Below, piece after piece: positions 1-64,000 of a DNA stretch of 64,000 bases (the stretch's first letter is position 1; every line of letters begins with the position of its first letter). The notes beneath the pieces are model-generated. The model did no database searches. It was not told where the DNA came from and worked only from the letters and a program-made list of their open reading frames with translations. This DNA comes from Fistulifera solaris. Its lineage: Eukaryota. The DNA lies in the NCBI GenBank assembly GCA_030295235.1, contig AP026164.1, forward strand, positions 868,001-932,000, given 5' to 3'. The position numbers and the translations under genes are program-made.

Positions 1-1448
1 GAAGGCCCGATTCCGGTACATGATTCATTCCCCCATTCTGAATGAGATTCGCTAAGTTGTCAATCGACTGTAACGACTGAAAATCGAGTGACATCAGCGC
101 GTCAAAGCTATTTTGCCTCTGACCTTGAAGCATGCTTGACAAAGAACCAGACGAGAGGCCGCCTCGATCACGGGCGAGCTGTGATAGCTGATCTCGTGAA
201 AGCCCGGTCTTCAACATGAGATCGCTAACGGATGGGTTGCTGGAAAGACGAGCGGCTGTTGATCGATGAACACAAAATGAGAATCCATATTTCTCAAAAA
301 CGAAGATCATTCGCGATTTGGCCCCCTTACCTGAAGCACTGTGAGCAAGCTGTGCCATTGACAACCCGCTTCCACCTCCTGCGGAAAGACCACCACTATT
401 GCCCGATCGAACTGCAGCGGCGAGGAAGTTGCTTGCCGAGGATTGATTCTGTTGTTGTAAGCTCTGCAGCACCGATTGCTGCGAAGCTCTGCGTTGAAGC
501 GCGGCTAGGAGATCTCTGCTGTCTTTATTTGACTGAAGCGGCTGCTTATCGTTGTTACGTTGAAAAAGGCTTCCTCCTAATAATGCACGTCCGGCGGCAG
601 CTGCACGGCTACTGGATCCTGATAGGTTGGAGGCTGCAAGAAGAGCTCCGTTGCCGTGCTTGAATCCAAGGGGCGGTTGCAACCACGGTGGACTAGGAGG
701 CTCGTGATGTCCCTGACGCGAAGCTCCTCCCATGTTGTTTTGATTCATTCGTTGAAGATCATGACTCCCGCCCAAGCTGTTTCCTCCGCCGCCAACTGTC
801 ATGGGCACATTCGAATTGTTCGGACCCCCCGTGCCCGCTCCTGCACCTACCCCAGAAGATTTGACCCGATTCGTCTGAGCCACACGCTCCAGAAAACGGC
901 GTTCCAATCTTTAAAAGTGAACAAAAGGAATGCAATGAGGAACTACAGAACAGGCGAACGAATCAAACCACTCTAGCAACCAGGGACTTACTCGGACAAC
1001 TCGGCGCGTGATTTCTGTATTTGTTCCGGTGTTAATCGATTCAAATCAGCCGTGCGTCTACGAAACACCTGCTTTCCGATGCAATTGCCTCCAACAAACT
1101 TCTTGGATATTCTCATAGGGTCACAATTGAGCAATTTACTAAGAAAGGTACGCAAGGTAGTACCATCGGTTAAAGGCAGCAATCCTGCTTTGAATTCCTG
1201 AATCAGACGATTGGCATAAGCTTCCTCTTCGGGGGTCCATTTTCCGCGACGAAGAGGAGGTCCCTTCTTTTCCCGCCGTTACCAACGCCGCTGTTGTTGT
1301 GTTGTTGCTGGGCTTGCTGTATCTGCTGCTGTTGCATTTGCAGTGCTCGGGCCATGACTTGTTGTTGCTGAGCTCGGTCATTGCTAGCGGCGATTAGACC
1401 ATCCGCTTGGGCAGCACTCTGTGCTGCCTGAAGGATGAGAGAGGACAT
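1..1448 (-). CDS. Stramenopile-type putative transcription factor (Myb/SANT-like RRGKWTPEEE...NCDPMRISKK domain with Q/S-rich low-complexity regions); 3' end runs off the window
   Basis: ORF pieces 1203-1448 and 988-1182 join across a frameshift near 1260 to give LRRGKWTPEEEAYANRLIQEFKAGLLPLTDGTTLRTFLSKLLNCDPMRISKKFVG. A GT-AG intron at 991-909 restores ...ELSE|LERRFLER. Coding-like sequence continues to base 1 (SFDALMSLDFQSLQSIDNLANL). Possible extra 5' exons up to ~1613 are unresolved. Confidence 0.75.
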
Positions 1449-2448
1449 GCTGCACCAACATGGTAGAAGGGGAGGTTAGGTATTCTTTGAATTGCGGCGC
1501 AGGAGGAGATCACACACACGTTGCTGCAGTCTTTCATTTTGTTTGTTGCAGCCCTATGATTTGTTTCTCGAAGAGCGAAGAGCGAATAATATAAACAAGG
1601 ACTTACCCTCCATCGTTGAACGAGTCGGACATGATGTTGAACTAACAAGCAAGACTTCTTGCTTTCTTCAATCAAGTAACTTGAGCTTCAAGGTGTTTGT
1701 GTAAAACAATCAGCCTGTTTATGTTGAACGTTGAACCTGCACCGACAGCAGTGGTCGCTGGACGCTGGACGGTGAGAGCGGTGAGCGGCGATCCGCTGTA
1801 TTCTCCGCCGCTCTTATGGAGCCGCTCGGAGTGGAATAAAAGGCATGACGCCACGTTGTCTACCAGTTTGACGTGGTCTCACGGGTTCACCCAACGCACG
1901 TGAACTACAATCTAAACTATACCTGGTACCTGGTGCTCTAAAATCCTGACATCTGCTTCAATTTGAACAGCCACAAAAATGACATGTTTCTGGTTTATGG
2001 CCAGTAAACCTTACCGTATACCGTAATCAGCTCTCAGTACTCAATAGTGCATAAAGCATAAAGTGGAAAAACTCCGAAAGCCAAAGAATACAATTTGTGT
2101 GAACTCGAGGAATTTCAATTGGACACTTCTTCGCTAATAGTCGGAAGTACCTTGTATGTTCTATAGACTAGGATATATACAGGCACTCTAATACTAAGGT
2201 TTAAGAGTAAAATACCTTCGACGTTCGTTGAAAAGATTAACCTGAATCCTATTGTTGCTTCCGCGCAGATGTCCTCGTCCTCGTCGCTTTCACCTTTCAA
2301 CGCATTGCAACGCCGAAAAGGAAAAGGGGTGCGGCGGATGCACTACGTAGAATTATTATAATATTTGTTCAATGAATGCCATTTCCTCCGTAATTTTCAA
2401 TAAAGCTGCTCCGTTTTAATAAATTTTTCATCAATTGACAAAAGAAAG

Positions 2449-4966
2449 ATGTTAGCGGCTGTGCAAGCGTCGCATAAACGCACCGACGAGCTCGTCAATC
2501 TAATGGACCAGATGGACGACGCGACAACGGAAGCGTTTCAATGCTGTGAATGGTTGAACCATCGGGCGAAGCAGCTGGACGCCCTGACTAGCCCGGCTTC
2601 GGACGCCAGTAGTATGCTAAGTCGAGCAAATGCTAATCTGGCGGCGACTCTCGTTCTTATGAAAGACGCCCGCGAGAAATTTGATACGGTGCAAGATTGT
2701 GAGCCAGCGATGGAACGATTGGACAAGGGTGTCAAAGATATGGAAGAATCCGGTGAAAAGACCAAAAAGAAAAAAATCGTCTTTGAAGAATCGGGTCGTT
2801 CTGACGGAGCAAGATGTTTACGCGGCGGGAGACTCGATTGAAATTCTGCGTGATGCGTTCCAGTATTTCAATGCAAGAAGCAGTTGGCGTTCGGCACCTT
2901 CCACACTTTCAGCGCTGGAGCGTTTGCACAAGACGGGCGTCGACGCAATGTGCTCACTTATTCAGATTCATTTGAAAAAAGCCGGGCCTGCTGTTAGACC
3001 GAAGAGAAGCCTCAAGAAAGACATTTTGCCTGCAGATGAGACTGCGCAACAGGTACGAAATGCGTCGTATTTTTACGCTTACGGACATTTCATCTTCTCA
3101 CTCTTTTGGTCAGACACGCGACAGACTCGCCGATGCTTTGCAAAATAGGGATCTTCTCAAATCCATCGGGGAGTCAGAAGAGTATCAACCCATCGAGGCG
3201 CGTCCGATACGAGAGATTCGTGCCATCTTCGATTGTCTCGGCAGTCATGGTTACACGTTGGGGCCCATTGCAAAGAGAGAGCCGGTCGGGCTCTCGGAAA
3301 TCTTTGGTATTCCAGCGCATAAAGTAGCACGAGTGGAAAAAGTGGGTGCTGGTAGCTTTTTGAATTTGATGAAGCAGGAACTTCGTACCGGGTTCCCTCA
3401 GTTGGATGCATACGGCGAGGCCCGAAAGTTTACGGCGTATTTTGCAATGGATGCTTTCTACAAACGAATAAAACAGGATAGAAAGAAGAAGTTAGAGAAG
3501 GCTCAGGAAACCGCAATCGCTCATGCCGCAATGACAGGAACCAAAGTAAAGATGGTGGACGACGCGGATGCGGCGGCCCGCGATGCAGTTCGGTGTCTCG
3601 AGCATTGCATGGTTATTGTAGCCGGTGAGAAGTCCGTATATCGTACTATCATCACACCATCTTTGGCGTTGAGGAGTAGTGAAGGATACGACGAAGATGA
3701 AGCTGAAACATCTCCGTTTTTCAAGAAGGCTTGTGTTGGAGCGTACGCACATGTAGTTGGGACTGTCATTGATCGAACCTTGGACATCATTGAGACTGTT
3801 TTTCTGAAGGAATGTGGAATTGGTCAAACTTCGGGCAAAGAAAAGAGTGACAAAGATAAAGAACCCCTTTTGACCGTGCGTGCGGCTGCGTCTGCTGCTG
3901 CTGCCGGATTACGCATGCTAGACGGTGTCCGTATGCTTGGGCCGTCGTTAGCAAAACTCAGTGAAATGATTGTTGGCGATGGACAAACAGATCCAAGTGC
4001 CAGCATTGCAGCGTCACTTTGCATCGCAATTCATAGAACAACGGTCAAGAACTCGGCAAGGACCCTCGAGAATCTCGCAAAAGCCATTCAGGACGACCCC
4101 CTCAAAGGTCCGCTGCATCGCCCTAAAGATGCAAGCGTATCTACAGTCACTTCCGATGTGGTGCATGCGATTCGGCTTGTCTCTCCTTTTGTAAGCGCGT
4201 ACAAAAGTGTATCGAAACGACGGTAAGTGCGATTATCACGATTTGTTACGGCTTTCCGCTTTTGTTTCTGACGAATCATTGGAATCTGCACAGTGCTCTC
4301 CCTTGGGATCCAAATTTGGGTGAGGGAGGCAGGTGAGCTCGACTCGTTCGTCCGCTATCTGGTAATGCGACTTTTCAATTCATTGAAGGGGAAGGCTTTG
4401 AACTATACGAAGGACCAGCGTGACGATAGTCAGGCTAAGAGCAATCTTTTCCTGTTGAACAATGCATTCTATCTATTGGAAGAGCTTGGTCCTGACTCAG
4501 GGCACAACTTACAGCAAAACAGCAAAGAACATTACCGCATTGAGGGCTCTTGGTTCGTCGATAAAGTTCAGAAACTAATGGAATCTGAGAAAAACAAATA
4601 TTTGTTACACTGGGAGGCCTTAAATACACATTTAACTGCGGTCGCAAACCAGAACCTTGAGTATCAAAAGAACGACTCTAACATTTTGTCTCATGATAGT
4701 GGTCGTCTCATCAAAGAGCGTTTCAAAGGTTTCAACGAAGATTTCGAACGCACTTACGCTTTGCACAAAAGTTGTGCGTAATCGACCCTCGATTACGGCT
4801 GGAGCTCCAGCAGGCCGTCAATAGTGTCTTCTTGCCACGATATCGACGCTTTCACGACAAGTACACAAAAATCCGGTTTTCCAAAAAGAATCAAGAAGCT
4901 TATACGAAGTATCACCCTGATAGGATTGAGGAGATGTTGGCCGATCTTTATGTGGATCCTGAGTAG
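2449..4966 (+). CDS. EXO70: Exocyst complex component Exo70
   Basis: N-terminal coiled coil. Exo70 C-terminal signature: LFLLNNAFY, IKERFKGFNEDFE, IDPRLRLELQQAV...FLPRYRRFHDKY...YTKYHPDRIEEMLADLY. Introns 3053-3113 and 4223-4293; frameshifts near 2770, 4318 and 4770. Confidence 0.9.
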
Positions 4967-5052
4967 TTACACGTGCTTCTAACAAACTTTGAAACGATGA
5001 AAAATACGTATGATGCCTAATTAACAACCACAACCGAATCCGAAATAGTGAC

Positions 5053-8000
5053 TTAATCTTCATTAGCACTTTTGACTTTTAAACGAAGTTTGGTCACGAC
5101 CGTTCCACCATCCAACCCTAATGCCCTGCGTTGTTTAGCTGCAGAGGCAATCCATCCGCCATGTCGAAAGGCGGCGTCACGCTCGATTGGAGGGAGCGGC
5201 TGCCCGATTCCTTGCTCAGTAGCTGCCATTTCTGCCGATACCTTGCTGCCTTTGTTAATTTCAAAAGCTCTCATGACCATTTCTCCGCGCCAAGCTTGAC
5301 GATCTAATTCTGTGTCGACAAAACGACTGATATCTTCTAGGGAAGTCTCTTCTGAACTGGCCGCCGCCTTCTCTTCCTCAGATATTTTCATTACCTTGTG
5401 TGCCCCGAGTTCAAAGTAACGCGCTTCGTTCTCGCGCAATTTCCAAGATTGCACTTGCAACACAGCATAGCAACCGCGCGGCCAAATCCACTGCCAAAGA
5501 GCGAGTAATGAACAACGTAACATGCCATCAAAAGCACAAACACCCCTATTTCCCGAAGCATGGCCCGTAGAAGGAGGAGGATCTGCCGGTTCTCCATTGA
5601 TTGTGCGCCAGATGCGTGTGGCAAACAAAGCTACGCGAACAATAACAGCTTCAGTAACTTTTTTCTTTTGGGTGACCTGCTCGTCCGATTAAACGCAAGC
5701 CTCGCCTGGCCCCGTCATTTACAGCTCGTGCGGCTGGCAAGTAACCCCCAGCAACATCCATCAGCATTCCGCTTCCGTTATCTCCACCATGACTGGCGCC
5801 AAGAGGTCCATTGAAAAATCTAGAGCCGCAAGCAACCAAATCATTTCTTCCACCGATTGTCCCAACACGTTGCATCGAGCACACCTTGCCCGTGCAAGCA
5901 TCCATCATTATTAACGAAAGAGTCTGCCGAAGTTCAGGTGATGTACATGGGTCTAGGATGCATCAATCAGATGTCATCAGAAGTGCAGTTTACGCTATGC
6001 AAAATGACAAGCGATGAACTCACCTAAAATGCGTTTCAGCAAATACTCTAGCCCAATTAAGAGTCCCAATGGTTCTGCTTGGGTCTCCAGACGGTCAGAG
6101 GCGCAACAGATACAAACGGTGGCTTGCGCACAAGCCGCCCTAGTCAGATCGTTCCTCAAAGACTTGCTATCATAGATAGAAAGATAGAAGTGGGCCGACG
6201 TTATGTCTTCCTTGGGATGGTCCTCCATCTGGTCTTCTAGCGAAGTGTTTGAACTACATTGCTTTAATATTGCCAGGTTAGCGAGCGATACAATTGCGCA
6301 TGAGGATATCACATCGTAGCAGTTTCCTGAAATGCCTGTGCCGTCCTCTCGAGCCAATTCTGAACGAATCCGTTCGCGATATAATTCCCAGTCTAACCAG
6401 TTGCGAGCCGCTGAAATTATTCGATCGAGAGGATGAGCGCCAGAGGCTTGAACCTGTTTTCCTGTTGCAGGGTCGGTTATCATTTGTGGTCGGGAGTTTA
6501 TGTGACTCAAGGAAAGTAGAGCGTCAGCCATGAGCATGGAAGAGATATACGACAATGAAGGCGCTCTACGGCATCCTGACGTCGTGACCTCGTTTATTCC
6601 AATCTTGTTTTCCCTATTGGAAGCCTCTTCTCGAAGCTTTTCCGCCTTTTTTCTCTCCATCAACTCCTCGTCAGGATAAACAAGGTGCCCCACCATCTCT
6701 GCATCTTCTGACTCAAGAACAGCCGCGAGCATTTCCAATGATCTAGACGGTGTAAGACCGTCTTTGGCACGGATACACGCAATGGCTGTGACGGCGGCAG
6801 ATCGTACCCTGTACTCTTCGTCTTCTTCTATTTCAACATCTTCGGCTTCGTCAAGCGCATCTTCTCTTTCCTCGCCTTCCTCCAATAAGTCAAGATAGCG
6901 ATACACTTCCTCCTCGGTCGACTTCGTTGTCGTAGCTGCGGGATCGCCAGAAGCTGGGGCCTGTTGAAGACTTAGTTCTCCTGTTCTGAGCACCAATCGT
7001 GAAAATTTTATCGGCATAATAGTATCATTGCTAACAAAACGCTCGCTGAAATACTGTAGCAAAAGCGTCAGCCCCGTCCAGTGATCCGTGCTAGTACTAC
7101 TTATTGTTGGTGGACCTTTGTTGTTCTGCCACTGGGCAATGCCGAGCGCTGCCTGTGAGCGGACTGTAGGTGTGTGCGGTAGTGAACTGTGAATTGCAGG
7201 GGACCCCCGCAAACAGTCTCCCAGAATTCTCACAGGCAGTTCTGATACGCTAACATCATAAATAGCTTTCGTTTTCGAAGGAACTTGAATTTGTAAAGGT
7301 CGCTCTGCTAACGCTCGGATGGCATCAACCTGAGCTCCTGCATCGCCGTCGTGGTAAAGTTGCTCAGCTAAGCAGGCATCGGGTTGCAAGACAGATATTT
7401 TTCCTCCATAGAGACCCATAGGATCGACGCGTACCCATAATAAAGGTGTCAAGTTTGTTAAACGAATCAGTTCAATCGCCTGATACCCACTGCGATGAAA
7501 CTGCGCTTCAGTGAAGACGCTACTTGAACCTGGTCCTACTTTTTCACCTCCTGCCGCAACCTGTGCTTTAGTCGTTGTAACAGGCTTAGCATGCAGAAAC
7601 GAAGTGCCCCAATCTTTACGACTGCCATCTGTTGAAAGCTCTTTTACATATTCGCGGAAGTGACCTTCATTCTCTACAACGCGGATCGTGATTGGACCAC
7701 CATATGCGGTGCCACCTTCCGGAATGATGGGTTCTGCATATGTCTGCAGTTGAATACCTTTAGTAACCGCAGTGTCTTGATCCCACGCAGACACATCTCT
7801 CGCAGCTTCAACATGAACACCTACTTTGCAGTAGAACATCGACGATCCTCTCACAAAAGAATTAGGGAATCCCTCTGAATCAACGAAAGGACCATGCGTT
7901 CGCGGATCTTCAGCGTGTCTCTCGACATCGACTTGTGTACCCATTAATTGGTGCTCTTTGACTCTCCCACAGAGGTTGCGCAGGGCCCTTGTAAACAGGT

Positions 8001-10836
8001 TGTGGGTTAAACCTTTCCTTTTCAAAATCTCGTTCACACAAAGCACGAAAGGCTGGTGGGGACTATGGGGGCCATCAGAGGTAAACGGAGGAGGATCCGT
8101 AGAAGTAGTTGAGACGTCTGGCTTCTTCTCTTTATATATTGGCAACGACAATTCGGTGTGGCCTATGTCATCTAAATAGGCAGCCATGAAAGCGGCCCGG
8201 ACGACTCGAATGAAATTTGCAATACCTGCTCGTCCTTCCACAACGCATCGTAAAACATCAGATTTAACTCTTCGATACACAAGACCACCCAATGGGTGCA
8301 TCATATCAACGGCACCACATCCCATGTCACTGCTAGAGGACGCATTGCTCGATAAGAAGGTAAGGGAAAGGTGGGAGCCGAACCAACCCATTGAAGGAAG
8401 CGGGACACCCTTGTCTTTGTCCGTTCCGCGCTCCAATGCTTCCAGAAGGTCACGTGTTAAAAGCTGCCGTACATTGAATTCGTCCATTCCGCTTGTGTGC
8501 GATTCTGTCCCATTGATGGCAGCTCGCCAAAGTTGTTCGTTGTGACGATCCTCTGTAGCAAGATCGTAAGAATAGAGTTCGGTCACTAGAGCGAGACGTT
8601 ATCACATTAATCTTAGCTTACCGACCGGCACTGCCCCAACACCTTCTACAACAACATCGACATCTTCAATATTTTGCACTGGAAAAAAATCAAGATTTGG
8701 GCTATTGAGACCTGAAAAGGTAGAGTATCGAATAGAATGGAAGACACTCCCGGGTGCTCCCCCCTATTATGGAAGAAAACGGTTAGAACAGTCGACAAAG
8801 GAGACTACCAAGCTTTGGTTCTTACCTTCCCCATGCGCCCCATGTCCACGCTCGTACAGACTCATAATCAATGATTCAATCAAGGAAGGTAAGTAACCCA
8901 TACCGACGTCATCATTACCTCCTAGAGGTAAGACTGCGGTGATCCAACCACGCACAACTGATCGCGCTTGAAGAAACTGAAGAACGCGACCACCTTGGTA
9001 ATAGGGCAACCGCGACCGTATAGGTGCGAGGAGACGCGAATCCATAATGGCTCCACCAAGAAAGGGATTTGATAACACTTCTGGGCAACTGTGTAGAGAC
9101 CCACTGGAGCAACCACCATGTACGGCACCAGGTATCCATATTTGTGTGTATGCAGCACTCGGAAAAGTGGGAATGGCAAGAACGTCTCTAGTCATCGACA
9201 GCGCACGATGAGGAACACCAGCAGTGGCATGCAAAATCACATTTTCTATATCCCTACTTTTGTTTTCTTGCTTCTGAGAAAGAGGGATGAGTTGCAGCGC
9301 AACATTCGGTATCAGAGTCAAACTTGCAAACTGATGAAGGAAGCAACGCTCGAAGAACGGTGCAAAATAAGCCTGACGAATTCCTTCACCATTCTTCCTG
9401 GCACTTTCGATTGCTTCGTAAAGACGTTCGTCTACATTGCCCTCTTCTTCGTCCGCGTCCTCGTCATCCTTCTCTATCCCCTCCAACAGACTTGCTCCAA
9501 AATATTCGGGATCCTCCACGACTTTGAATGGTCCAACAGCAAAGCCTAACGACCTGGCAGGAACCGGAGCCCAGATATGAGAACACCAAACCTGTGTTGC
9601 CAAAAGGTTATCAATGGATGTTGTTTTATGATTGGCGGCACGGTCATGAGGAATTAAATGCGCCTGTTGACTTTCGTTACCGCGCGCAACCTGCAGCATT
9701 GTCGCAAGACTACTGCCGAGCTCCTTCTGGGCTATCTCCAGCTCGGCCGCTTCAAATGAGGCTTCATGTAATAAAGTTTCACTGCACCCAAAGTCTTGGC
9801 CTGCACCAATGCACAAGAGACCGTGACGATAGGGGGCGGTGACTTTGACAGCCAGCTTGTGGGTTGTTCGATGCCTATAGGAAGCGGAATCAATGCAAGG
9901 GAGCCATGTGCGGGTGCCTTCGTGGTCACCGTGAACCCCCGTAGTAGTGTATAAATGAGGAGTGCGGTTCGTGGTCAGTGCGTGAAATCCACCCAGGTGA
10001 TTGACTGCGTCGGGGAGGGGAATAATGTAATCGACTGTGACTTTGAAAGCGCGATTTCCCTTGCTCGAGACCATGCCCGCTGCCAGTCGTTGTGCTACCA
10101 AATCAATTCTCTTTTCACGTTTCTGTTGCAGTCGTTGGGATAAATTATGTTTGAGTCGCCCGACCGTCTCTCCTTCCTCCGCCATTGCCGGGGAGGCCAA
10201 TTCGGCTTTCCAAAGTTGTTCTGCCGTACTAGGAACGGGAAAGACCGGAACCGCACACGAAATTCGCAATTCCCCCATATTACTAGCTATACTCGCGGCC
10301 CGCAAACCGGTCGTCATGCCCACGGCGCCACGCGACGACTGTGCATCCGCGTCAAATCGAAACTCGTCCGAATCCGTGTACGAAGAAGGAGGCTTGATGA
10401 GGACATGTTCCAACGGATCGAAATGAAAGAATGTGGTGTGCAACGGCTGTAACCCATTCTTTGACATGGCTTCGACCCGGACTTCTTGCACGTGACACGC
10501 TCGCAAGTGCAGCGCGAGAGAGACCCGATTCGGTTGTTCGGCGTGCGAGTCGCTCGTCAGATAGAGTGAGGTTGTTCCGCGACCGTACCATTTACTTTCT
10601 CCACCAGGTGATTGATGAAAGAGAAAATGGAGAGAGCTAACTTGATGAAGAACCGAATGCTCTGCTACACTTGCAGTTGGTGGTGGTGTGGGTGGAGGAT
10701 TGAAGCATTGTCTCTTGGGAGGCGGTGCGGTCGCGGACGAGGCCCGTTTCGAGGCATCGCTGGAAAGATTGAGCCGCAGCGTTTGCCCCTGTCGTGAAGG
10801 AGGCTTCTCACCCTCTGTATTTCCTGCCGTTGACAT
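5053..10836 (-). CDS. TAF2: TFIID subunit 2 (M1 aminopeptidase-like fold)
   Basis: Motifs RTWLPCID, LGFAVGPF, WVRVDP and QLYHDGDAGAQVDAIRALA match TAF2. Introns 8825-(8764 or 8712), 8621-8553 and 6023-5953; frameshift in the T-run near 5660. Confidence 0.85.
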
Positions 10837-11246
10837 GATATAGTAATTGTCGTATTTTTGTATACTCTTACACAAGATACTTGTGATGTTTCACCCTTTG
10901 TTTTACCTGGTATAAATCAGAGCAGAGCAGAGGATCCCCTTTGCACTGGCAACTGGCAATTGACAATCTCAAGGGGAGACTGAAGAGAAGTCATACTGCG
11001 GTAAGGTTAAGGTTTCCGCTGCCATTGTTCACGGTTCACGGTACCAGGTACAATTTGTCGACGACGACTTCCTCATGCCATCCAGTATCCAGTTGAGCGA
11101 GAATTATGACTTAATCGATGAGGTTAAATCTAAGGAGTATATACTCCTTAGGTTGTATTATTGTTGTTATTCGTGGATTGACTCGATAAGCTGGCAGATA
11201 CAAGTATATTTCCCTTGGAGGTGCACGCTCTTGTGATCGCGACCTT

Positions 11247-11292
11247 TCACCACGACTGCATTTCAGTCATGAATCATATTCTTCCGAGGAGT
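11247..11292 (-). repeat. Dispersed stem-loop repeat (GATTCATGACTGAAATGCAGTCGTGG)
   Basis: Near-identical to 54265-54310 and, in the opposite orientation, to 42178-42203. Confidence 0.7.
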
Positions 11293-11687
11293 CAGGTTGA
11301 GGTTTCCCTATTAATCTATCTACCCGCTACCTGGTAGGCAATCTTCATTATTTGTCCTCATTACAATGCAATTGCTTCTCATTAGTATTTACCTTTGCAG
11401 AAGTGAAGAATTTTCATCATAGTAAACGCCCTTTCTCCCCATAAACTGGTATCGCCTTAATCATCGATCGTGCTAATCGTGCATCGTGCTAATGGTACGG
11501 TCTGGCCATAACCTCCTCTAATCAATTCTATGTCCAGTGTACCAGGTACAAAGTATACCACGTGGCAGTCGAAACAGAAAAAAAAGCTGCACTTATTGAG
11601 TTCTCATCTCAATCTATCTATTTAAACGTTCCTAAAACATCCTTCGTTTTTAAAAAGCCCTAACAAGGAACAAGAAAAAGCACAACA

Positions 11688-13181
11688 ATGATGCGAAAAC
11701 AAACAAGAATATCATGTGTAGGGATTTGTTCACTACTTTGGAGTATTATGGTCTCTTCTTATATTCCTAGTTGGGCCAAAGAAATCGAAGCGACCGCCGA
11801 ATGGACGTTGTTGGGAGAGAACGACACGATAGATGCTGGCATGCACATTCGTATCGACATGACGACGGGTGAAAAGTGGGTTAAACTAATCAGTGATGAT
11901 GAGAGTCACGACACCAAGTCATCGACACAAGAAGTGCAAGTGTCGACAGAAGGTGGAATGCAACTCGTCCCCAGCCAAGATTCTACGGACACGACCACAA
12001 TCCCTTATGATTTTGACATGATGCATCGGACACTATCGAAACTTCCGGAAGACGAACAAGAACAACTTGGACTTCCGTCTTTACCGGAAGGGACGGTGGA
12101 ATCTTTGTCGGCGAACGAGCGACACGAGTTTGAACGAACCATGACGAACATATGGGAAAAGCGACAGGCGCAACTGAAAGCAGTCATGGAAGAATCGGTC
12201 GCTGACCTTCCGGAAATCTTAAAAGACCGAATTGCTAAAATACAAGAGTATATTATGGACCCAGTAGCGCATCTGGAGTCCGCTGATTTTGACAATACAG
12301 TGGATGGTCAAGTCAGTCACATATTGTCCGTGGTTCAAGATTTGGAATATTCACTCTCCGATGTGGATATGGCACGAGACTTTTTCACCATGGGAGGTTG
12401 GAACTTGTTACTATCTTTAATATCTGAAGATGTTCATACATCGCCGAATGCAACGTCGACGCACCATTTAAGAGATAAAGTCAACATGCTTCAGGGACAC
12501 GCCGCATGGGCTTTGGGGACGTCAGTGAAGAATGTCGGAGAATTCTATCCATTTGCCACCGCAAAAGTTCATTTGGTCTTAAGCGGAGAGAAAAATCGTG
12601 TTGTTTCTGCAATACAACTACTCTTGGATGAGTACGACCATGCGACAACAAGCGAACTCGAAAGCGACGAATCGATGCAGTCTCGCAATTTTAAATGCCA
12701 AAAGCTGATATATGCCATGGGGTCGCTGCTAAGAGCAAATAGAGCCGCACAAACTCAATTTGTCGGGTATGGTGGCCCAATGAAGCTGGGAGTTCAGCTT
12801 GTAAAATCATTTGAGCAGGATGAGAGCATGAGGCCGGGAAAGATAAAGGAAAGTCTACTTGTGCTCGGAAACGATCTTGTTTCTGATGTCAGACTTCATC
12901 CAGGAAAGTCGGAACAAGTTGATGATGCTATCATTCAGAGCCTTTCAACAAGCATTTGGTGTGATTCCATCTTTTCGGCGCTCAAAGGTGATTTCCGATT
13001 ACAAGAAAAGGCTCTTGAAGCTATCAGAACGTTTCTTCCTTACTGTCGATGGCAAGCAAATGATATCACTAATGCGCTATACCATCTCCGATCATCTTGG
13101 GAGGGAAGTGGCAATGAAAGAGACGCCGATGTGCAAGACGAATTACTGAAGCTAGTTGACTCAACTCTTGCTATGCTCTAA
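11688..13181 (+). CDS. SIL1: ER Hsp70 (BiP) nucleotide exchange factor, SIL1/Fes1 family
   Basis: Signal peptide. SIL1-type N-terminal motif EWTLLGENDTIDAGMHIRIDMTTGEKWVKL. ARM-like core with DLEYSLSDVDMARDFFTMGGW, AAWALGTSVKN and KLIYAMGSLLR. Confidence 0.8.
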   Translation: MMRKQTRISCVGICSLLWSIMVSSYIPSWAKEIEATAEWTLLGENDTIDAGMHIRIDMTTGEKWVKLISDDESHDTKSSTQEVQVSTEGGMQLVPSQDSTDTTTIPYDFDMMHRTLSKLPEDEQEQLGLPSLPEGTVESLSANERHEFERTMTNIWEKRQAQLKAVMEESVADLPEILKDRIAKIQEYIMDPVAHLESADFDNTVDGQVSHILSVVQDLEYSLSDVDMARDFFTMGGWNLLLSLISEDVHTSPNATSTHHLRDKVNMLQGHAAWALGTSVKNVGEFYPFATAKVHLVLSGEKNRVVSAIQLLLDEYDHATTSELESDESMQSRNFKCQKLIYAMGSLLRANRAAQTQFVGYGGPMKLGVQLVKSFEQDESMRPGKIKESLLVLGNDLVSDVRLHPGKSEQVDDAIIQSLSTSIWCDSIFSALKGDFRLQEKALEAIRTFLPYCRWQANDITNALYHLRSSWEGSGNERDADVQDELLKLVDSTLAML

Positions 13182-13223
13182 TCCCTGAAATGTAAATTAC
13201 TTTTTTCTCCAACCAACGCTTGT

Positions 13224-15686
13224 TCATTGTGTACGCGGACCTGTTCTTCGCTGAGTCGTGGTAGCATCTCGACTCCATTCAGACGGTAGCCTGTCTAAGA
13301 GCAACGCTTTAGGAGGGCTGCGATTCCATCGTAATCCGATTCTTTTGTCGTAGTCGCCTTCGACAGCTCTGAGCTCGTCGTCTCTCACATTGATAATCGT
13401 CTGCGCAAAGTCATGGGACAAACCAAAAAGGCGTTTCAAAGATTTCAGTGGAAGCATAGCCACAACCTGCCACACCATTTCCTGTGTTAGCAAACCGTTT
13501 GCACAACACTCGTCGAAAAGACCTTCCACAACCTCAACGTGCTGCTCGTCCAAATTGACCAACTGTGTCCTGAGAACTTCAGTGATCAAGTAAAAGGATC
13601 TTGCATTGCGTTTTCCATAACGAAAGGTGTCGATAGCGGTGTTGTATGCATGGAGTCGGTCTTCAATTGTAGACTGTGGCCGGCAGCAAGTTTCGAGTAC
13701 ATAGTTGCAAGGAAATGCCGACACCTTGCCAGTTAGTTCGTTTAGCTTCACTAACAAGGCCGATGCGCGAGTAACTGGATTTAGCTGAGAATCGGCACCC
13801 AGCTTTTGAGTACACCACGCTTGTATCGCAAGCGCAAAGAGACCATTGTAGTTGTCAGCGCATACTCCTTTCTTGATTGTCCATCTCAACAAATTCTCGC
13901 AATGCTCTGCTGGATATAGTTCGCCTGATAGGCCCTCATAGCGTCTGCCATCAGCGCATTTCTGAAGCCAGGAGGATAAAGCATATCTGAGATGGACTTC
14001 GCGTGGCTCAAAACGCTCACCTCGGCTCTCATAAAGTTCCATCAATTTCATAAAAAGAGACTCAGCTCGAAAAGCAGCGGTTGGATCAGAGGACCTCAAA
14101 AATCCCTTCATCGCAATAGCAAACGTTTGACCGGTCAGTTCCCGACTAGATGACGTGTTTTCAAGGGCCCGATAAAGCATTTTTTCAACCAAGAAAGGCG
14201 CCCCTTTATACTCAGAATCTAGAATTTCCGACATGGAAGCGTTAAGTTCGTATATTCTTGTGTACGGTGCATCAACAATCAATTGTAAAAGTTTCTTGAT
14301 TCGATCTTCCTTGTCTGTTGACTTGGAATCATCCCATGCTTTGATAAGACGAATAAGTGTGTCGCTACGTGGCCAGCAAGTTTTCCACAGGGCGCTCTTT
14401 CTTTCGTTTCTCTGGGCCAAGTCATACACTATCCTGTCAGCACGAAGTAAAGACGGATTCCGAGGTTCTGTTTTCGTGAGGGCGTCAACAAGAACGCCCG
14501 TGGCCCATGAGACATCGAGACCTTTTCTGATCATGGATACGATTTCTGACCGAGTCTCATGGAATATTCTTTGCAGCAACGCGTCAATTTCAGCAACGAA
14601 ACTCGACCGCAACGTTTGACCGGAGTAATTGATATACTTGCTGTACGCCTGAAGAATAGCATGATAGCTAAAGCTGTCCAGCAGGAATTCATAGTTTCCT
14701 GTTTTTTCATAATAACGATCCATTCTGGTGACGATGCCTTTTATCTGATTCAAAACCGTCGGATGCTTCGAGACACGAGACTTTGCAAAGGCAGACAACA
14801 CCATGTTAAAGCACGCACGGTCCGGATATTCTAATTGCGGTAGCTGAAAACTAGATTGAGCAAACGCAAGTTGACTAGCATCTTCTAGCTCTTGCAGGTA
14901 TTGAAGTGCTTTAGTGGGCCCTTCCGTAGCCCCAGATAATGCCCATGCCCGAATCACGCTTTTGTAGCATCTTCGGCACGGAACAGGCGAACGAAGTCGA
15001 TGATATGCATCCGAAAGGAAATATGACTTTTCTTTTGTGTACTCGGACTTCATCAAATTCAGAATATGTTCAGCTCGTTCAGCTGCTTCCTCCGACTTGA
15101 CTCCCGACCAAGCAATGATAGTGCGCACATACATCATCTGCGTCGGAAAAGGCAGATCCGACGATGGATCTGATACGACCTTTCTGTGCTCCTCTGGATC
15201 TGAAGGAAAGCGACTGAGACAGTTTAAAATGATTCGTTCCGCTAGCCTGGCACCTCTAATAGAGGGTGCAACCGGTGCCTCCGTCGTAGTTTCGGGAGTA
15301 TTTATCCCAGTATCGCACGCCCTTCTCATTAAGGGATGGAGCAGCGCGTAAACATCCCGTGTGGTCAGTGATTCCAGCGCATCAAGTTGTTTCACCACTT
15401 CTTCCAGCTCATCAATTGAAAGCACCTGTATTCGCGCGGCATCCATCTCAAAAATGGAGAGACTTTCCGTGCTATTGGACCGCTCGGCTTGTAGAAAAGT
15501 ACTGTAGCGAAAAGTATCCCTTGAGATTGGGGGAATGAAGAAAAAATCGCGAAAACGAGTAGTAGTGATTGCTGCATGATTTTCGTAGCCATTGCTTGAT
15601 GCAAGACATCTAAGAAAAACATGGCACCTTGAAATCTTCGTGACCGATTTCGTATAGAGTCTAGATGCCAACATAGTTGGTACCAT
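13224..15686 (-). CDS. Pentatricopeptide-repeat-like helical protein, probably mitochondrion-targeted
   Basis: Degenerate PPR units (PCRRCYKSVIRAWA, PDRACFNMVLSAFAKS, LDSFSYHAILQAYS) with AERAEHILNLM linkers. R/S-rich N-terminus resembles a mitochondrial presequence. Confidence 0.75.
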   Translation of the reverse strand: MVPTMLASRLYTKSVTKISRCHVFLRCLASSNGYENHAAITTTRFRDFFFIPPISRDTFRYSTFLQAERSNSTESLSIFEMDAARIQVLSIDELEEVVKQLDALESLTTRDVYALLHPLMRRACDTGINTPETTTEAPVAPSIRGARLAERIILNCLSRFPSDPEEHRKVVSDPSSDLPFPTQMMYVRTIIAWSGVKSEEAAERAEHILNLMKSEYTKEKSYFLSDAYHRLRSPVPCRRCYKSVIRAWALSGATEGPTKALQYLQELEDASQLAFAQSSFQLPQLEYPDRACFNMVLSAFAKSRVSKHPTVLNQIKGIVTRMDRYYEKTGNYEFLLDSFSYHAILQAYSKYINYSGQTLRSSFVAEIDALLQRIFHETRSEIVSMIRKGLDVSWATGVLVDALTKTEPRNPSLLRADRIVYDLAQRNERKSALWKTCWPRSDTLIRLIKAWDDSKSTDKEDRIKKLLQLIVDAPYTRIYELNASMSEILDSEYKGAPFLVEKMLYRALENTSSSRELTGQTFAIAMKGFLRSSDPTAAFRAESLFMKLMELYESRGERFEPREVHLRYALSSWLQKCADGRRYEGLSGELYPAEHCENLLRWTIKKGVCADNYNGLFALAIQAWCTQKLGADSQLNPVTRASALLVKLNELTGKVSAFPCNYVLETCCRPQSTIEDRLHAYNTAIDTFRYGKRNARSFYLITEVLRTQLVNLDEQHVEVVEGLFDECCANGLLTQEMVWQVVAMLPLKSLKRLFGLSHDFAQTIINVRDDELRAVEGDYDKRIGLRWNRSPPKALLLDRLPSEWSRDATTTQRRTGPRTQ

Positions 15687-16513
15687 GCTTTCAAAACCGT
15701 TAATCTGCCCACTTGAGAAGGAGAAACATTTAGTAATTTCGAAGGAAGATTGCAATGAAAGGAAAGCTGTCAATATCAGCCACCTTCTTTAGATGCCAGT
15801 TACTCCGTAGCAATAATTATGTTGCAACTAAGAGCAGTCACTACCACCGCACCGGAAATGGCAAAAACTTGTTTTTGCAACAACCAAAAACCTCTTTTTT
15901 CGTGCACAGCACAAGCTCCGGGACTCGATTATACACGAACTCCCACCATCCATTACCTTTCTCTAAGTACTGAAACCATGACTAAGACGAAAACATCTTC
16001 TGGGATGAAACCGAATCAAACTTTGCTTTTCGCTTCATATCGAACCCGTTAGTGGCCACGATTTCAATTTATTTAGCACTGCTACTTGCAATAATTTACT
16101 ATACTGAACCCGTTGAAATCGTTTTGGCGGTGGTCGAATATGTCAGTGCGAGGACTTTAGTTTCCGATTGTACTTGACGCTGAACCGTTGAAGATTGGAT
16201 GCAGTTTTTATTCCGCAAAAGTTGTTTCGCCTAGTGACGCGTTTGTTTCTATATCATAAAAGCAGAGCTAATTTCATTTACTCACTGAATGGAACAGGTT
16301 CTGTATTTAACGGATTTACCAAAAGACATCTTCCAGAGGTTGACATCAAGACTTTGTTTTTTCGTCAGTTCCATTTTTCCCATTCATTTTCATTTTGTTT
16401 TTTCCTACAAGGTGTCAACAAACGTATAATAGAAGCTACTTTGTTTGTTAATAGCAGAAGACATTATTCCCTCAACAGGTCTCTTCGTGTTATTAAAAAC
16501 TACCCTGGCAACA

Positions 16514-18073
16514 ATGAGCGGCGGCGAAATAATTTTCATAAAAGAAGGCTGGCTCCATCCATGTGTACTTTACGCATATCTGGCGGTTGAATTCATATTC
16601 TTTTGATATTCAAATTCTTTTTGGTTCCAAAGGCAAATATTCGAACACAGGCCCAACCGTATCGAGACTACGGAAACGACAGGCACAAGCTATTGGAACG
16701 AGTTTTGAATCGATTATCACTTATCTGCAAAAAGACTGGCCGATGCCCTCAAAAAGAAGCTCAAAAATTTCTTCACAACTGGTTCCGACCCATCTCTTCG
16801 AAGGATGAAGTGGTCACCTCATCCCCAACGCGACCCTTTTCCGCGCCTCTGCCGCTGGAATCGATGTCAAGCACTGCCTCCGATAACGATACGGATTCTG
16901 TTTCATCGGTGGAGGACGATGAAGACTCAATAATTCGGTGCTCTAAACAAGGAATATCCTTCCCGGAAATGACTGTAGAAAACATTGGAAAGGACGAAGT
17001 TGATGAGTTCCTGGCGTGGTCACTCTTTGAAAAAGAGCCTGGCGACATGGTGGAGTGGGAGAAGGATGAGTTGGAAGTTTGCCATCTTCTTTTGCGACAA
17101 AAGCTCAATTTGGCCTTCGAACCCGGCAGATTAAATATTATGCGACCGCGTCGTTTGTCAAAAGAGGACGTCGATACCCTTCATCGACCGCTTGTAATTT
17201 ACTTGTTAGTTGCCCTCTTCAAAGCACTCGCTGGCCTTTTGCTGATGGCATTCGGATTCCGAAAAATTGTGTCAAAGACTGGAGTTGTGGCGTGGTTTCG
17301 TCCAGCTCGTCACGCAAATGCGAAACAGCTAATGCCGCGTCTTTTTCTTTCACGGGGTTGCACCGGGTGGAGTGAGCATGTACCTTCCCTTTGCTTTTAG
17401 CCTGGTCAGTGACGGCCGCGCATCATTCTTGTTCGAGAATCCCAATATATCGTGCACCATAGGCTTCCGAGCGCTCACCGAAATTGAGTACGTAAAAGGG
17501 ATCGTGGAGGTTGTCAATCGATCTGTGGGGGACAGAAATCTGTCCATTGTCGGACACTCTTTCGGATCGGTACCACTTACTTGGATGATCCGCTCCTCTG
17601 AATTGAAGGATCGAGTGCACCAAATGGTCCTCCTTGATCCCGTCACGATCATGTTGAGCGAGCCCGATGTAATGGTTAGCTTCCTGTACAAGACTGGAAT
17701 CAGTTTGATCAGAATGGTGGCAGGCTCGGAGCTTTTCACTATCTACTACTTGCGTCGACATTTTGCATGGTATAACAGCGAACTCTGGTTGGAAGATATT
17801 CCCGAACACACGCAGACCGTCGTCGCTCTGTCTCAAAAGGATGAGATCGTCAACGCTGAGAAAGTACGAGAGTATGTGGAGCTCGGTTTCAGTGGAAAGC
17901 TCGATCTCTTGTTCTGGAACGGCGCTAGTCATGGAAAATGTGTGTATACTCCATCCAAATGGAGGGAATTAAAGCAAGTGATGAACAGGCAAGAATCTTC
18001 AATTGTAAAAAGCATTGACCAAAGTGAAGATTTTGGATCATACTTGGATTGTTATTCACAACTCGAAGATTAG
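16514..18073 (+). CDS. Membrane-associated alpha/beta-hydrolase (paralogue 1)
   Basis: ATG at 16514 (MSGGEIIF...LYAYLAVEF) joins ORFs 16603-17400 and 17372-18073 across T-run frameshifts. Nucleophile motif GHSFG, plus LLDPV, D-E-I-V-N and a C-terminal HG. Collinear with the gene at 19538. Confidence 0.85.
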
Positions 18074-18143
18074 AATGTTTCATGTGAATAAATAATGTTG
18101 TAGATGTATTCATACAGTTGATTTTTGAAAACAAGATCCAACC

Positions 18144-18875
18144 CTAATATAATGGACCTAGAACATACCGGGGGTCTGGATAGTCAACCAACGCCATTGC
18201 TCTATCATTCAAGGATACAGCACCTGGCATGTCATGGGTATCTGGGGCCTTTATCGCTAGTTGAAAGTGAACATGCGGAAAGAACCAGCCGCCGTTTTCG
18301 AAAAAGTCTCCTATACTCCCAATTCGTTCTCCTGCGACCACATGCTGTCCAACTTCCCGTCTTTCAATGCTATCGGCCGATAGATGACCATACAAGGCAT
18401 AAACTTGGCGATTCTTTGGTAAGTCATGACAAATCACCATCACATGCCCATAATCGCCAAGTGCTGCATTGTAGCCGACCGCATGAATTGTTCCATTTGT
18501 GAGAGAATAAACCGGCGTTCCTACGGGACCTTCTAAATCAATCCCCACATGTATAGTTCTTCTTCCTTGATAACCATCAATATTGTTCTCCAAATCGTTG
18601 AACAGCTCGGAGCTATACAATCCAACTCGATCTTCATCGTAACGCCCGACGGCGAAAGGCGGCGCTGGTGGGCGATCTGGACTCGTTCGTGTCTTTCGCT
18701 CGTCCTCGGTAGCCAGCTGTCTGTTCGCGACAGGCTTCGTTAAATCTAAGATCTCATAGCTCGAAGGAAACAGAACGACAGGATGAAATAATTTTTGGTC
18801 TTCCTCCGTCAAGTCAAGAGGATTGGGATAAGCACCAAAAGGACTCAACGGTGGAGGAACATGAGCATCCGACAT
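18144..18875 (-). CDS. Peptidase family M23 zinc metallopeptidase, bacterial type
   Basis: Intact intronless ORF with HVGID (HxxxD), YALYGHLS and PHVHFQ (HxH). No signal peptide. Confidence 0.9.
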   Translation of the reverse strand: MSDAHVPPPLSPFGAYPNPLDLTEEDQKLFHPVVLFPSSYEILDLTKPVANRQLATEDERKTRTSPDRPPAPPFAVGRYDEDRVGLYSSELFNDLENNIDGYQGRRTIHVGIDLEGPVGTPVYSLTNGTIHAVGYNAALGDYGHVMVICHDLPKNRQVYALYGHLSADSIERREVGQHVVAGERIGSIGDFFENGGWFFPHVHFQLAIKAPDTHDMPGAVSLNDRAMALVDYPDPRYVLGPLY

Positions 18876-19537
18876 GTTTACGTAGACTGCTGCAGGACTG
18901 CATGCGAATAACTGCCACGTAATGAATTTAGGTACCGTACCGGTACCGTAGTCGACTGAATGAAGAGCGAATCCTCATTATTTTTTTGCTCCTTTCGTTT
19001 TCTTTCAACTCATGAACGAATCTCGTTTCCCTGTGAAATAAGCGTTCTCAGAATTTCTGAATGTATGAATAAAACCGTCTCCAGAATTTGACCGATTTTG
19101 CGGAAGACTATAAAATCAGCTCCTTCCGAATTTCTGGAAAACTTGCAGATTTTCTGTATCACCAAAATCAGCGTCTTCAGAATTTCTGGACGTATCGGTC
19201 ACTTTCTTGGCCTTACTGGTATGTGAAATTTGAACTTTGAACCGTCTTGGTTTGCGCTTACTTAACGACTAACGGGTAGAAACCGTTAAAAAGGCACGAC
19301 CGATCGGTTTTGCGAAAAATTTGGCACAACCAACCATAGAGTGGCCGGCAGAACAACGACTAGCGGAAGCGAGGGGGAGAATATTTGATCGACGTAATTG
19401 GCATCCGGACGAGAAAACATCAAGCCATCGACCAAGTATCACAAAGTTCTTTCTGACACCAATTTGTTTGTATTGAAAGATCTGACACTTTTGTGTTGCG
19501 CATTTGTTCTGTTTTGATCGCCTTATCTATCGTAGCG

Positions 19538-21094
19538 ATGATAAACGCCGCTTTCAATCTGATTGGAGAGAATGTTCTCTCGACTCTGCTCTACGTATAC
19601 TTGGCCATTGAAGTGACATTTTACTTCATTTACGACTTCTACTTCGTCCCAAAAGCCAACGAATGGGTTGAGCCGCAGCCCTACCGAGACTACGGTAAAG
19701 ACAGATGCCGTATAGTTGTTCGGATCTTGACACGGGTGGCCAAGTTGGCGCACTATCGTGGTCAGACGACACGAGAAGGCATCCGTGACTACATTCTCGG
19801 ATGTTACGACCCCATCACCATCACATCTTCTACGGCCGAGAAAGAGGACATTGTTACTTTCTTCAACGAAAAACCACTTTCCGAAATACCCGGCCTGCGG
19901 CGGTTGTCCACGGGCGCGACATCGTCGACTCTGTCGTCGAACTCGTCGCAGTCGTCGGCTGATTTGTGTAGTGATGACCAGAGCGAGAAAGAGGAAGACT
20001 CGCAGACCGCATCGACACGATGGACAATCCCGGAACTAGGCAGAGCTGATCTGGAACATCTTCTTTGCTGGGCTTGCTTTGGTAAAAAGAGAGAACGATT
20101 TCTAGAATGGGAGGAGCATGAATTGACAAGAACCGTCAACACTATCGAAGAACGCTACGGGCTCTATTTTACGCCTGGTTCTACCGGTCGGTTTAAGGCC
20201 CGCAATCTATCGTTGGATGATGGGAACTCGCTGCATCGTCCTCTTCTGGTGTACTTGATCGGGATGGTGTTTTATTTCCTCGGATCCTGTGTGTTGCGAA
20301 TGGCGGGCTTTCGTCGTACCGTCACATCGAACGGTCTGGTCGGATGGTATCGATCACCTCAAAATGATTCAGCAGCCAAGCAGTTGCCCTACATCTTCTT
20401 TCATGGAATAGCTCCTGGTTGTTTGTTCTTTTACACACCGGCACTTTTATTTGGTCTCTTTAACGACGGAAGAGCTCAATTTCTAATCGAACTTCCAAAT
20501 ATTACGTGGAGAATTGGGTTCCACGTGTTGAGCGAAACCGAGTTTGTCGAAGGAGTTGCCGAAGTTGTCAATTCATATTTGCCGGAAGATCAACCACTAT
20601 CTATAATCGGGCACTCGTTCGGCTCAGTCCCTATGACCTGGCTAATGCACGCGCCCGAGTTTCGCTCGAGAATAAGGCAGTACGCATTGTTGGATCCTGT
20701 CACTCTCAAACTCAGTGAAAAGGACATCATGGTCAACTTCCTGTACACCAAGAAGCTGAACCGAATTCGCGTCCTTGCTGGCTCGGAACTGTTTACGGAA
20801 TACTACCTAAGACGGCATTTTTTCTTCTTCAATAGCGAACTTTGGTTGGAAGACATTCCGGAGACCACACATTCTTTGATCTTCCTTAGCGAAAATGATG
20901 AAATTGTGAACGCACCTGATGTCAAGGAACTGATAGATTACCACCGCGAAGCATCACCTCAACAAAAGTTGCATTTGACGTATTGGGAGGGCGTGAATCA
21001 TGGACATTGGATCAGCAAGCCCGGTGAGTGGCGCAAAATAAAAGCGTTCCTTCTGGAACAAGAGCTCTCTATCTTACGGGAAACGCGACTGTGA
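19538..21094 (+). CDS. Membrane-associated alpha/beta-hydrolase (paralogue 2)
   Basis: Intact ORF with N-terminal TM, FFHG, GHSFG, LLDPV, NSELWLEDIPE, DEIVN and HG. Shares QPYRDYG and ELFTxYYLRRHF with the gene at 16514. Confidence 0.88.
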   Translation: MINAAFNLIGENVLSTLLYVYLAIEVTFYFIYDFYFVPKANEWVEPQPYRDYGKDRCRIVVRILTRVAKLAHYRGQTTREGIRDYILGCYDPITITSSTAEKEDIVTFFNEKPLSEIPGLRRLSTGATSSTLSSNSSQSSADLCSDDQSEKEEDSQTASTRWTIPELGRADLEHLLCWACFGKKRERFLEWEEHELTRTVNTIEERYGLYFTPGSTGRFKARNLSLDDGNSLHRPLLVYLIGMVFYFLGSCVLRMAGFRRTVTSNGLVGWYRSPQNDSAAKQLPYIFFHGIAPGCLFFYTPALLFGLFNDGRAQFLIELPNITWRIGFHVLSETEFVEGVAEVVNSYLPEDQPLSIIGHSFGSVPMTWLMHAPEFRSRIRQYALLDPVTLKLSEKDIMVNFLYTKKLNRIRVLAGSELFTEYYLRRHFFFFNSELWLEDIPETTHSLIFLSENDEIVNAPDVKELIDYHREASPQQKLHLTYWEGVNHGHWISKPGEWRKIKAFLLEQELSILRETRL

Positions 21095-21631
21095 TGGTCT
21101 CGCATTCAGCATTCACGCAAGATGTGCCCTTCGAATAATTGCTATTTATAAACTTGTTTCTTTGAATGAGATAATAATTTTGTGAAGTAAGCAGCTCATC
21201 ATGGTTAGCAGGTACTACAAGTCGAGCATCGATTGGAAGTTTGAAAATAATAGAGAGGAAACCTCATGAATGAACAATGAACAGTCTAGATCTAGATGGA
21301 GTCTAACCTGGTAGACTTTACCTGGTACAGTAGTAATGTCACATGTCACATGTCACGTGGTGTTTGTCTTCAAGTTACAGAGTAGAGAGTACGCACTACA
21401 AAGTACCGACACACGAGTCAACCCGCGACTCAATTTTTTTAGTACTGTACACAGTTTAATGTTAAAACCTGAGACCTGAGCCTAAGAAACCGAAAATAGT
21501 TTTTGTACTTTGTACTTGATTCATTACTGTTTACTGTCCTATTTATAGTTCATAGTTCTTAGCCAAATTGGGGAACTGAATAATCTTCATCCTTTATCCG
21601 TTTCTTTTTTTTGGATCCACAAAACGACGGA

Positions 21632-23769
21632 ATGATTGTTGAAAGAAATTTGATCTTGGTGTTGGTGCTATTCGCACCTCGTCTTACAGTCTCTCGTTTA
21701 GAGGGAGAAAGCCGAGGATTAAATTTGATAAATGCCTGTGGACAGGATTCGCCGGAAACGTGCGAATGCGACGATCTGAACGAATACACACTTGATACTT
21801 GCGACAAAGCAGGTCGTTGTGTCCACACCTGCATCGATGACGGTAACGCATGTACTTTTCAAAGCCCGGCAAACAACAACTGCGTGCCTCAACAAATCGG
21901 CTGTGATGCTGGAAACGAGTACATGTCCAGCACTTGCGACCCCACACAAGGATGTATCGCAAGTTGTATTGACGACGGCAATCTCTGTACCACGCAGAGT
22001 TTGGAAGTTGACAACTGTGTTCCTCAAGAAATCAACGCGGCTGATGTGTGCGACGATCGGAACGACGAAACCATTGACTCTTGCGTCCCTGAAGTTGGCT
22101 GCTCGCACATCTGTGATGACGGCAATGCGTGCACCAACGATACCTGGGATGATGCTAACGGAAAATGCGCTTTCAAAACTAAAATCTGTGACGATGAAAA
22201 TGTGTCGACACTTGATATTTGCTTACCCAGTGAAGGCGGCTGCAAGTTTCTTGATTTCTCTTCAATTGATCTTGATAGCTTTGAAGCTTTTTACGAAAAC
22301 AGTATTGCAAATTTGCCCGAGAATACTTACTTTTACGAAGACGAAACCTCTTTGACCGACGCTGACGTCGTATCTCTACTGAACTGGATCAACAAGAAGG
22401 TGGTACTGGCCAAAACCCCCTACTGCTATAAGCAGTCGTACGGTCGAGGAGTTGGGCAAGTATTGACGGCGTGTCCAAGCCCGAAAGAGAAAATTGGTGC
22501 TCTTTGTTATACCCCTTGTCGACCTGGGTATAGCCGCCAAGGAACTTTTGATTGCCAGCAAGAGTGCAAAGCGGGCTGGAGAGACGATGGTCTTTTCTGT
22601 CGCTTGGCAGAGTATGGCAGAGGTGCAGGGTGAGTCCAACACTACAGCAAGCCTGTTCCGAAAATCCAAGTTCTTGAAACTAACCTTTTTAAATTCGATA
22701 CATTCGACAGATACCCATGGCAGTTTGGCGACCCATTAAATGATTCCGGCATGTTTAGACGCTGCGAAGCTGATCATGGCCGAGGCAATTGCGAGAAGTG
22801 GGGTGCAGTCGTTTATCCAAAATGTAAGAAGAAACTCCAAGTTGTATACTCCAATATTGGTCGACACCATCTCAATGACTGCAATGGTTGACGCTTTTAG
22901 GTCGGTCCGGATATAGTCCCTTCGGATGCTGCATTTGCAGGCCTGTAGTCCCAAACTGTGCCGCTGAAGGCTACAACTCGCCTGGATTTGACCTGTCGTG
23001 TCCAGTGAAAATTGAGTTAGGTGATCCAACTCCTCTGATCTGTGCCAGCGGTTTAGAGCAGGACGGAGCTTTATGCTATCCGCCCTGTCAAGCAGGTTTT
23101 AATGGTATTGGACCCGTCTGTTGGCAAATTTGCGACGAAGGTGGCTTGGATTGCGGAGTCGGTTGCGCCGCAGACAGAGCTACCTGTGCTCTCTCAACGA
23201 TAGACATGATCCTGGGCCCTTTGATCTTGGCCGCCAATGTTGCGACCTTGGGACTAACTGCTGCTCCTGCCAATGCAGCAAGAACGGTTGTTATTGGTTC
23301 CAAAACAATCGCTTACAGCAACAATGTTGGCTATGCTATGTTGAATCTGGCCAAACTACTTCGAACTGTCAACATGCCCGACATTCCCGAAGGAGCAACT
23401 TTAATCAGACGGGCATGGCTTCACGGGGGAGCATACACCATAGTGAATGTGCGTTCTGTAGTGCACGGTGCGCTCACATTGTATTCATTTTTGTACGCTG
23501 AGCAGTTCGAGGAGCTGACAACTACAGCAATCAATGCGAAGTTGGATCAAGAACTCGACCCAAGAGACGCACTGTATATCAAGTCTGTCTGGGCAACTTT
23601 GCAGTTTGCTGAAATCCAGGCTGCTGAAGGATGGAATATCGCACAAAGCACTTTGGCTGTAGCGAGTTTAGTTGATGTCACGGGATTGACGGGCGCCATT
23701 GCAGCCTATGCGAATCCAATCTGCGTCGATGTTGTACCTTTCCAGACATCTGATGAAGTTTGCTTGTAA
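21632..23769 (+). CDS. Secreted cysteine-rich mosaic protein (DDGNxCT repeats, YGRGxG/CYPxC repeats, helical C-terminus)
   Basis: Hydrophobic N-terminus. Introns 22630-22710 and 22824-22900 join ORFs 21611 and 22888 in frame (YGRGAG|YPWQ...YPK|CRSGY). Confidence 0.8.
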
Positions 23770-24346
23770 TGCCCATTGCTTTTGAACGTCTGTGGGTTCG
23801 CGAGAAAGCCGACAATCAAATCGGTGTATACTCCCCTGGTGTCTTTCATGTATGTTATTTAGTGATATTTTTATTTCGTCTCTTTCAATGAGAGAAAACA
23901 GATTGCAAAGGATACGCCTACTATAGCAGACTCGCCTATGCATACTTTCTCCATTTCACAGCATCCTGCGTTGCGCAACCTTTCTTATTATAATTTCGCC
24001 TTCGTTTTTTGGTTGTCTGCCTTGCCATGAAGGGACAGAATGGGTAATGCTCATCGTGAGTCCTCGCGAGGCAACATTATTGTTTGGTTATGATGTATAA
24101 ATTAGTGTTGTAATTATTTACTCCAGTATTTTTCAAAAGGATCCTCGCTTGATTTCATTGATTAAGAATAAGGATTTCCCTCTTCGAACTGTCAACTGTC
24201 AACAGCATGCAGGCTCTCTAGAGAGACAGACACAGCGGCACCGCAGAAGTAACATATTGATGTTGTTCAAAATTAGCACCGTTGTGCTCCATGTTGAAGG
24301 TACATTCCGCCAAGTCCATATTCTATATTCATATACAATCACAGAC

Positions 24347-25229
24347 ATGGACAAAGGCCGGAAAGAAGCCGAAGCGGACGAGTCGTTGTCATCAACATCG
24401 TTTGAGGCACCCGACACTATCGTCCTTCCCTGTCGAGGCTCTTTTGATGACTCTGACATCACCTACGATCGGTCAGATCGATTGGAGCAGGATGGCAGTA
24501 GCGGTAGTGAAGGAAGCAATAATGACGACTTGTACGCCGATTACAGGAGACAAACAGAACGAATCCGTACGAAGGAACAGTATCATTCTCCATTGCGAAA
24601 CCGAGTCACTGTTCAAGCAACAGGAAACTTTCCACTCTTTTCCCGCCCCACGGCAATGGCTCACCAGAAAATGAATCAAACCGTAAATCATTTCCGCAAA
24701 GATATAAATCAGCAATCCAGTAAATGCAATACTGCTGAAGAAAATTTTCAGAGTCCTGCAATAAGGTCAGTTCGTCGCAATAACTCTTCCGAATCGAGTC
24801 AGAAAGTCACATCAAAAATGCGTGCCGGTAGCATAGATTCCAGCGATTTTCAGTTATTGGCTTCAGGTGGTATATCAGAAGACGATAGGAATGCTCGACG
24901 TAGCATTCGAAGAAGTCAAAGCGCTGACAAAGATGCGTTTGCACAAGCGCTAGATCCAAATAGAGAAAGTCGACGTAACGTGCGCAGGACTTCCAGTAGA
25001 GACGGGACCTCATGCGGGCAACGGCCAGATTTTGCTGGCGAGATTCGACGTGGCGTACGGAGACACCAAAGTGCGGATGGAAGTGTGTTTGAACCTCAAA
25101 GAAACGAAGTTCGAGAACGGCATGTTGACGCAGATGATTATGAAAAGCTTGATTTTCAGGCTTTGGCTGCGGGGGATGGTCGTGTTCGTCGAAGTCTACG
25201 TCGACAAAAAAAGTAGCGATCACTTCTAA
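24347..25229 (+). CDS. Disordered protein with repeated RRxxRRxxS motifs
   Basis: ATG at 24347. S/R/D-rich low-complexity ORF. A likely A-run frameshift at ~25210 gives the terminus RRSLRRQKSSDHF*. Confidence 0.6.
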
Positions 25230-26216
25230 GGCGGTCGCAACTTGTAAAGAATGGGGCGAGGATTCCGTGCAAATAAAATGGGGGTTGAATTCAATCTTTT
25301 ATGGTATGCCATGGTTATATCGGATATACAATTCTCAACTACGTTTCATGAATCAGCATGGGCCACATCCCCCGCAAACCGGAAGCAGCTGACTTGCAGT
25401 CCAATACTTGGTCGAGCTTCGTCGGAAGCCGTCGATGAGCTCTTTATCTAGACTGTAACGATGAAGCCATTAAGTCCGAAACTCCACTCATGTCCAGTTA
25501 ACAATTGAATCTGTGTCGGATGGCTTGCCTAAGTTAATTTTAGTTTTGAACTAGATATAGTTTACTCCGTATTCGGAATGCAGTCGTGTAGCCATATTTT
25601 TTCAAGGAATCGTATGACCCAAAACCCAAAACACCGATTCCAGAATTTCTGGAAAATCCAAAGAATTTCTGAATGACTCCGAACACCGATTTTAAACTCC
25701 ATCACACGTGGCAAATGTGGTGTTCTGATTTCAAATCCGCCGTTAATCAACGCTTCTATTGGGTTGAAGATCTGCTTTCTGCGCTGGGAGTTCGGGATGG
25801 TGACGAACCCGTTATCATCACGTAGTATTGTAGTAAAATCAATTTAGTAGTAAAGAGGCTAGATGGGTCTATCGGAGTAAAAAATAGATGACGTAAGCAA
25901 GAAATGAAAAACGCCGATCCGTGTCGTACCAGTACACAAAAATGCTTTGAGAACCCCTAGAATTTCCTTGTTGAGAATTGAGGTCGTCGTCGTCTTGCGG
26001 ATCAAAATAAATGGAATCCGGAATCCAATAGATCAAATATTTTATTTTGGGTAATATTGACCACCAAGAACCAAGCCAAGGACCTTTTTTTCGTCCTATT
26101 TTCTTTGACAGAAAACTGCTTTTGATGATCTTGAATACTGCACTTGGCATCTTGCTAGAATAAACATTTGAAGAAGCCGTAGTTATTTCAAACGCAATTC
26201 GCAGAAAAGCTGAAAA

Positions 26217-29200
26217 ATGAGGAGGTCAAAAAGCAACCCAGCCAAATACACTCGGAATTATCGGTCCATTTCTCAACGCCGCATGACCGAGCACGACAAG
26301 CTTGACGAAGATCAGGAGATTCAAAAGTTACGCAACACTATCAAAGAGCAAGATGAGAAAATATCCAAAACGTCGCGTGCTAATCGAAAAGAAAAGAACC
26401 CGAGGAGAATGATAGCACTCATGCGTTCAGTGGCATTCTTTCCGAGGACCTCATTGACGAAAAAGGTTACAACAACGACGGCGTCAATTTGCTCATTGTT
26501 GAACCCAAAAAGAAAAAACCAAAGCAGAAAGAGACCGTGACATTAACGCCTCGAGAACTAAAGCAAGCAAAGCAATTACAAAAGAACGCAATGCGAAAGC
26601 TAAAACAACTAGAAACTCGAGCCCAGCAAAAGAAAAAACGCATCGATCTGTACGCGAAACTGCAAGCTTCGGCCCTGTCTCAGCAGAATATGGAGCTTCT
26701 GACGTCGTCATCGACACTGGGGAAGCATTTGACCAAGAAAGAACAGCTCAAACTCATTGTGAAGAAAGAGAGAGCTGGAATACAGTTGACACAAGATGAA
26801 CATGATCTTTTGTATCGAGACAGAGATATTCCCGCTTGTTCCGATCAGAGCACCCTCATCAGTAAGTCATCCACTGGGGATTCGAAACAAGAAAAAATAA
26901 AGCCGCAGGAGCAAATAAGTGTTACGAAGGGGATGGTCGCGGGTTCGCAGACGCAATTACAACCTATCATTGGACGAGCTGAACCTATAACGACTCGCCA
27001 GGAATCGCCGGAGACACGGACGAATACCTCGCAAGCAGCTGCTAGTTCGTCGAAACAAAAGAGTACAAGTGGAGCTGCGTCAAGCGCGGCCTCATTTGCA
27101 GCGCAAATGATGGCGTCTCTGCCACCCTCAAGCACAAGACTGTGACCGACGACGGGAAAGACTCCTTGACGAAAGACAAAGAGTTGGAAGACATATTGGA
27201 GCTTAGGAAACCGCCAGTAAAGAAATACGTCCCAAGCAATCCAGTTGAGCTTAAAACAGCGGCAACGCTTGGTCTGCATCCCAATAAGAGCGAAGACAGG
27301 TCGAAGGGGTTAAAAATAAGGGAGATTCAACGTCCGAAGAGTGTTCAGGATGCTCGCTACGATCTACCGGTTGCTACTATGGAATTTGAAGTAATGGATA
27401 CTATCCGAAACAATGATGTGACAATTATTTGCGGAGAGACTGGGTCTGGAAAAAGCACTCAGGTACCCCAATTCTTGTACGAATTTGGTTTTTCTCAAAG
27501 TGAACAAGACGGTACCTTTTCTCATCCTTTTCTCATCGGGGTGACTCAGCCACGGCGTGTTGCTGCAGTCTCAACTGCAAAGCGAGTATCCTATGAAATG
27601 GGACACGGGGATGGAATATCCATTCTGAATGGTGAGAAGGGATCCGGAAATCTTGTTTCGTATCAAACTCGTTACGAAACTGCTGGTTTGGGTTCTTCGA
27701 CGCACATCAAATTTATGACAGACGGCATTCTGCTACAAGAAATTCAATCCGACTTGCTTCTACGAAAATATAATGTGATTATTTTGGACGAAGCGCACGA
27801 GAGAGGTCTTAATACTGACATTCTTATCGGATTATTAAGTAAAGCTGTTCCATTACGGAAGGAGGCATCACTTGAGTCTAACTCAGCGCTTCCCCCCTTT
27901 GAAATTGGTGATCATGAGCGCTACTCTTCGAGTCGAAGATTTTACGGGTAACGCCACTCTGTTCCCTTCGATTACTCCTGCGGTCGTCAAAGTACCGGGG
28001 CGTACCCACCCAGTCACCATTCACCACAGCAAGGTGACCGAATTAGTCAACTATGGTGAGTTTTATGTGCGCGTACTATGATCTGTCGGTGCGATTTACT
28101 CACCGTCACTTTTGTAGAGGATGCCATGTTCAAGAAGGTCTGCAAAATTCATCGAAAATTACCCCCAGGAGGTATATTAGTATTCCTAACTGGCAAGCAA
28201 GATATCGTCCAAATGGTAAAACGACTTCGAAAAATTCTATGTAAGCAGTCGGACTCCAGGACTTTGGGTTTTGATGATGTATCACCATCAAATGCGTCTT
28301 TTAATTGTGATGCTCTCCGAGATTTGGACGACGATGAAGCAGACGGAGACTTATTTCGTAACGAAAATGATGACGACTACGATGATGTCAACGATGAAGA
28401 GGCTCCGCCTATAGGTGCAGCAGATGAAAGTGAAGACGGGATACCGAAAAAAGCAACGATTCTTCCCCTCTACTCGCTACTTTCTAGCGAAGACCAAGCG
28501 AAAGTTTTTGCTCCTGTACTCGACGGTCACCGCCTCATTATAATTGCGACGAACATTGCTGAGACAAGTATTACCATTCCCGGAATATCATACGTTGTAG
28601 ATTCCGGGCGACAAAAATGCAGAAACTTTAACCCGCTAACTGGCGTTGCTTCGTACGATATTATGTGGATTAGTAAAGCAGCTGCTGACCAAAGAGCTGG
28701 ACGTGCGGGGAGAACTGGACCCGGACATTGCTATCGCTTGTACTCAAGCAGCATGTACGCTCGTCATATGGATGACTTTGAGTTACCCGAAGTACTTTCG
28801 AGACCTTTGGAAGATGTCGTTCTTGCGATGAAGGCGATGCACGTCAACGAAGTCGAACGGTTTCCACTTCCAACACAACCTGACAGGTCACAGATAAAAG
28901 CGGCAATCAAACTTCTTGCAGATTTAGGGTGCATTAACACGTCAGATGAGATTGTTGAAGCTGGTGACGGCCGAATCACTCGTCTAGGCTCAGCAGTAGC
29001 AAAACTCCCGTTAGGGATTCGCTGTGGAAAGATGCTATTAGTGGCAGCTCAAGCCGGAGTACTTGATTATGGCATTGCAATGGTAGCCGCTTTATCTGAA
29101 AAGAATCCTTTCAATCAGAACGGCCAGGAAGATGTCGATGTTGAAATTATCGACGGGGATGATTCTTCCAGCGAGCTCAGCGAAGATGACAACCAGGCAA

Positions 29201-30318
29201 CCACACCTAAGAAAAAGCCAAATAAATGGACTCATAAGGCAGGTGATGTGCTGGCTGTCATGTTGGCTGTTGGCGCATACACGTACGCTGGAAAGGGCGC
29301 CGGAGGCTCTTCCGAAAGGCTTGCATGTCGAAAATTCTGCGAGGAGAACGGACTGAATTACCCAATCATGGAGCGCATCCAAAAGATGAGACTGCACCTC
29401 GCTGGACTCTCCAAGCTCCGACTTTCTATGGCTGATAGCATTGCTTCGAACAGTGGAAGCATTTCATATTCGATGCCTCCACCGACCAAGCTACAGGAGA
29501 AGTTACTATGTCAGGCCATTGCTTCGGGGCTTTTGGACAACATTGCAATGTTGGCACCAGTGGGGTCAATGACTGGCCAGCACCCTTTCAGCCTGAGGTC
29601 CGCGTACCTGAGTTGCTCAAAATCATCAAATGAGCCTCTATTCATGGATAGAAACAGTGTTTTGTATTCTAGGGACTCGCGTCTGTTGCCCAAATGGATT
29701 TGTTACGAGTCACTCATGCGGAAAACACTCAAGGATGGTTCTACCATATCTGTTATGAAAAACATTACTCCGATCGACCCTTCTTGGCTCGGATTGATTG
29801 CCCAAGGTAGTAGATTGCTTTCGGTTGGTGAACCATTGTCTACACCTCTTCCCGTGTACGATTCGTCGAAAGATGCGATTATGTGCTGCGCGAAAACAAA
29901 GTTCGGCGACCAAGGATGGGAAGTCCCTCCCGTTCGTGTTGCTATGCCTCAAGCCCTAGCATTGCATGGAAAGAATTCAAAATCCAGCTTCTTACCGGAT
30001 GACAGCTTTCGGTGGTTTGGCAGGTATTTATTGGAAGGAAAAGTCATTCCTGAGATGATCGGCTTGGAAGAGATGCTCAATGAAAGTCCTGCGGCAATGA
30101 CAAGACAAAGTCTTACGAAGAAAGTTACTCTACTTGCTTCTCGCCTTGCAAGCGGAAATGTTCATAGTCTTGGAGCCCTGCGTAATCAATGGGCAACGGT
30201 AAGCAAGACTTTTCTTTTCTCTGAGTTAAAGATGTGGGTCAAAGAGGAAAAGAGAGCGGCCGCGATTGCTTTTCTGAAGACGGTGGTGCAGAAAGAGATT
30301 GCAATGTTACAATCATAA
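26217..30318 (+). CDS. DHX37: DEAH-box RNA helicase DHX37/Dhr1 (40S biogenesis)
   Basis: GETGSGKSTQ, TQPRRVAA, DEAHER, IMSAT, ATNIAETSITIPG and QRAGRAGR. Family features RYDLPV and KIHRKLPPGGILVFLTG. Intron 28056-28117; several frameshifts; exact start uncertain. Confidence 0.9.
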
Positions 30319-30950
30319 ATTATTTCTAATGAGATGTTGCTTTCAATCTAAAGACCCTTGTCGTATTGTTTGTCGACGTAACCGAGAGTACTTGGTCAAG
30401 AAATGAGGCGATGGTCGCCATGGATGATGCGGAATCACAAAGCGAAAGATCAAGCCAACGCGCTACTTTGTGCCGTCTTCCACAAAGGAAGTGCGTACGC
30501 ATGAATAACATCGATTCTCTTGCAAGAATCGCCAAGAATTGAAGAATCTTCTTGCAGAGATCGTCGTTTTTCTTGAAACATTGAGTTGCAAGAAACTGGG
30601 CCAATTTTTTCATGGGCAATAACCCACTTGCATTATAGGGCAAAAAGCTCGAGTTTAATCACGGTACCTGGTGAAAGTGCTATATAGTCCGAATAAGTAG
30701 AATTGTTTCGTAGCGGTATTAAGCTGGGATTATATGTCGTAGTGTGAATGAAAAATGTCGCACGGTGAAGCACGGACAGACTGAACCCTATTTGAGACTC
30801 GTGACTAGAAAAACGAAACTTACTTCCCGGGACACACGTAAGCGTACAGTACAAATTCAACGTTCCTATTTTTTGAGGAGGAAAAAATGAGAAACGAAAA
30901 ACAACGAAACGAAAATGAGTCGCCAAGACACGCAATGACAAATAATAAGA

Positions 30951-32452
30951 ATGACTGATCGATTTAGCCCTAAATACATTGAAAGAAGAATGAAGTTCGA
31001 ATCAGAGAGGAGAGAGAGAGAAATAAAAGAGCATGATGCATCATTCTTCTACGGAACGGCTGTCGAAGGTACTAAAAAGGGAGATGCTCAAGCACAAAAT
31101 TACTGGAGTCTGATACGAACCAATCGGCGATTCAGACTTTACCTATTGAGCTATGTGACAAGTCACATCGGAGAATGGTTGACCTATATTGCAAGTCTTT
31201 CAACGATAGAAGCCATTCAAGCGGCAAAATGAATGAAAACTACTTCGGGACAAGTCGTAAGTCGTCTGATCATCATTCGACTGGTCCCAAATGTTCTCTT
31301 TTCCCCGTTCGGAGGGATACTTGCTGACGGACTCGACAGAAGGAAAGTCATGATTTGCCTGGATCTGATTGGTGCTGCAACTGTCTTTCTTTTCGTAGCT
31401 GCTGTTCAACTACGATCCATAGGTCTCATTTACGTTGCGACATTTATTCAAGAGTGTGTTTCTGGACTATACGAGCCCAGTCGATCAGCTATACTACCCA
31501 TGTTAGTTTCAGGAGAAGAAGACATGAAGCGTGCAACTACAATATCCGGATTAGCATGGTCGTCTGTAGCAGCTCTTGGTGCTGCCCTTAGCGGCTTGGT
31601 GGTAGGTTTGTTTGGAGTCAAAACATGTTTTGCCATTGATTGTGTCACGTACGTAGTCAGTGCTTGGTTAATGTCTTTCGTCGACGGTAATTGGGACACA
31701 ACTGCTACGGAAGAAAACGTCCCTGAGTCTCCCTTGGATAACATTAGAGGAATGTTGACCGAGGGAACCCATTATATATGGACGTCGCACTTTGGCGGTT
31801 TGGTCTTGATCAAAGCCACAGCTTCTCTTGTATATGGTGGTTTCGACGTGTTGAATGTAGCGTTTGCCGAGAGAGGGAGTGTAAAAAGGAGACCTTTTCG
31901 GCTTGGTATTCTTTTGCCTGTTCCGGCATCGGTTGTCTATTGGGACCAATACTCGTTGATCCATACACTGACGTTGCTCGCCCTAAAACGCTTCAGTTTA
32001 CCTGCGTCGCATCTTTCATTTTCTTGACCATAGGGAGCATAGTCCTTGGTTTTTCTACAAGCTTTTGGATTGCTTGTACTTTCACATTGATCCGAGCAGC
32101 GGGATCTTCGGTACTGTGGATAAACAGCAGCATTCTGATACAAAAGTTTTGCATTCCATCTCTTTTGGGCCGAGTGTCATCGATAGAGTTCGCACTAGCG
32201 TTACTCTCCGAATCTTTTTCGGCATATTTGAGTGGACGCCTGCTAGATGAAAGTCACTTATCAGCGGAGAATGTGAGTCTGCTGTTGGGATCGCTTTCGG
32301 CCATTCTGTCAGTTGGCTGGTTCACTTATCATGTACAAGAGCGAGGAGCCGTTCGGTCTCCAAAAGAATACTCATCATCCAGTTCCCACACGATGAACAC
32401 GTACAAAAACTCACTAGCGGAAACCACGGCTCTTGTTGAACTGATTTCGTAA
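30951..32452 (+). CDS. Major facilitator superfamily transporter (DHA3/MFS_3-like)
   Basis: NRRFRLYLLSYVTSHIGEWL, motif A GILADGLDRRKVM, EPSRSAILP and LLGRVSS; many TM helices. Frameshifts near 31230 and 31915. Confidence 0.85.
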
Positions 32453-32561
32453 GAAACATTTTACTTAAGACAACGTTAAATATGCCAGACTTCAAAGCAA
32501 TCAAAAGGTAAAACTATCACTTAATCTATCCAGACCATAGCTGCGACGCGTCGACGCAACT

Positions 32562-34005
32562 TTATACAGAACCAGTAGCAGCAATTCCACATAATTGCTT
32601 GATTGAATCGTAAAGAAACAGCTGCAGGGTGACAGTTACGCCGACATGTAAGAATCTGGTCTTGATACCAACCATAAAGCCATTGATTCCACGATTAGAG
32701 CTCAAAATGTCGCGGACTATGTCCCTAGTTCTTCGCCTTTCGCCTGCATTCGCGTTTTGCAAACTTAGTAGCATGTCCCCAGGCTGACTGGCAATGCAAG
32801 AGAGAATGCTAGCCACTGCTCCAGCTATGACTGGTATTCCGACCTTGAGTCGAGGCGATACCGCGGTTCCTGTTGTCCGAAGAAAGCCGTAAGCTGCTCG
32901 TGTGACTACGTCAAAAGAACCGTTCTTGGTGATTGTATAAGGAACTTGTTTATACAGCATGGGAGTGATTCCACGAAACAGGAAACCCGCACCTTCCGTT
33001 GCAAGAATATTGGATCCAGCGCGTACCCAATTGACTCCTGCATTATGTTGGGCAACCATCCGAATCCGAAGAGCTTCCATTGGGCAGAGAAATATTGAAG
33101 CAGCCACGCCCGACGCGGCTCCACAAAATACCAGCGACAGAATATGAGAGTTAAGGAATGCCATCGATGGCGCAAGGCCCGAAAAGAACACTAACATGCG
33201 ACGAACGTAGGGTTTGGTAGCCTCATAGACACCAAACTTGATCGCCCCCTCAATTAAATATCCAAAAAGAGTGGGCCCTAAACCCGCCCATAGAGAGCGC
33301 ATTCCTTCGTTCTTAAGCATGTACGACGTTGCCTCAATAAAGTTCATGTTCGAAAGAGTAGGATCGATCTGTTTGCGAGTCTTCACAACGTCGATAGGGA
33401 CTTAGGGGGCATGAGTGAGCTAGACGCAGAGAAGCTACAATCATGAGTGACGGCATGCCCAGCAAAGCTTGTTTACGTACCGGGTACAGTATGTGATATG
33501 GCTGCGCATAACCCTCCCGCTAAATAATATCTCCAAGCACCGACTCCTGATGCAGCAATTAGGAGCCAGCACATTGCCGTCGCTAAACAAGTAGAGACGG
33601 CAGCAATCGAATACTGTTTCCATAGACTTCCAGGGGCTCCGAGGGGCGGGAGGTCCGTGCCTAGTACTTCATCCCATTCCACCTGACGCTCTTGTGAAAA
33701 GAAGGATTCCGTAGTGAATAAAGACCACTGGCGTCTCCAGCTCCACTATCATTCGGGATATCAAAGTTGTTGGGTGTATTTTGATCTTGAGTTGACGCTA
33801 TACCTCTGGTAAAAGGAAGCCGTTTCTTCGTCCTGCATACATTATTTCTAAAAGGTTTCGCAGTATTCCTGTACGCAAAGGCATGTACACCACAATCAAA
33901 GCGCAACGCAAGAGGGAGAACAACCCCAAAGACGACACGCGATGAAAAGGACGATAAAGGACGCCTTCGCGTAGAACGCCAATTCGAGACACCAGGGCCC
34001 GCCAT
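32562..34005 (-). CDS. Mitochondrial carrier family protein, phosphate-carrier type, with long N-terminal extension
   Basis: Carrier signatures PIDVVKTR, PMEALRIR and PGDMLLS. PiC-like motifs AGGLCAAISH, GYLIEGAIKFGVYE and KQVPYT. Intron 33480-33401; frameshift near 33680. Confidence 0.85.
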
Positions 34006-34740
34006 CCTCGAACCGCGCCGTCGTTACAAGTAGTGCTTCAAAGTGAGCGAAACACTTTGTAAAACAGAAGTGAATCCTTTTTTCTATCTTGAAGGGGCTT
34101 CTTCAACGACAAGCAGTTCGTTTTTGTTTTGCAACCGACAACCGACAAAGGTTGTTGTGACGATGACGGTGTTGTTTCTCGGTTTTCTCACTTGGGCAGT
34201 CTATCATTTGAACCGGTACCCGATACACTGGTTGTAAAAGTACTGCGTACACGTCGAAGTAGGCGGAACACATTCCTTGTTCCACACTACCAGGGTAGCG
34301 CAGCCGACCAAGGTCAGGGTTTACAGCTAAGGCTGTTCATAATTTCCTAGCAAGTGCAAAGCTGGCCTTCGACCACAGAGTATAGGCTCACGAATCACGA
34401 ATAAAACGAAGCCCATAGTAGATCGAAAGAAGATCTACTGGATCGCCGCTCATTCGTTATTTCTTCTTCCGAATTAGAACTGGACAAAGAAAACCGAAAC
34501 GAGGAGTCAAGTTCATAGGCTTTTTTGTGCTGCAACTTAGCTACGATCCTGGCCTGATCCTGGATATGTTCCCCAAGGCGAACACGCTTTTATTTAATGA
34601 ACCTAGGAATGATTAATTATCATTTAACTGTCTTTTATTGACTACAGTCGTTATAGACGAATATATTTTGCGCGGATCGATCGAATAAACGAATAACATC
34701 GTGTCATGTAGCTTTATACGTCACACTGGCAATTGCAAAT

Positions 34741-35736
34741 TCACAACTTCATCCCAAAGAACGACATGCACTGCTCGAGAAAGTTCAAGCTGGGCTCTGA
34801 CTTGTTCTCCGCTTTACGATTTCCAAAAAGCGGCGACCGCAAAAATGCATCAGCGACCACAGTAAAGATTGTCGGCTGTTTCTGGCTCGGGATCTCTACA
34901 TGATTAGTTACAATTGGAACTTCGTTGAATATGTTTGCAACGTTCATTGTTGTTTCGAAATGCCGAAGCCACGTTCCGGCAATCTTGGAGATTTCCGCCA
35001 AAGCGTCGGCTGCCACAAATTCGGTTTTGTTACGTCTCATGTGCTTTTTCATGGCAGGCGTCAAAACAAAGTATGGAAAATCTCTTGTTGGTTTCTCCCA
35101 CTGACTAACTCCTGTTAGCGAGTTGTGATAGTAAACCATCTTTGATTTCTCGCCGTCAAAGTAAGCACTCCATTCGCCTTGTGAAGCAAGTGGTAACGAA
35201 AAGTCGTTTTCGTCTTCAACGAGATTGTTTTTTTCGGTGACTTTCATGCCGTCTTTTAAGTCGATTTTCGGAAATGACAACGTCGGTGGATCCCATTGGC
35301 TCTCTCCAGTAACTTCGTTGAAAAAGTAAATATACCCCGAGCCAAATTCGTCCCAATAAGCAGACCAGTCACCCTCGCTTGCCAATGCCCCGGGTTGAAA
35401 TGAAAACTTATCCCAAATATCCTCAAACGGCTTAATCTGGATGGAAGTTCCTTCCATGAAATTCGACAACCAACTGTCAGTAGTCAAAACAGATGGAGTG
35501 GCAGCGGCTTTAGCAGTCTTCTTTTTAGGGGCTTTCCTTTTCTCTATGACCGGTGACGCTTCCTTACCGTCCCTTTCTCGAGTCAGTCGCTGAATTCGTT
35601 TTAGAAAATCAACTTCCGTGGATGCCGAATAAGAGAGATGTTTCCACGCTCGGGCAGACCGGCCCGAATGATTTTGAAACGCCGCTGACGCAATACCGCA
35701 CGCTTGCACGATACATAGCCAATGAAGGGATCTCAT
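34741..35736 (-). CDS. Putative plastid-targeted protein with two WW domains
   Basis: Presequence MRSLHWLCIVQACGIASAA-F. Two W...Y(Y/F)xN..TG.SQW..P units. Confidence 0.8.
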   Translation of the reverse strand: MRSLHWLCIVQACGIASAAFQNHSGRSARAWKHLSYSASTEVDFLKRIQRLTRERDGKEASPVIEKRKAPKKKTAKAAATPSVLTTDSWLSNFMEGTSIQIKPFEDIWDKFSFQPGALASEGDWSAYWDEFGSGYIYFFNEVTGESQWDPPTLSFPKIDLKDGMKVTEKNNLVEDENDFSLPLASQGEWSAYFDGEKSKMVYYHNSLTGVSQWEKPTRDFPYFVLTPAMKKHMRRNKTEFVAADALAEISKIAGTWLRHFETTMNVANIFNEVPIVTNHVEIPSQKQPTIFTVVADAFLRSPLFGNRKAENKSEPSLNFLEQCMSFFGMKL

Positions 35737-36407
35737 TGCCGAAAAGTCTTGCACTGTATGCTTTGTGAAACGAGACCTTTGAACAAAGAGTAATTCAAGA
35801 AGGATTACAAGAGTGCAGCGTAAGGATACCAGGTATCTCCCATGACGAGAACGCAATCAACTGCAACAAAAGCGAAAAAAGGAATCATCACCGTGCGGCG
35901 ACTATAACGGAGAAACTAGGAGATATCGCGCTGTGACATTCTGCGGGTCCTGGACTTTTGAACTCGCGCCAGTGCTTTTAAGTACTCCAAATCTTGCTCT
36001 CCCCTGTTTAAATGTAAATAATACTACCAACTTAGTTGTGGAGCCGAGACCTAAATAATCTTGTCGAGAAAAAAATCATAGGAGCTAAATCGCCGGTCAG
36101 CCTGCAACTCTCACTCCAAGAGAACCTAAATCTGGAGAGGCTTTCTTTAGACAGACAGAACGCCTCACATCAACTCCTCCATTTGCGATTTGTGTTTGGC
36201 GTGTCCGCGAAACTTGATGCGCAATCTTTTCGCGAGCGCCACGGTTTATTCTCGGTCTTCTCGTCAAAAACAAAAAATATTTCGGAACGCATTCAAAGAC
36301 AAGATTTCTTTATTGCTACTTTCTACAATTCCATCTCGCGTTACGCAGAAAAAGTTACGGAGAGTATTGGCGCGCATCTACTTCACACCAGACAAGCTCA
36401 TTTGAAA

Positions 36408-37747
36408 ATGTATCGTTTCGTCTCCCTTGCTCTCTTCTTGATGCCTACGGCTGCGACGTTCATGCCGCAATTCCCAGTTTCTGATACGTCCTCTCGTTCT
36501 AGTAAAACCTATGCTTTATCGAGTGACGTGCAAAAGTGGGTGAGGAACGATAAAAAGACACCTGCATGGGACCCAGTGAAACTATGGGATGAGATTGTTT
36601 CAGCACCGGTTCGTCGGCACGTCGAGTACGGAACTCCTACCATTAGCTTGGGACGACAACAAAACACCCGCTCGAATGCTTTTGACGACCTCGTTTCGTC
36701 TATGAAAGACAGTATCAAAGAAGCAAACACCGCCTTTCGCCAGTTCATGAATGAATTCACATCGCAAAGGATGCCACGTCTCCTCAAGCGCTCGCACAGC
36801 AGGGCGATTGGGGAGCATTTGTGGACGAGGACGGAACCGGTCGTATTTACTACTTTAATGTCGTGACAGGAGAGAGTCGGTGGAATCCCCCTACATCAGA
36901 TTTTCCCATGGTGAACGAACCTCCTCGATTGCTCGTTTCCGAAGGATACTGGGGGGCCTACGTGGATGAGAAAAAGAAGTCGGTTTATTACTTTAACCGA
37001 AAAACAGGCCAAACGACTTGGAATCGACCGTATCCCTCCTTTCCCCGGGTTTCGGTGAATAGTCCGGCCCATACCGTCCAGAGACCTTTGGCCGTGAGTG
37101 GAGATTGGTCAGCTTATTTGGATAACAACAAGAATGTCTACTATTTCAACGACGTGACAGGAGAGAGTACATGGCAGCCTCCGTCGGGCTTCCCTACCGT
37201 GCAAGCTGCCCCCTTTGTCTCCGCATATCAACACGTATCCAAATGGCTTGAGGATGTTTTGGAGAAATTTTCATTTACCCTCGTTTCCGCGGACCAGGAC
37301 AAAGATATGGAATGGACAACCGAGTTGATATCAAAATTCGACCAACAATTTGACAAAGCAACAAGTAGTATTCGGGAATCCTGGAGCTTTCTTGATTACT
37401 TTGGTCGCTCTAAAACATTTTCGGCCAACGAATTTCCCATTGCGGCTATTGTGATAGACTTCGTGGATGAGCTTCTTGCTTCGGTACAGACCTATTTGCC
37501 TTTCCTAGATGCGTCTAGGAATAATCGACAAGATAATTTCATGCAAGTGGCAACCATTTACCCCGATCTGGAACATCTAACCCGATGGAAGCGCAATAGT
37601 GACGATACCATAACGGGATCTGTACGTCATTCCAACAAACATCCTGTCGGTACTGTAATTACAACAAGTCCAGCTGAGCGAGGAAGTACTATTGCCGAAC
37701 AAAAGGTAATTCGTACTTTGTCAGGAACCCGGTATTATCTTCTGTAA
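36408..37747 (+). CDS. Putative plastid-targeted protein with three WW domains and a C-terminal SANTA-like beta domain
   Basis: Presequence MYRFVSLALFLMPTAAT-F. A frameshift near 36780 joins it to ORF 36821. Three WW units; C-terminus LTRWKRNSDDTITGSV...ITTSP...RTLSGTRYYL. Confidence 0.8.
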
Positions 37748-37941
37748 GAGGAAACGTTCTTTGGATAGACCTTTGACTTTACCATATTTCACTCCATTCG
37801 ATGTGGATACAAGTTGATGTTCTGACGAGAAAAAAGACAATCACAAACAAGGTATTGTAACAACACTGAAGCATGTATAAGTTATTGACGTACAAACACT
37901 CATCTTTCGTCTACATACAAAAACATTTTGACCGTGGTTTC

Positions 37942-38674
37942 TCAAGGACTAGCTCCGTTCTTGAGCAAATCCAGCTTTCTGTAAACTTCATCGATTTTGG
38001 TCCCTTGTGGCATGGTAATTTCCTCGCCCAAGATAATTTGTAAGACACTTGCAGTCGTATCGTAAAACTTTTCGTTTTCAGCGCGCCGGTTGCCCATAAC
38101 AGCGCCTTCTAGTGTGAGACCTCCAAACAGGCCCTTTGTGAAAGCGATGCTTACAGTTCCTCCTACACCCTTGGTGCTGCAATTGATGCCGCCGTTGTAA
38201 GATCTGCCCCACTTTACAATCGAAATTTCCGCTTGGGCACCAATCTTCAGACTGTTGTTCACAGCGAGAGCCTCCAATGTCTGTTGGTCCATAATGAAGA
38301 GCATACTCTCTTTCATCGATCCCCCGATTGCGAAACCCCAGCCTGAATGAGAAACGCAAGCAGGTGAATCGTGTTTCATCCCAAAATTCTTCACAAGCTC
38401 TGGAAACGAAAGACTCACCAACTGCTGTCAAACCGATAGCGCAGGGAACTGACCACGAACCGTCTCGTCTTTTCGCCATGAAGATGCCGGATCCCAATTT
38501 TCCTGTGAACGTGAAGCCTGCTTCAATGGAAGATAACAAGATAACACCCTTGCAGTTCTCAAAAGATCTCTGGGAATGCCCCTCGTCTTGGGGGTCCAAT
38601 GCGCGATCTAGAACTTTATCCGCTCTCCAGATCATGCCTGGCATGGTTAAGCGACTAGGTGGTTTTTCGGGCAT
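37942..38674 (-). CDS. SYLF/Ysc84 actin- and lipid-binding domain protein (copy 1)
   Basis: CKGVILL, AGFTFTGKLGSG, WSVPCAI, GWGFAIGG, KGLFGGLTLEG and NEKFY. Intron 38418-38343; C-run frameshift near 38580. Confidence 0.88.
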
Positions 38675-39363
38675 CGTGTTTGCTCTTCTCCTTGAATAAT
38701 GATCAGCGCGGAAGAGCGAATGAATCCTCCTTTGCGTTGTGGAACTCGATAAATTTCCAATTTTTCTTCGGGGTTCGCAAACGGTTCGACATTTTGAGAC
38801 GAGGGTCACCAACTTCTGTAGAGCGAAACAATTATTCACCTGGTACCTGGTACCTAGAATACAGAATTTAAAGTCGCTCTCGCGATGGTAAAGTGCAACG
38901 CGGGTTAATATTTACTATTCTTTCGTCGGTACCATAAAACGGGTAATTTCCGTCGACACCAATACTTTCTACATCTATTCACACGTCTCAAGACAGTTGT
39001 GAAGTGAGTCAAAATTCAAAGCCATGAAAGCACAACGTGACGGGACTTGGTATTATTACAGGATTGTCAAGCATCCAGTCGGTGCTGCATTAACAAACTG
39101 TTCAGCCAGACAAGGAAGCAGTGTCTCTCACAATAAGATTTATTTAGGAACAGAGGTTCTTCGGGAATCAGCAAGCTCGCTGCTGCTGCCACTGCTCTGC
39201 AACGCCCTTTAGTCCTTGTTTCGCATTCAATATTGTGAACGCGACCAGCAGAGTCCATCAAGGTAAATCTAAACTTAATCTATGTTGGGTTCTTAAATTG
39301 ACATCTCAAACACTTTTATTTCTCATTCATTGTTTGACGAATAGAGAAAATGTTGCCTGACAA

Positions 39364-40106
39364 CTACGTTCTCTCGACGCTTCCCACGTTCTTGAGCACG
39401 TCCAATTTTCTGTACACTTCGTCGATCTTTGTACCTTGGGGCATGGCAACCTCTTCGTCCGTGACAATTTGCAAGACACTTGCATTCGTTCCATAGAAAT
39501 TTTCATTGACTGAGCGCCGGGCGCCTACCACGGCGCCTTCAAGTGTAAGGCCTCCAAACAAACCCTTTGAGAAGGCTAGACTAACAGTTCCTCCATAGCC
39601 GGATGGGCTACAATTTAAGGCAAGATTATAAGACCTTCCCCATTTGAAGAGCGTTAGCTCGGCCTGTGCACCAAGCTTTACACCGTTGTTTACAGCGAGG
39701 GCTTCCAAAGTTTGTTGGTCCATGATGAAGATCATGCTTTCTTTCAACGATGCTCCGATGACAAATCCCCCACCTGAGTTTGCAATATAACATGGTTAAT
39801 AAAGAGACACTTTCAGTTCACCAAATCGCAGTTCGAATTAGGGACTAACCTACTGATGTCAAACCGATGGCACTGGGAATCGACCACGAACCGTCCCTTT
39901 TCTTGACCAAGAATATGCCGGTTCCCAACTTTCCCGTAAACGTGAATCCTGCCTCAATAGACGAAAGTAAGATTACTCCTTTGCACTTGTCAAAAACGTC
40001 CTTTGGAATGCCTCTCTGTTTTGGATCCAAGGCGCGATCCAAGACTTTATCTGCTCTCCAGATCATGGACGTGCATGGACGTGCGAGGAGGAGGTTTTTC
40101 AGGCAT
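39364..40106 (-). CDS. SYLF/Ysc84 domain protein (copy 2)
   Basis: Closely similar to copy 1 (MPEKPP, IWRADKVLDRALDP, SKGLFGGLTLEG). Intron 39849-39774 at the same position; 1-nt frameshift near 40070. Confidence 0.88.
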
Positions 40107-40698
40107 TGTTTCTTTTCTGTGAAAGGAAGTTACCAATTGACCCTTTTGTTTTGAGCGCGATTTGATCTGGGCGTGGTTATTATTGAGTTCTCAAGTGCTT
40201 CGATCATTGGAGAAAAAAGAGTCGCCAAGAAGAGAAAGTTGCGATGATGCTTGTGCTTATTTTTTGAATTGCACGCTTCCTCGTCAAGTTTTCATAGTAC
40301 ATATAAGCGCTGGGCGACTAAGACATCATTATGGAAATCTGATGGAAACAGCATAACATAGGAGTTACGATCGGCATAAAAGCGACCGCCATTGTTCCGA
40401 AGGGGTGTGTTCTTACGCGGTGATGTTCACCTTGAAGCGAACACTATAGTCTGCATCATCGGGGCTGACTCTTCTCGGCTGACCCAGAGAGATCTTCGAA
40501 ATTACACGCTGATGCAATGCTTACCAAATTGTTTTACCGTGATAATAACAATAGCTTTCAACTGTATAGCAAGAGTGCTGGGCAATTGGCCTCGCACCCC
40601 CGTTTCTTGTCATTCCTTTGTGACATGACGTAACTTATGGATTTTAAAAAGAGTTCCTTTAAAAAGGAATGCTTAGTTCTTAGATGTTTCAGATGTTA

Positions 40699-41472
40699 CT
40701 ATCCCTCTCTATGCTCATCAGCTTTTTTACCTTTCTTGAGCATGTTTAGTTTCGTGTGGACGTCGTTTATCTTGGTTTCATCGGGCAAGGCCACTGCACC
40801 CGCAATGATTTCGAATCAACTTGCGCTACGGTTGTAGTAAGCTTCATTTACTGCTTTCTGGCTGCGTATTAAAGCGCCTTCAATGGTGATTCCTCCAAGG
40901 CAACCTTTCAAATAGGCGATACTCAGTGTTCTCCCAGCGGCAGAATTGCTAACATTCACTGAACCGCTCTAAGATCTACCGAAGTTTGCTAGAGTGAATT
41001 CGGCTTGTATTCCAAGCTTATGCCCAGCATCTTGAGCAAGAGCTGTCAAAGTTCCTTGGTCCATCAGAAAGATAACCATATCTTTGATCGATCCTCCACC
41101 AACAAATCCCCATCCTGCTTGTCGAGTTCAACAGTGAAAAAACGCGCATTCTTCAACCAAATGCATCAAGAACACAATTTTCAGAACGACGTACCAACCC
41201 CTGCTATTTCGAAAGCACTTAGACCTGTCAACGAGGCATCACTCCTTTTTGCAAGAAGAATGCCACTTCCAAAACTAATAGTTACAATGAATCCGGCTTC
41301 AATGATAGAAAGATTAAGTATTCCTTTGCATTGTTCACAGAGATCTTTTGGAAGGCCCATCCTGTCGGGATCTAACGCACACCGCAAAATCACATCCGCC
41401 TTTACAATCATGCTTTCCATGGTTGATCGGTCACGTGCTTCTTTGGCTATCTTCGGTCGCTTTGATTTTCAT
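40699..41472 (-). pseudogene. SYLF/Ysc84 domain copy 3, probable pseudogene
   Basis: Same intron position (41194-41115). Exon 2 is collinear with copies 1 and 2 but has in-frame TAG at 40971-40969 (GRSY to GRS*) and TGA at 40818-40816. The conserved W of DGSWS is lost. Confidence 0.75.
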
Positions 41473-42177
41473 GAAGTATACTTTGTACCGGAGTAGCAAT
41501 GTAGCTCGGTGACTCTTCATGCTTCCGATTAATAAGTGCTCAAGCTGAAAGTGTTTTCAAAACGATTTCGATCGAAGACCAAAAGCGTATCGCGGAGTTA
41601 AGACCAGATGAAGTGATTACGTTCTCGACGACTGAACATATCGGAATTCAAGAAAGTCAGCTCCCCGAGATATGTCAATGAAACGTCACTGCATTTTGAC
41701 CATTCTCAGGTTGAAGACGACCCAAAAGAAATCGTAACACAAGGAGACAAAAACAACATGAATGGAGGTATCGCTCACTATTGCCGTCATCTGCCATCAA
41801 GAAAGCGACACTGACTGCGTTATTGGCTACTGAAAGCAACCCATCACGACACCAAGCACAATCGAGGGCCCTTTCTACCCTGCAGGAGGCCCATTTGATC
41901 GTTGACCGGCGTTTGTTACATCCTCACAACCGAATTCGCTCACCGAAAGAATGCAAACAACTTTGACCAACGAGAGGAGTTTAGTAGTAGCATAGTTTCT
42001 TATCAACTTTCAACGTTTCACCTTTCGCCGTAAAGAATCAAGGCGTAAAATGGATCTGTACATGTTGCGACAAGTGCATCATGAAGGGAGCTGTTCGTGC
42101 TTTTGTTAAGCCAAAACAGATGTTGTATTTTTTTCCAATTACAAATACGTGGTAGTGTCTCACCAATAGTACAATTC

Positions 42178-42203
42178 GATTCATGACTGAATGCAGTCGT
42201 GGT
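42178..42203 (+). repeat. Dispersed stem-loop repeat copy
   Basis: GATTCATGACTGAATGCAGTCGTGGT is the reverse complement of the copies at 11247 and 54265, apart from a 1-nt loop deletion. Confidence 0.7.
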
Positions 42204-42378
42204 TACGATCATCCTGAGGACTGAGGAGTCCTCCTCGTCGAGTTTACGTTTTTACAGTTTATTAACTATATAGCGAATACAAGAAACTTAATTGTAAGTC
42301 TTAGTGGTCACGTACTAACAGCAAGAACAAGCGATTGACGATAGATAGAACACAAAAATTTACATCGAGATTATACAT

Positions 42379-45350
42379 CTACAGTAATTCGGACTTGAAA
42401 TCATGATGTTGAGGGGTGTCTTCCACTGCTTCAGGCTCGCGATGCAGATAGTCTGGAGTAAAGGGTTCTTTTCTCCTCAAAAGATTCGAGACAAGAGGTG
42501 CTACCGCAGATAAAACGCTTACCGAGGACCCTGCCTCACTAAATGATCTCGCTCCATAGCCTCCCGAAGAAACACTCCTGGACGCTGAAAACGAATGAGG
42601 GGCTACCGAGTACTGATTTCCACTTCCGCTTGTGGCGGACAAACTTTGGTCGTCGTTGTAAGGTGTTGTTAGTCCATTCGTAAAAGGCACAGTCTCAGAT
42701 CCGTATGAGTAAACAGTTCTTGCAGAGGGCGTGTTGGCATAGGACTGTCGATGGTCAAGCTTTGACGCAGAAATAGTAGGTTGCAACGAGGCTCTCCATT
42801 CGGTCTCTTTGGCAGCCTTCGTCAAAATCTGCCGTTGCTCAGTTGTCAAAAAGTCATTGCGAAATGTCAGCGTCAACGGTCGGCCGCGTGCCTGAATAGA
42901 TTTTCGTATGCTATCAAAAGTCCATCTTCCAACCTCAACCGATACTCCGTCAAATGCTACCAAACGCGCTCCGAGCTTTGGACGAGGGTTTGATCCAGAG
43001 TCATCGAATCCATCGAACCCACAAACAAGAACCGCATCAATTGGCGTGGCTACTGGGCATTGACCTACAGATTCATTGGGTTCTGTTTCATCGCTTTTCG
43101 AAAACGCAGCAACACGGCGCAACTCAGCTGCTGTCTTTTCACCGCCTTTTGCAACGCCAGAAAGATCTGCTGTAACCGCCGCCGTGAGAACACCCTTTGC
43201 TTTCAGTGGCGGGGGCGGAACCCTTTGGAACTGAAGACCGATGCGTCTGCTGTAGAAAGTAAGATGATACACCTGCAGTTCGTCAGTAGCAGAACCCACA
43301 ATTGCTCCGTCATCGGCTCTGCCTTTACGAAATCTCTCAGCAGCTGTCGTTACAACGTCCACCAGAGGACATGAAAGATTTGATGTTGCTTCTCCGTCGG
43401 TTATGTGCGAAGGAAAAGACCGCGTTGCATTTGAAGATGCGGTAAGATTATCATCAGCAAAACTGTCATCTTCGTCCTTATCTAGCAACTCGAGAGGATG
43501 ACGTCGCCTGGGTGATTGATTGAGCGAGTGACATGATCTGGACTTGGAAAGCTTCTCATTCAAGTATGGATTTTCGAAAGGTACATCCGATTCTCCTTCA
43601 TCGCCCGAGACTTCACCTTGCAAGGATGATTGGTCAGCATGATCGAGATCATTTTCTATGTTACTGTCTTCGGATGACTCGTCAAAAAGCGAAAGAAGAT
43701 TTTTTTGAAGCGGGCCACTCTGTGGCGTTTCTTGAGGAACAAGTTGTTCGAGGGAGAAGTCAAATGTGGTCACCTGTTTGATTTCGGAAGGTTTTTCCGA
43801 CGCTGTTATACTCTTCGTGATTGAGTTGGATGTCAAAAATTGTTCGTGCAGTCGAATGGAGGAAAGTAAATGCTCCTCCAGTTCATTTATTAACTTTTCC
43901 TCATCCTCAATTTCAGACGGATCGTCGTGCTGGGGTGCGTTCGCAGAGCGGGGGTCTTTACTCTCATTTTCAAGGGCTTTAGTCGCTTCTATCAGTACTT
44001 TCACTTCCCGCACAAGAACAGCCTTTTTCTTTCTTCTTTTGCTTGACTGATTTACGTAGTGTGCAGTTCTCTTCCCATAGTTTGCATAGGTGTTTCTCTG
44101 CTTTCGCCATTCTTTTCTCCATTTCGACGAGTCGCTCATTCGCGCCATTTAAATCCTCTACCGCGGTGGAAGCTTCTAAAGAAGCCAGGCGATGATGCTC
44201 TACCAATTGGTCACAAGCATTTCGCAGCGAAGTAAAGTGCTCTCCTGCTTCGTGGGAAAAATCGATTTCATTTCCGACATCTTCATCGAGCAATGATTGA
44301 TTTCTTTTGATGGACTCATCTTTGTCGACCACCACTGCCTTTAAAACACTTCCATCTTCCTTCTTTTCTTCGTCTAGGCCTTCCGTAGTTTCCACCATGT
44401 CTTTTCCTGTTTTACAAGTTCCCCCATTTTCGCCGCTCTCATTTTTTATTCCGTCGCTTTCTTTGAGGAGGCTCCTCCGCAGCTTCTCTGTCAGCATTTT
44501 CAACGATTCGTCCAGTTGATGAAAACGTTCTTTCCACATTGCAGCATCTTCCAAAGCACCATCTCGATCCTGCTCCACCAGTTTGAAGTCACGGAGCGCC
44601 GCTTCTAACTCTTTCACTCGACTTTGCAGTGCCGAATTATGACGTTTTTCCTTGGCCAGTGCCGCCTTGCAGACAGACAATCGTTCATGCTGCAATCCCT
44701 CTTTCCATTGCTCAGCCAAGTCCGATGATCGAGCTTCCAAAATAACCTTTCTTCCTCCCTTCCCAACATATCGAGAATCGGTTGGGGTCATTTTCCTCTG
44801 ACTCAATCCAAGATCCTTCTAAATCAAGACAACCCCGCGGCTCGGTATCGGTGGGGGCCAAAAAGTAATATAAAACAGTTCCCGGTTGTAACACGAAAAA
44901 TCTCCGTTTAAAAGCAGGTATATTCGTCCCTAGTTTTTGTAAATATCCAAAGAGTGGAGCATTCTGCTGTCGCGCCAAGGTGACGGCGCTTTGCGCCGAT
45001 GATTCGGAAGGCGGTGTTTGCCCAGGAGGTGGTGTTACGACGAAGCTATCCGGTGTTTCTATAGCGCGTCGTGGACGTATTCTGCTTGCTTTCGCTTGTC
45101 GTGAGTCTGTGCTGTCGATGGATTGCAGAGATGCCGAAGAAAAGGATGCAGCAATGTGCGGTCCATTCGTTGAATTTGCATTTAAATGCAGCCCCGATAC
45201 TTTCTGCGAATCTGGCACCATTCGATAAATTGCATTGCTGTTTGGAGTTTCCCACGATGAAGGTGGTGCATATCTTATTATCGAAGATGGTGTTTCTGTT
45301 GATTGTCGCTGTCTTTGTGTGTTTCGAGTCGAGGAGGACAAATGCGACAT
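42379..45350 (-). CDS. PH domain + coiled coil + C-terminal PDZ-like domain protein
   Basis: PH: GYLQKLG...FKRRFFVL...LYYF...PRGCLDL...LEARS...EQWKEGL. Long coiled coil. PDZ-like IGLQF...GARLVAFDG...RPLTLTFR. Three ORFs joined by frameshifts near 44760 and 44150. Confidence 0.75.
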
Positions 45351-45513
45351 GACAATTCTTCTTCAACAAAGAACAATTTTGAGCCTCTCTGAACACGAGA
45401 CCGTCGGCTGCGATCTTAAAGGATTTTTTGATATTGAAACGTGTCACTTGCGCGTCAATTCAAAGACAAAAGACGCCAAATGGTGCAAAAATCAAGACCT
45501 TTTTGACTTTAGC

Positions 45514-45529
45514 TACCAGGTACCTGGTA
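45514..45529. promoter_or_regulatory. 16-bp perfect palindrome TACCAGGTACCTGGTA in the divergent PH-gene/eRF3 gap
   Basis: Identical 16-mer at 49824-49839. The core TACCWGGTA recurs only outside coding sequence. Confidence 0.55.
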
Positions 45530-46031
45530 TCGTTGTTGCTGGGCGTTATTATTGCGTTCAAAGTCGTCGTCGAAGTTGCTGCGCGCGCAAGCCGACCGCC
45601 TTCAGTTTTGAAAACAAAAGTTGTCGCACCAATGTTGACTGTGTAGTAAACTGTAGACCAGCTTTTTCCAGACCATAACGACGACTCAAATACATTACAG
45701 TCACGGACGTGCTCTGTTCTCGTCCGATCTGATCGGGAAACTGACGGACAGCTGCTGTGGAGTGTGGAGGATCATCAATGGAAGGAGGACGGAGCAAACA
45801 AAGGAGTATAAACCACCGACGTGCGGCTGCAAAGACAGCAACGCTTCAGCTTTCCATTGCACTCCAGTTCATTCCATCCAAAGTCAAATTTCTCGCAAAC
45901 AAAGGGTTGAAGTGATTCTTCGTCAAATAGATTGTGTATTTGTCGAGGAACTTTTGATCTTAATTTGCAGAGACGTCGACGTATTGCTCATCAACTGGAC
46001 TGAAATAATTTGTAAACAAGTACGTGATAAA

Positions 46032-47753
46032 ATGAACCCCCAAGCAACTGAATGGAAACCTTCTGTTGCAGCAGCTCCCTGGACTCCAGGAGGCGGAGTA
46101 TCAGTACCCGCACCTACCCCGAATGCTGCGCCGGAACCAGAATCGAACGAAGACGAGATCGATGAACAAGATCCCCTCTGGCAAGCCGTTCTGAAGATCA
46201 GTGATGGTGACCGAGAGAAGGCCCTCAAACTCATCAACAATCCCGACGAGCTAGCTGCGTATCCCGAGATTCAAAAGATCTTGGAGGAGACTGGCGGAGA
46301 TGCCGCCGAAGATGAAGAAAGTGAACTTGTGCAAGACGTGGAGGAGAAGGCCAAGATCGAAGACTCGATGGAAGATGAGGCAGAATCAGAAGCACCCGCG
46401 AAGCCGGTCAAAGAAGGTGATCCACGCGAGCATTTGAACCTGGTCTTTATCGGGCATGTCGATGCTGGAAAATCCACCTTGTCGGGAAATATCCTTTACT
46501 TGACGGATAATGTGGACAAGCGCACAATCGAACGTTACGAACGCGAAGCCAAAGCTCTAAACCGAGATTCATGGTTTCTGGCTTTTATCATGGATACCGA
46601 CGAAGGTGAGCGAGCAAAAGGTAAAACGGTTGAAGTCGGAAAAGCTCGATTCGAAACCGAAAACAAGCGATACACCATCATGGATGCACCTGGACACAAG
46701 AACTACGTTCCCAACATGATTCAGGGAGCCAGTCAAGCTGACATCGGTATTTTGGTCATTTCGGCTCGAAAGGGTGAATTTGAAACAGGATTTGATAGGG
46801 GTGGTCAGACTCGTGAACATGCTTTGCTGGCAAAGACACTAGGCGTTGATTACCTCATCGTAGCTGTCAACAAAATGGACGAACCCACTGTGAAGTGGAG
46901 CAAAGAACGCTTTGAGGAATGTATTAGTAAAATCCGACCTTACTTGAAATCGTGCGGGTTCACGATCAAAACACAGGTCAAGTTCATTCCCATTTCCGGT
47001 TTAGGAGGAGCGAACGTCAAAGACGAAGTCTCGGAATCTGAATGCAGTTGGTGGAAAGAATTTTACACAACTGGTCAAAATAACACCGACCAGCCGACAC
47101 TTTTCAAGCTACTAGATTCGCTAATCATTCCCGGTAGAGATGCTACTGCTCCAGTTCGCATCCCCGTGTTGGATCGTTACAGTGAGCGTGGAACCATAGC
47201 CATGGGTAAAGTCGAGAGTGGTACTTTACGACCTGGTTCCAAGGTTACCGTTATGCCGACTGGGATGACATACAAAGTGGATGAAGTTTGGGTCAACGAT
47301 GATGAATCGATAGCAGCAGCGCGTCCCGGTGAGAGCGTCCTTGTCAAGTTGAATGGAGCTCGATTAGAAGATATTCGAAAGGGTTACGTTCTGTGTTCTG
47401 ATCCACCCTGTCGCGCAGTTGACAAACTTATCTGCCAGGTTGCCATTATGGATATGCCTGACAATACAAAGATTATGACGGCTGGTTTCCAATGCGTCTT
47501 TCACGCGCACACGTGCGAAGAAGAATGTACGATTACAAGGATTTTCGAAACAACGAATCCAAAGGGTCAGGTCATGAAGGGTGCTCGATTCGCGGGCATT
47601 GGCATGAGGGCTATTGTGATGATCGAATTGAGCCAAAGTACACCACTTGATACCTACGACAACATGCATTTCCTGGGAAGATTTACACTAAGAACCGAGG
47701 GTAAGACTATTGCAATCGGTAAGATCACAAAGCTGCCTCCACCGAGCGCCTAA
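46032..47753 (+). CDS. SUP35: Eukaryotic peptide chain release factor GTP-binding subunit eRF3
   Basis: NLVFIGHVDAGKST, ERAKGKTVEVG, DAPGHKNYVPNMIQGASQAD, NKMD and LGRFTLRTEGKTIAIGK. N-terminal PAM2-like MNPQATEWKP. Confidence 0.95.
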   Translation: MNPQATEWKPSVAAAPWTPGGGVSVPAPTPNAAPEPESNEDEIDEQDPLWQAVLKISDGDREKALKLINNPDELAAYPEIQKILEETGGDAAEDEESELVQDVEEKAKIEDSMEDEAESEAPAKPVKEGDPREHLNLVFIGHVDAGKSTLSGNILYLTDNVDKRTIERYEREAKALNRDSWFLAFIMDTDEGERAKGKTVEVGKARFETENKRYTIMDAPGHKNYVPNMIQGASQADIGILVISARKGEFETGFDRGGQTREHALLAKTLGVDYLIVAVNKMDEPTVKWSKERFEECISKIRPYLKSCGFTIKTQVKFIPISGLGGANVKDEVSESECSWWKEFYTTGQNNTDQPTLFKLLDSLIIPGRDATAPVRIPVLDRYSERGTIAMGKVESGTLRPGSKVTVMPTGMTYKVDEVWVNDDESIAAARPGESVLVKLNGARLEDIRKGYVLCSDPPCRAVDKLICQVAIMDMPDNTKIMTAGFQCVFHAHTCEEECTITRIFETTNPKGQVMKGARFAGIGMRAIVMIELSQSTPLDTYDNMHFLGRFTLRTEGKTIAIGKITKLPPPSA

Positions 47754-47852
47754 ATAAAAATGGATCATGATCTATCTATAAGAGTATGATTAAGTTGGTT
47801 AATTAAAACTTCAGTAGCAAAAGTCTACACAGGAATAAATGGCATTCAACAA

Positions 47853-49591
47853 CTATTTGCCACTGTAAAACATGCAAGTCTTCTTGCATTTCTTCAGACC
47901 ACAACCTTGACATGTTCCTGAAGATGATTTTGTGCTGAGCCGCTGCTTCTCACGTTGAATTTCTTCCTCCTTTTTCTTTTCGGCTGCCTCTTTAGCTGCG
48001 ATCAAATCCAGTTCACGTTGAGCATCCATAGCCTCCTTAAAACGTTTTCGCTCTTCTTCTTCTTTTTTGGCCTGTTCTTCTTCTTTCCTTTGCGCTTCTA
48101 GTCGCTCGGCTTCAATTCGTTTTTGCTCTGCTTCGACTCGTGCTTGTTCAGATTCCATAAGCTCCGCTTGTTGCGCAGAATCAGAGGTACTAGTCGTTGT
48201 GTTTGTAGTGACTGTCCTATCGCCATCTGTCTGAGTTTGAGCAGCGAGGGCATATGAGTCTCCCAGGGCCTTGGTTAAATTGGCTAACGCCTTGAGTGCT
48301 TCATCGCGGATTTCCTCAAATTGAACATTTGTCGCTACTTTTTTGAGTTCGGGAACCAATAAACTACCAAAAGGAGCAATCGACTCTGGTGAAATCACCA
48401 GTTTGGACATGTTGCTGATAACCAAACAAGCTTGTCGCTTGTGGATCGCCAATTTTTCTTTCAAGGCACGCGCAAGCACCGGACACAAAAGGGCAAGAGT
48501 ACTGGCATCGACAGGCACAACAAAAGTAGTCCCCATGAGCTCCGATACGGCCTTGTTCGTATCCGCCGGCTTGCAAATGGCGTTCACTATCGCCGGTATG
48601 GCGTTCTTGATATCCTGATTTGTGTTGGTATTACAAACAGCCAGAAGCGTCGACTTCGTAGCCTTCGCTACCTGGGGTTTGGTGTCAAAGACTTGATCGG
48701 TCAAGGCAGGAATAAGTTTCGGAATCAGCTTATAAACTTGATACGAAGCATTCACCTTCGCACACTGTTCTAATCGCTCCAGTGCAGTAGTTTTAACGCG
48801 CCATTCCGTAGACTTGAGCGATTGCAAGAGCAGAGGACAAAGGACAGCAGGAAAGGCCCAAGGGTGAGCCATTGATATAATGGCACTAGTAGCATCTTCG
48901 GCAGCTTGACGAACGGAACTAGAAGCACTACCGCACTCATCCAATGATGCCGCGAGAAACGCACCCACCACAAAGGGCTCGGCAAGTTTTCCGACAATCT
49001 CACAAAGAGCACGGATCACCAACAAGGAACCTTCTCTAGCATTTGCTGGAGTCGACTTTCCTCTTTTGAGTCTGTTCCGAGCGAGCCAGCAGTAGTTGCT
49101 TCTGTTTCCATACTAGCAAGACTCAGGGCTGACATGCTGGGCCTTAATCCACCCTCGACCGGGTCGCTCACATGATTGACAAACAGCTTATCAATCCCGT
49201 CTGGAAAGAGAGCCAATTGCATCTTTTCAATAATTTGACATTCCTTGAGAACAAATGCCACCCCCAATTCTTTGGCGGCCACGGCGACATCGGCAGCGGC
49301 GCCAGCTCTGTCTTTCGTGGTGCTAGCAGCATGCGGAGTCGAGATGTTTTTGACGATTGATTCTTCCCCCAAAGCTTTTTGAAAATGATCGAAAACGAAA
49401 CTCTTCTGTTCCTCTTTACTTTTTGAAAGCAAAGACGCGACAGTTTCGGGGGATGCGAGGGCCGATGGTTTCAAAGGCGGAGCCGAACCACGATGTCCCC
49501 CGACTGCCGCCGACGGCTTGCCTGTTGCGACCTTGGGAGGAGGCGCAGTCTTCTTGACAGAAATTTTTGTTGAAGCGTTGATCTCTACCAT
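47853..49591 (-). CDS. eEF3/New1-like HEAT-repeat protein lacking ABC domains, with coiled coil and Cys-cluster tail
   Basis: WRVKTTAL, LIPALTDQVFDTK, TTFVVPVDASTLALLCPVLARALKE and KRQACLVISNMSKLV...APFGSLLVPEL match the eEF3 N-terminal HEAT domain. Frameshift near 49060. Stop follows CQGCGLKKCKKTCMFYSGK. Confidence 0.8.
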
Positions 49592-49823
49592 ATTAACTTG
49601 GTTAAGTAATCGTCTATAATACCTGCAAGAACAATGCGAAGGGCTAACAATTAGTGTCGTTCTATTGTTGTTGGTGGTGTGCGTCTTTTTTCTTTTTCTT
49701 CCTCGTCACACATCTCGTCGCGAGATTAATTGGTCCAAAAGCCGTGCGGATTAAAAGGGGACTGAAATCAAGTCCCAGTTGTCGTCCGTCATTTTGATGC
49801 AGAAGACGACGACCTCACTCCTC

Positions 49824-49839
49824 TACCAGGTACCTGGTA
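49824..49839. promoter_or_regulatory. 16-bp perfect palindrome TACCAGGTACCTGGTA in the divergent eEF3-like/PP2C gap
   Basis: Identical to 45514-45529. Confidence 0.55.
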
Positions 49840-50148
49840 CTAGAGTGTATTAAACAAAAAGTAGACAACCCACGGCTCACACTGAATGTCTTTACGGTTA
49901 TAATTTACTAAGCAAAAACCGTCTCACGTCTCGCTGACGCCTTCTTGAACCGATGCCTCCTGGCTCGCAAAAGGACACCAACTCAATCCAAATCCCCCCC
50001 CCCCCCCACCCCGGCCTTCAAATTAAGTGTCACGGAACGAGATAACGCAACTTACGTCGCATTATCTTCGTTTCTCGCGAGAAGAGGTGTCTGCTGCTTT
50101 AGCTACAGTGTGAAGTGTGCTTCCGATCAACTATTGTTAATCTGCAAA

Positions 50149-51509
50149 ATGAAGCTCGTTCGTGAGTTCTTTCTGCTCAACGGGTTACTTCGATCGACGC
50201 TGGCGTTTGTACCCACCCCATCATGGTCTCATACTAGACGGCATTCTGTACTCTTATCTGAATCATTACAACCACTTGCCACGGAGGGAGACTGGACCGC
50301 CTTTTTAGACGAAGAGGGGACAGGTCTCGTTTATTACTTCAACAGCAAGACCGGTGATAGTTTATGGGAACCGCCGACAGATACATTTCCCACCGTTGTA
50401 TTAAAAGGAAGTATGCGGAGAAGGGCGAAAAATAAACAAGAAGAATACATAAAAGCCATTGCGCAACAAGAAGTACTGGAACCGAAAAAGGATTGTTCTC
50501 ATCTCTCCTCGAGGGAGATGAAGAAGTCGAACCGCCAACAGAAGAGCAATCAGAGAAGAAAAAAGAAGAGCCGGATTGGTTTAGCTTCATTTTTGAAGAG
50601 CGCCTCGCGAAACAAGCCATTGATGCGGAGATTGAACGAAAGTCGGGTGGATTTTTCAACAATATATTTGGATTGCGAACTACGGAAACAACGGAAAGTG
50701 CGCCTGTAGAAGTAACGAACAACAACCAAGCATCGACCGCTGTTATCGAGGAACCATTACCCAAGCAAACATCACTAGAAGTAAAGATGTCTGCCTTTAT
50801 CAAACCTCACCCCATGAAAATGTCATGGGGAGGTGAAGACGCTGTTTTCACTCAAGGTCGAACATTCGGGGTCTTTGATGGCGTTAGCGGTGCTGAAAAG
50901 AAAGACGGAATACCGCTGTACTCCAAAACAATGGCCGAGATAATGAAGGGGCGAGTTGGGGACACTGGAATTAGTGTGAATGATATCACGAAGCTAATGA
51001 CCGATGCTGCTAAAACTGCCGATCAGACATCCACCGGTGCGACAACGGCAATTGTAGGATCGATCGGCGAAGACGGCTTTCTCAGAGTTCTAAACGTTGG
51101 AGATTCTACATGTATTATTATAAGAGACGGTAAAGTCGTCGGGAAGTCCAAAGAAATAAGTCATTACTTTGAATGTCCATACCAGTTGTCCGCCGACTCG
51201 CCAGACCGACCGAAAGACGGAACCAAGTTCAATTTTGAATTGCTTCCCGGGGATATGATTCTAACAGCTTCCGACGGAGTATTCGACAACTTAGATCCCG
51301 AAAGTGTTGCAAATCTGGTCACGACGGGTCCGAAGACGCTTTCTAGCATAGCAAAGCGTGTCGTCGAGAAGTCTAGGAAAGTTTCACTCGACTCCAAGGC
51401 AGCTACTCCCTATTCCAAACTTGCGCAGAAATACGGCGATCCTGATTTTAAGAATGGACTCGGAGGCAAAGTAGACGACATTAGTTGTGTCGTAGTGAGC
51501 TACGGTTAG
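50149..51509 (+). CDS. Putative plastid-targeted WW domain + PP2C phosphatase (PTC7/PBCP type)
   Basis: Presequence MKLVREFFLLNGLLRSTLA-FVP. One WW domain. PP2C motifs GGEDA, GVFDGVSG, NVGDS, SHYFECPYQL, ASDGVFDNL and GGKVDDI. A-run frameshift near 50488. Confidence 0.88.
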
Positions 51510-51687
51510 TGTTCTGCCCGGACACACATTCTTCTCAGTAGTCTCTCATCGATTTCATTATTGCTACAAAGACACCTCGACGTGAGGCGTTGATTATTAA
51601 CTAATACTATTTTTTATCTAAATTACTCCTATATCTATATCGAAATATCAATAAAGTGAGTTGGTGAATAAGTGAGACACATCTTTA

Positions 51688-52936
51688 TCAGTCTTCTTCC
51701 ATGGGAACTTTATCACCTTCCCAAGTCTTCCATTCCATTCCTTTCGGTGCTGTTCGCTCTTTTCATAGTCTTTCTTGGAGACTTCGTCCCAGTTTGTCGA
51801 CAACACAGTTCCACCGGATGTCTGGTACGATTTTATCATTCTATACAATCAGTAATAAGAAAGTGAGTCATCTTTTGTGCGACATTTGTGCGTGCCCCTC
51901 CTGGATACTTACGCGCGTCGTGTATCTTCGTCGGCATTGGCGTAAATCTGTTGAAACAGTTTATTCATAGCATCATCCCCTTGTGGTGTTTTCTTTTTTC
52001 TTCTTCAGCTTGAATGGACTTCTCAATCGTTCCCCAGTCTTTTGGACTAGCGTAGGGCCGAACTTTGGGCTGGGTGGCTGACTTTGTAGTAGATGCTGTT
52101 CCCTTCTTCGATTCATTGCCCATGAGTTCCTTCCATTCGTATTCGTTTACTTTTCGTAGTTTCAGCAGTACCTTCTCTGGTTTGTATTGAATTTTGGATT
52201 CGGAAGGGTCGATTTCGTCATACAGTGGTCCTGCTATCAACTGAAACTCTTTTCCAGCCTTGACGATAGTAACATAGAGTCGTTGTCGTTCAAAATCGAC
52301 TTTTACGTGTTCTGAATTGAGGTTGGGCTCTAAAATGGAAATCGTCATGAATTTGTCGCTTTGATAATATTGGTAACGGGGAGCTGCCACGATAGCCGCT
52401 TTGGTAGCAGATCTAAGGCTCACAGGGGCCGATGTCGGGGCAGTTTGTGCTTTCAAGGGTTCGTCTGTGGTTGCAGGAGATGGTGCAATAGCTGGGGGAT
52501 TTAGCTTGGTGTCACATTTTTGGATCCAATCACGATATGATTTGCCGTCACGTTGATTCAAAGACGCCAATTGCGCTGCTGACTCAAAGGCTTGCTTTGC
52601 GTCCGCAAACTTATTGGCTTGAAAGGCCGCTAGACCCTGCCGCTTCCAGGCCACTTCACTTTCTCCGGGTCTCAATCCTGCGACAGATGAGGAAAGCAGT
52701 TGAGTCGCTTCATGCGCGTCTTCCTGGGCCGACTCATAATTTCCCAACTGATAAAAGCAATTTGATCGATGAGACAGAATGCGGAATTTTACAGCGGTGT
52801 TGGTGTGCCAGATGGTCAAGGCCGCCGTGTAAACCGTGAGCGCTTCGTCCCAGTTTTCATCCACGGCGTAAGAATCGGCCATGGCGAGGCATTCCTCCGC
52901 GGTCATGTCAGTCAACGGAAGTTCCGCTTCGCTCAT
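51688..52936 (-). CDS. SGT1: SGT1 co-chaperone (TPR-CS-SGS)
   Basis: TPR N-terminus, CS domain (RYQYYQS...KVLLKLRK) and SGS motif TRRAMIKSYQTSGGTVLSTNWDEV. Intron 51912-51841; homopolymer frameshifts near 51995 and 51760. Confidence 0.92.
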
Positions 52937-53381
52937 GTTCCCTAGCGTTAGATTATGCAAAGGTTTTTCAGAGAAGAGGAGTTGAATGCAACAAAGGACA
53001 TTTATTTTATGCTTCACCTTCACAGGGAGGGGGGGGAATTAAAAAATCGTCGTGTCCGTGTTGCACAAACTATTAAAGGAATAGTACCAGGTACCAGTCC
53101 CGGTACCGGTACCAGTTAACATGGCCTAAACCCTAAACCTAAACTGTTCGTTCCTACCGATGCGTGCTGCACACTTTTCGCACTTTTTTGCATCGTTTTT
53201 CGTGTGCCATGCGTTTACCAGGTACTGGTAGCGTTTGCCGTCATTTTTTCATCACGATGCTGTCGTCCGACGACGAAACAATACACATACAAACGAGATA
53301 AACCACCTATCCATCATTATTTCTTATCATCACTGTGCGTTCTTTTTTTTCTTAGAAAGAGAAAATACCGAAACCGCACTC

Positions 53382-53958
53382 ATGGGCGCGTTGTGCAGCA
53401 CAGGATTCGGTTCGTCGAGGAGCGTGCGCGTCGACTGCCCTCTCGAATTTGTATGGGAGACCATAGCCGATCTCCAACATTACCCCGATTTCCTTTCTCA
53501 TGTCAGCTCGGTGCATTGCCTGAATAAGGAAAAGACGAAAATACTAAAGCGCGGCACGCGCTGGAGAGAAAACGCGCATCTTTCAAGGGGAACCTTTCGT
53601 CTTACTCAACACTGTCACATCTATGGAAGATCACGGAAAGGACTCGAGATTAGTTCGTATTCATTCAGGTTTTACCGAATCATATCCGCGGACCAAGGAT
53701 TTAGAGCAAACGGTTCATACGAGTACACTGATCGTTACACGGACAGGACCGGAACAGTGTGAAGTGCGCCGGTCCTACGCCGTCGTATACGGAACATGGA
53801 TCGGGCGATTGGTAGTCGGATGCTGTCGATGGTATCTACCAAAAGTGGTAGAAACATCGTTTGAGGAGGAATTGAAAGAATTTGCAAAGGAAGCCGTGTC
53901 GAGGTATCAACGTTCGCTAGGCAACAAAGAGGATTTTGCTTGTACAAATGAACATTAA
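53382..53958 (+). CDS. SRPBCC/START-like (polyketide cyclase-type) domain protein
   Basis: SVRVDCPLEFVWETIADLQHYPDFLSHV is a typical SRPBCC start, with a C-terminal helix (FEEELKEF). Frameshift between ~53570 and 53620. N-terminus MGALCS. Confidence 0.7.
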
Positions 53959-54264
53959 ATTACCGACGATTACTCCGACGCTGGGATTATCTATCATACA
54001 CAATCAGTTTTGTGATACAAACAGGATTTATATCAAGCAGCACTCGCTTAAAATCTGTTCAACAACTTGCGGCATTCTTCTTTACGCCGCGGTCATTTGG
54101 AGCAAGTTCCGCCGCACCACTAGTTTAAAATGGAGTGGGATTTGCATGAAGCAATAGCTCTTGCTTGCCAATAAGTTTAGCAAATCACGTATCTAATCTA
54201 GACGTCGCAAAGCCTTTCGTGTTGTTATCTTCCGTATGACTATAAACACAAAGTAGTCTCAGCA

Positions 54265-54695
54265 TCACCACGACTGGATTTCAGTCATGAATCAATATCT
54301 TTCGAGGAGTAGTCATACACAAAAACACACATAATATTATTCCTAATTTTTTAATCGTCAGAATCTAATCTTGACATTCGACTGAATTTTCCATTTTTCA
54401 TTCACATATATTTCAGTCCGACACTTCTCTGAGTAAGCTTTGGTTCTCACTCTCTAGCCTTAGTGCGCTAGTAGAGGGCCAGTCCCGAGCCCGTTTCCCA
54501 ATGAGGGGGATTCCGTTTTGGCATTCCTTCTCTTGGATTTCGCAGAAGCATACTAACTGACCTGACCAGGGAAAGACTCATGCGCGCCCGGATGAAGCCA
54601 CAGATCTCGGAGTATGGCCTGTTCCACTTCCGCTGAAGTTTTCTTGCAAGCTGTCTCGATGCTGAAATAGCCTGTTGTCCCATCATTCCGTCACC
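54265..54695 (-). mobile_element. 5'-truncated non-LTR retrotransposon relic (CRE-like RLE clade): C-terminal ORF fragment plus putative 3' UTR
   Basis: DGMMGQQAISASRQLARKLQRKWNRPYSEICGFIRARMSLSLVRSVSMLLR resembles the C-terminal restriction-like-endonuclease region of CRE-type elements. No RT upstream. The 3' boundary is inferred from a repeated stem-loop. Confidence 0.65.
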
Positions 54696-55147
54696 TTTGG
54701 TATCTCACAGTCTGTCTTCTGTCTTCACTTGTCAGTTTTGAGTTTTGAAAGCAAGTAAGGAGTTCTCTAAGAGTTCAGGTTTTATGATTGTGAAGAGTTT
54801 TTTCTCGTTTTCGAGTCTCTCGTCCGTACTCGTCCAAGAACTTCCCCTATGACAGTTCGTCAGTACTTTATAGTAGAGTATTTTCAGTCGGATGAATTCT
54901 AATTATCTGTTACAGGTATTGAACGGTTAAAATATCTCTATTTAGGGCCTGGGCCCTGGGCCCTGGATTTCGACCTGTCGCGTTCCGATTTGTTACTCCG
55001 GACTCCGGAGTAGTGCGTTTTGCCTTCCGAGTATATTGAGTTCACAAATATCACAAATAAAGCTTGCTAAGGCGCGAAACCTCTCTCGAAACGTTGTTGC
55101 CTTTAGGTTAAACGTGCCGCGAACTCAGAGTATCGGCGCACCTTAAC

Positions 55148-55990
55148 ATGCCGCCGCTGACGGCACTTCTTTTCGGTGGCTGGAAGCGCCGCGTTTGCAC
55201 TCCGAAACTCCCCACGGTCTTTTGTATTTCGCCAACGGCACGACGATATGCGAAAGCCGCCGTTCAGTATACGTTATTGTGTTTCGTTGCCATCATTTTG
55301 GTTTTGTGGCTGGGAGCTGAATACGAAGCTTTTCATATTCGTCGAGCGGAGTCGACACTGAAGTTTTATCAAACAGACTCTGTTTGTGGAATCATTCAAT
55401 TACAAAATGAAAGTCAAACTCCCCTTCTGATTGAAACCTTTGAAAACATGACGGTTGCAAAAGCGTACCCCGAACCAGTCACCGTAGCACATTGCGGCGA
55501 CTGTGGAAAATGCTCCAATCCACACGACGTGAACATTTACGACGACACCAAAAATACTTTATTTGAAACGACACTGGACTGCGGAAAGCGAGCTTTCATA
55601 TGGGGGCGACGAACTGCGGATAAGTGTATGCTGGAAAATGTTGGATTTACTGAACCCTGCAACGAATGCTGGGTCGAGAATATAGTCTGCGACTTACGAT
55701 ACTGCATTTTCACATGCATATGGTACGGTCTCTTCAATGAAGCAAACACAGGTCAAGACCAGAGAACTCTCAATCCATGCACTCGCTGCGATGAGTTACG
55801 CTGTGGTCCCGATTTTATAACGTGTGCGGGCGTCAATCGGCGACGAGCTGGAATTTTAAGTGACATCGAACGAGATTTAAAAATGAAGTTTGCCGCGAAG
55901 CGGCACCTAATTGGTGGGACGACTCTGTGCTGCAAGACAAATGGAAAGAGCAAATTCACGGAAGTGATCTTTGATGGAGCAGATGATTGA
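55148..55990 (+). CDS. Single-pass membrane cysteine-rich protein of unknown function
   Basis: One TM segment, then HCGDCGKCSN, GFTEPCNECW, CDLRYCIFTC and CTRCDELRCGPDFITCAGVNRRRAGILSDIER. Likely frameshift near 55880 (true end about 55974). Confidence 0.75.
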   Translation: MPPLTALLFGGWKRRVCTPKLPTVFCISPTARRYAKAAVQYTLLCFVAIILVLWLGAEYEAFHIRRAESTLKFYQTDSVCGIIQLQNESQTPLLIETFENMTVAKAYPEPVTVAHCGDCGKCSNPHDVNIYDDTKNTLFETTLDCGKRAFIWGRRTADKCMLENVGFTEPCNECWVENIVCDLRYCIFTCIWYGLFNEANTGQDQRTLNPCTRCDELRCGPDFITCAGVNRRRAGILSDIERDLKMKFAAKRHLIGGTTLCCKTNGKSKFTEVIFDGADD

Positions 55991-56326
55991 CGCAACATGT
56001 GCCCGACAAATTTCGAGTCTCCGATGATACGACAACCCAAAGAGTTCATACTGAGCGCGCTTTGGTATTTCACTGTTGACAACGTAATATGTGCAATGAC
56101 AAATAGACCCCGTGTATAAACCAGTTACTCTCTTGAAATTCTCTTGCATCGCTTCTTCGTACAATTTGTGCAGTTATTTCGTCACGAATTGTCCGTATGC
56201 CGCCGCTGACGGCTCGCCTAACGCAACGTTTCACAGACCAGTGTTGAAGTAGGTTACATCTGCGTTGTAAATCGTTTGCGTACTAAACTTTATTCATTCT
56301 AAAGCGTAATATGTTTGATTGCTTCG

Positions 56327-57792
56327 TCATGGTTGGGATTGTGCTGAGCAAAAATTAGCTCGACATTTATACGAAGTTTGCGCTAAAATTTCCGCTCGAC
56401 TAAATTTGCCACCCACTTTGGGAGGAGCGGGTACGATGGCTCCACTGGCAACTAATGCTTCCTCCGCATCGAGTAGGGCCTGCAAGTCGGCTTTCAGGGG
56501 TTTGGGAAAGCCCTGGGGGACACCCGATTCCTCGAGGAATCCAAAAGCCCCGCGGTAGTCCTTGGGACCGAATGGAAGATTGTTTTTCAAATGAGCCGGT
56601 ATGATCCGTTGAAAGTCCCAAGTAGCGACTTGATCCGCAAAGTCTAGAACTTCCACCGGACTACGATTCAATAAAAGTGTTTGTAAAATGGGCGCCACGA
56701 GTGGTTTTCCTCCGGGTGCTGTACCCGTAAGACCTTTCCAAGATGCTTCTTCATCTCCCACCCAGTCCCACGGATAGACTCCGGCGAAATCAGCATTAAT
56801 GTCAGGACGACGTTCGTTCAAAGCAGTTCCGACGTCTTTGATGGTAATGGCCGACGGCATGAAAAGAGCCCAAACAAAACGACTCGCTTCCATCCCTTCT
56901 TAAGGGTTTCCGGTGTCTCTGTTACCACGTCCGTGACTGTATCACGCGCATGATAAAGCAACGGCGCAGGATCTGTTTCGTAAATGGCGGGTATTTCGTC
57001 GGTGACTTGGACCGCCGTGTCGGTCACGAGCAATGTACGAGTGGGTTTGTGCAAGATGACCGTTTCTCCAAACGCTCCATCCCGACTAATTATTGGTCCC
57101 AGAACACTAACATCTAAATCTTCTTTCCAGTCTTCGGGTGCTTCTTGAAGGGACCGGGGTACGGTCCGCGTCCGTTGTGCCGGAAATCCCAAATAGGGAT
57201 CCGGCAAATTGATGGGGAACGAATATTGACCCGGTGTCAACCATATGCGTGCCTCTGGAAATTTTTGAGCAAAGACTCCCGCGTATACTTTGTGTTCCAG
57301 GGCTACCGATCCGACGACAATGTCACGAATGGGACCATGTCGTTGTACCAGTTCTTGCACCAATTGTAGACATTCGGGTGTCGCGGCAATAGGATTGTAA
57401 ACGAACAAACCATTCTTTCGTTTAATGATGGTCATTCGTAATGGTACTTGTACATCCAAAATACCAAATTTTTGATCAAAGGTCCAAATTTGGTCGGGTA
57501 CAATGGTTTCGCGAATTGTTTTCTTGGATTTGTACGTGCCGACGGGCAAGATCCCCCAGAGACCATAATCGGTGGGTTGAATTTCTTTGGTACCGGCATA
57601 CGTGAGCGTGAGACCAGCCGCCGCGATAGCTAATTCCATCATGGCTCTTCGACGTGGTGAAGTAATATCATTCTTGTCTTGAGAAGTGGATCGAAGTGCG
57701 GTCGACGGTGACAAATTGGATGGAGAAAAAACCCACGCCGATGCCGCTGTGATGAGTAGCACGGCGAGCCGAACTGACGCGGGTTTGAACAT
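56327..57792 (-). CDS. DUF4336 family protein (MBL-like, cyanobacterial/plastid type), plastid-targeted
   Basis: Presequence ...LITAASA-W. IWTFDQKFGIL, VPLRMT, LEHKVY, HKPTRTLLVTD, PLLYHARD, VAPIL and WDFQRIIPAH. Frameshift near 56865. Confidence 0.82.
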
Positions 57793-58166
57793 GATTGTTG
57801 TAGATTTCTGTCTAGCAACAAATTGACGGTATCAAGTATGAAGATGCTTTGATTGCTGATTGCTGATGAATGATAAATGAAGAGTGAAGAATGGAAATAA
57901 ACATGTAACGCATCGGTGTTCGGTTTTTGTGATCGAGAAAAACGCCGTAATGACGTGTTTGGGCGTCTACAATTTGAGGGACAGTACTTAAACACCCGCG
58001 TTTCACAGTCTGGCTTTTGTCGGTTAAAAATCAAAGTAGATCGAGGATCGAGGGCAGCCGATGAATAAGAACGACGAATAACGACAGTAAAAGAGGTGCC
58101 ATATGTATATGTAGCATAATTCCTTTGTCGTAACTCTACTTTACAATCCATTAAGCACACAAAGCA

Positions 58167-59585
58167 ATGAGTTACTCCGGAGGTCCTTCTTCACGCGGAT
58201 GGAACGATCACAACGGCCCGCCTCGACGCGGTCCTCCTCCTCCTCCGCATCATCGAGGTCCACCGATGATGCGCGGACGCGGTCCTCCGCCCCGACCATC
58301 GCGCGGTCCCCGTCGCAGTCATCACCCCACGCTTATCCCGTTTCGATCGTACGAAGAAGAACGAGACTGGGTCGAAGATCGGAGACGCAAACGCCTCGCG
58401 CGATCGTCGAAATTCGACCAACTCCCGCAAGCCGCGGCGACTTCGTTCATCATTCAAGCCGTCGATACTTCGGCGTCGCAACAAACACGACACGCCCGAC
58501 GATTGTACGTGGGGAACATACCCGTGGGTGTCACGGAAGCCTTTGTGCAAGAATCTTTTACGCAAGCGATTCACACGGCACTCGTGGAACCGTGGAAGCA
58601 CCCCGAGCAGCCCATTATTTTGTCCGTCTACATCAATCGTGAGCGACAATACTGTTTCATCGAATTCACCACAGTCGAAATTACCACAGCATGTATGGCA
58701 CTGGATGGCATGATGTTGCAGGGACAGGCACTCAAAATCAAGCGACCCAACGATTACAACCCTCTCACGGCCCCGAAGGTGCATCCGTCGGCCTTGCCGG
58801 AACTCGACGTCAGTCGACTCGGCATTGTCGCTACGACGGTCATGGATGGACCTAACAAAATATTCATTGGAGGGTTGCACTATCATTTACAAGATGCGCA
58901 AGTTTTGGAGTTACTGCAAGCCTTTGGTAAAGTCAAAGCGTTTCACTTGGTCAAAAATGAAGGCACCGAATTGAGCAAAGGATACTGCTTTGTGGAATAT
59001 GCCGATCCCTCCATTACACCCATAGCTGTGCAGGGTCTCAATGGGATGGATATTGGTGGAGGCAAATGCTTGACGGCGCGGTTGGCGGGAGAGCGATCGG
59101 CGGATCTACCGGGCATGCCCGAAGTCCCGGTCGCCCCTCCGGTCGACGAAATACCGCTCGATCGTACCATTGTCACAGGTTACGACGTGGAAGCACTCGT
59201 GGACGCGGCCATGGGATTACGGGAAATGCCATCGGCACCGCAATTTTATGATGCGATGGGACAGCCATTGACTCGGATTGTGGCGACTACGGTTGTCCCT
59301 ATACCCTCTCGAATTTTAATGTTGAAGAATATGGTGACCGATGACGATCTAGCAAGTGAGGAAGCTACGGAGGATTTAAAACAAGAAGTTGGTGAAGAGT
59401 GCAGCAAATTTGGTAATTTACTCGCAATTGAAATCCACCAGAGGCTGATTTATTTGGAATACGAGAATTTGGGAGCGGCGGTCTCAGCGCAGCGTGAGTT
59501 GCAGGGAAGACAATTTGGCGATGCAGCGGTTGAGGCATCCTTTGTAACAGAAGACGAATATATGAAAGTGAAAAGAGCGAATTAA
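58167..59585 (+). CDS. U2AF2: Splicing factor U2AF large subunit
   Basis: RHARRLYVGNIP, LKIKRPNDY, DGPNKIFIGGL, KAFHLVK...SKGYCFVEY and a C-terminal UHM (LKNMVT...EECSKFG...GRQFG). Confidence 0.93.
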   Translation: MSYSGGPSSRGWNDHNGPPRRGPPPPPHHRGPPMMRGRGPPPRPSRGPRRSHHPTLIPFRSYEEERDWVEDRRRKRLARSSKFDQLPQAAATSFIIQAVDTSASQQTRHARRLYVGNIPVGVTEAFVQESFTQAIHTALVEPWKHPEQPIILSVYINRERQYCFIEFTTVEITTACMALDGMMLQGQALKIKRPNDYNPLTAPKVHPSALPELDVSRLGIVATTVMDGPNKIFIGGLHYHLQDAQVLELLQAFGKVKAFHLVKNEGTELSKGYCFVEYADPSITPIAVQGLNGMDIGGGKCLTARLAGERSADLPGMPEVPVAPPVDEIPLDRTIVTGYDVEALVDAAMGLREMPSAPQFYDAMGQPLTRIVATTVVPIPSRILMLKNMVTDDDLASEEATEDLKQEVGEECSKFGNLLAIEIHQRLIYLEYENLGAAVSAQRELQGRQFGDAAVEASFVTEDEYMKVKRAN

Positions 59586-59895
59586 AAAAAGGGGAATGAG
59601 TTGTCTTGACGTAGTTCTCAGCAGTGTTTGACCACTTTGCAAGACGACTTGTGTGGCAGCATTGTGAATGTTATACTTTTACTGGTTCAGAAGCTGGCGT
59701 ACGGTTTTAAAACTGTGAGGTCTCACTTACTTTTATTTTCACTCCTTTTTTCTCTCTTTCGTTCTGTTTTCTTTCTTTTTAACATTCTTGGAAAATATCA
59801 GTCTTCTACGGTAGAGAATGCATTAACGAAGGTGAGGGTTTCGTTTGTCAGTTCTAACAAGTAAGTTATTAGCATTCGCATGGCGTCCGCCATTC

Positions 59896-61678
59896 TCATT
59901 TATATTCGTTAGCTCGCTGCTGCACCCATTCGACGAGTAATTTCACGCCGTAGCCAGATGCTTGACTCGTTTTAAAGTTCCACACAGGACCCGCGATATC
60001 GATATGCGCAAATGGCTTGTTGGCGTCGACAAAGTTCTGCAAAAGAGGGCGGCAGAAATGGCCCCTCCGTAGCGCCCACCTAAGTTTTTAATATCGGCTA
60101 CTTTTGAATTAAGATCTTCTTTGTAGTCGTCAACAAGTGGCATTCGCCAGATCTGCTCGCCCGTTGCCTCCGACGCCCTGATAAGTGAATCTGCTAGATC
60201 ATCCGAGTCCACCCAAAGCCCCGCCACGGCTGATCCTAGTGCTACCATGCAGGCACCCGTCAAAGTTGACAGTTCCACAATCTCTTCACATTGTACTTCT
60301 TTATCCGCATACACAAGGGCATCTGCCATTGTAAGGCGACCTTCAGCATCTGTGTTAAGAACTTCGATTGTCTTTCCATTCGATGCCACCAAAACATCGG
60401 AAGGAACACAAGCTCGCTCACTTATCATATTTTCGCAAGCAGCAACAATGAAGTGTACTTCAACGCCTTGTGGCTCCAATTCAGCCAGCGCCAAGGCAGC
60501 ACCAAAGACGGCCGCTGCGCCACCACAATCAAACTTCATCATTTCCATCATGGATGTTTTGATGTTATAGCCACCTGTGTCAAACAATAATCCTTTGCCA
60601 ATAATACCGAGTTTGTGTAGATTGCCTCGTCCCTTACGCGGTCTATATGTCATATGGATGAACTGGGCCTCCGTCTCGCTACCTCGTGCGACCCCAAGAA
60701 AGGCCCCCATCCCCAGCCGTTCACAGTCTGCCGACGAAAGAATTTTACACGACAAGCAGGGGTAGCGATTTGCCAGACGCTCAGCAGTGTCTGCGAGTGT
60801 CAATGAATTGAGTACATTATGTGGTGCATTCACAATGTCGCGGGCCATATAGTTTGCCCGTGCGATCGATGCTCCCCGGTGGAGCGCATCCTCGACAACA
60901 GTTTGAACACTACCGTCATCCATCGTAATAAATTCCACCAGGACAGTACCACTCGCTTCTTTAATCTTTTCTTTCTCTGGGTTGCCTTTGAATCGCATGT
61001 CTTTGTACAGTGTAGTCCAGAATGAAAATGCTACCTCAGTCCACGCACAAGGTTCCAGTTGAAAAGGCATCAGTATCTTGATCGATTTGCCTTTTTGCTC
61101 TTATCTTTTTTCTTAAAGGCGCTTTCCACCAGGTTGGCGGCAGCCGCTCCAAGCAGACGGGCCTGTTTCAGGGCGGCCGTTGCATTCGTGATATTTCCGA
61201 ACTGCATACAATAAAGAGATTGGGGGAACATTATCAAGTCCTTGCGTTGTACGAGGACGGCGCTTGATGACAGAGTAGCAACGGAAGCACTATCTACCTC
61301 AGCTTTCAAGGCAGTAAATGTATCCGACAATGATCGATCGTACACCAATTGCTGTAAACTATCCTGTATTGCCGAAAGCGCGTTTTCGAAGGACGTATTG
61401 CTTAGACCGTCACTTCCTTCGTTACTCAGCAACTCCAGCCAATCAACAGAGGCATTCGTTTCATTCGATTCTGCAGTGATGCCCATCACAATGACATCTG
61501 CATCCATAATTCCTGCATGAAACGGGTTGCTACTAAGGGAAACATGCTTCGGCAGTTCGTTCCATGCCATGTGTCGATTCGGGCGAAGAAAAGTCCATGT
61601 AGGAAAGGCACTTTTGCTGCTCGCAGCAAGCGCACCTGTAGCCAAAAGAAGGCAAAACACACTCTTAACTCTTCTCAT
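59896..61678 (-). CDS. LAP: Leucyl aminopeptidase (M17) with N-terminal signal/presequence
   Basis: IGKGLLFDTGG, MKFDCGGAA, NTDAEGRL, TLTG, IWRMPL and GAISAALF. Frameshifts near 61070 and 60043; corrected end ...HIDIAGP...GYGVKLLVEWV. Confidence 0.92.
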
Positions 61679-62638
61679 GATGTATTACCTGGTTATTATT
61701 GCTTAAGATGTTGTCATTGGATTTTGTTCGAACGATATTAGTCTCTGAGGGTCGAAAGGAAAACCGTGTCCTGTGTCCTGTGTGAGTTGATAATCAGACT
61801 ACAGTATCTGTCACTGTGAAGTCACTGTGAACCTTTTTAATCTCCGAATCACGAGTCTGAAAGAGGGTCCGGTCTGTCCGTGCGTTCTTTGCGACATTTC
61901 ATATGGACACTGCGACAGGAGCAAAAATCGAGTACCGTTCCGAATTACCTTTAGTCTTACCCGTCGTTTTGACAGCACAGGATTTTTTTCGGCCCGTTTC
62001 CTTTCAACTTCATTTGGTTCCATTGACCACCCTTTTGTAAACAATTATCAATATTCCTCACAAAAACATTGAATCCACGATGAAGATTGCAGCTTAGAAC
62101 GAAAATTCGCATGGAAATTCGGTTCACTAAGAGTTTTTCCCCCACAAAGTATTATACTAGGATAGGTTTGTTCGATCCCTACCGTATTTTACACTAAGAT
62201 GAGTTTGTTCGATGCTCGATGACTTCTGGCACCACGAGGCCCAAAGGAGATAGCAATATTTCTGCGTGTGAACACGAGTCATCACGAATCTGGACAACCT
62301 TACGCGGCAACTGTTTTGATGATACAGAGTAAAGCACAGAACGAATACTTCATGCGAAGCGGTGCTGTCGACAAAACAATGTCACCGGAGAAGACCGACA
62401 AGTTTCTATTCACTGCTCTGCAATCTCATTTGGTATTCACCGTATTTATTGACTCGTTCGGATGAAGCACGACTTGCGAAATGCTCAATCTACATCTTGA
62501 TCGTATCTCAGGGCAGCTTTCGACTAAAGAGACACCAGTTCTTATGTCTTCCGGTCCTGCCCCCGTGCGCTGCTCGCAAACATTCTTTGTTGCCAACACC
62601 TGGACGATTCTAGCACATTAAACCCAAAATTAGACAGC

Positions 62639-62813
62639 CCAACTATCGGAAGTTCTAAAGAGATTGGCATCTTTCTTATAGCAGATATAAACTATTCACT
62701 GATCCACATCTCGACCAATAGCCATCATAATTCTAAGAGCTTAGTCCGACTATCAGATGTTCTAAACAATTGCTATCTTCCTTACAACAGACATAAATTC
62801 TACGACTGATCCA
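62639..62813. repeat. Diverged direct repeat, period ~107 bp, downstream of SDC
   Basis: CCAACTATCGGAAGTTCTAAA...CTGATCCA (62639-62706) aligns with CCGACTATCAGATGTTCTAAA...CTGATCCA (62746-62813). Confidence 0.6.
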
Positions 62814-62891
62814 GTTCTCCTAACTCATAAGTAGCATTCCAAACGGCGAGCCGCTTAATAATTCTTCATAAAGTCTTCTGGCAAGACTTGC

Positions 62892-64000
62892 TTACCAAGT
62901 AGCACTCAGTTGCATCAATGGCGAACCCTCGCGTACGGGCTGAATGCGACCATGCTTTTCGGTGACTTGGATGAGTTCATCCACGAACTTATCGATTTTG
63001 CTACGAGTTACGTTGGGCATCACTACCACGTGGCAAATATCTTCTTCACAGGCCAACTGCCATCGCTGGATGAAATCGTTGGACAAAGGTCGCTCCAAAC
63101 AAACAGTGCTACTGAGATCGTTCAGACGGCACGACAGACCCTTCTCTGTCAATTTGTCTCGCAAGTAACGGGCCGTTTGAATGCAGTGCAAAACATCGCG
63201 TTTGATTCCTTCCACGCCCTTCTTGCGCAGACTGTACCACATGTACAAGGCCGCGTGGCCATTTCGGCTACCCATGATGGTAGTATCTACAGAGTTGAGG
63301 TAGTCAATGTGCTGCTCGACGTTTTGAACGTGCTCCTTGCGGCAGAGGGCGATACCGCACGGCATCGGACTACCGAGCATTTTGTGACCGGAGACAGCGA
63401 TACTGTCAATGGGTTTGCGGAAACTGACTTCAGGTGCAAAGTCGATAAAGGGCATCATGAGAGCAAAAGAGCTCCATCGCAATGGATGTAGTATCGCTCA
63501 CGAGGTATTTGCAGTTGCTGCAGCATACGGAGGATGCGATCCAAATTATCTACGGCACCCTTGACAGTCGTTCCAATATTGACATTGATGATCACGGGCT
63601 TGTCCTTGTTTTCAGCAATGGCTTCGGCCAGAATGTCGTAGTTGATTTCGCCCATGGGTAGAGTGGGGATGGACTGGCATTCCATGCGGTAGTATCGGGC
63701 GGCTTTGAAAACGGAGTAGTGTGTTTCTTGACTTGTGTACAAAATGCCGTCAGGGAAACGTTCCCTGGCAAGTAGAATACCGTGGAGGTTGCCTTCGGTA
63801 CCGCTTGTTGTGACGTATCCCCAATAAGCACCAGGCTGCATCTTCCAAAGGCGAGCAAAGAAATCGATGACAGCCACTTCGAACTGGCGACTGTGCACGC
63901 CGTAGTTACTGGGTACAAAAGGATCTCCCAAGTTGTTGATGCTGTATTGCAAGAACTGCATGACTTCACGAAAGTCAAACATCAAGTTATACGGGTATCC
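62892..64000 (-). CDS. SDC: PLP-dependent group II decarboxylase, serine decarboxylase type; 5' end outside the window
   Basis: [61 protein letters not shown] (PLP lysine), TIMGSRNG and WQLAC. Frameshift near 63465. Confidence 0.9.

What the first reader, a model, noticed from the sequence alone, without database searches (positions are those of the whole stretch)
34741..51509. Candidate plastid WW-domain signalling module: three presequence-bearing proteins share one extended WW unit, one fused to a PBCP/PTC7-type phosphatase
Seen: six WW copies in three genes. They share more than the WW core, with consensus (P/A/L)L(A/V)xxG(D/E/Y)WxA(Y/F)xD...(Y/F)N..TG.(S/T).W..P..(.)FP. Examples: ALASEGDWSAYWDEFGSGYIYFFNEVTGESQWDPPTLSFP (gene at 35736), ALAQQGDWGAFVDEDGTGRIYYFNVVTGESRWNPPTSDFP (36408) and PLATEGDWTAFLDEEGTGLVYYFNSKTGDSLWEPPTDTFP (50149). 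All three genes start with a signal peptide followed by Phe (ASAA-F, TAAT-F, TLA-FVP). The two non-catalytic genes are head-to-head, ~670 bp apart. Established: signal peptide + Phe is the diatom bipartite plastid-import pattern; WW domains bind Pro-rich or phospho-S/T-Pro motifs and are mainly cytosolic/nuclear; the plant photosystem II core phosphatase PBCP is a PTC7-like PP2C. Inference: a plastid phosphatase that picks substrates through a WW domain, with multi-WW adaptors or competitive decoys derived from the same module. I know of no description of such a system.
Basis: partly seen in the sequence, partly recalled or inferred. Interest (0 to 1): 0.72.

Follow-up and report, generated by a model that had tools for sequence, protein, structure and literature searches.

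The report
Diatom plastid phosphatase with WW module
Diatoms carry a phosphatase with a predicted chloroplast-import signal that is fused to a WW protein-binding domain, and two neighbouring genes here are enzyme-less offshoots of the same domain, which points to an unstudied way of steering protein dephosphorylation in diatom chloroplasts.

Summary
In detail: six extended WW units in three genes. Both frameshifts are one-base assembly errors. The proteins match Fistulifera solaris FisN_5Lh401 and FisN_5Lh408; gene 1 is the homoeologue of FisN_5Hh400. Gene 3 is a WW-PP2C7 fusion found across pennate and centric diatoms and in Triparma (108 of 120 top hits carry the unit), with a conserved signal-peptide+Phe presequence. 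Published ASAFind tables call the Phaeodactylum orthologue plastid, high confidence. The unit continues past the WW into FPxVxL and a helix. It has group II/III features (proline-rich ligand) and an acidic loop 1, so phospho-Ser/Thr-Pro reading is unlikely. The phosphatase folds like PBCP but forms its own clade; orthology is not shown. Genes 1 and 2 are under purifying selection and belong to lineage-restricted multi-WW offshoots; centric diatoms have a WW3-DnaJ predicted to be plastidic. The fusion was listed once (Kerk 2015 supplement, truncated model, predicted cytosol/mitochondrion); my searches found no description as a plastid system. Location, ligand, and any adaptor or decoy role are untested. 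New variant of a known kind.

The parts
34741..35736 (-). Gene 1: 331-aa non-catalytic protein with a bipartite-type presequence and two extended WW units (P0121; homoeologue FisN_5Hh400)
35680..35736 (-). Gene 1 predicted signal peptide (19 aa), followed by Phe
   Evidence: transit score 4.56; SignalP not run
35263..35394 (-). Gene 1 WW unit 1
35068..35199 (-). Gene 1 WW unit 2, followed by FP and a basic, probably helical stretch; groups with units of P0127, P0296 and P0142 from other organisms
35737..36407 (.). 671-bp head-to-head intergenic region; a shared promoter is possible but untested
36408..37747 (+). Gene 2: 446-aa non-catalytic protein with a presequence and three extended WW units (P0143, FisN_5Lh401); one-base assembly error near 36765
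36408..36458 (+). Gene 2 predicted signal peptide (17 aa), followed by Phe
   Evidence: transit score 5.26
36782..36913 (+). Gene 2 WW unit 1
36923..37051 (+). Gene 2 WW unit 2
37079..37204 (+). Gene 2 WW unit 3
50149..51509 (+). Gene 3: 453-aa WW-PP2C7 fusion (P0131, FisN_5Lh408); one-base assembly error near 50484
50149..50205 (+). Gene 3 predicted signal peptide (19 aa), followed by Phe
   Evidence: transit score 5.53
50266..50478 (+). Extended WW module: extra strand, WW, FPxVxL and a helix (residues 40-110), confidently modelled
50781..51506 (+). PP2C7 (PTC7/PBCP-class) phosphatase domain with the metal-binding aspartates intact

Best explanation
Gene 3 is the plastid-stroma PP2C7 phosphatase of diatoms and Parmales. 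After import, its mature N-terminus is an extended WW module on a long flexible linker. The module docks, without needing a phosphate, on a proline-rich and probably basic motif of a plastid partner (a substrate or a scaffold), which places the catalytic domain near its phosphoprotein targets. Genes 1 and 2 arose by duplication of the 5' half of the phosphatase gene (presequence plus module), with loss of the catalytic domain and internal repetition of the unit. They probably bind the same class of motif with several units at once and so could cluster the partner or compete with the phosphatase. Shown: fusion, conservation, selection, catalytic residues, common origin of the units. Predicted: plastid location and fold. 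Inferred: ligand class, docking, and any regulatory link between the three proteins. Confidence covers the phosphatase model; the link to genes 1 and 2 is about even odds.
For: Fusion in 108 of the 120 listed hits; named members in Fistulifera, Nitzschia, Seminavis, Cylindrotheca, Skeletonema, Thalassiosira, Helicotheca and Triparma. Presequence heuristic is positive in 135 of 159 family proteins against 14% of shuffles and 4 of 49 other PP2C7s. Published ASAFind calls: Phatr2a_19462 plastid, high confidence; Thaps3a_263365 plastid, low confidence; WW3-DnaJ Thaps3a_23387 plastid, high confidence. The only other PP2C7 found in this genome is a CBS-PP2C7 whose N-terminus looks mitochondrial by eye. 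Metal-binding aspartates are present in 147-150 of 150 aligned proteins. Module pLDDT is about 90-97, and linker stretches are under 50. The best WW-domain match in the structure search is FBP11 WW1 bound to PPLP, rmsd 1.6 over 30 residues, Z 2.7, tied with unrelated rows; best sequence matches are PRP40, WBP4 and TCERG1. XP-groove Tyr in 200 of 201 units, aromatic at the XP2 positions, no group I His among the commonest residues, WW core net charge -5.7. dN/dS of the WW units between homoeologues is 0.02, 0.11 and 0.02. First units of P0141, P0142, P0296, P0300 and P0153 keep the phosphatase-type FP-helix tail, and most keep the TGLVYY loop.
Against: No localisation or binding experiment exists in what I read, and SignalP could not be run on the window proteins. 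The ASAFind transit score passes for any Phe at +1, so it discriminates little alone. Only 12 of 26 non-catalytic proteins passed the strict heuristic, several with uncertain starts. The non-catalytic genes are patchy: gene 1 had 8 hits, and no separate unit-bearing gene lay in 80 phosphatase loci, of which only 14 exceed 10 kb. Several phosphatase orthologues lack the helix (110 of 150 have the motif), and a few clade members may lack WW. No candidate ligand was identified.
Confidence: 0.5

Rival explanations
1. It is the diatom counterpart of PBCP: it dephosphorylates photosystem II core or antenna N-termini at the thylakoid, and the WW module is an add-on that anchors it there.
For: Rice PBCP (6ae9) is the best sequence match (E 1.3e-33) and fold match (TM 0.83 by target). 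It is the only PP2C7 with a plastid-type presequence found in this genome. A clade with PBCP is not rejected (AU p 0.065). A chloroplast-predicted PP2C (B7FW72) rises in diatom cpftsy mutants; whether it is this protein is unknown.
Against: 6ae9 is the only close PP2C7 hit in the PDB search, so 'best' says little. In the 41-row tree the two groups are separate clades, and forcing them together costs 18.9 log-likelihood units. Motif 2 reads DGVSGA in this family and DGVSGW in the PBCP group. PMC10089185 states that diatoms lack STT7/STN7 homologues and state transitions.
Confidence: 0.2
2. The phosphatase works as in the best explanation, but genes 1 and 2 are independent offshoots with their own partners and no regulatory link; their closeness to gene 3 only reflects local duplication.
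For: Units are 51-65% alike in DNA, so the duplications are old. Outside the WW units, no similarity between the non-catalytic families and the phosphatases was found. No linkage in 80 loci.
Against: Ligand-face residues are kept under strong purifying selection. Non-catalytic offshoots occur in several unrelated architectures, each usually with the presequence. Two relatives list the same longest-contig length for a non-catalytic protein and a phosphatase (7067 and 52001), an indirect hint of kept linkage.
Confidence: 0.4
3. The WW module reads phospho-Ser/Thr-Pro sites like Pin1 and hands phosphorylated substrates to the catalytic domain.
For: It is fused to a phosphatase, and Pin1 WW chains are among the sequence hits (E about 1e-6).
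Against: The Pin1 matches cover only profile positions 16-38, leaving out strand 1 and most of loop 1. Loop 1 has net charge -2.65 and no Arg at its start in 0 of 201 units, and the W+3 position is Tyr or Phe. Pin1's phosphate pocket needs Arg and Ser there (recalled, not from a call).
Confidence: 0.06
4. The proteins go to the periplastid compartment, the ER or the cytosol, where ordinary WW partners are present.
For: Kerk et al. 2015 predicted cytosol over mitochondrion for the T. pseudonana protein. WW domains are mainly cytosolic or nuclear (established knowledge).
Against: That model lacks the signal peptide. Phe at +1 with an Ser/Thr-rich, acid-poor transit region is conserved across the family and is the published stroma-import mark.
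Confidence: 0.1

Closest known systems
PBCP, photosystem II core phosphatase (At2g30170; rice structure 6ae9)
   Same: PP2C7 class, fold, plastid targeting (predicted here), catalytic aspartates
   Different: No WW module in PBCP; separate clade; DGVSGA against DGVSGW; the STT7/STN7 kinases are reported absent from diatoms
PP2C7/PTC7 family, including TpB8C6M9 in Kerk et al. 2015 (PMC4524716)
   Same: TpB8C6M9 is the T. pseudonana orthologue, listed with a WW accessory domain in supplementary Table I; WW is named once among accessory domains in the main text
   Different: Listed from a model without the signal peptide and predicted cytosol over mitochondrion; not recognised there as plastidic, diatom-wide or shared with non-catalytic proteins, in the passages and rows I saw
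Group II/III WW domains (FBP11/PRPF40A, FBP21/WBP4, FBP28/TCERG1)
   Same: Best sequence and structure matches; three aromatics in strand 2 and Tyr at W+3
   Different: Extra N-terminal strand, longer acidic loop 1, FPxVxL tail and helix; presequence-bearing proteins instead of nuclear splicing factors
WW domains of the diatom TH1 (NELF-C/D-like) protein
   Same: Closest other WW in this genome (41 bits, shares DWSAY) and sits next to the unit clade; a possible donor or sister
   Different: No FP tail; the apparent T. pseudonana homologue (Thaps3a_22716, matched by eye) is SignalP negative

Membership tests
WW domain (PF00397) | Two Trp, aromatic strand 2, W-x-x-P; three-stranded fold | tested here: met
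Group II/III WW | XP groove plus second (XP2) aromatic groove | tested here: met
   Residue pattern only: Tyr 200 of 201, Phe 199 of 201, W+3 Tyr/Phe 189 of 201; the XP2 groove as group mark from a passage of PMC2777906; exact positions recalled
Group II/III WW | Binds PPLP or Pro-Arg peptides | not testable with these tools
   needs peptide binding assays
Group I WW (PPxY) | His in the Tyr pocket (position recalled) | tested here: not met
   Gly, Ser, Thr or Ala are the four commonest residues there
Group IV WW (Pin1) | Arg/Ser phosphate pocket in loop 1 (positions recalled) | tested here: not met
   Acidic loop, 0 of 201 with Arg at its start
PP2C7/PTC7 | Aspartates of motifs 1, 2, 5, 8 and 11 (PMC4524716) | tested here: met
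   147-150 of 150
PP2C7/PTC7 | Closest similarity to PP2C7 members | tested here: met
   the T. pseudonana orthologue is in the PP2C7 set of Kerk et al.
PBCP orthologues | One clade with the PBCP group | tested here: inconclusive
   Separate in the best tree; AU p 0.065
PBCP orthologues | Dephosphorylates photosystem II core proteins | not testable with these tools
   needs a knockout and phosphoproteomics
Bipartite plastid presequence (ASAFAP type) | Phe/Trp/Tyr/Leu at +1 and transit score above 2 | tested here: met
   4.56, 5.26 and 5.53 with the published matrix; the script reproduces two published scores
Bipartite plastid presequence (ASAFAP type) | SignalP-positive signal peptide | not testable with these tools
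   Own hydrophobicity heuristic positive for all three; orthologues of gene 3 are SignalP positive in published tables

The most novel reading that the evidence does not exclude
Diatoms and Parmales recruited a host nuclear-type WW domain into their secondary plastid and built a small proline-motif docking network on it: one conserved phosphatase, a WW3-DnaJ co-chaperone in centric diatoms, and multi-WW decoys or scaffolds spun off repeatedly from the phosphatase gene. All converge on one proline-rich plastid target, for example a thylakoid or pyrenoid protein, and give phospho-regulation without the STN7/state-transition system.
Probability: 0.25. Interest if true: 0.8.

Novelty: new variant of a known kind. 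Interest (0 to 1): 0.55.

Why it matters
Diatom plastid enzymes are phosphorylated in a diel pattern (PGK, GAPC, PPDK; PMC7408324), yet diatoms are reported to lack STT7/STN7 and state transitions (PMC10089185), and I found no plastid phosphatase characterised in them. This family supplies a conserved candidate with named orthologues in both model diatoms (Phatr2 19462; Thaps3 263365, UniProt B8C6M9), so a knockout and a WW pull-down are directly possible. A WW docking module inside a plastid would also be a clear case of a host signalling domain grafted onto an organelle enzyme after secondary endosymbiosis.

Tried and rejected
Pseudogene or split-gene reading: rejected, because the frameshifts are assembly errors. 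Introns in the three genes: no joints seen inside them. Conserved gene cluster: 0 of 80 metagenome loci had a second unit-bearing gene; 2 had a doubled WW inside the phosphatase. The test is weak because flanks were at most 10 kb and the gap here is about 13 kb. Homodimer of the module: no verdict (score 0.09, alignment not used), which is not evidence either way. Structure searches of the module found only WW domains and chance-level hits (no Z of 5 or more; no E under 0.001), so no solved WW-plus-helix relative was seen; this does not show a new fold. Atlas feature search of the module gave no usable hit. Expression: no run is on record as RNA; gene 2 had no cover in the three RNA-like runs, which is not evidence. 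A shared clade with other DGVSGA-type PP2C7s (P0304, P0339, P0319, P0340): not shown and not rejected (p 0.17). Mapping B7FW72 to this family failed, and no expression rows for 19462 were found. P0152, labelled Alexandrium, has the same N-terminus as the T. pseudonana WW-DnaJ and was not counted as a dinoflagellate member. Earlier findings of the scan: none.
Full report
Observation. Gene 1 (35736 to 34741, minus) and gene 2 (36408 to 37747, plus) are head to head, 671 bp apart; gene 3 runs from 50149 to 51509. Genes 2 and 3 each break frame once. All 4 laid runs insert one A at 50484, and the evenly covered run X1 inserts one at 36765. Gene 3 equals database protein P0131 except at that break. 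P0131 and P0143 are named FisN_5Lh408 and FisN_5Lh401 of Fistulifera solaris, and gene 1's homoeologue is FisN_5Hh400. The same three genes lie in the same order on contig C3, the second subgenome.

The phosphatase. Of 383 hits to the catalytic reading frame, the best 120 were listed and 108 carry the unit near the N-terminus; by eye the other 12 start downstream of it. Named members cover raphid pennates, centric diatoms and Triparma columacea of the Parmales. A profile search of 50% representatives (best 150 of 6861 listed) shows near full-length family members at about 350-670 bits and other PP2C7s at or below about 193 bits. Most rows are unnamed, so the range beyond diatoms and Parmales is open. 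In a quick tree of 116 catalytic domains the family is one clade of 64 rows (SH-aLRT 99): 50 have WW, and the other 14 are mostly truncated, with up to four possibly WW-less. The metal-binding aspartates are present in 147-150 of 150 aligned proteins. Rice PBCP (6ae9) is the best solved relative by sequence and fold. In a careful tree of 41 hand-picked rows the family (100/99) and the PBCP-like group, anchored on a grass 'PP2C 1' cluster, are separate. The nearest rows are two unnamed long-branch proteins, one with a signal-plus-Phe N-terminus. Forcing family and PBCP together costs 18.9 log-likelihood units, AU p 0.065. So it works like a PP2C7 and may fill PBCP's place, but orthology is not shown. 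Own-genome searches, which give lower bounds, found one copy per subgenome and one other PP2C7, a CBS fusion whose N-terminus looks mitochondrial by eye.

Single transcript. RNA-like contigs of run X2 (RNA is the tool's guess) tile 50082-50411, 50382-50792, 50814-51160 and 51024-51381 with no joint inside the gene. Transcriptome-derived orthologues (MMETSP names) also hold both parts in one frame. Gene 1 had low cover in X2 and X3.

Targeting. My heuristic (hydrophobic stretch, small residues at -3 and -1, aromatic or Leu at +1) was positive in 135 of 159 Met-starting family proteins whose unit begins at residue 35-95 (103 with Phe; the set includes near-duplicates). It was positive in 14% of shuffled N-termini, 4 of 49 other PP2C7s, 1 of 11 generic WW proteins and 12 of 26 non-catalytic multi-unit proteins (9% in shuffles). 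The supplementary tables of Gruber et al. 2015 (PMC4329603; I saw passages, the matrix and single rows) call the P. tricornutum orthologue Phatr2a_19462 'plastid, high confidence', the T. pseudonana orthologue 'plastid, low confidence' and a T. pseudonana WW3-DnaJ protein 'plastid, high confidence'. With that matrix my script reproduced two published scores and gave transit scores of 4.56, 5.26 and 5.53 for genes 1-3. Of 20 hand-picked proteins scored from their first Met, 17 had Phe at the best site. Any Phe passes the cut-off of 2, and SignalP was not available, so location remains a prediction.

The module. AlphaFold2 models residues 41-110 with block pLDDT 89-97: an extra strand, the WW sheet, and a helix at 87-110. 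The linker is largely under 50, and pTM 0.59 suggests no fixed orientation to the catalytic domain (module alone). Structure searches give weak scores, as expected for so small a domain. The best WW match is FBP11 WW1 bound to PPLP (rmsd 1.6, 30 residues, Z 2.7, tied with unrelated rows), and the best sequence matches are PRP40, WBP4 and TCERG1. In 201 phosphatase units the XP Tyr is in 200, the third aromatic in 201, and W+3 is Tyr or Phe in 189. The group I His position holds Gly, Ser, Thr or Ala, loop 1 has net charge -2.65 with no Arg at its start, and the WW core averages -5.7. Reading these positions against WW groups rests on recalled residue roles, plus one passage on the XP2 groove (PMC2777906). 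They point to a phosphate-independent binder of proline-rich, probably basic motifs. That the conserved Ala at W+2 lets FPxVxL pack on the back of the sheet is my inference; I had no coordinates. The helix motif is in 110 of 150 orthologues.

The non-catalytic genes. They are maintained by selection: dN/dS between homoeologues is 0.16 and 0.19 overall and 0.02 and 0.11 in the WW units, at dS about 0.37. Gene 1 has only 8 hits in its length range. A search with the unit profile (best 120 of 185 listed) and the representatives search add other multi-unit proteins without a catalytic domain, phosphatases with two or three units, and a WW3-DnaJ group with named centric members. Several keep the phosphatase-type first unit with its helix, which supports origin from the 5' half of the phosphatase gene. 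In a 45-column tree 65 of 66 units form one clade (SH-aLRT 92) that also holds 2 long-branch generic WWs. The WW domains of the TH1 (NELF-C/D-like) protein lie just outside, and gene 1 unit 2 groups with units of P0127, P0296 and P0142. Linkage is not general (0 of 80 loci, 14 of them over 10 kb), though two pairs of relatives share longest-contig lengths. Nothing here shows that genes 1 and 2 regulate the phosphatase.

Prior art. Kerk et al. 2015 (PMC4524716; passages and supplementary rows seen) name WW among rare PP2C7 accessory domains and list TpB8C6M9 with a WW, from a model lacking the signal peptide, with final prediction cytosol over mitochondrion. Searches for WW domain with diatom, plastid and phosphatase, PP2C7/PBCP/diatom (21), WW domain with Phaeodactylum (61), WW domain with chloroplast and transit peptide (62), diatom PP2C plastid proteome (70) and diatom pyrenoid phosphatase (71) listed no paper that describes a plastid WW system; I saw listings and abstract starts for most. 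The library lacks most subscription journals, and bioRxiv supplements are closed, including those of the diatom pyrenoid preprint whose main text has no 'WW domain'; its interaction tables could bear on the ligand. PMC10089185 (passages) states that diatoms lack STT7/STN7 and state transitions. PMC7408324 (passages, supplement rows) reports diel phosphorylation of chloroplast PGK, GAPC and PPDK. PMC10269134 (section 10) lists a chloroplast-predicted PP2C, B7FW72, raised in cpftsy mutants; its identity is unknown. PMC11314055, PMC12661317, PMC6685048 and PMC8211711 (passages) gave background only.

Verdict. The feature is real and conserved, and it is unstudied as far as my searches reach. It is a new variant of a known kind: a PP2C7 predicted to be plastidic, with a distinctive WW module that also seeds non-catalytic and DnaJ offshoots. 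Best model: phosphate-independent docking on a proline-rich plastid partner (0.5). The network reading is possible but unshown (0.25). Interest 0.55.

Noticed in passing
window 37942-41468 (minus): Three tandem Ysc84/SYLF-domain paralogues lie between gene 2 and gene 3 (72% and 47% identity to the middle copy).
   Followed up: partly
L145:483-1334 and downstream (G000 C31, copy on C30): CBS-PP2C7 fusion with a mitochondrial-looking N-terminus, the only other PP2C7 found in this genome; the P. tricornutum PTC7 homologue Phatr3_J46903 with a near-identical peptide is itself phosphorylated.
   Followed up: partly
L014:1-1641 (G000 C2, copy on C1): TH1 (NELF-C/D-like) protein with two N-terminal WW domains, the closest other WW to the unit in this genome.
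   Followed up: partly
P0149, P0151, P0156-P0158, P0342: WW3-DnaJ proteins of centric diatoms built from the same unit; the T. pseudonana member is predicted plastidic and carries long internal repeats.
   Followed up: partly
G000 C23:541420-544924 and C24:539603-543131: Large protein with more than ten generic WW repeats in acidic linkers, no presequence seen.
   Followed up: no
P0304, P0339, P0319, P0340: Unnamed WW-less PP2C7s that share the DGVSGA motif with the family; P0339 has a signal-plus-Phe N-terminus.
   Followed up: partly
window 34400-51800: At least 12 one-base differences between this assembly and short-read contigs, several in reading frames, so gene models from this assembly will show false frameshifts.
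   Followed up: yes
window 45657-53038: Other neighbours of gene 3: a translation GTPase of the eRF3/EF1A type, an EF3/GCN1-type HEAT protein and a TPR-CS protein; no link to the WW genes seen.
   Followed up: no
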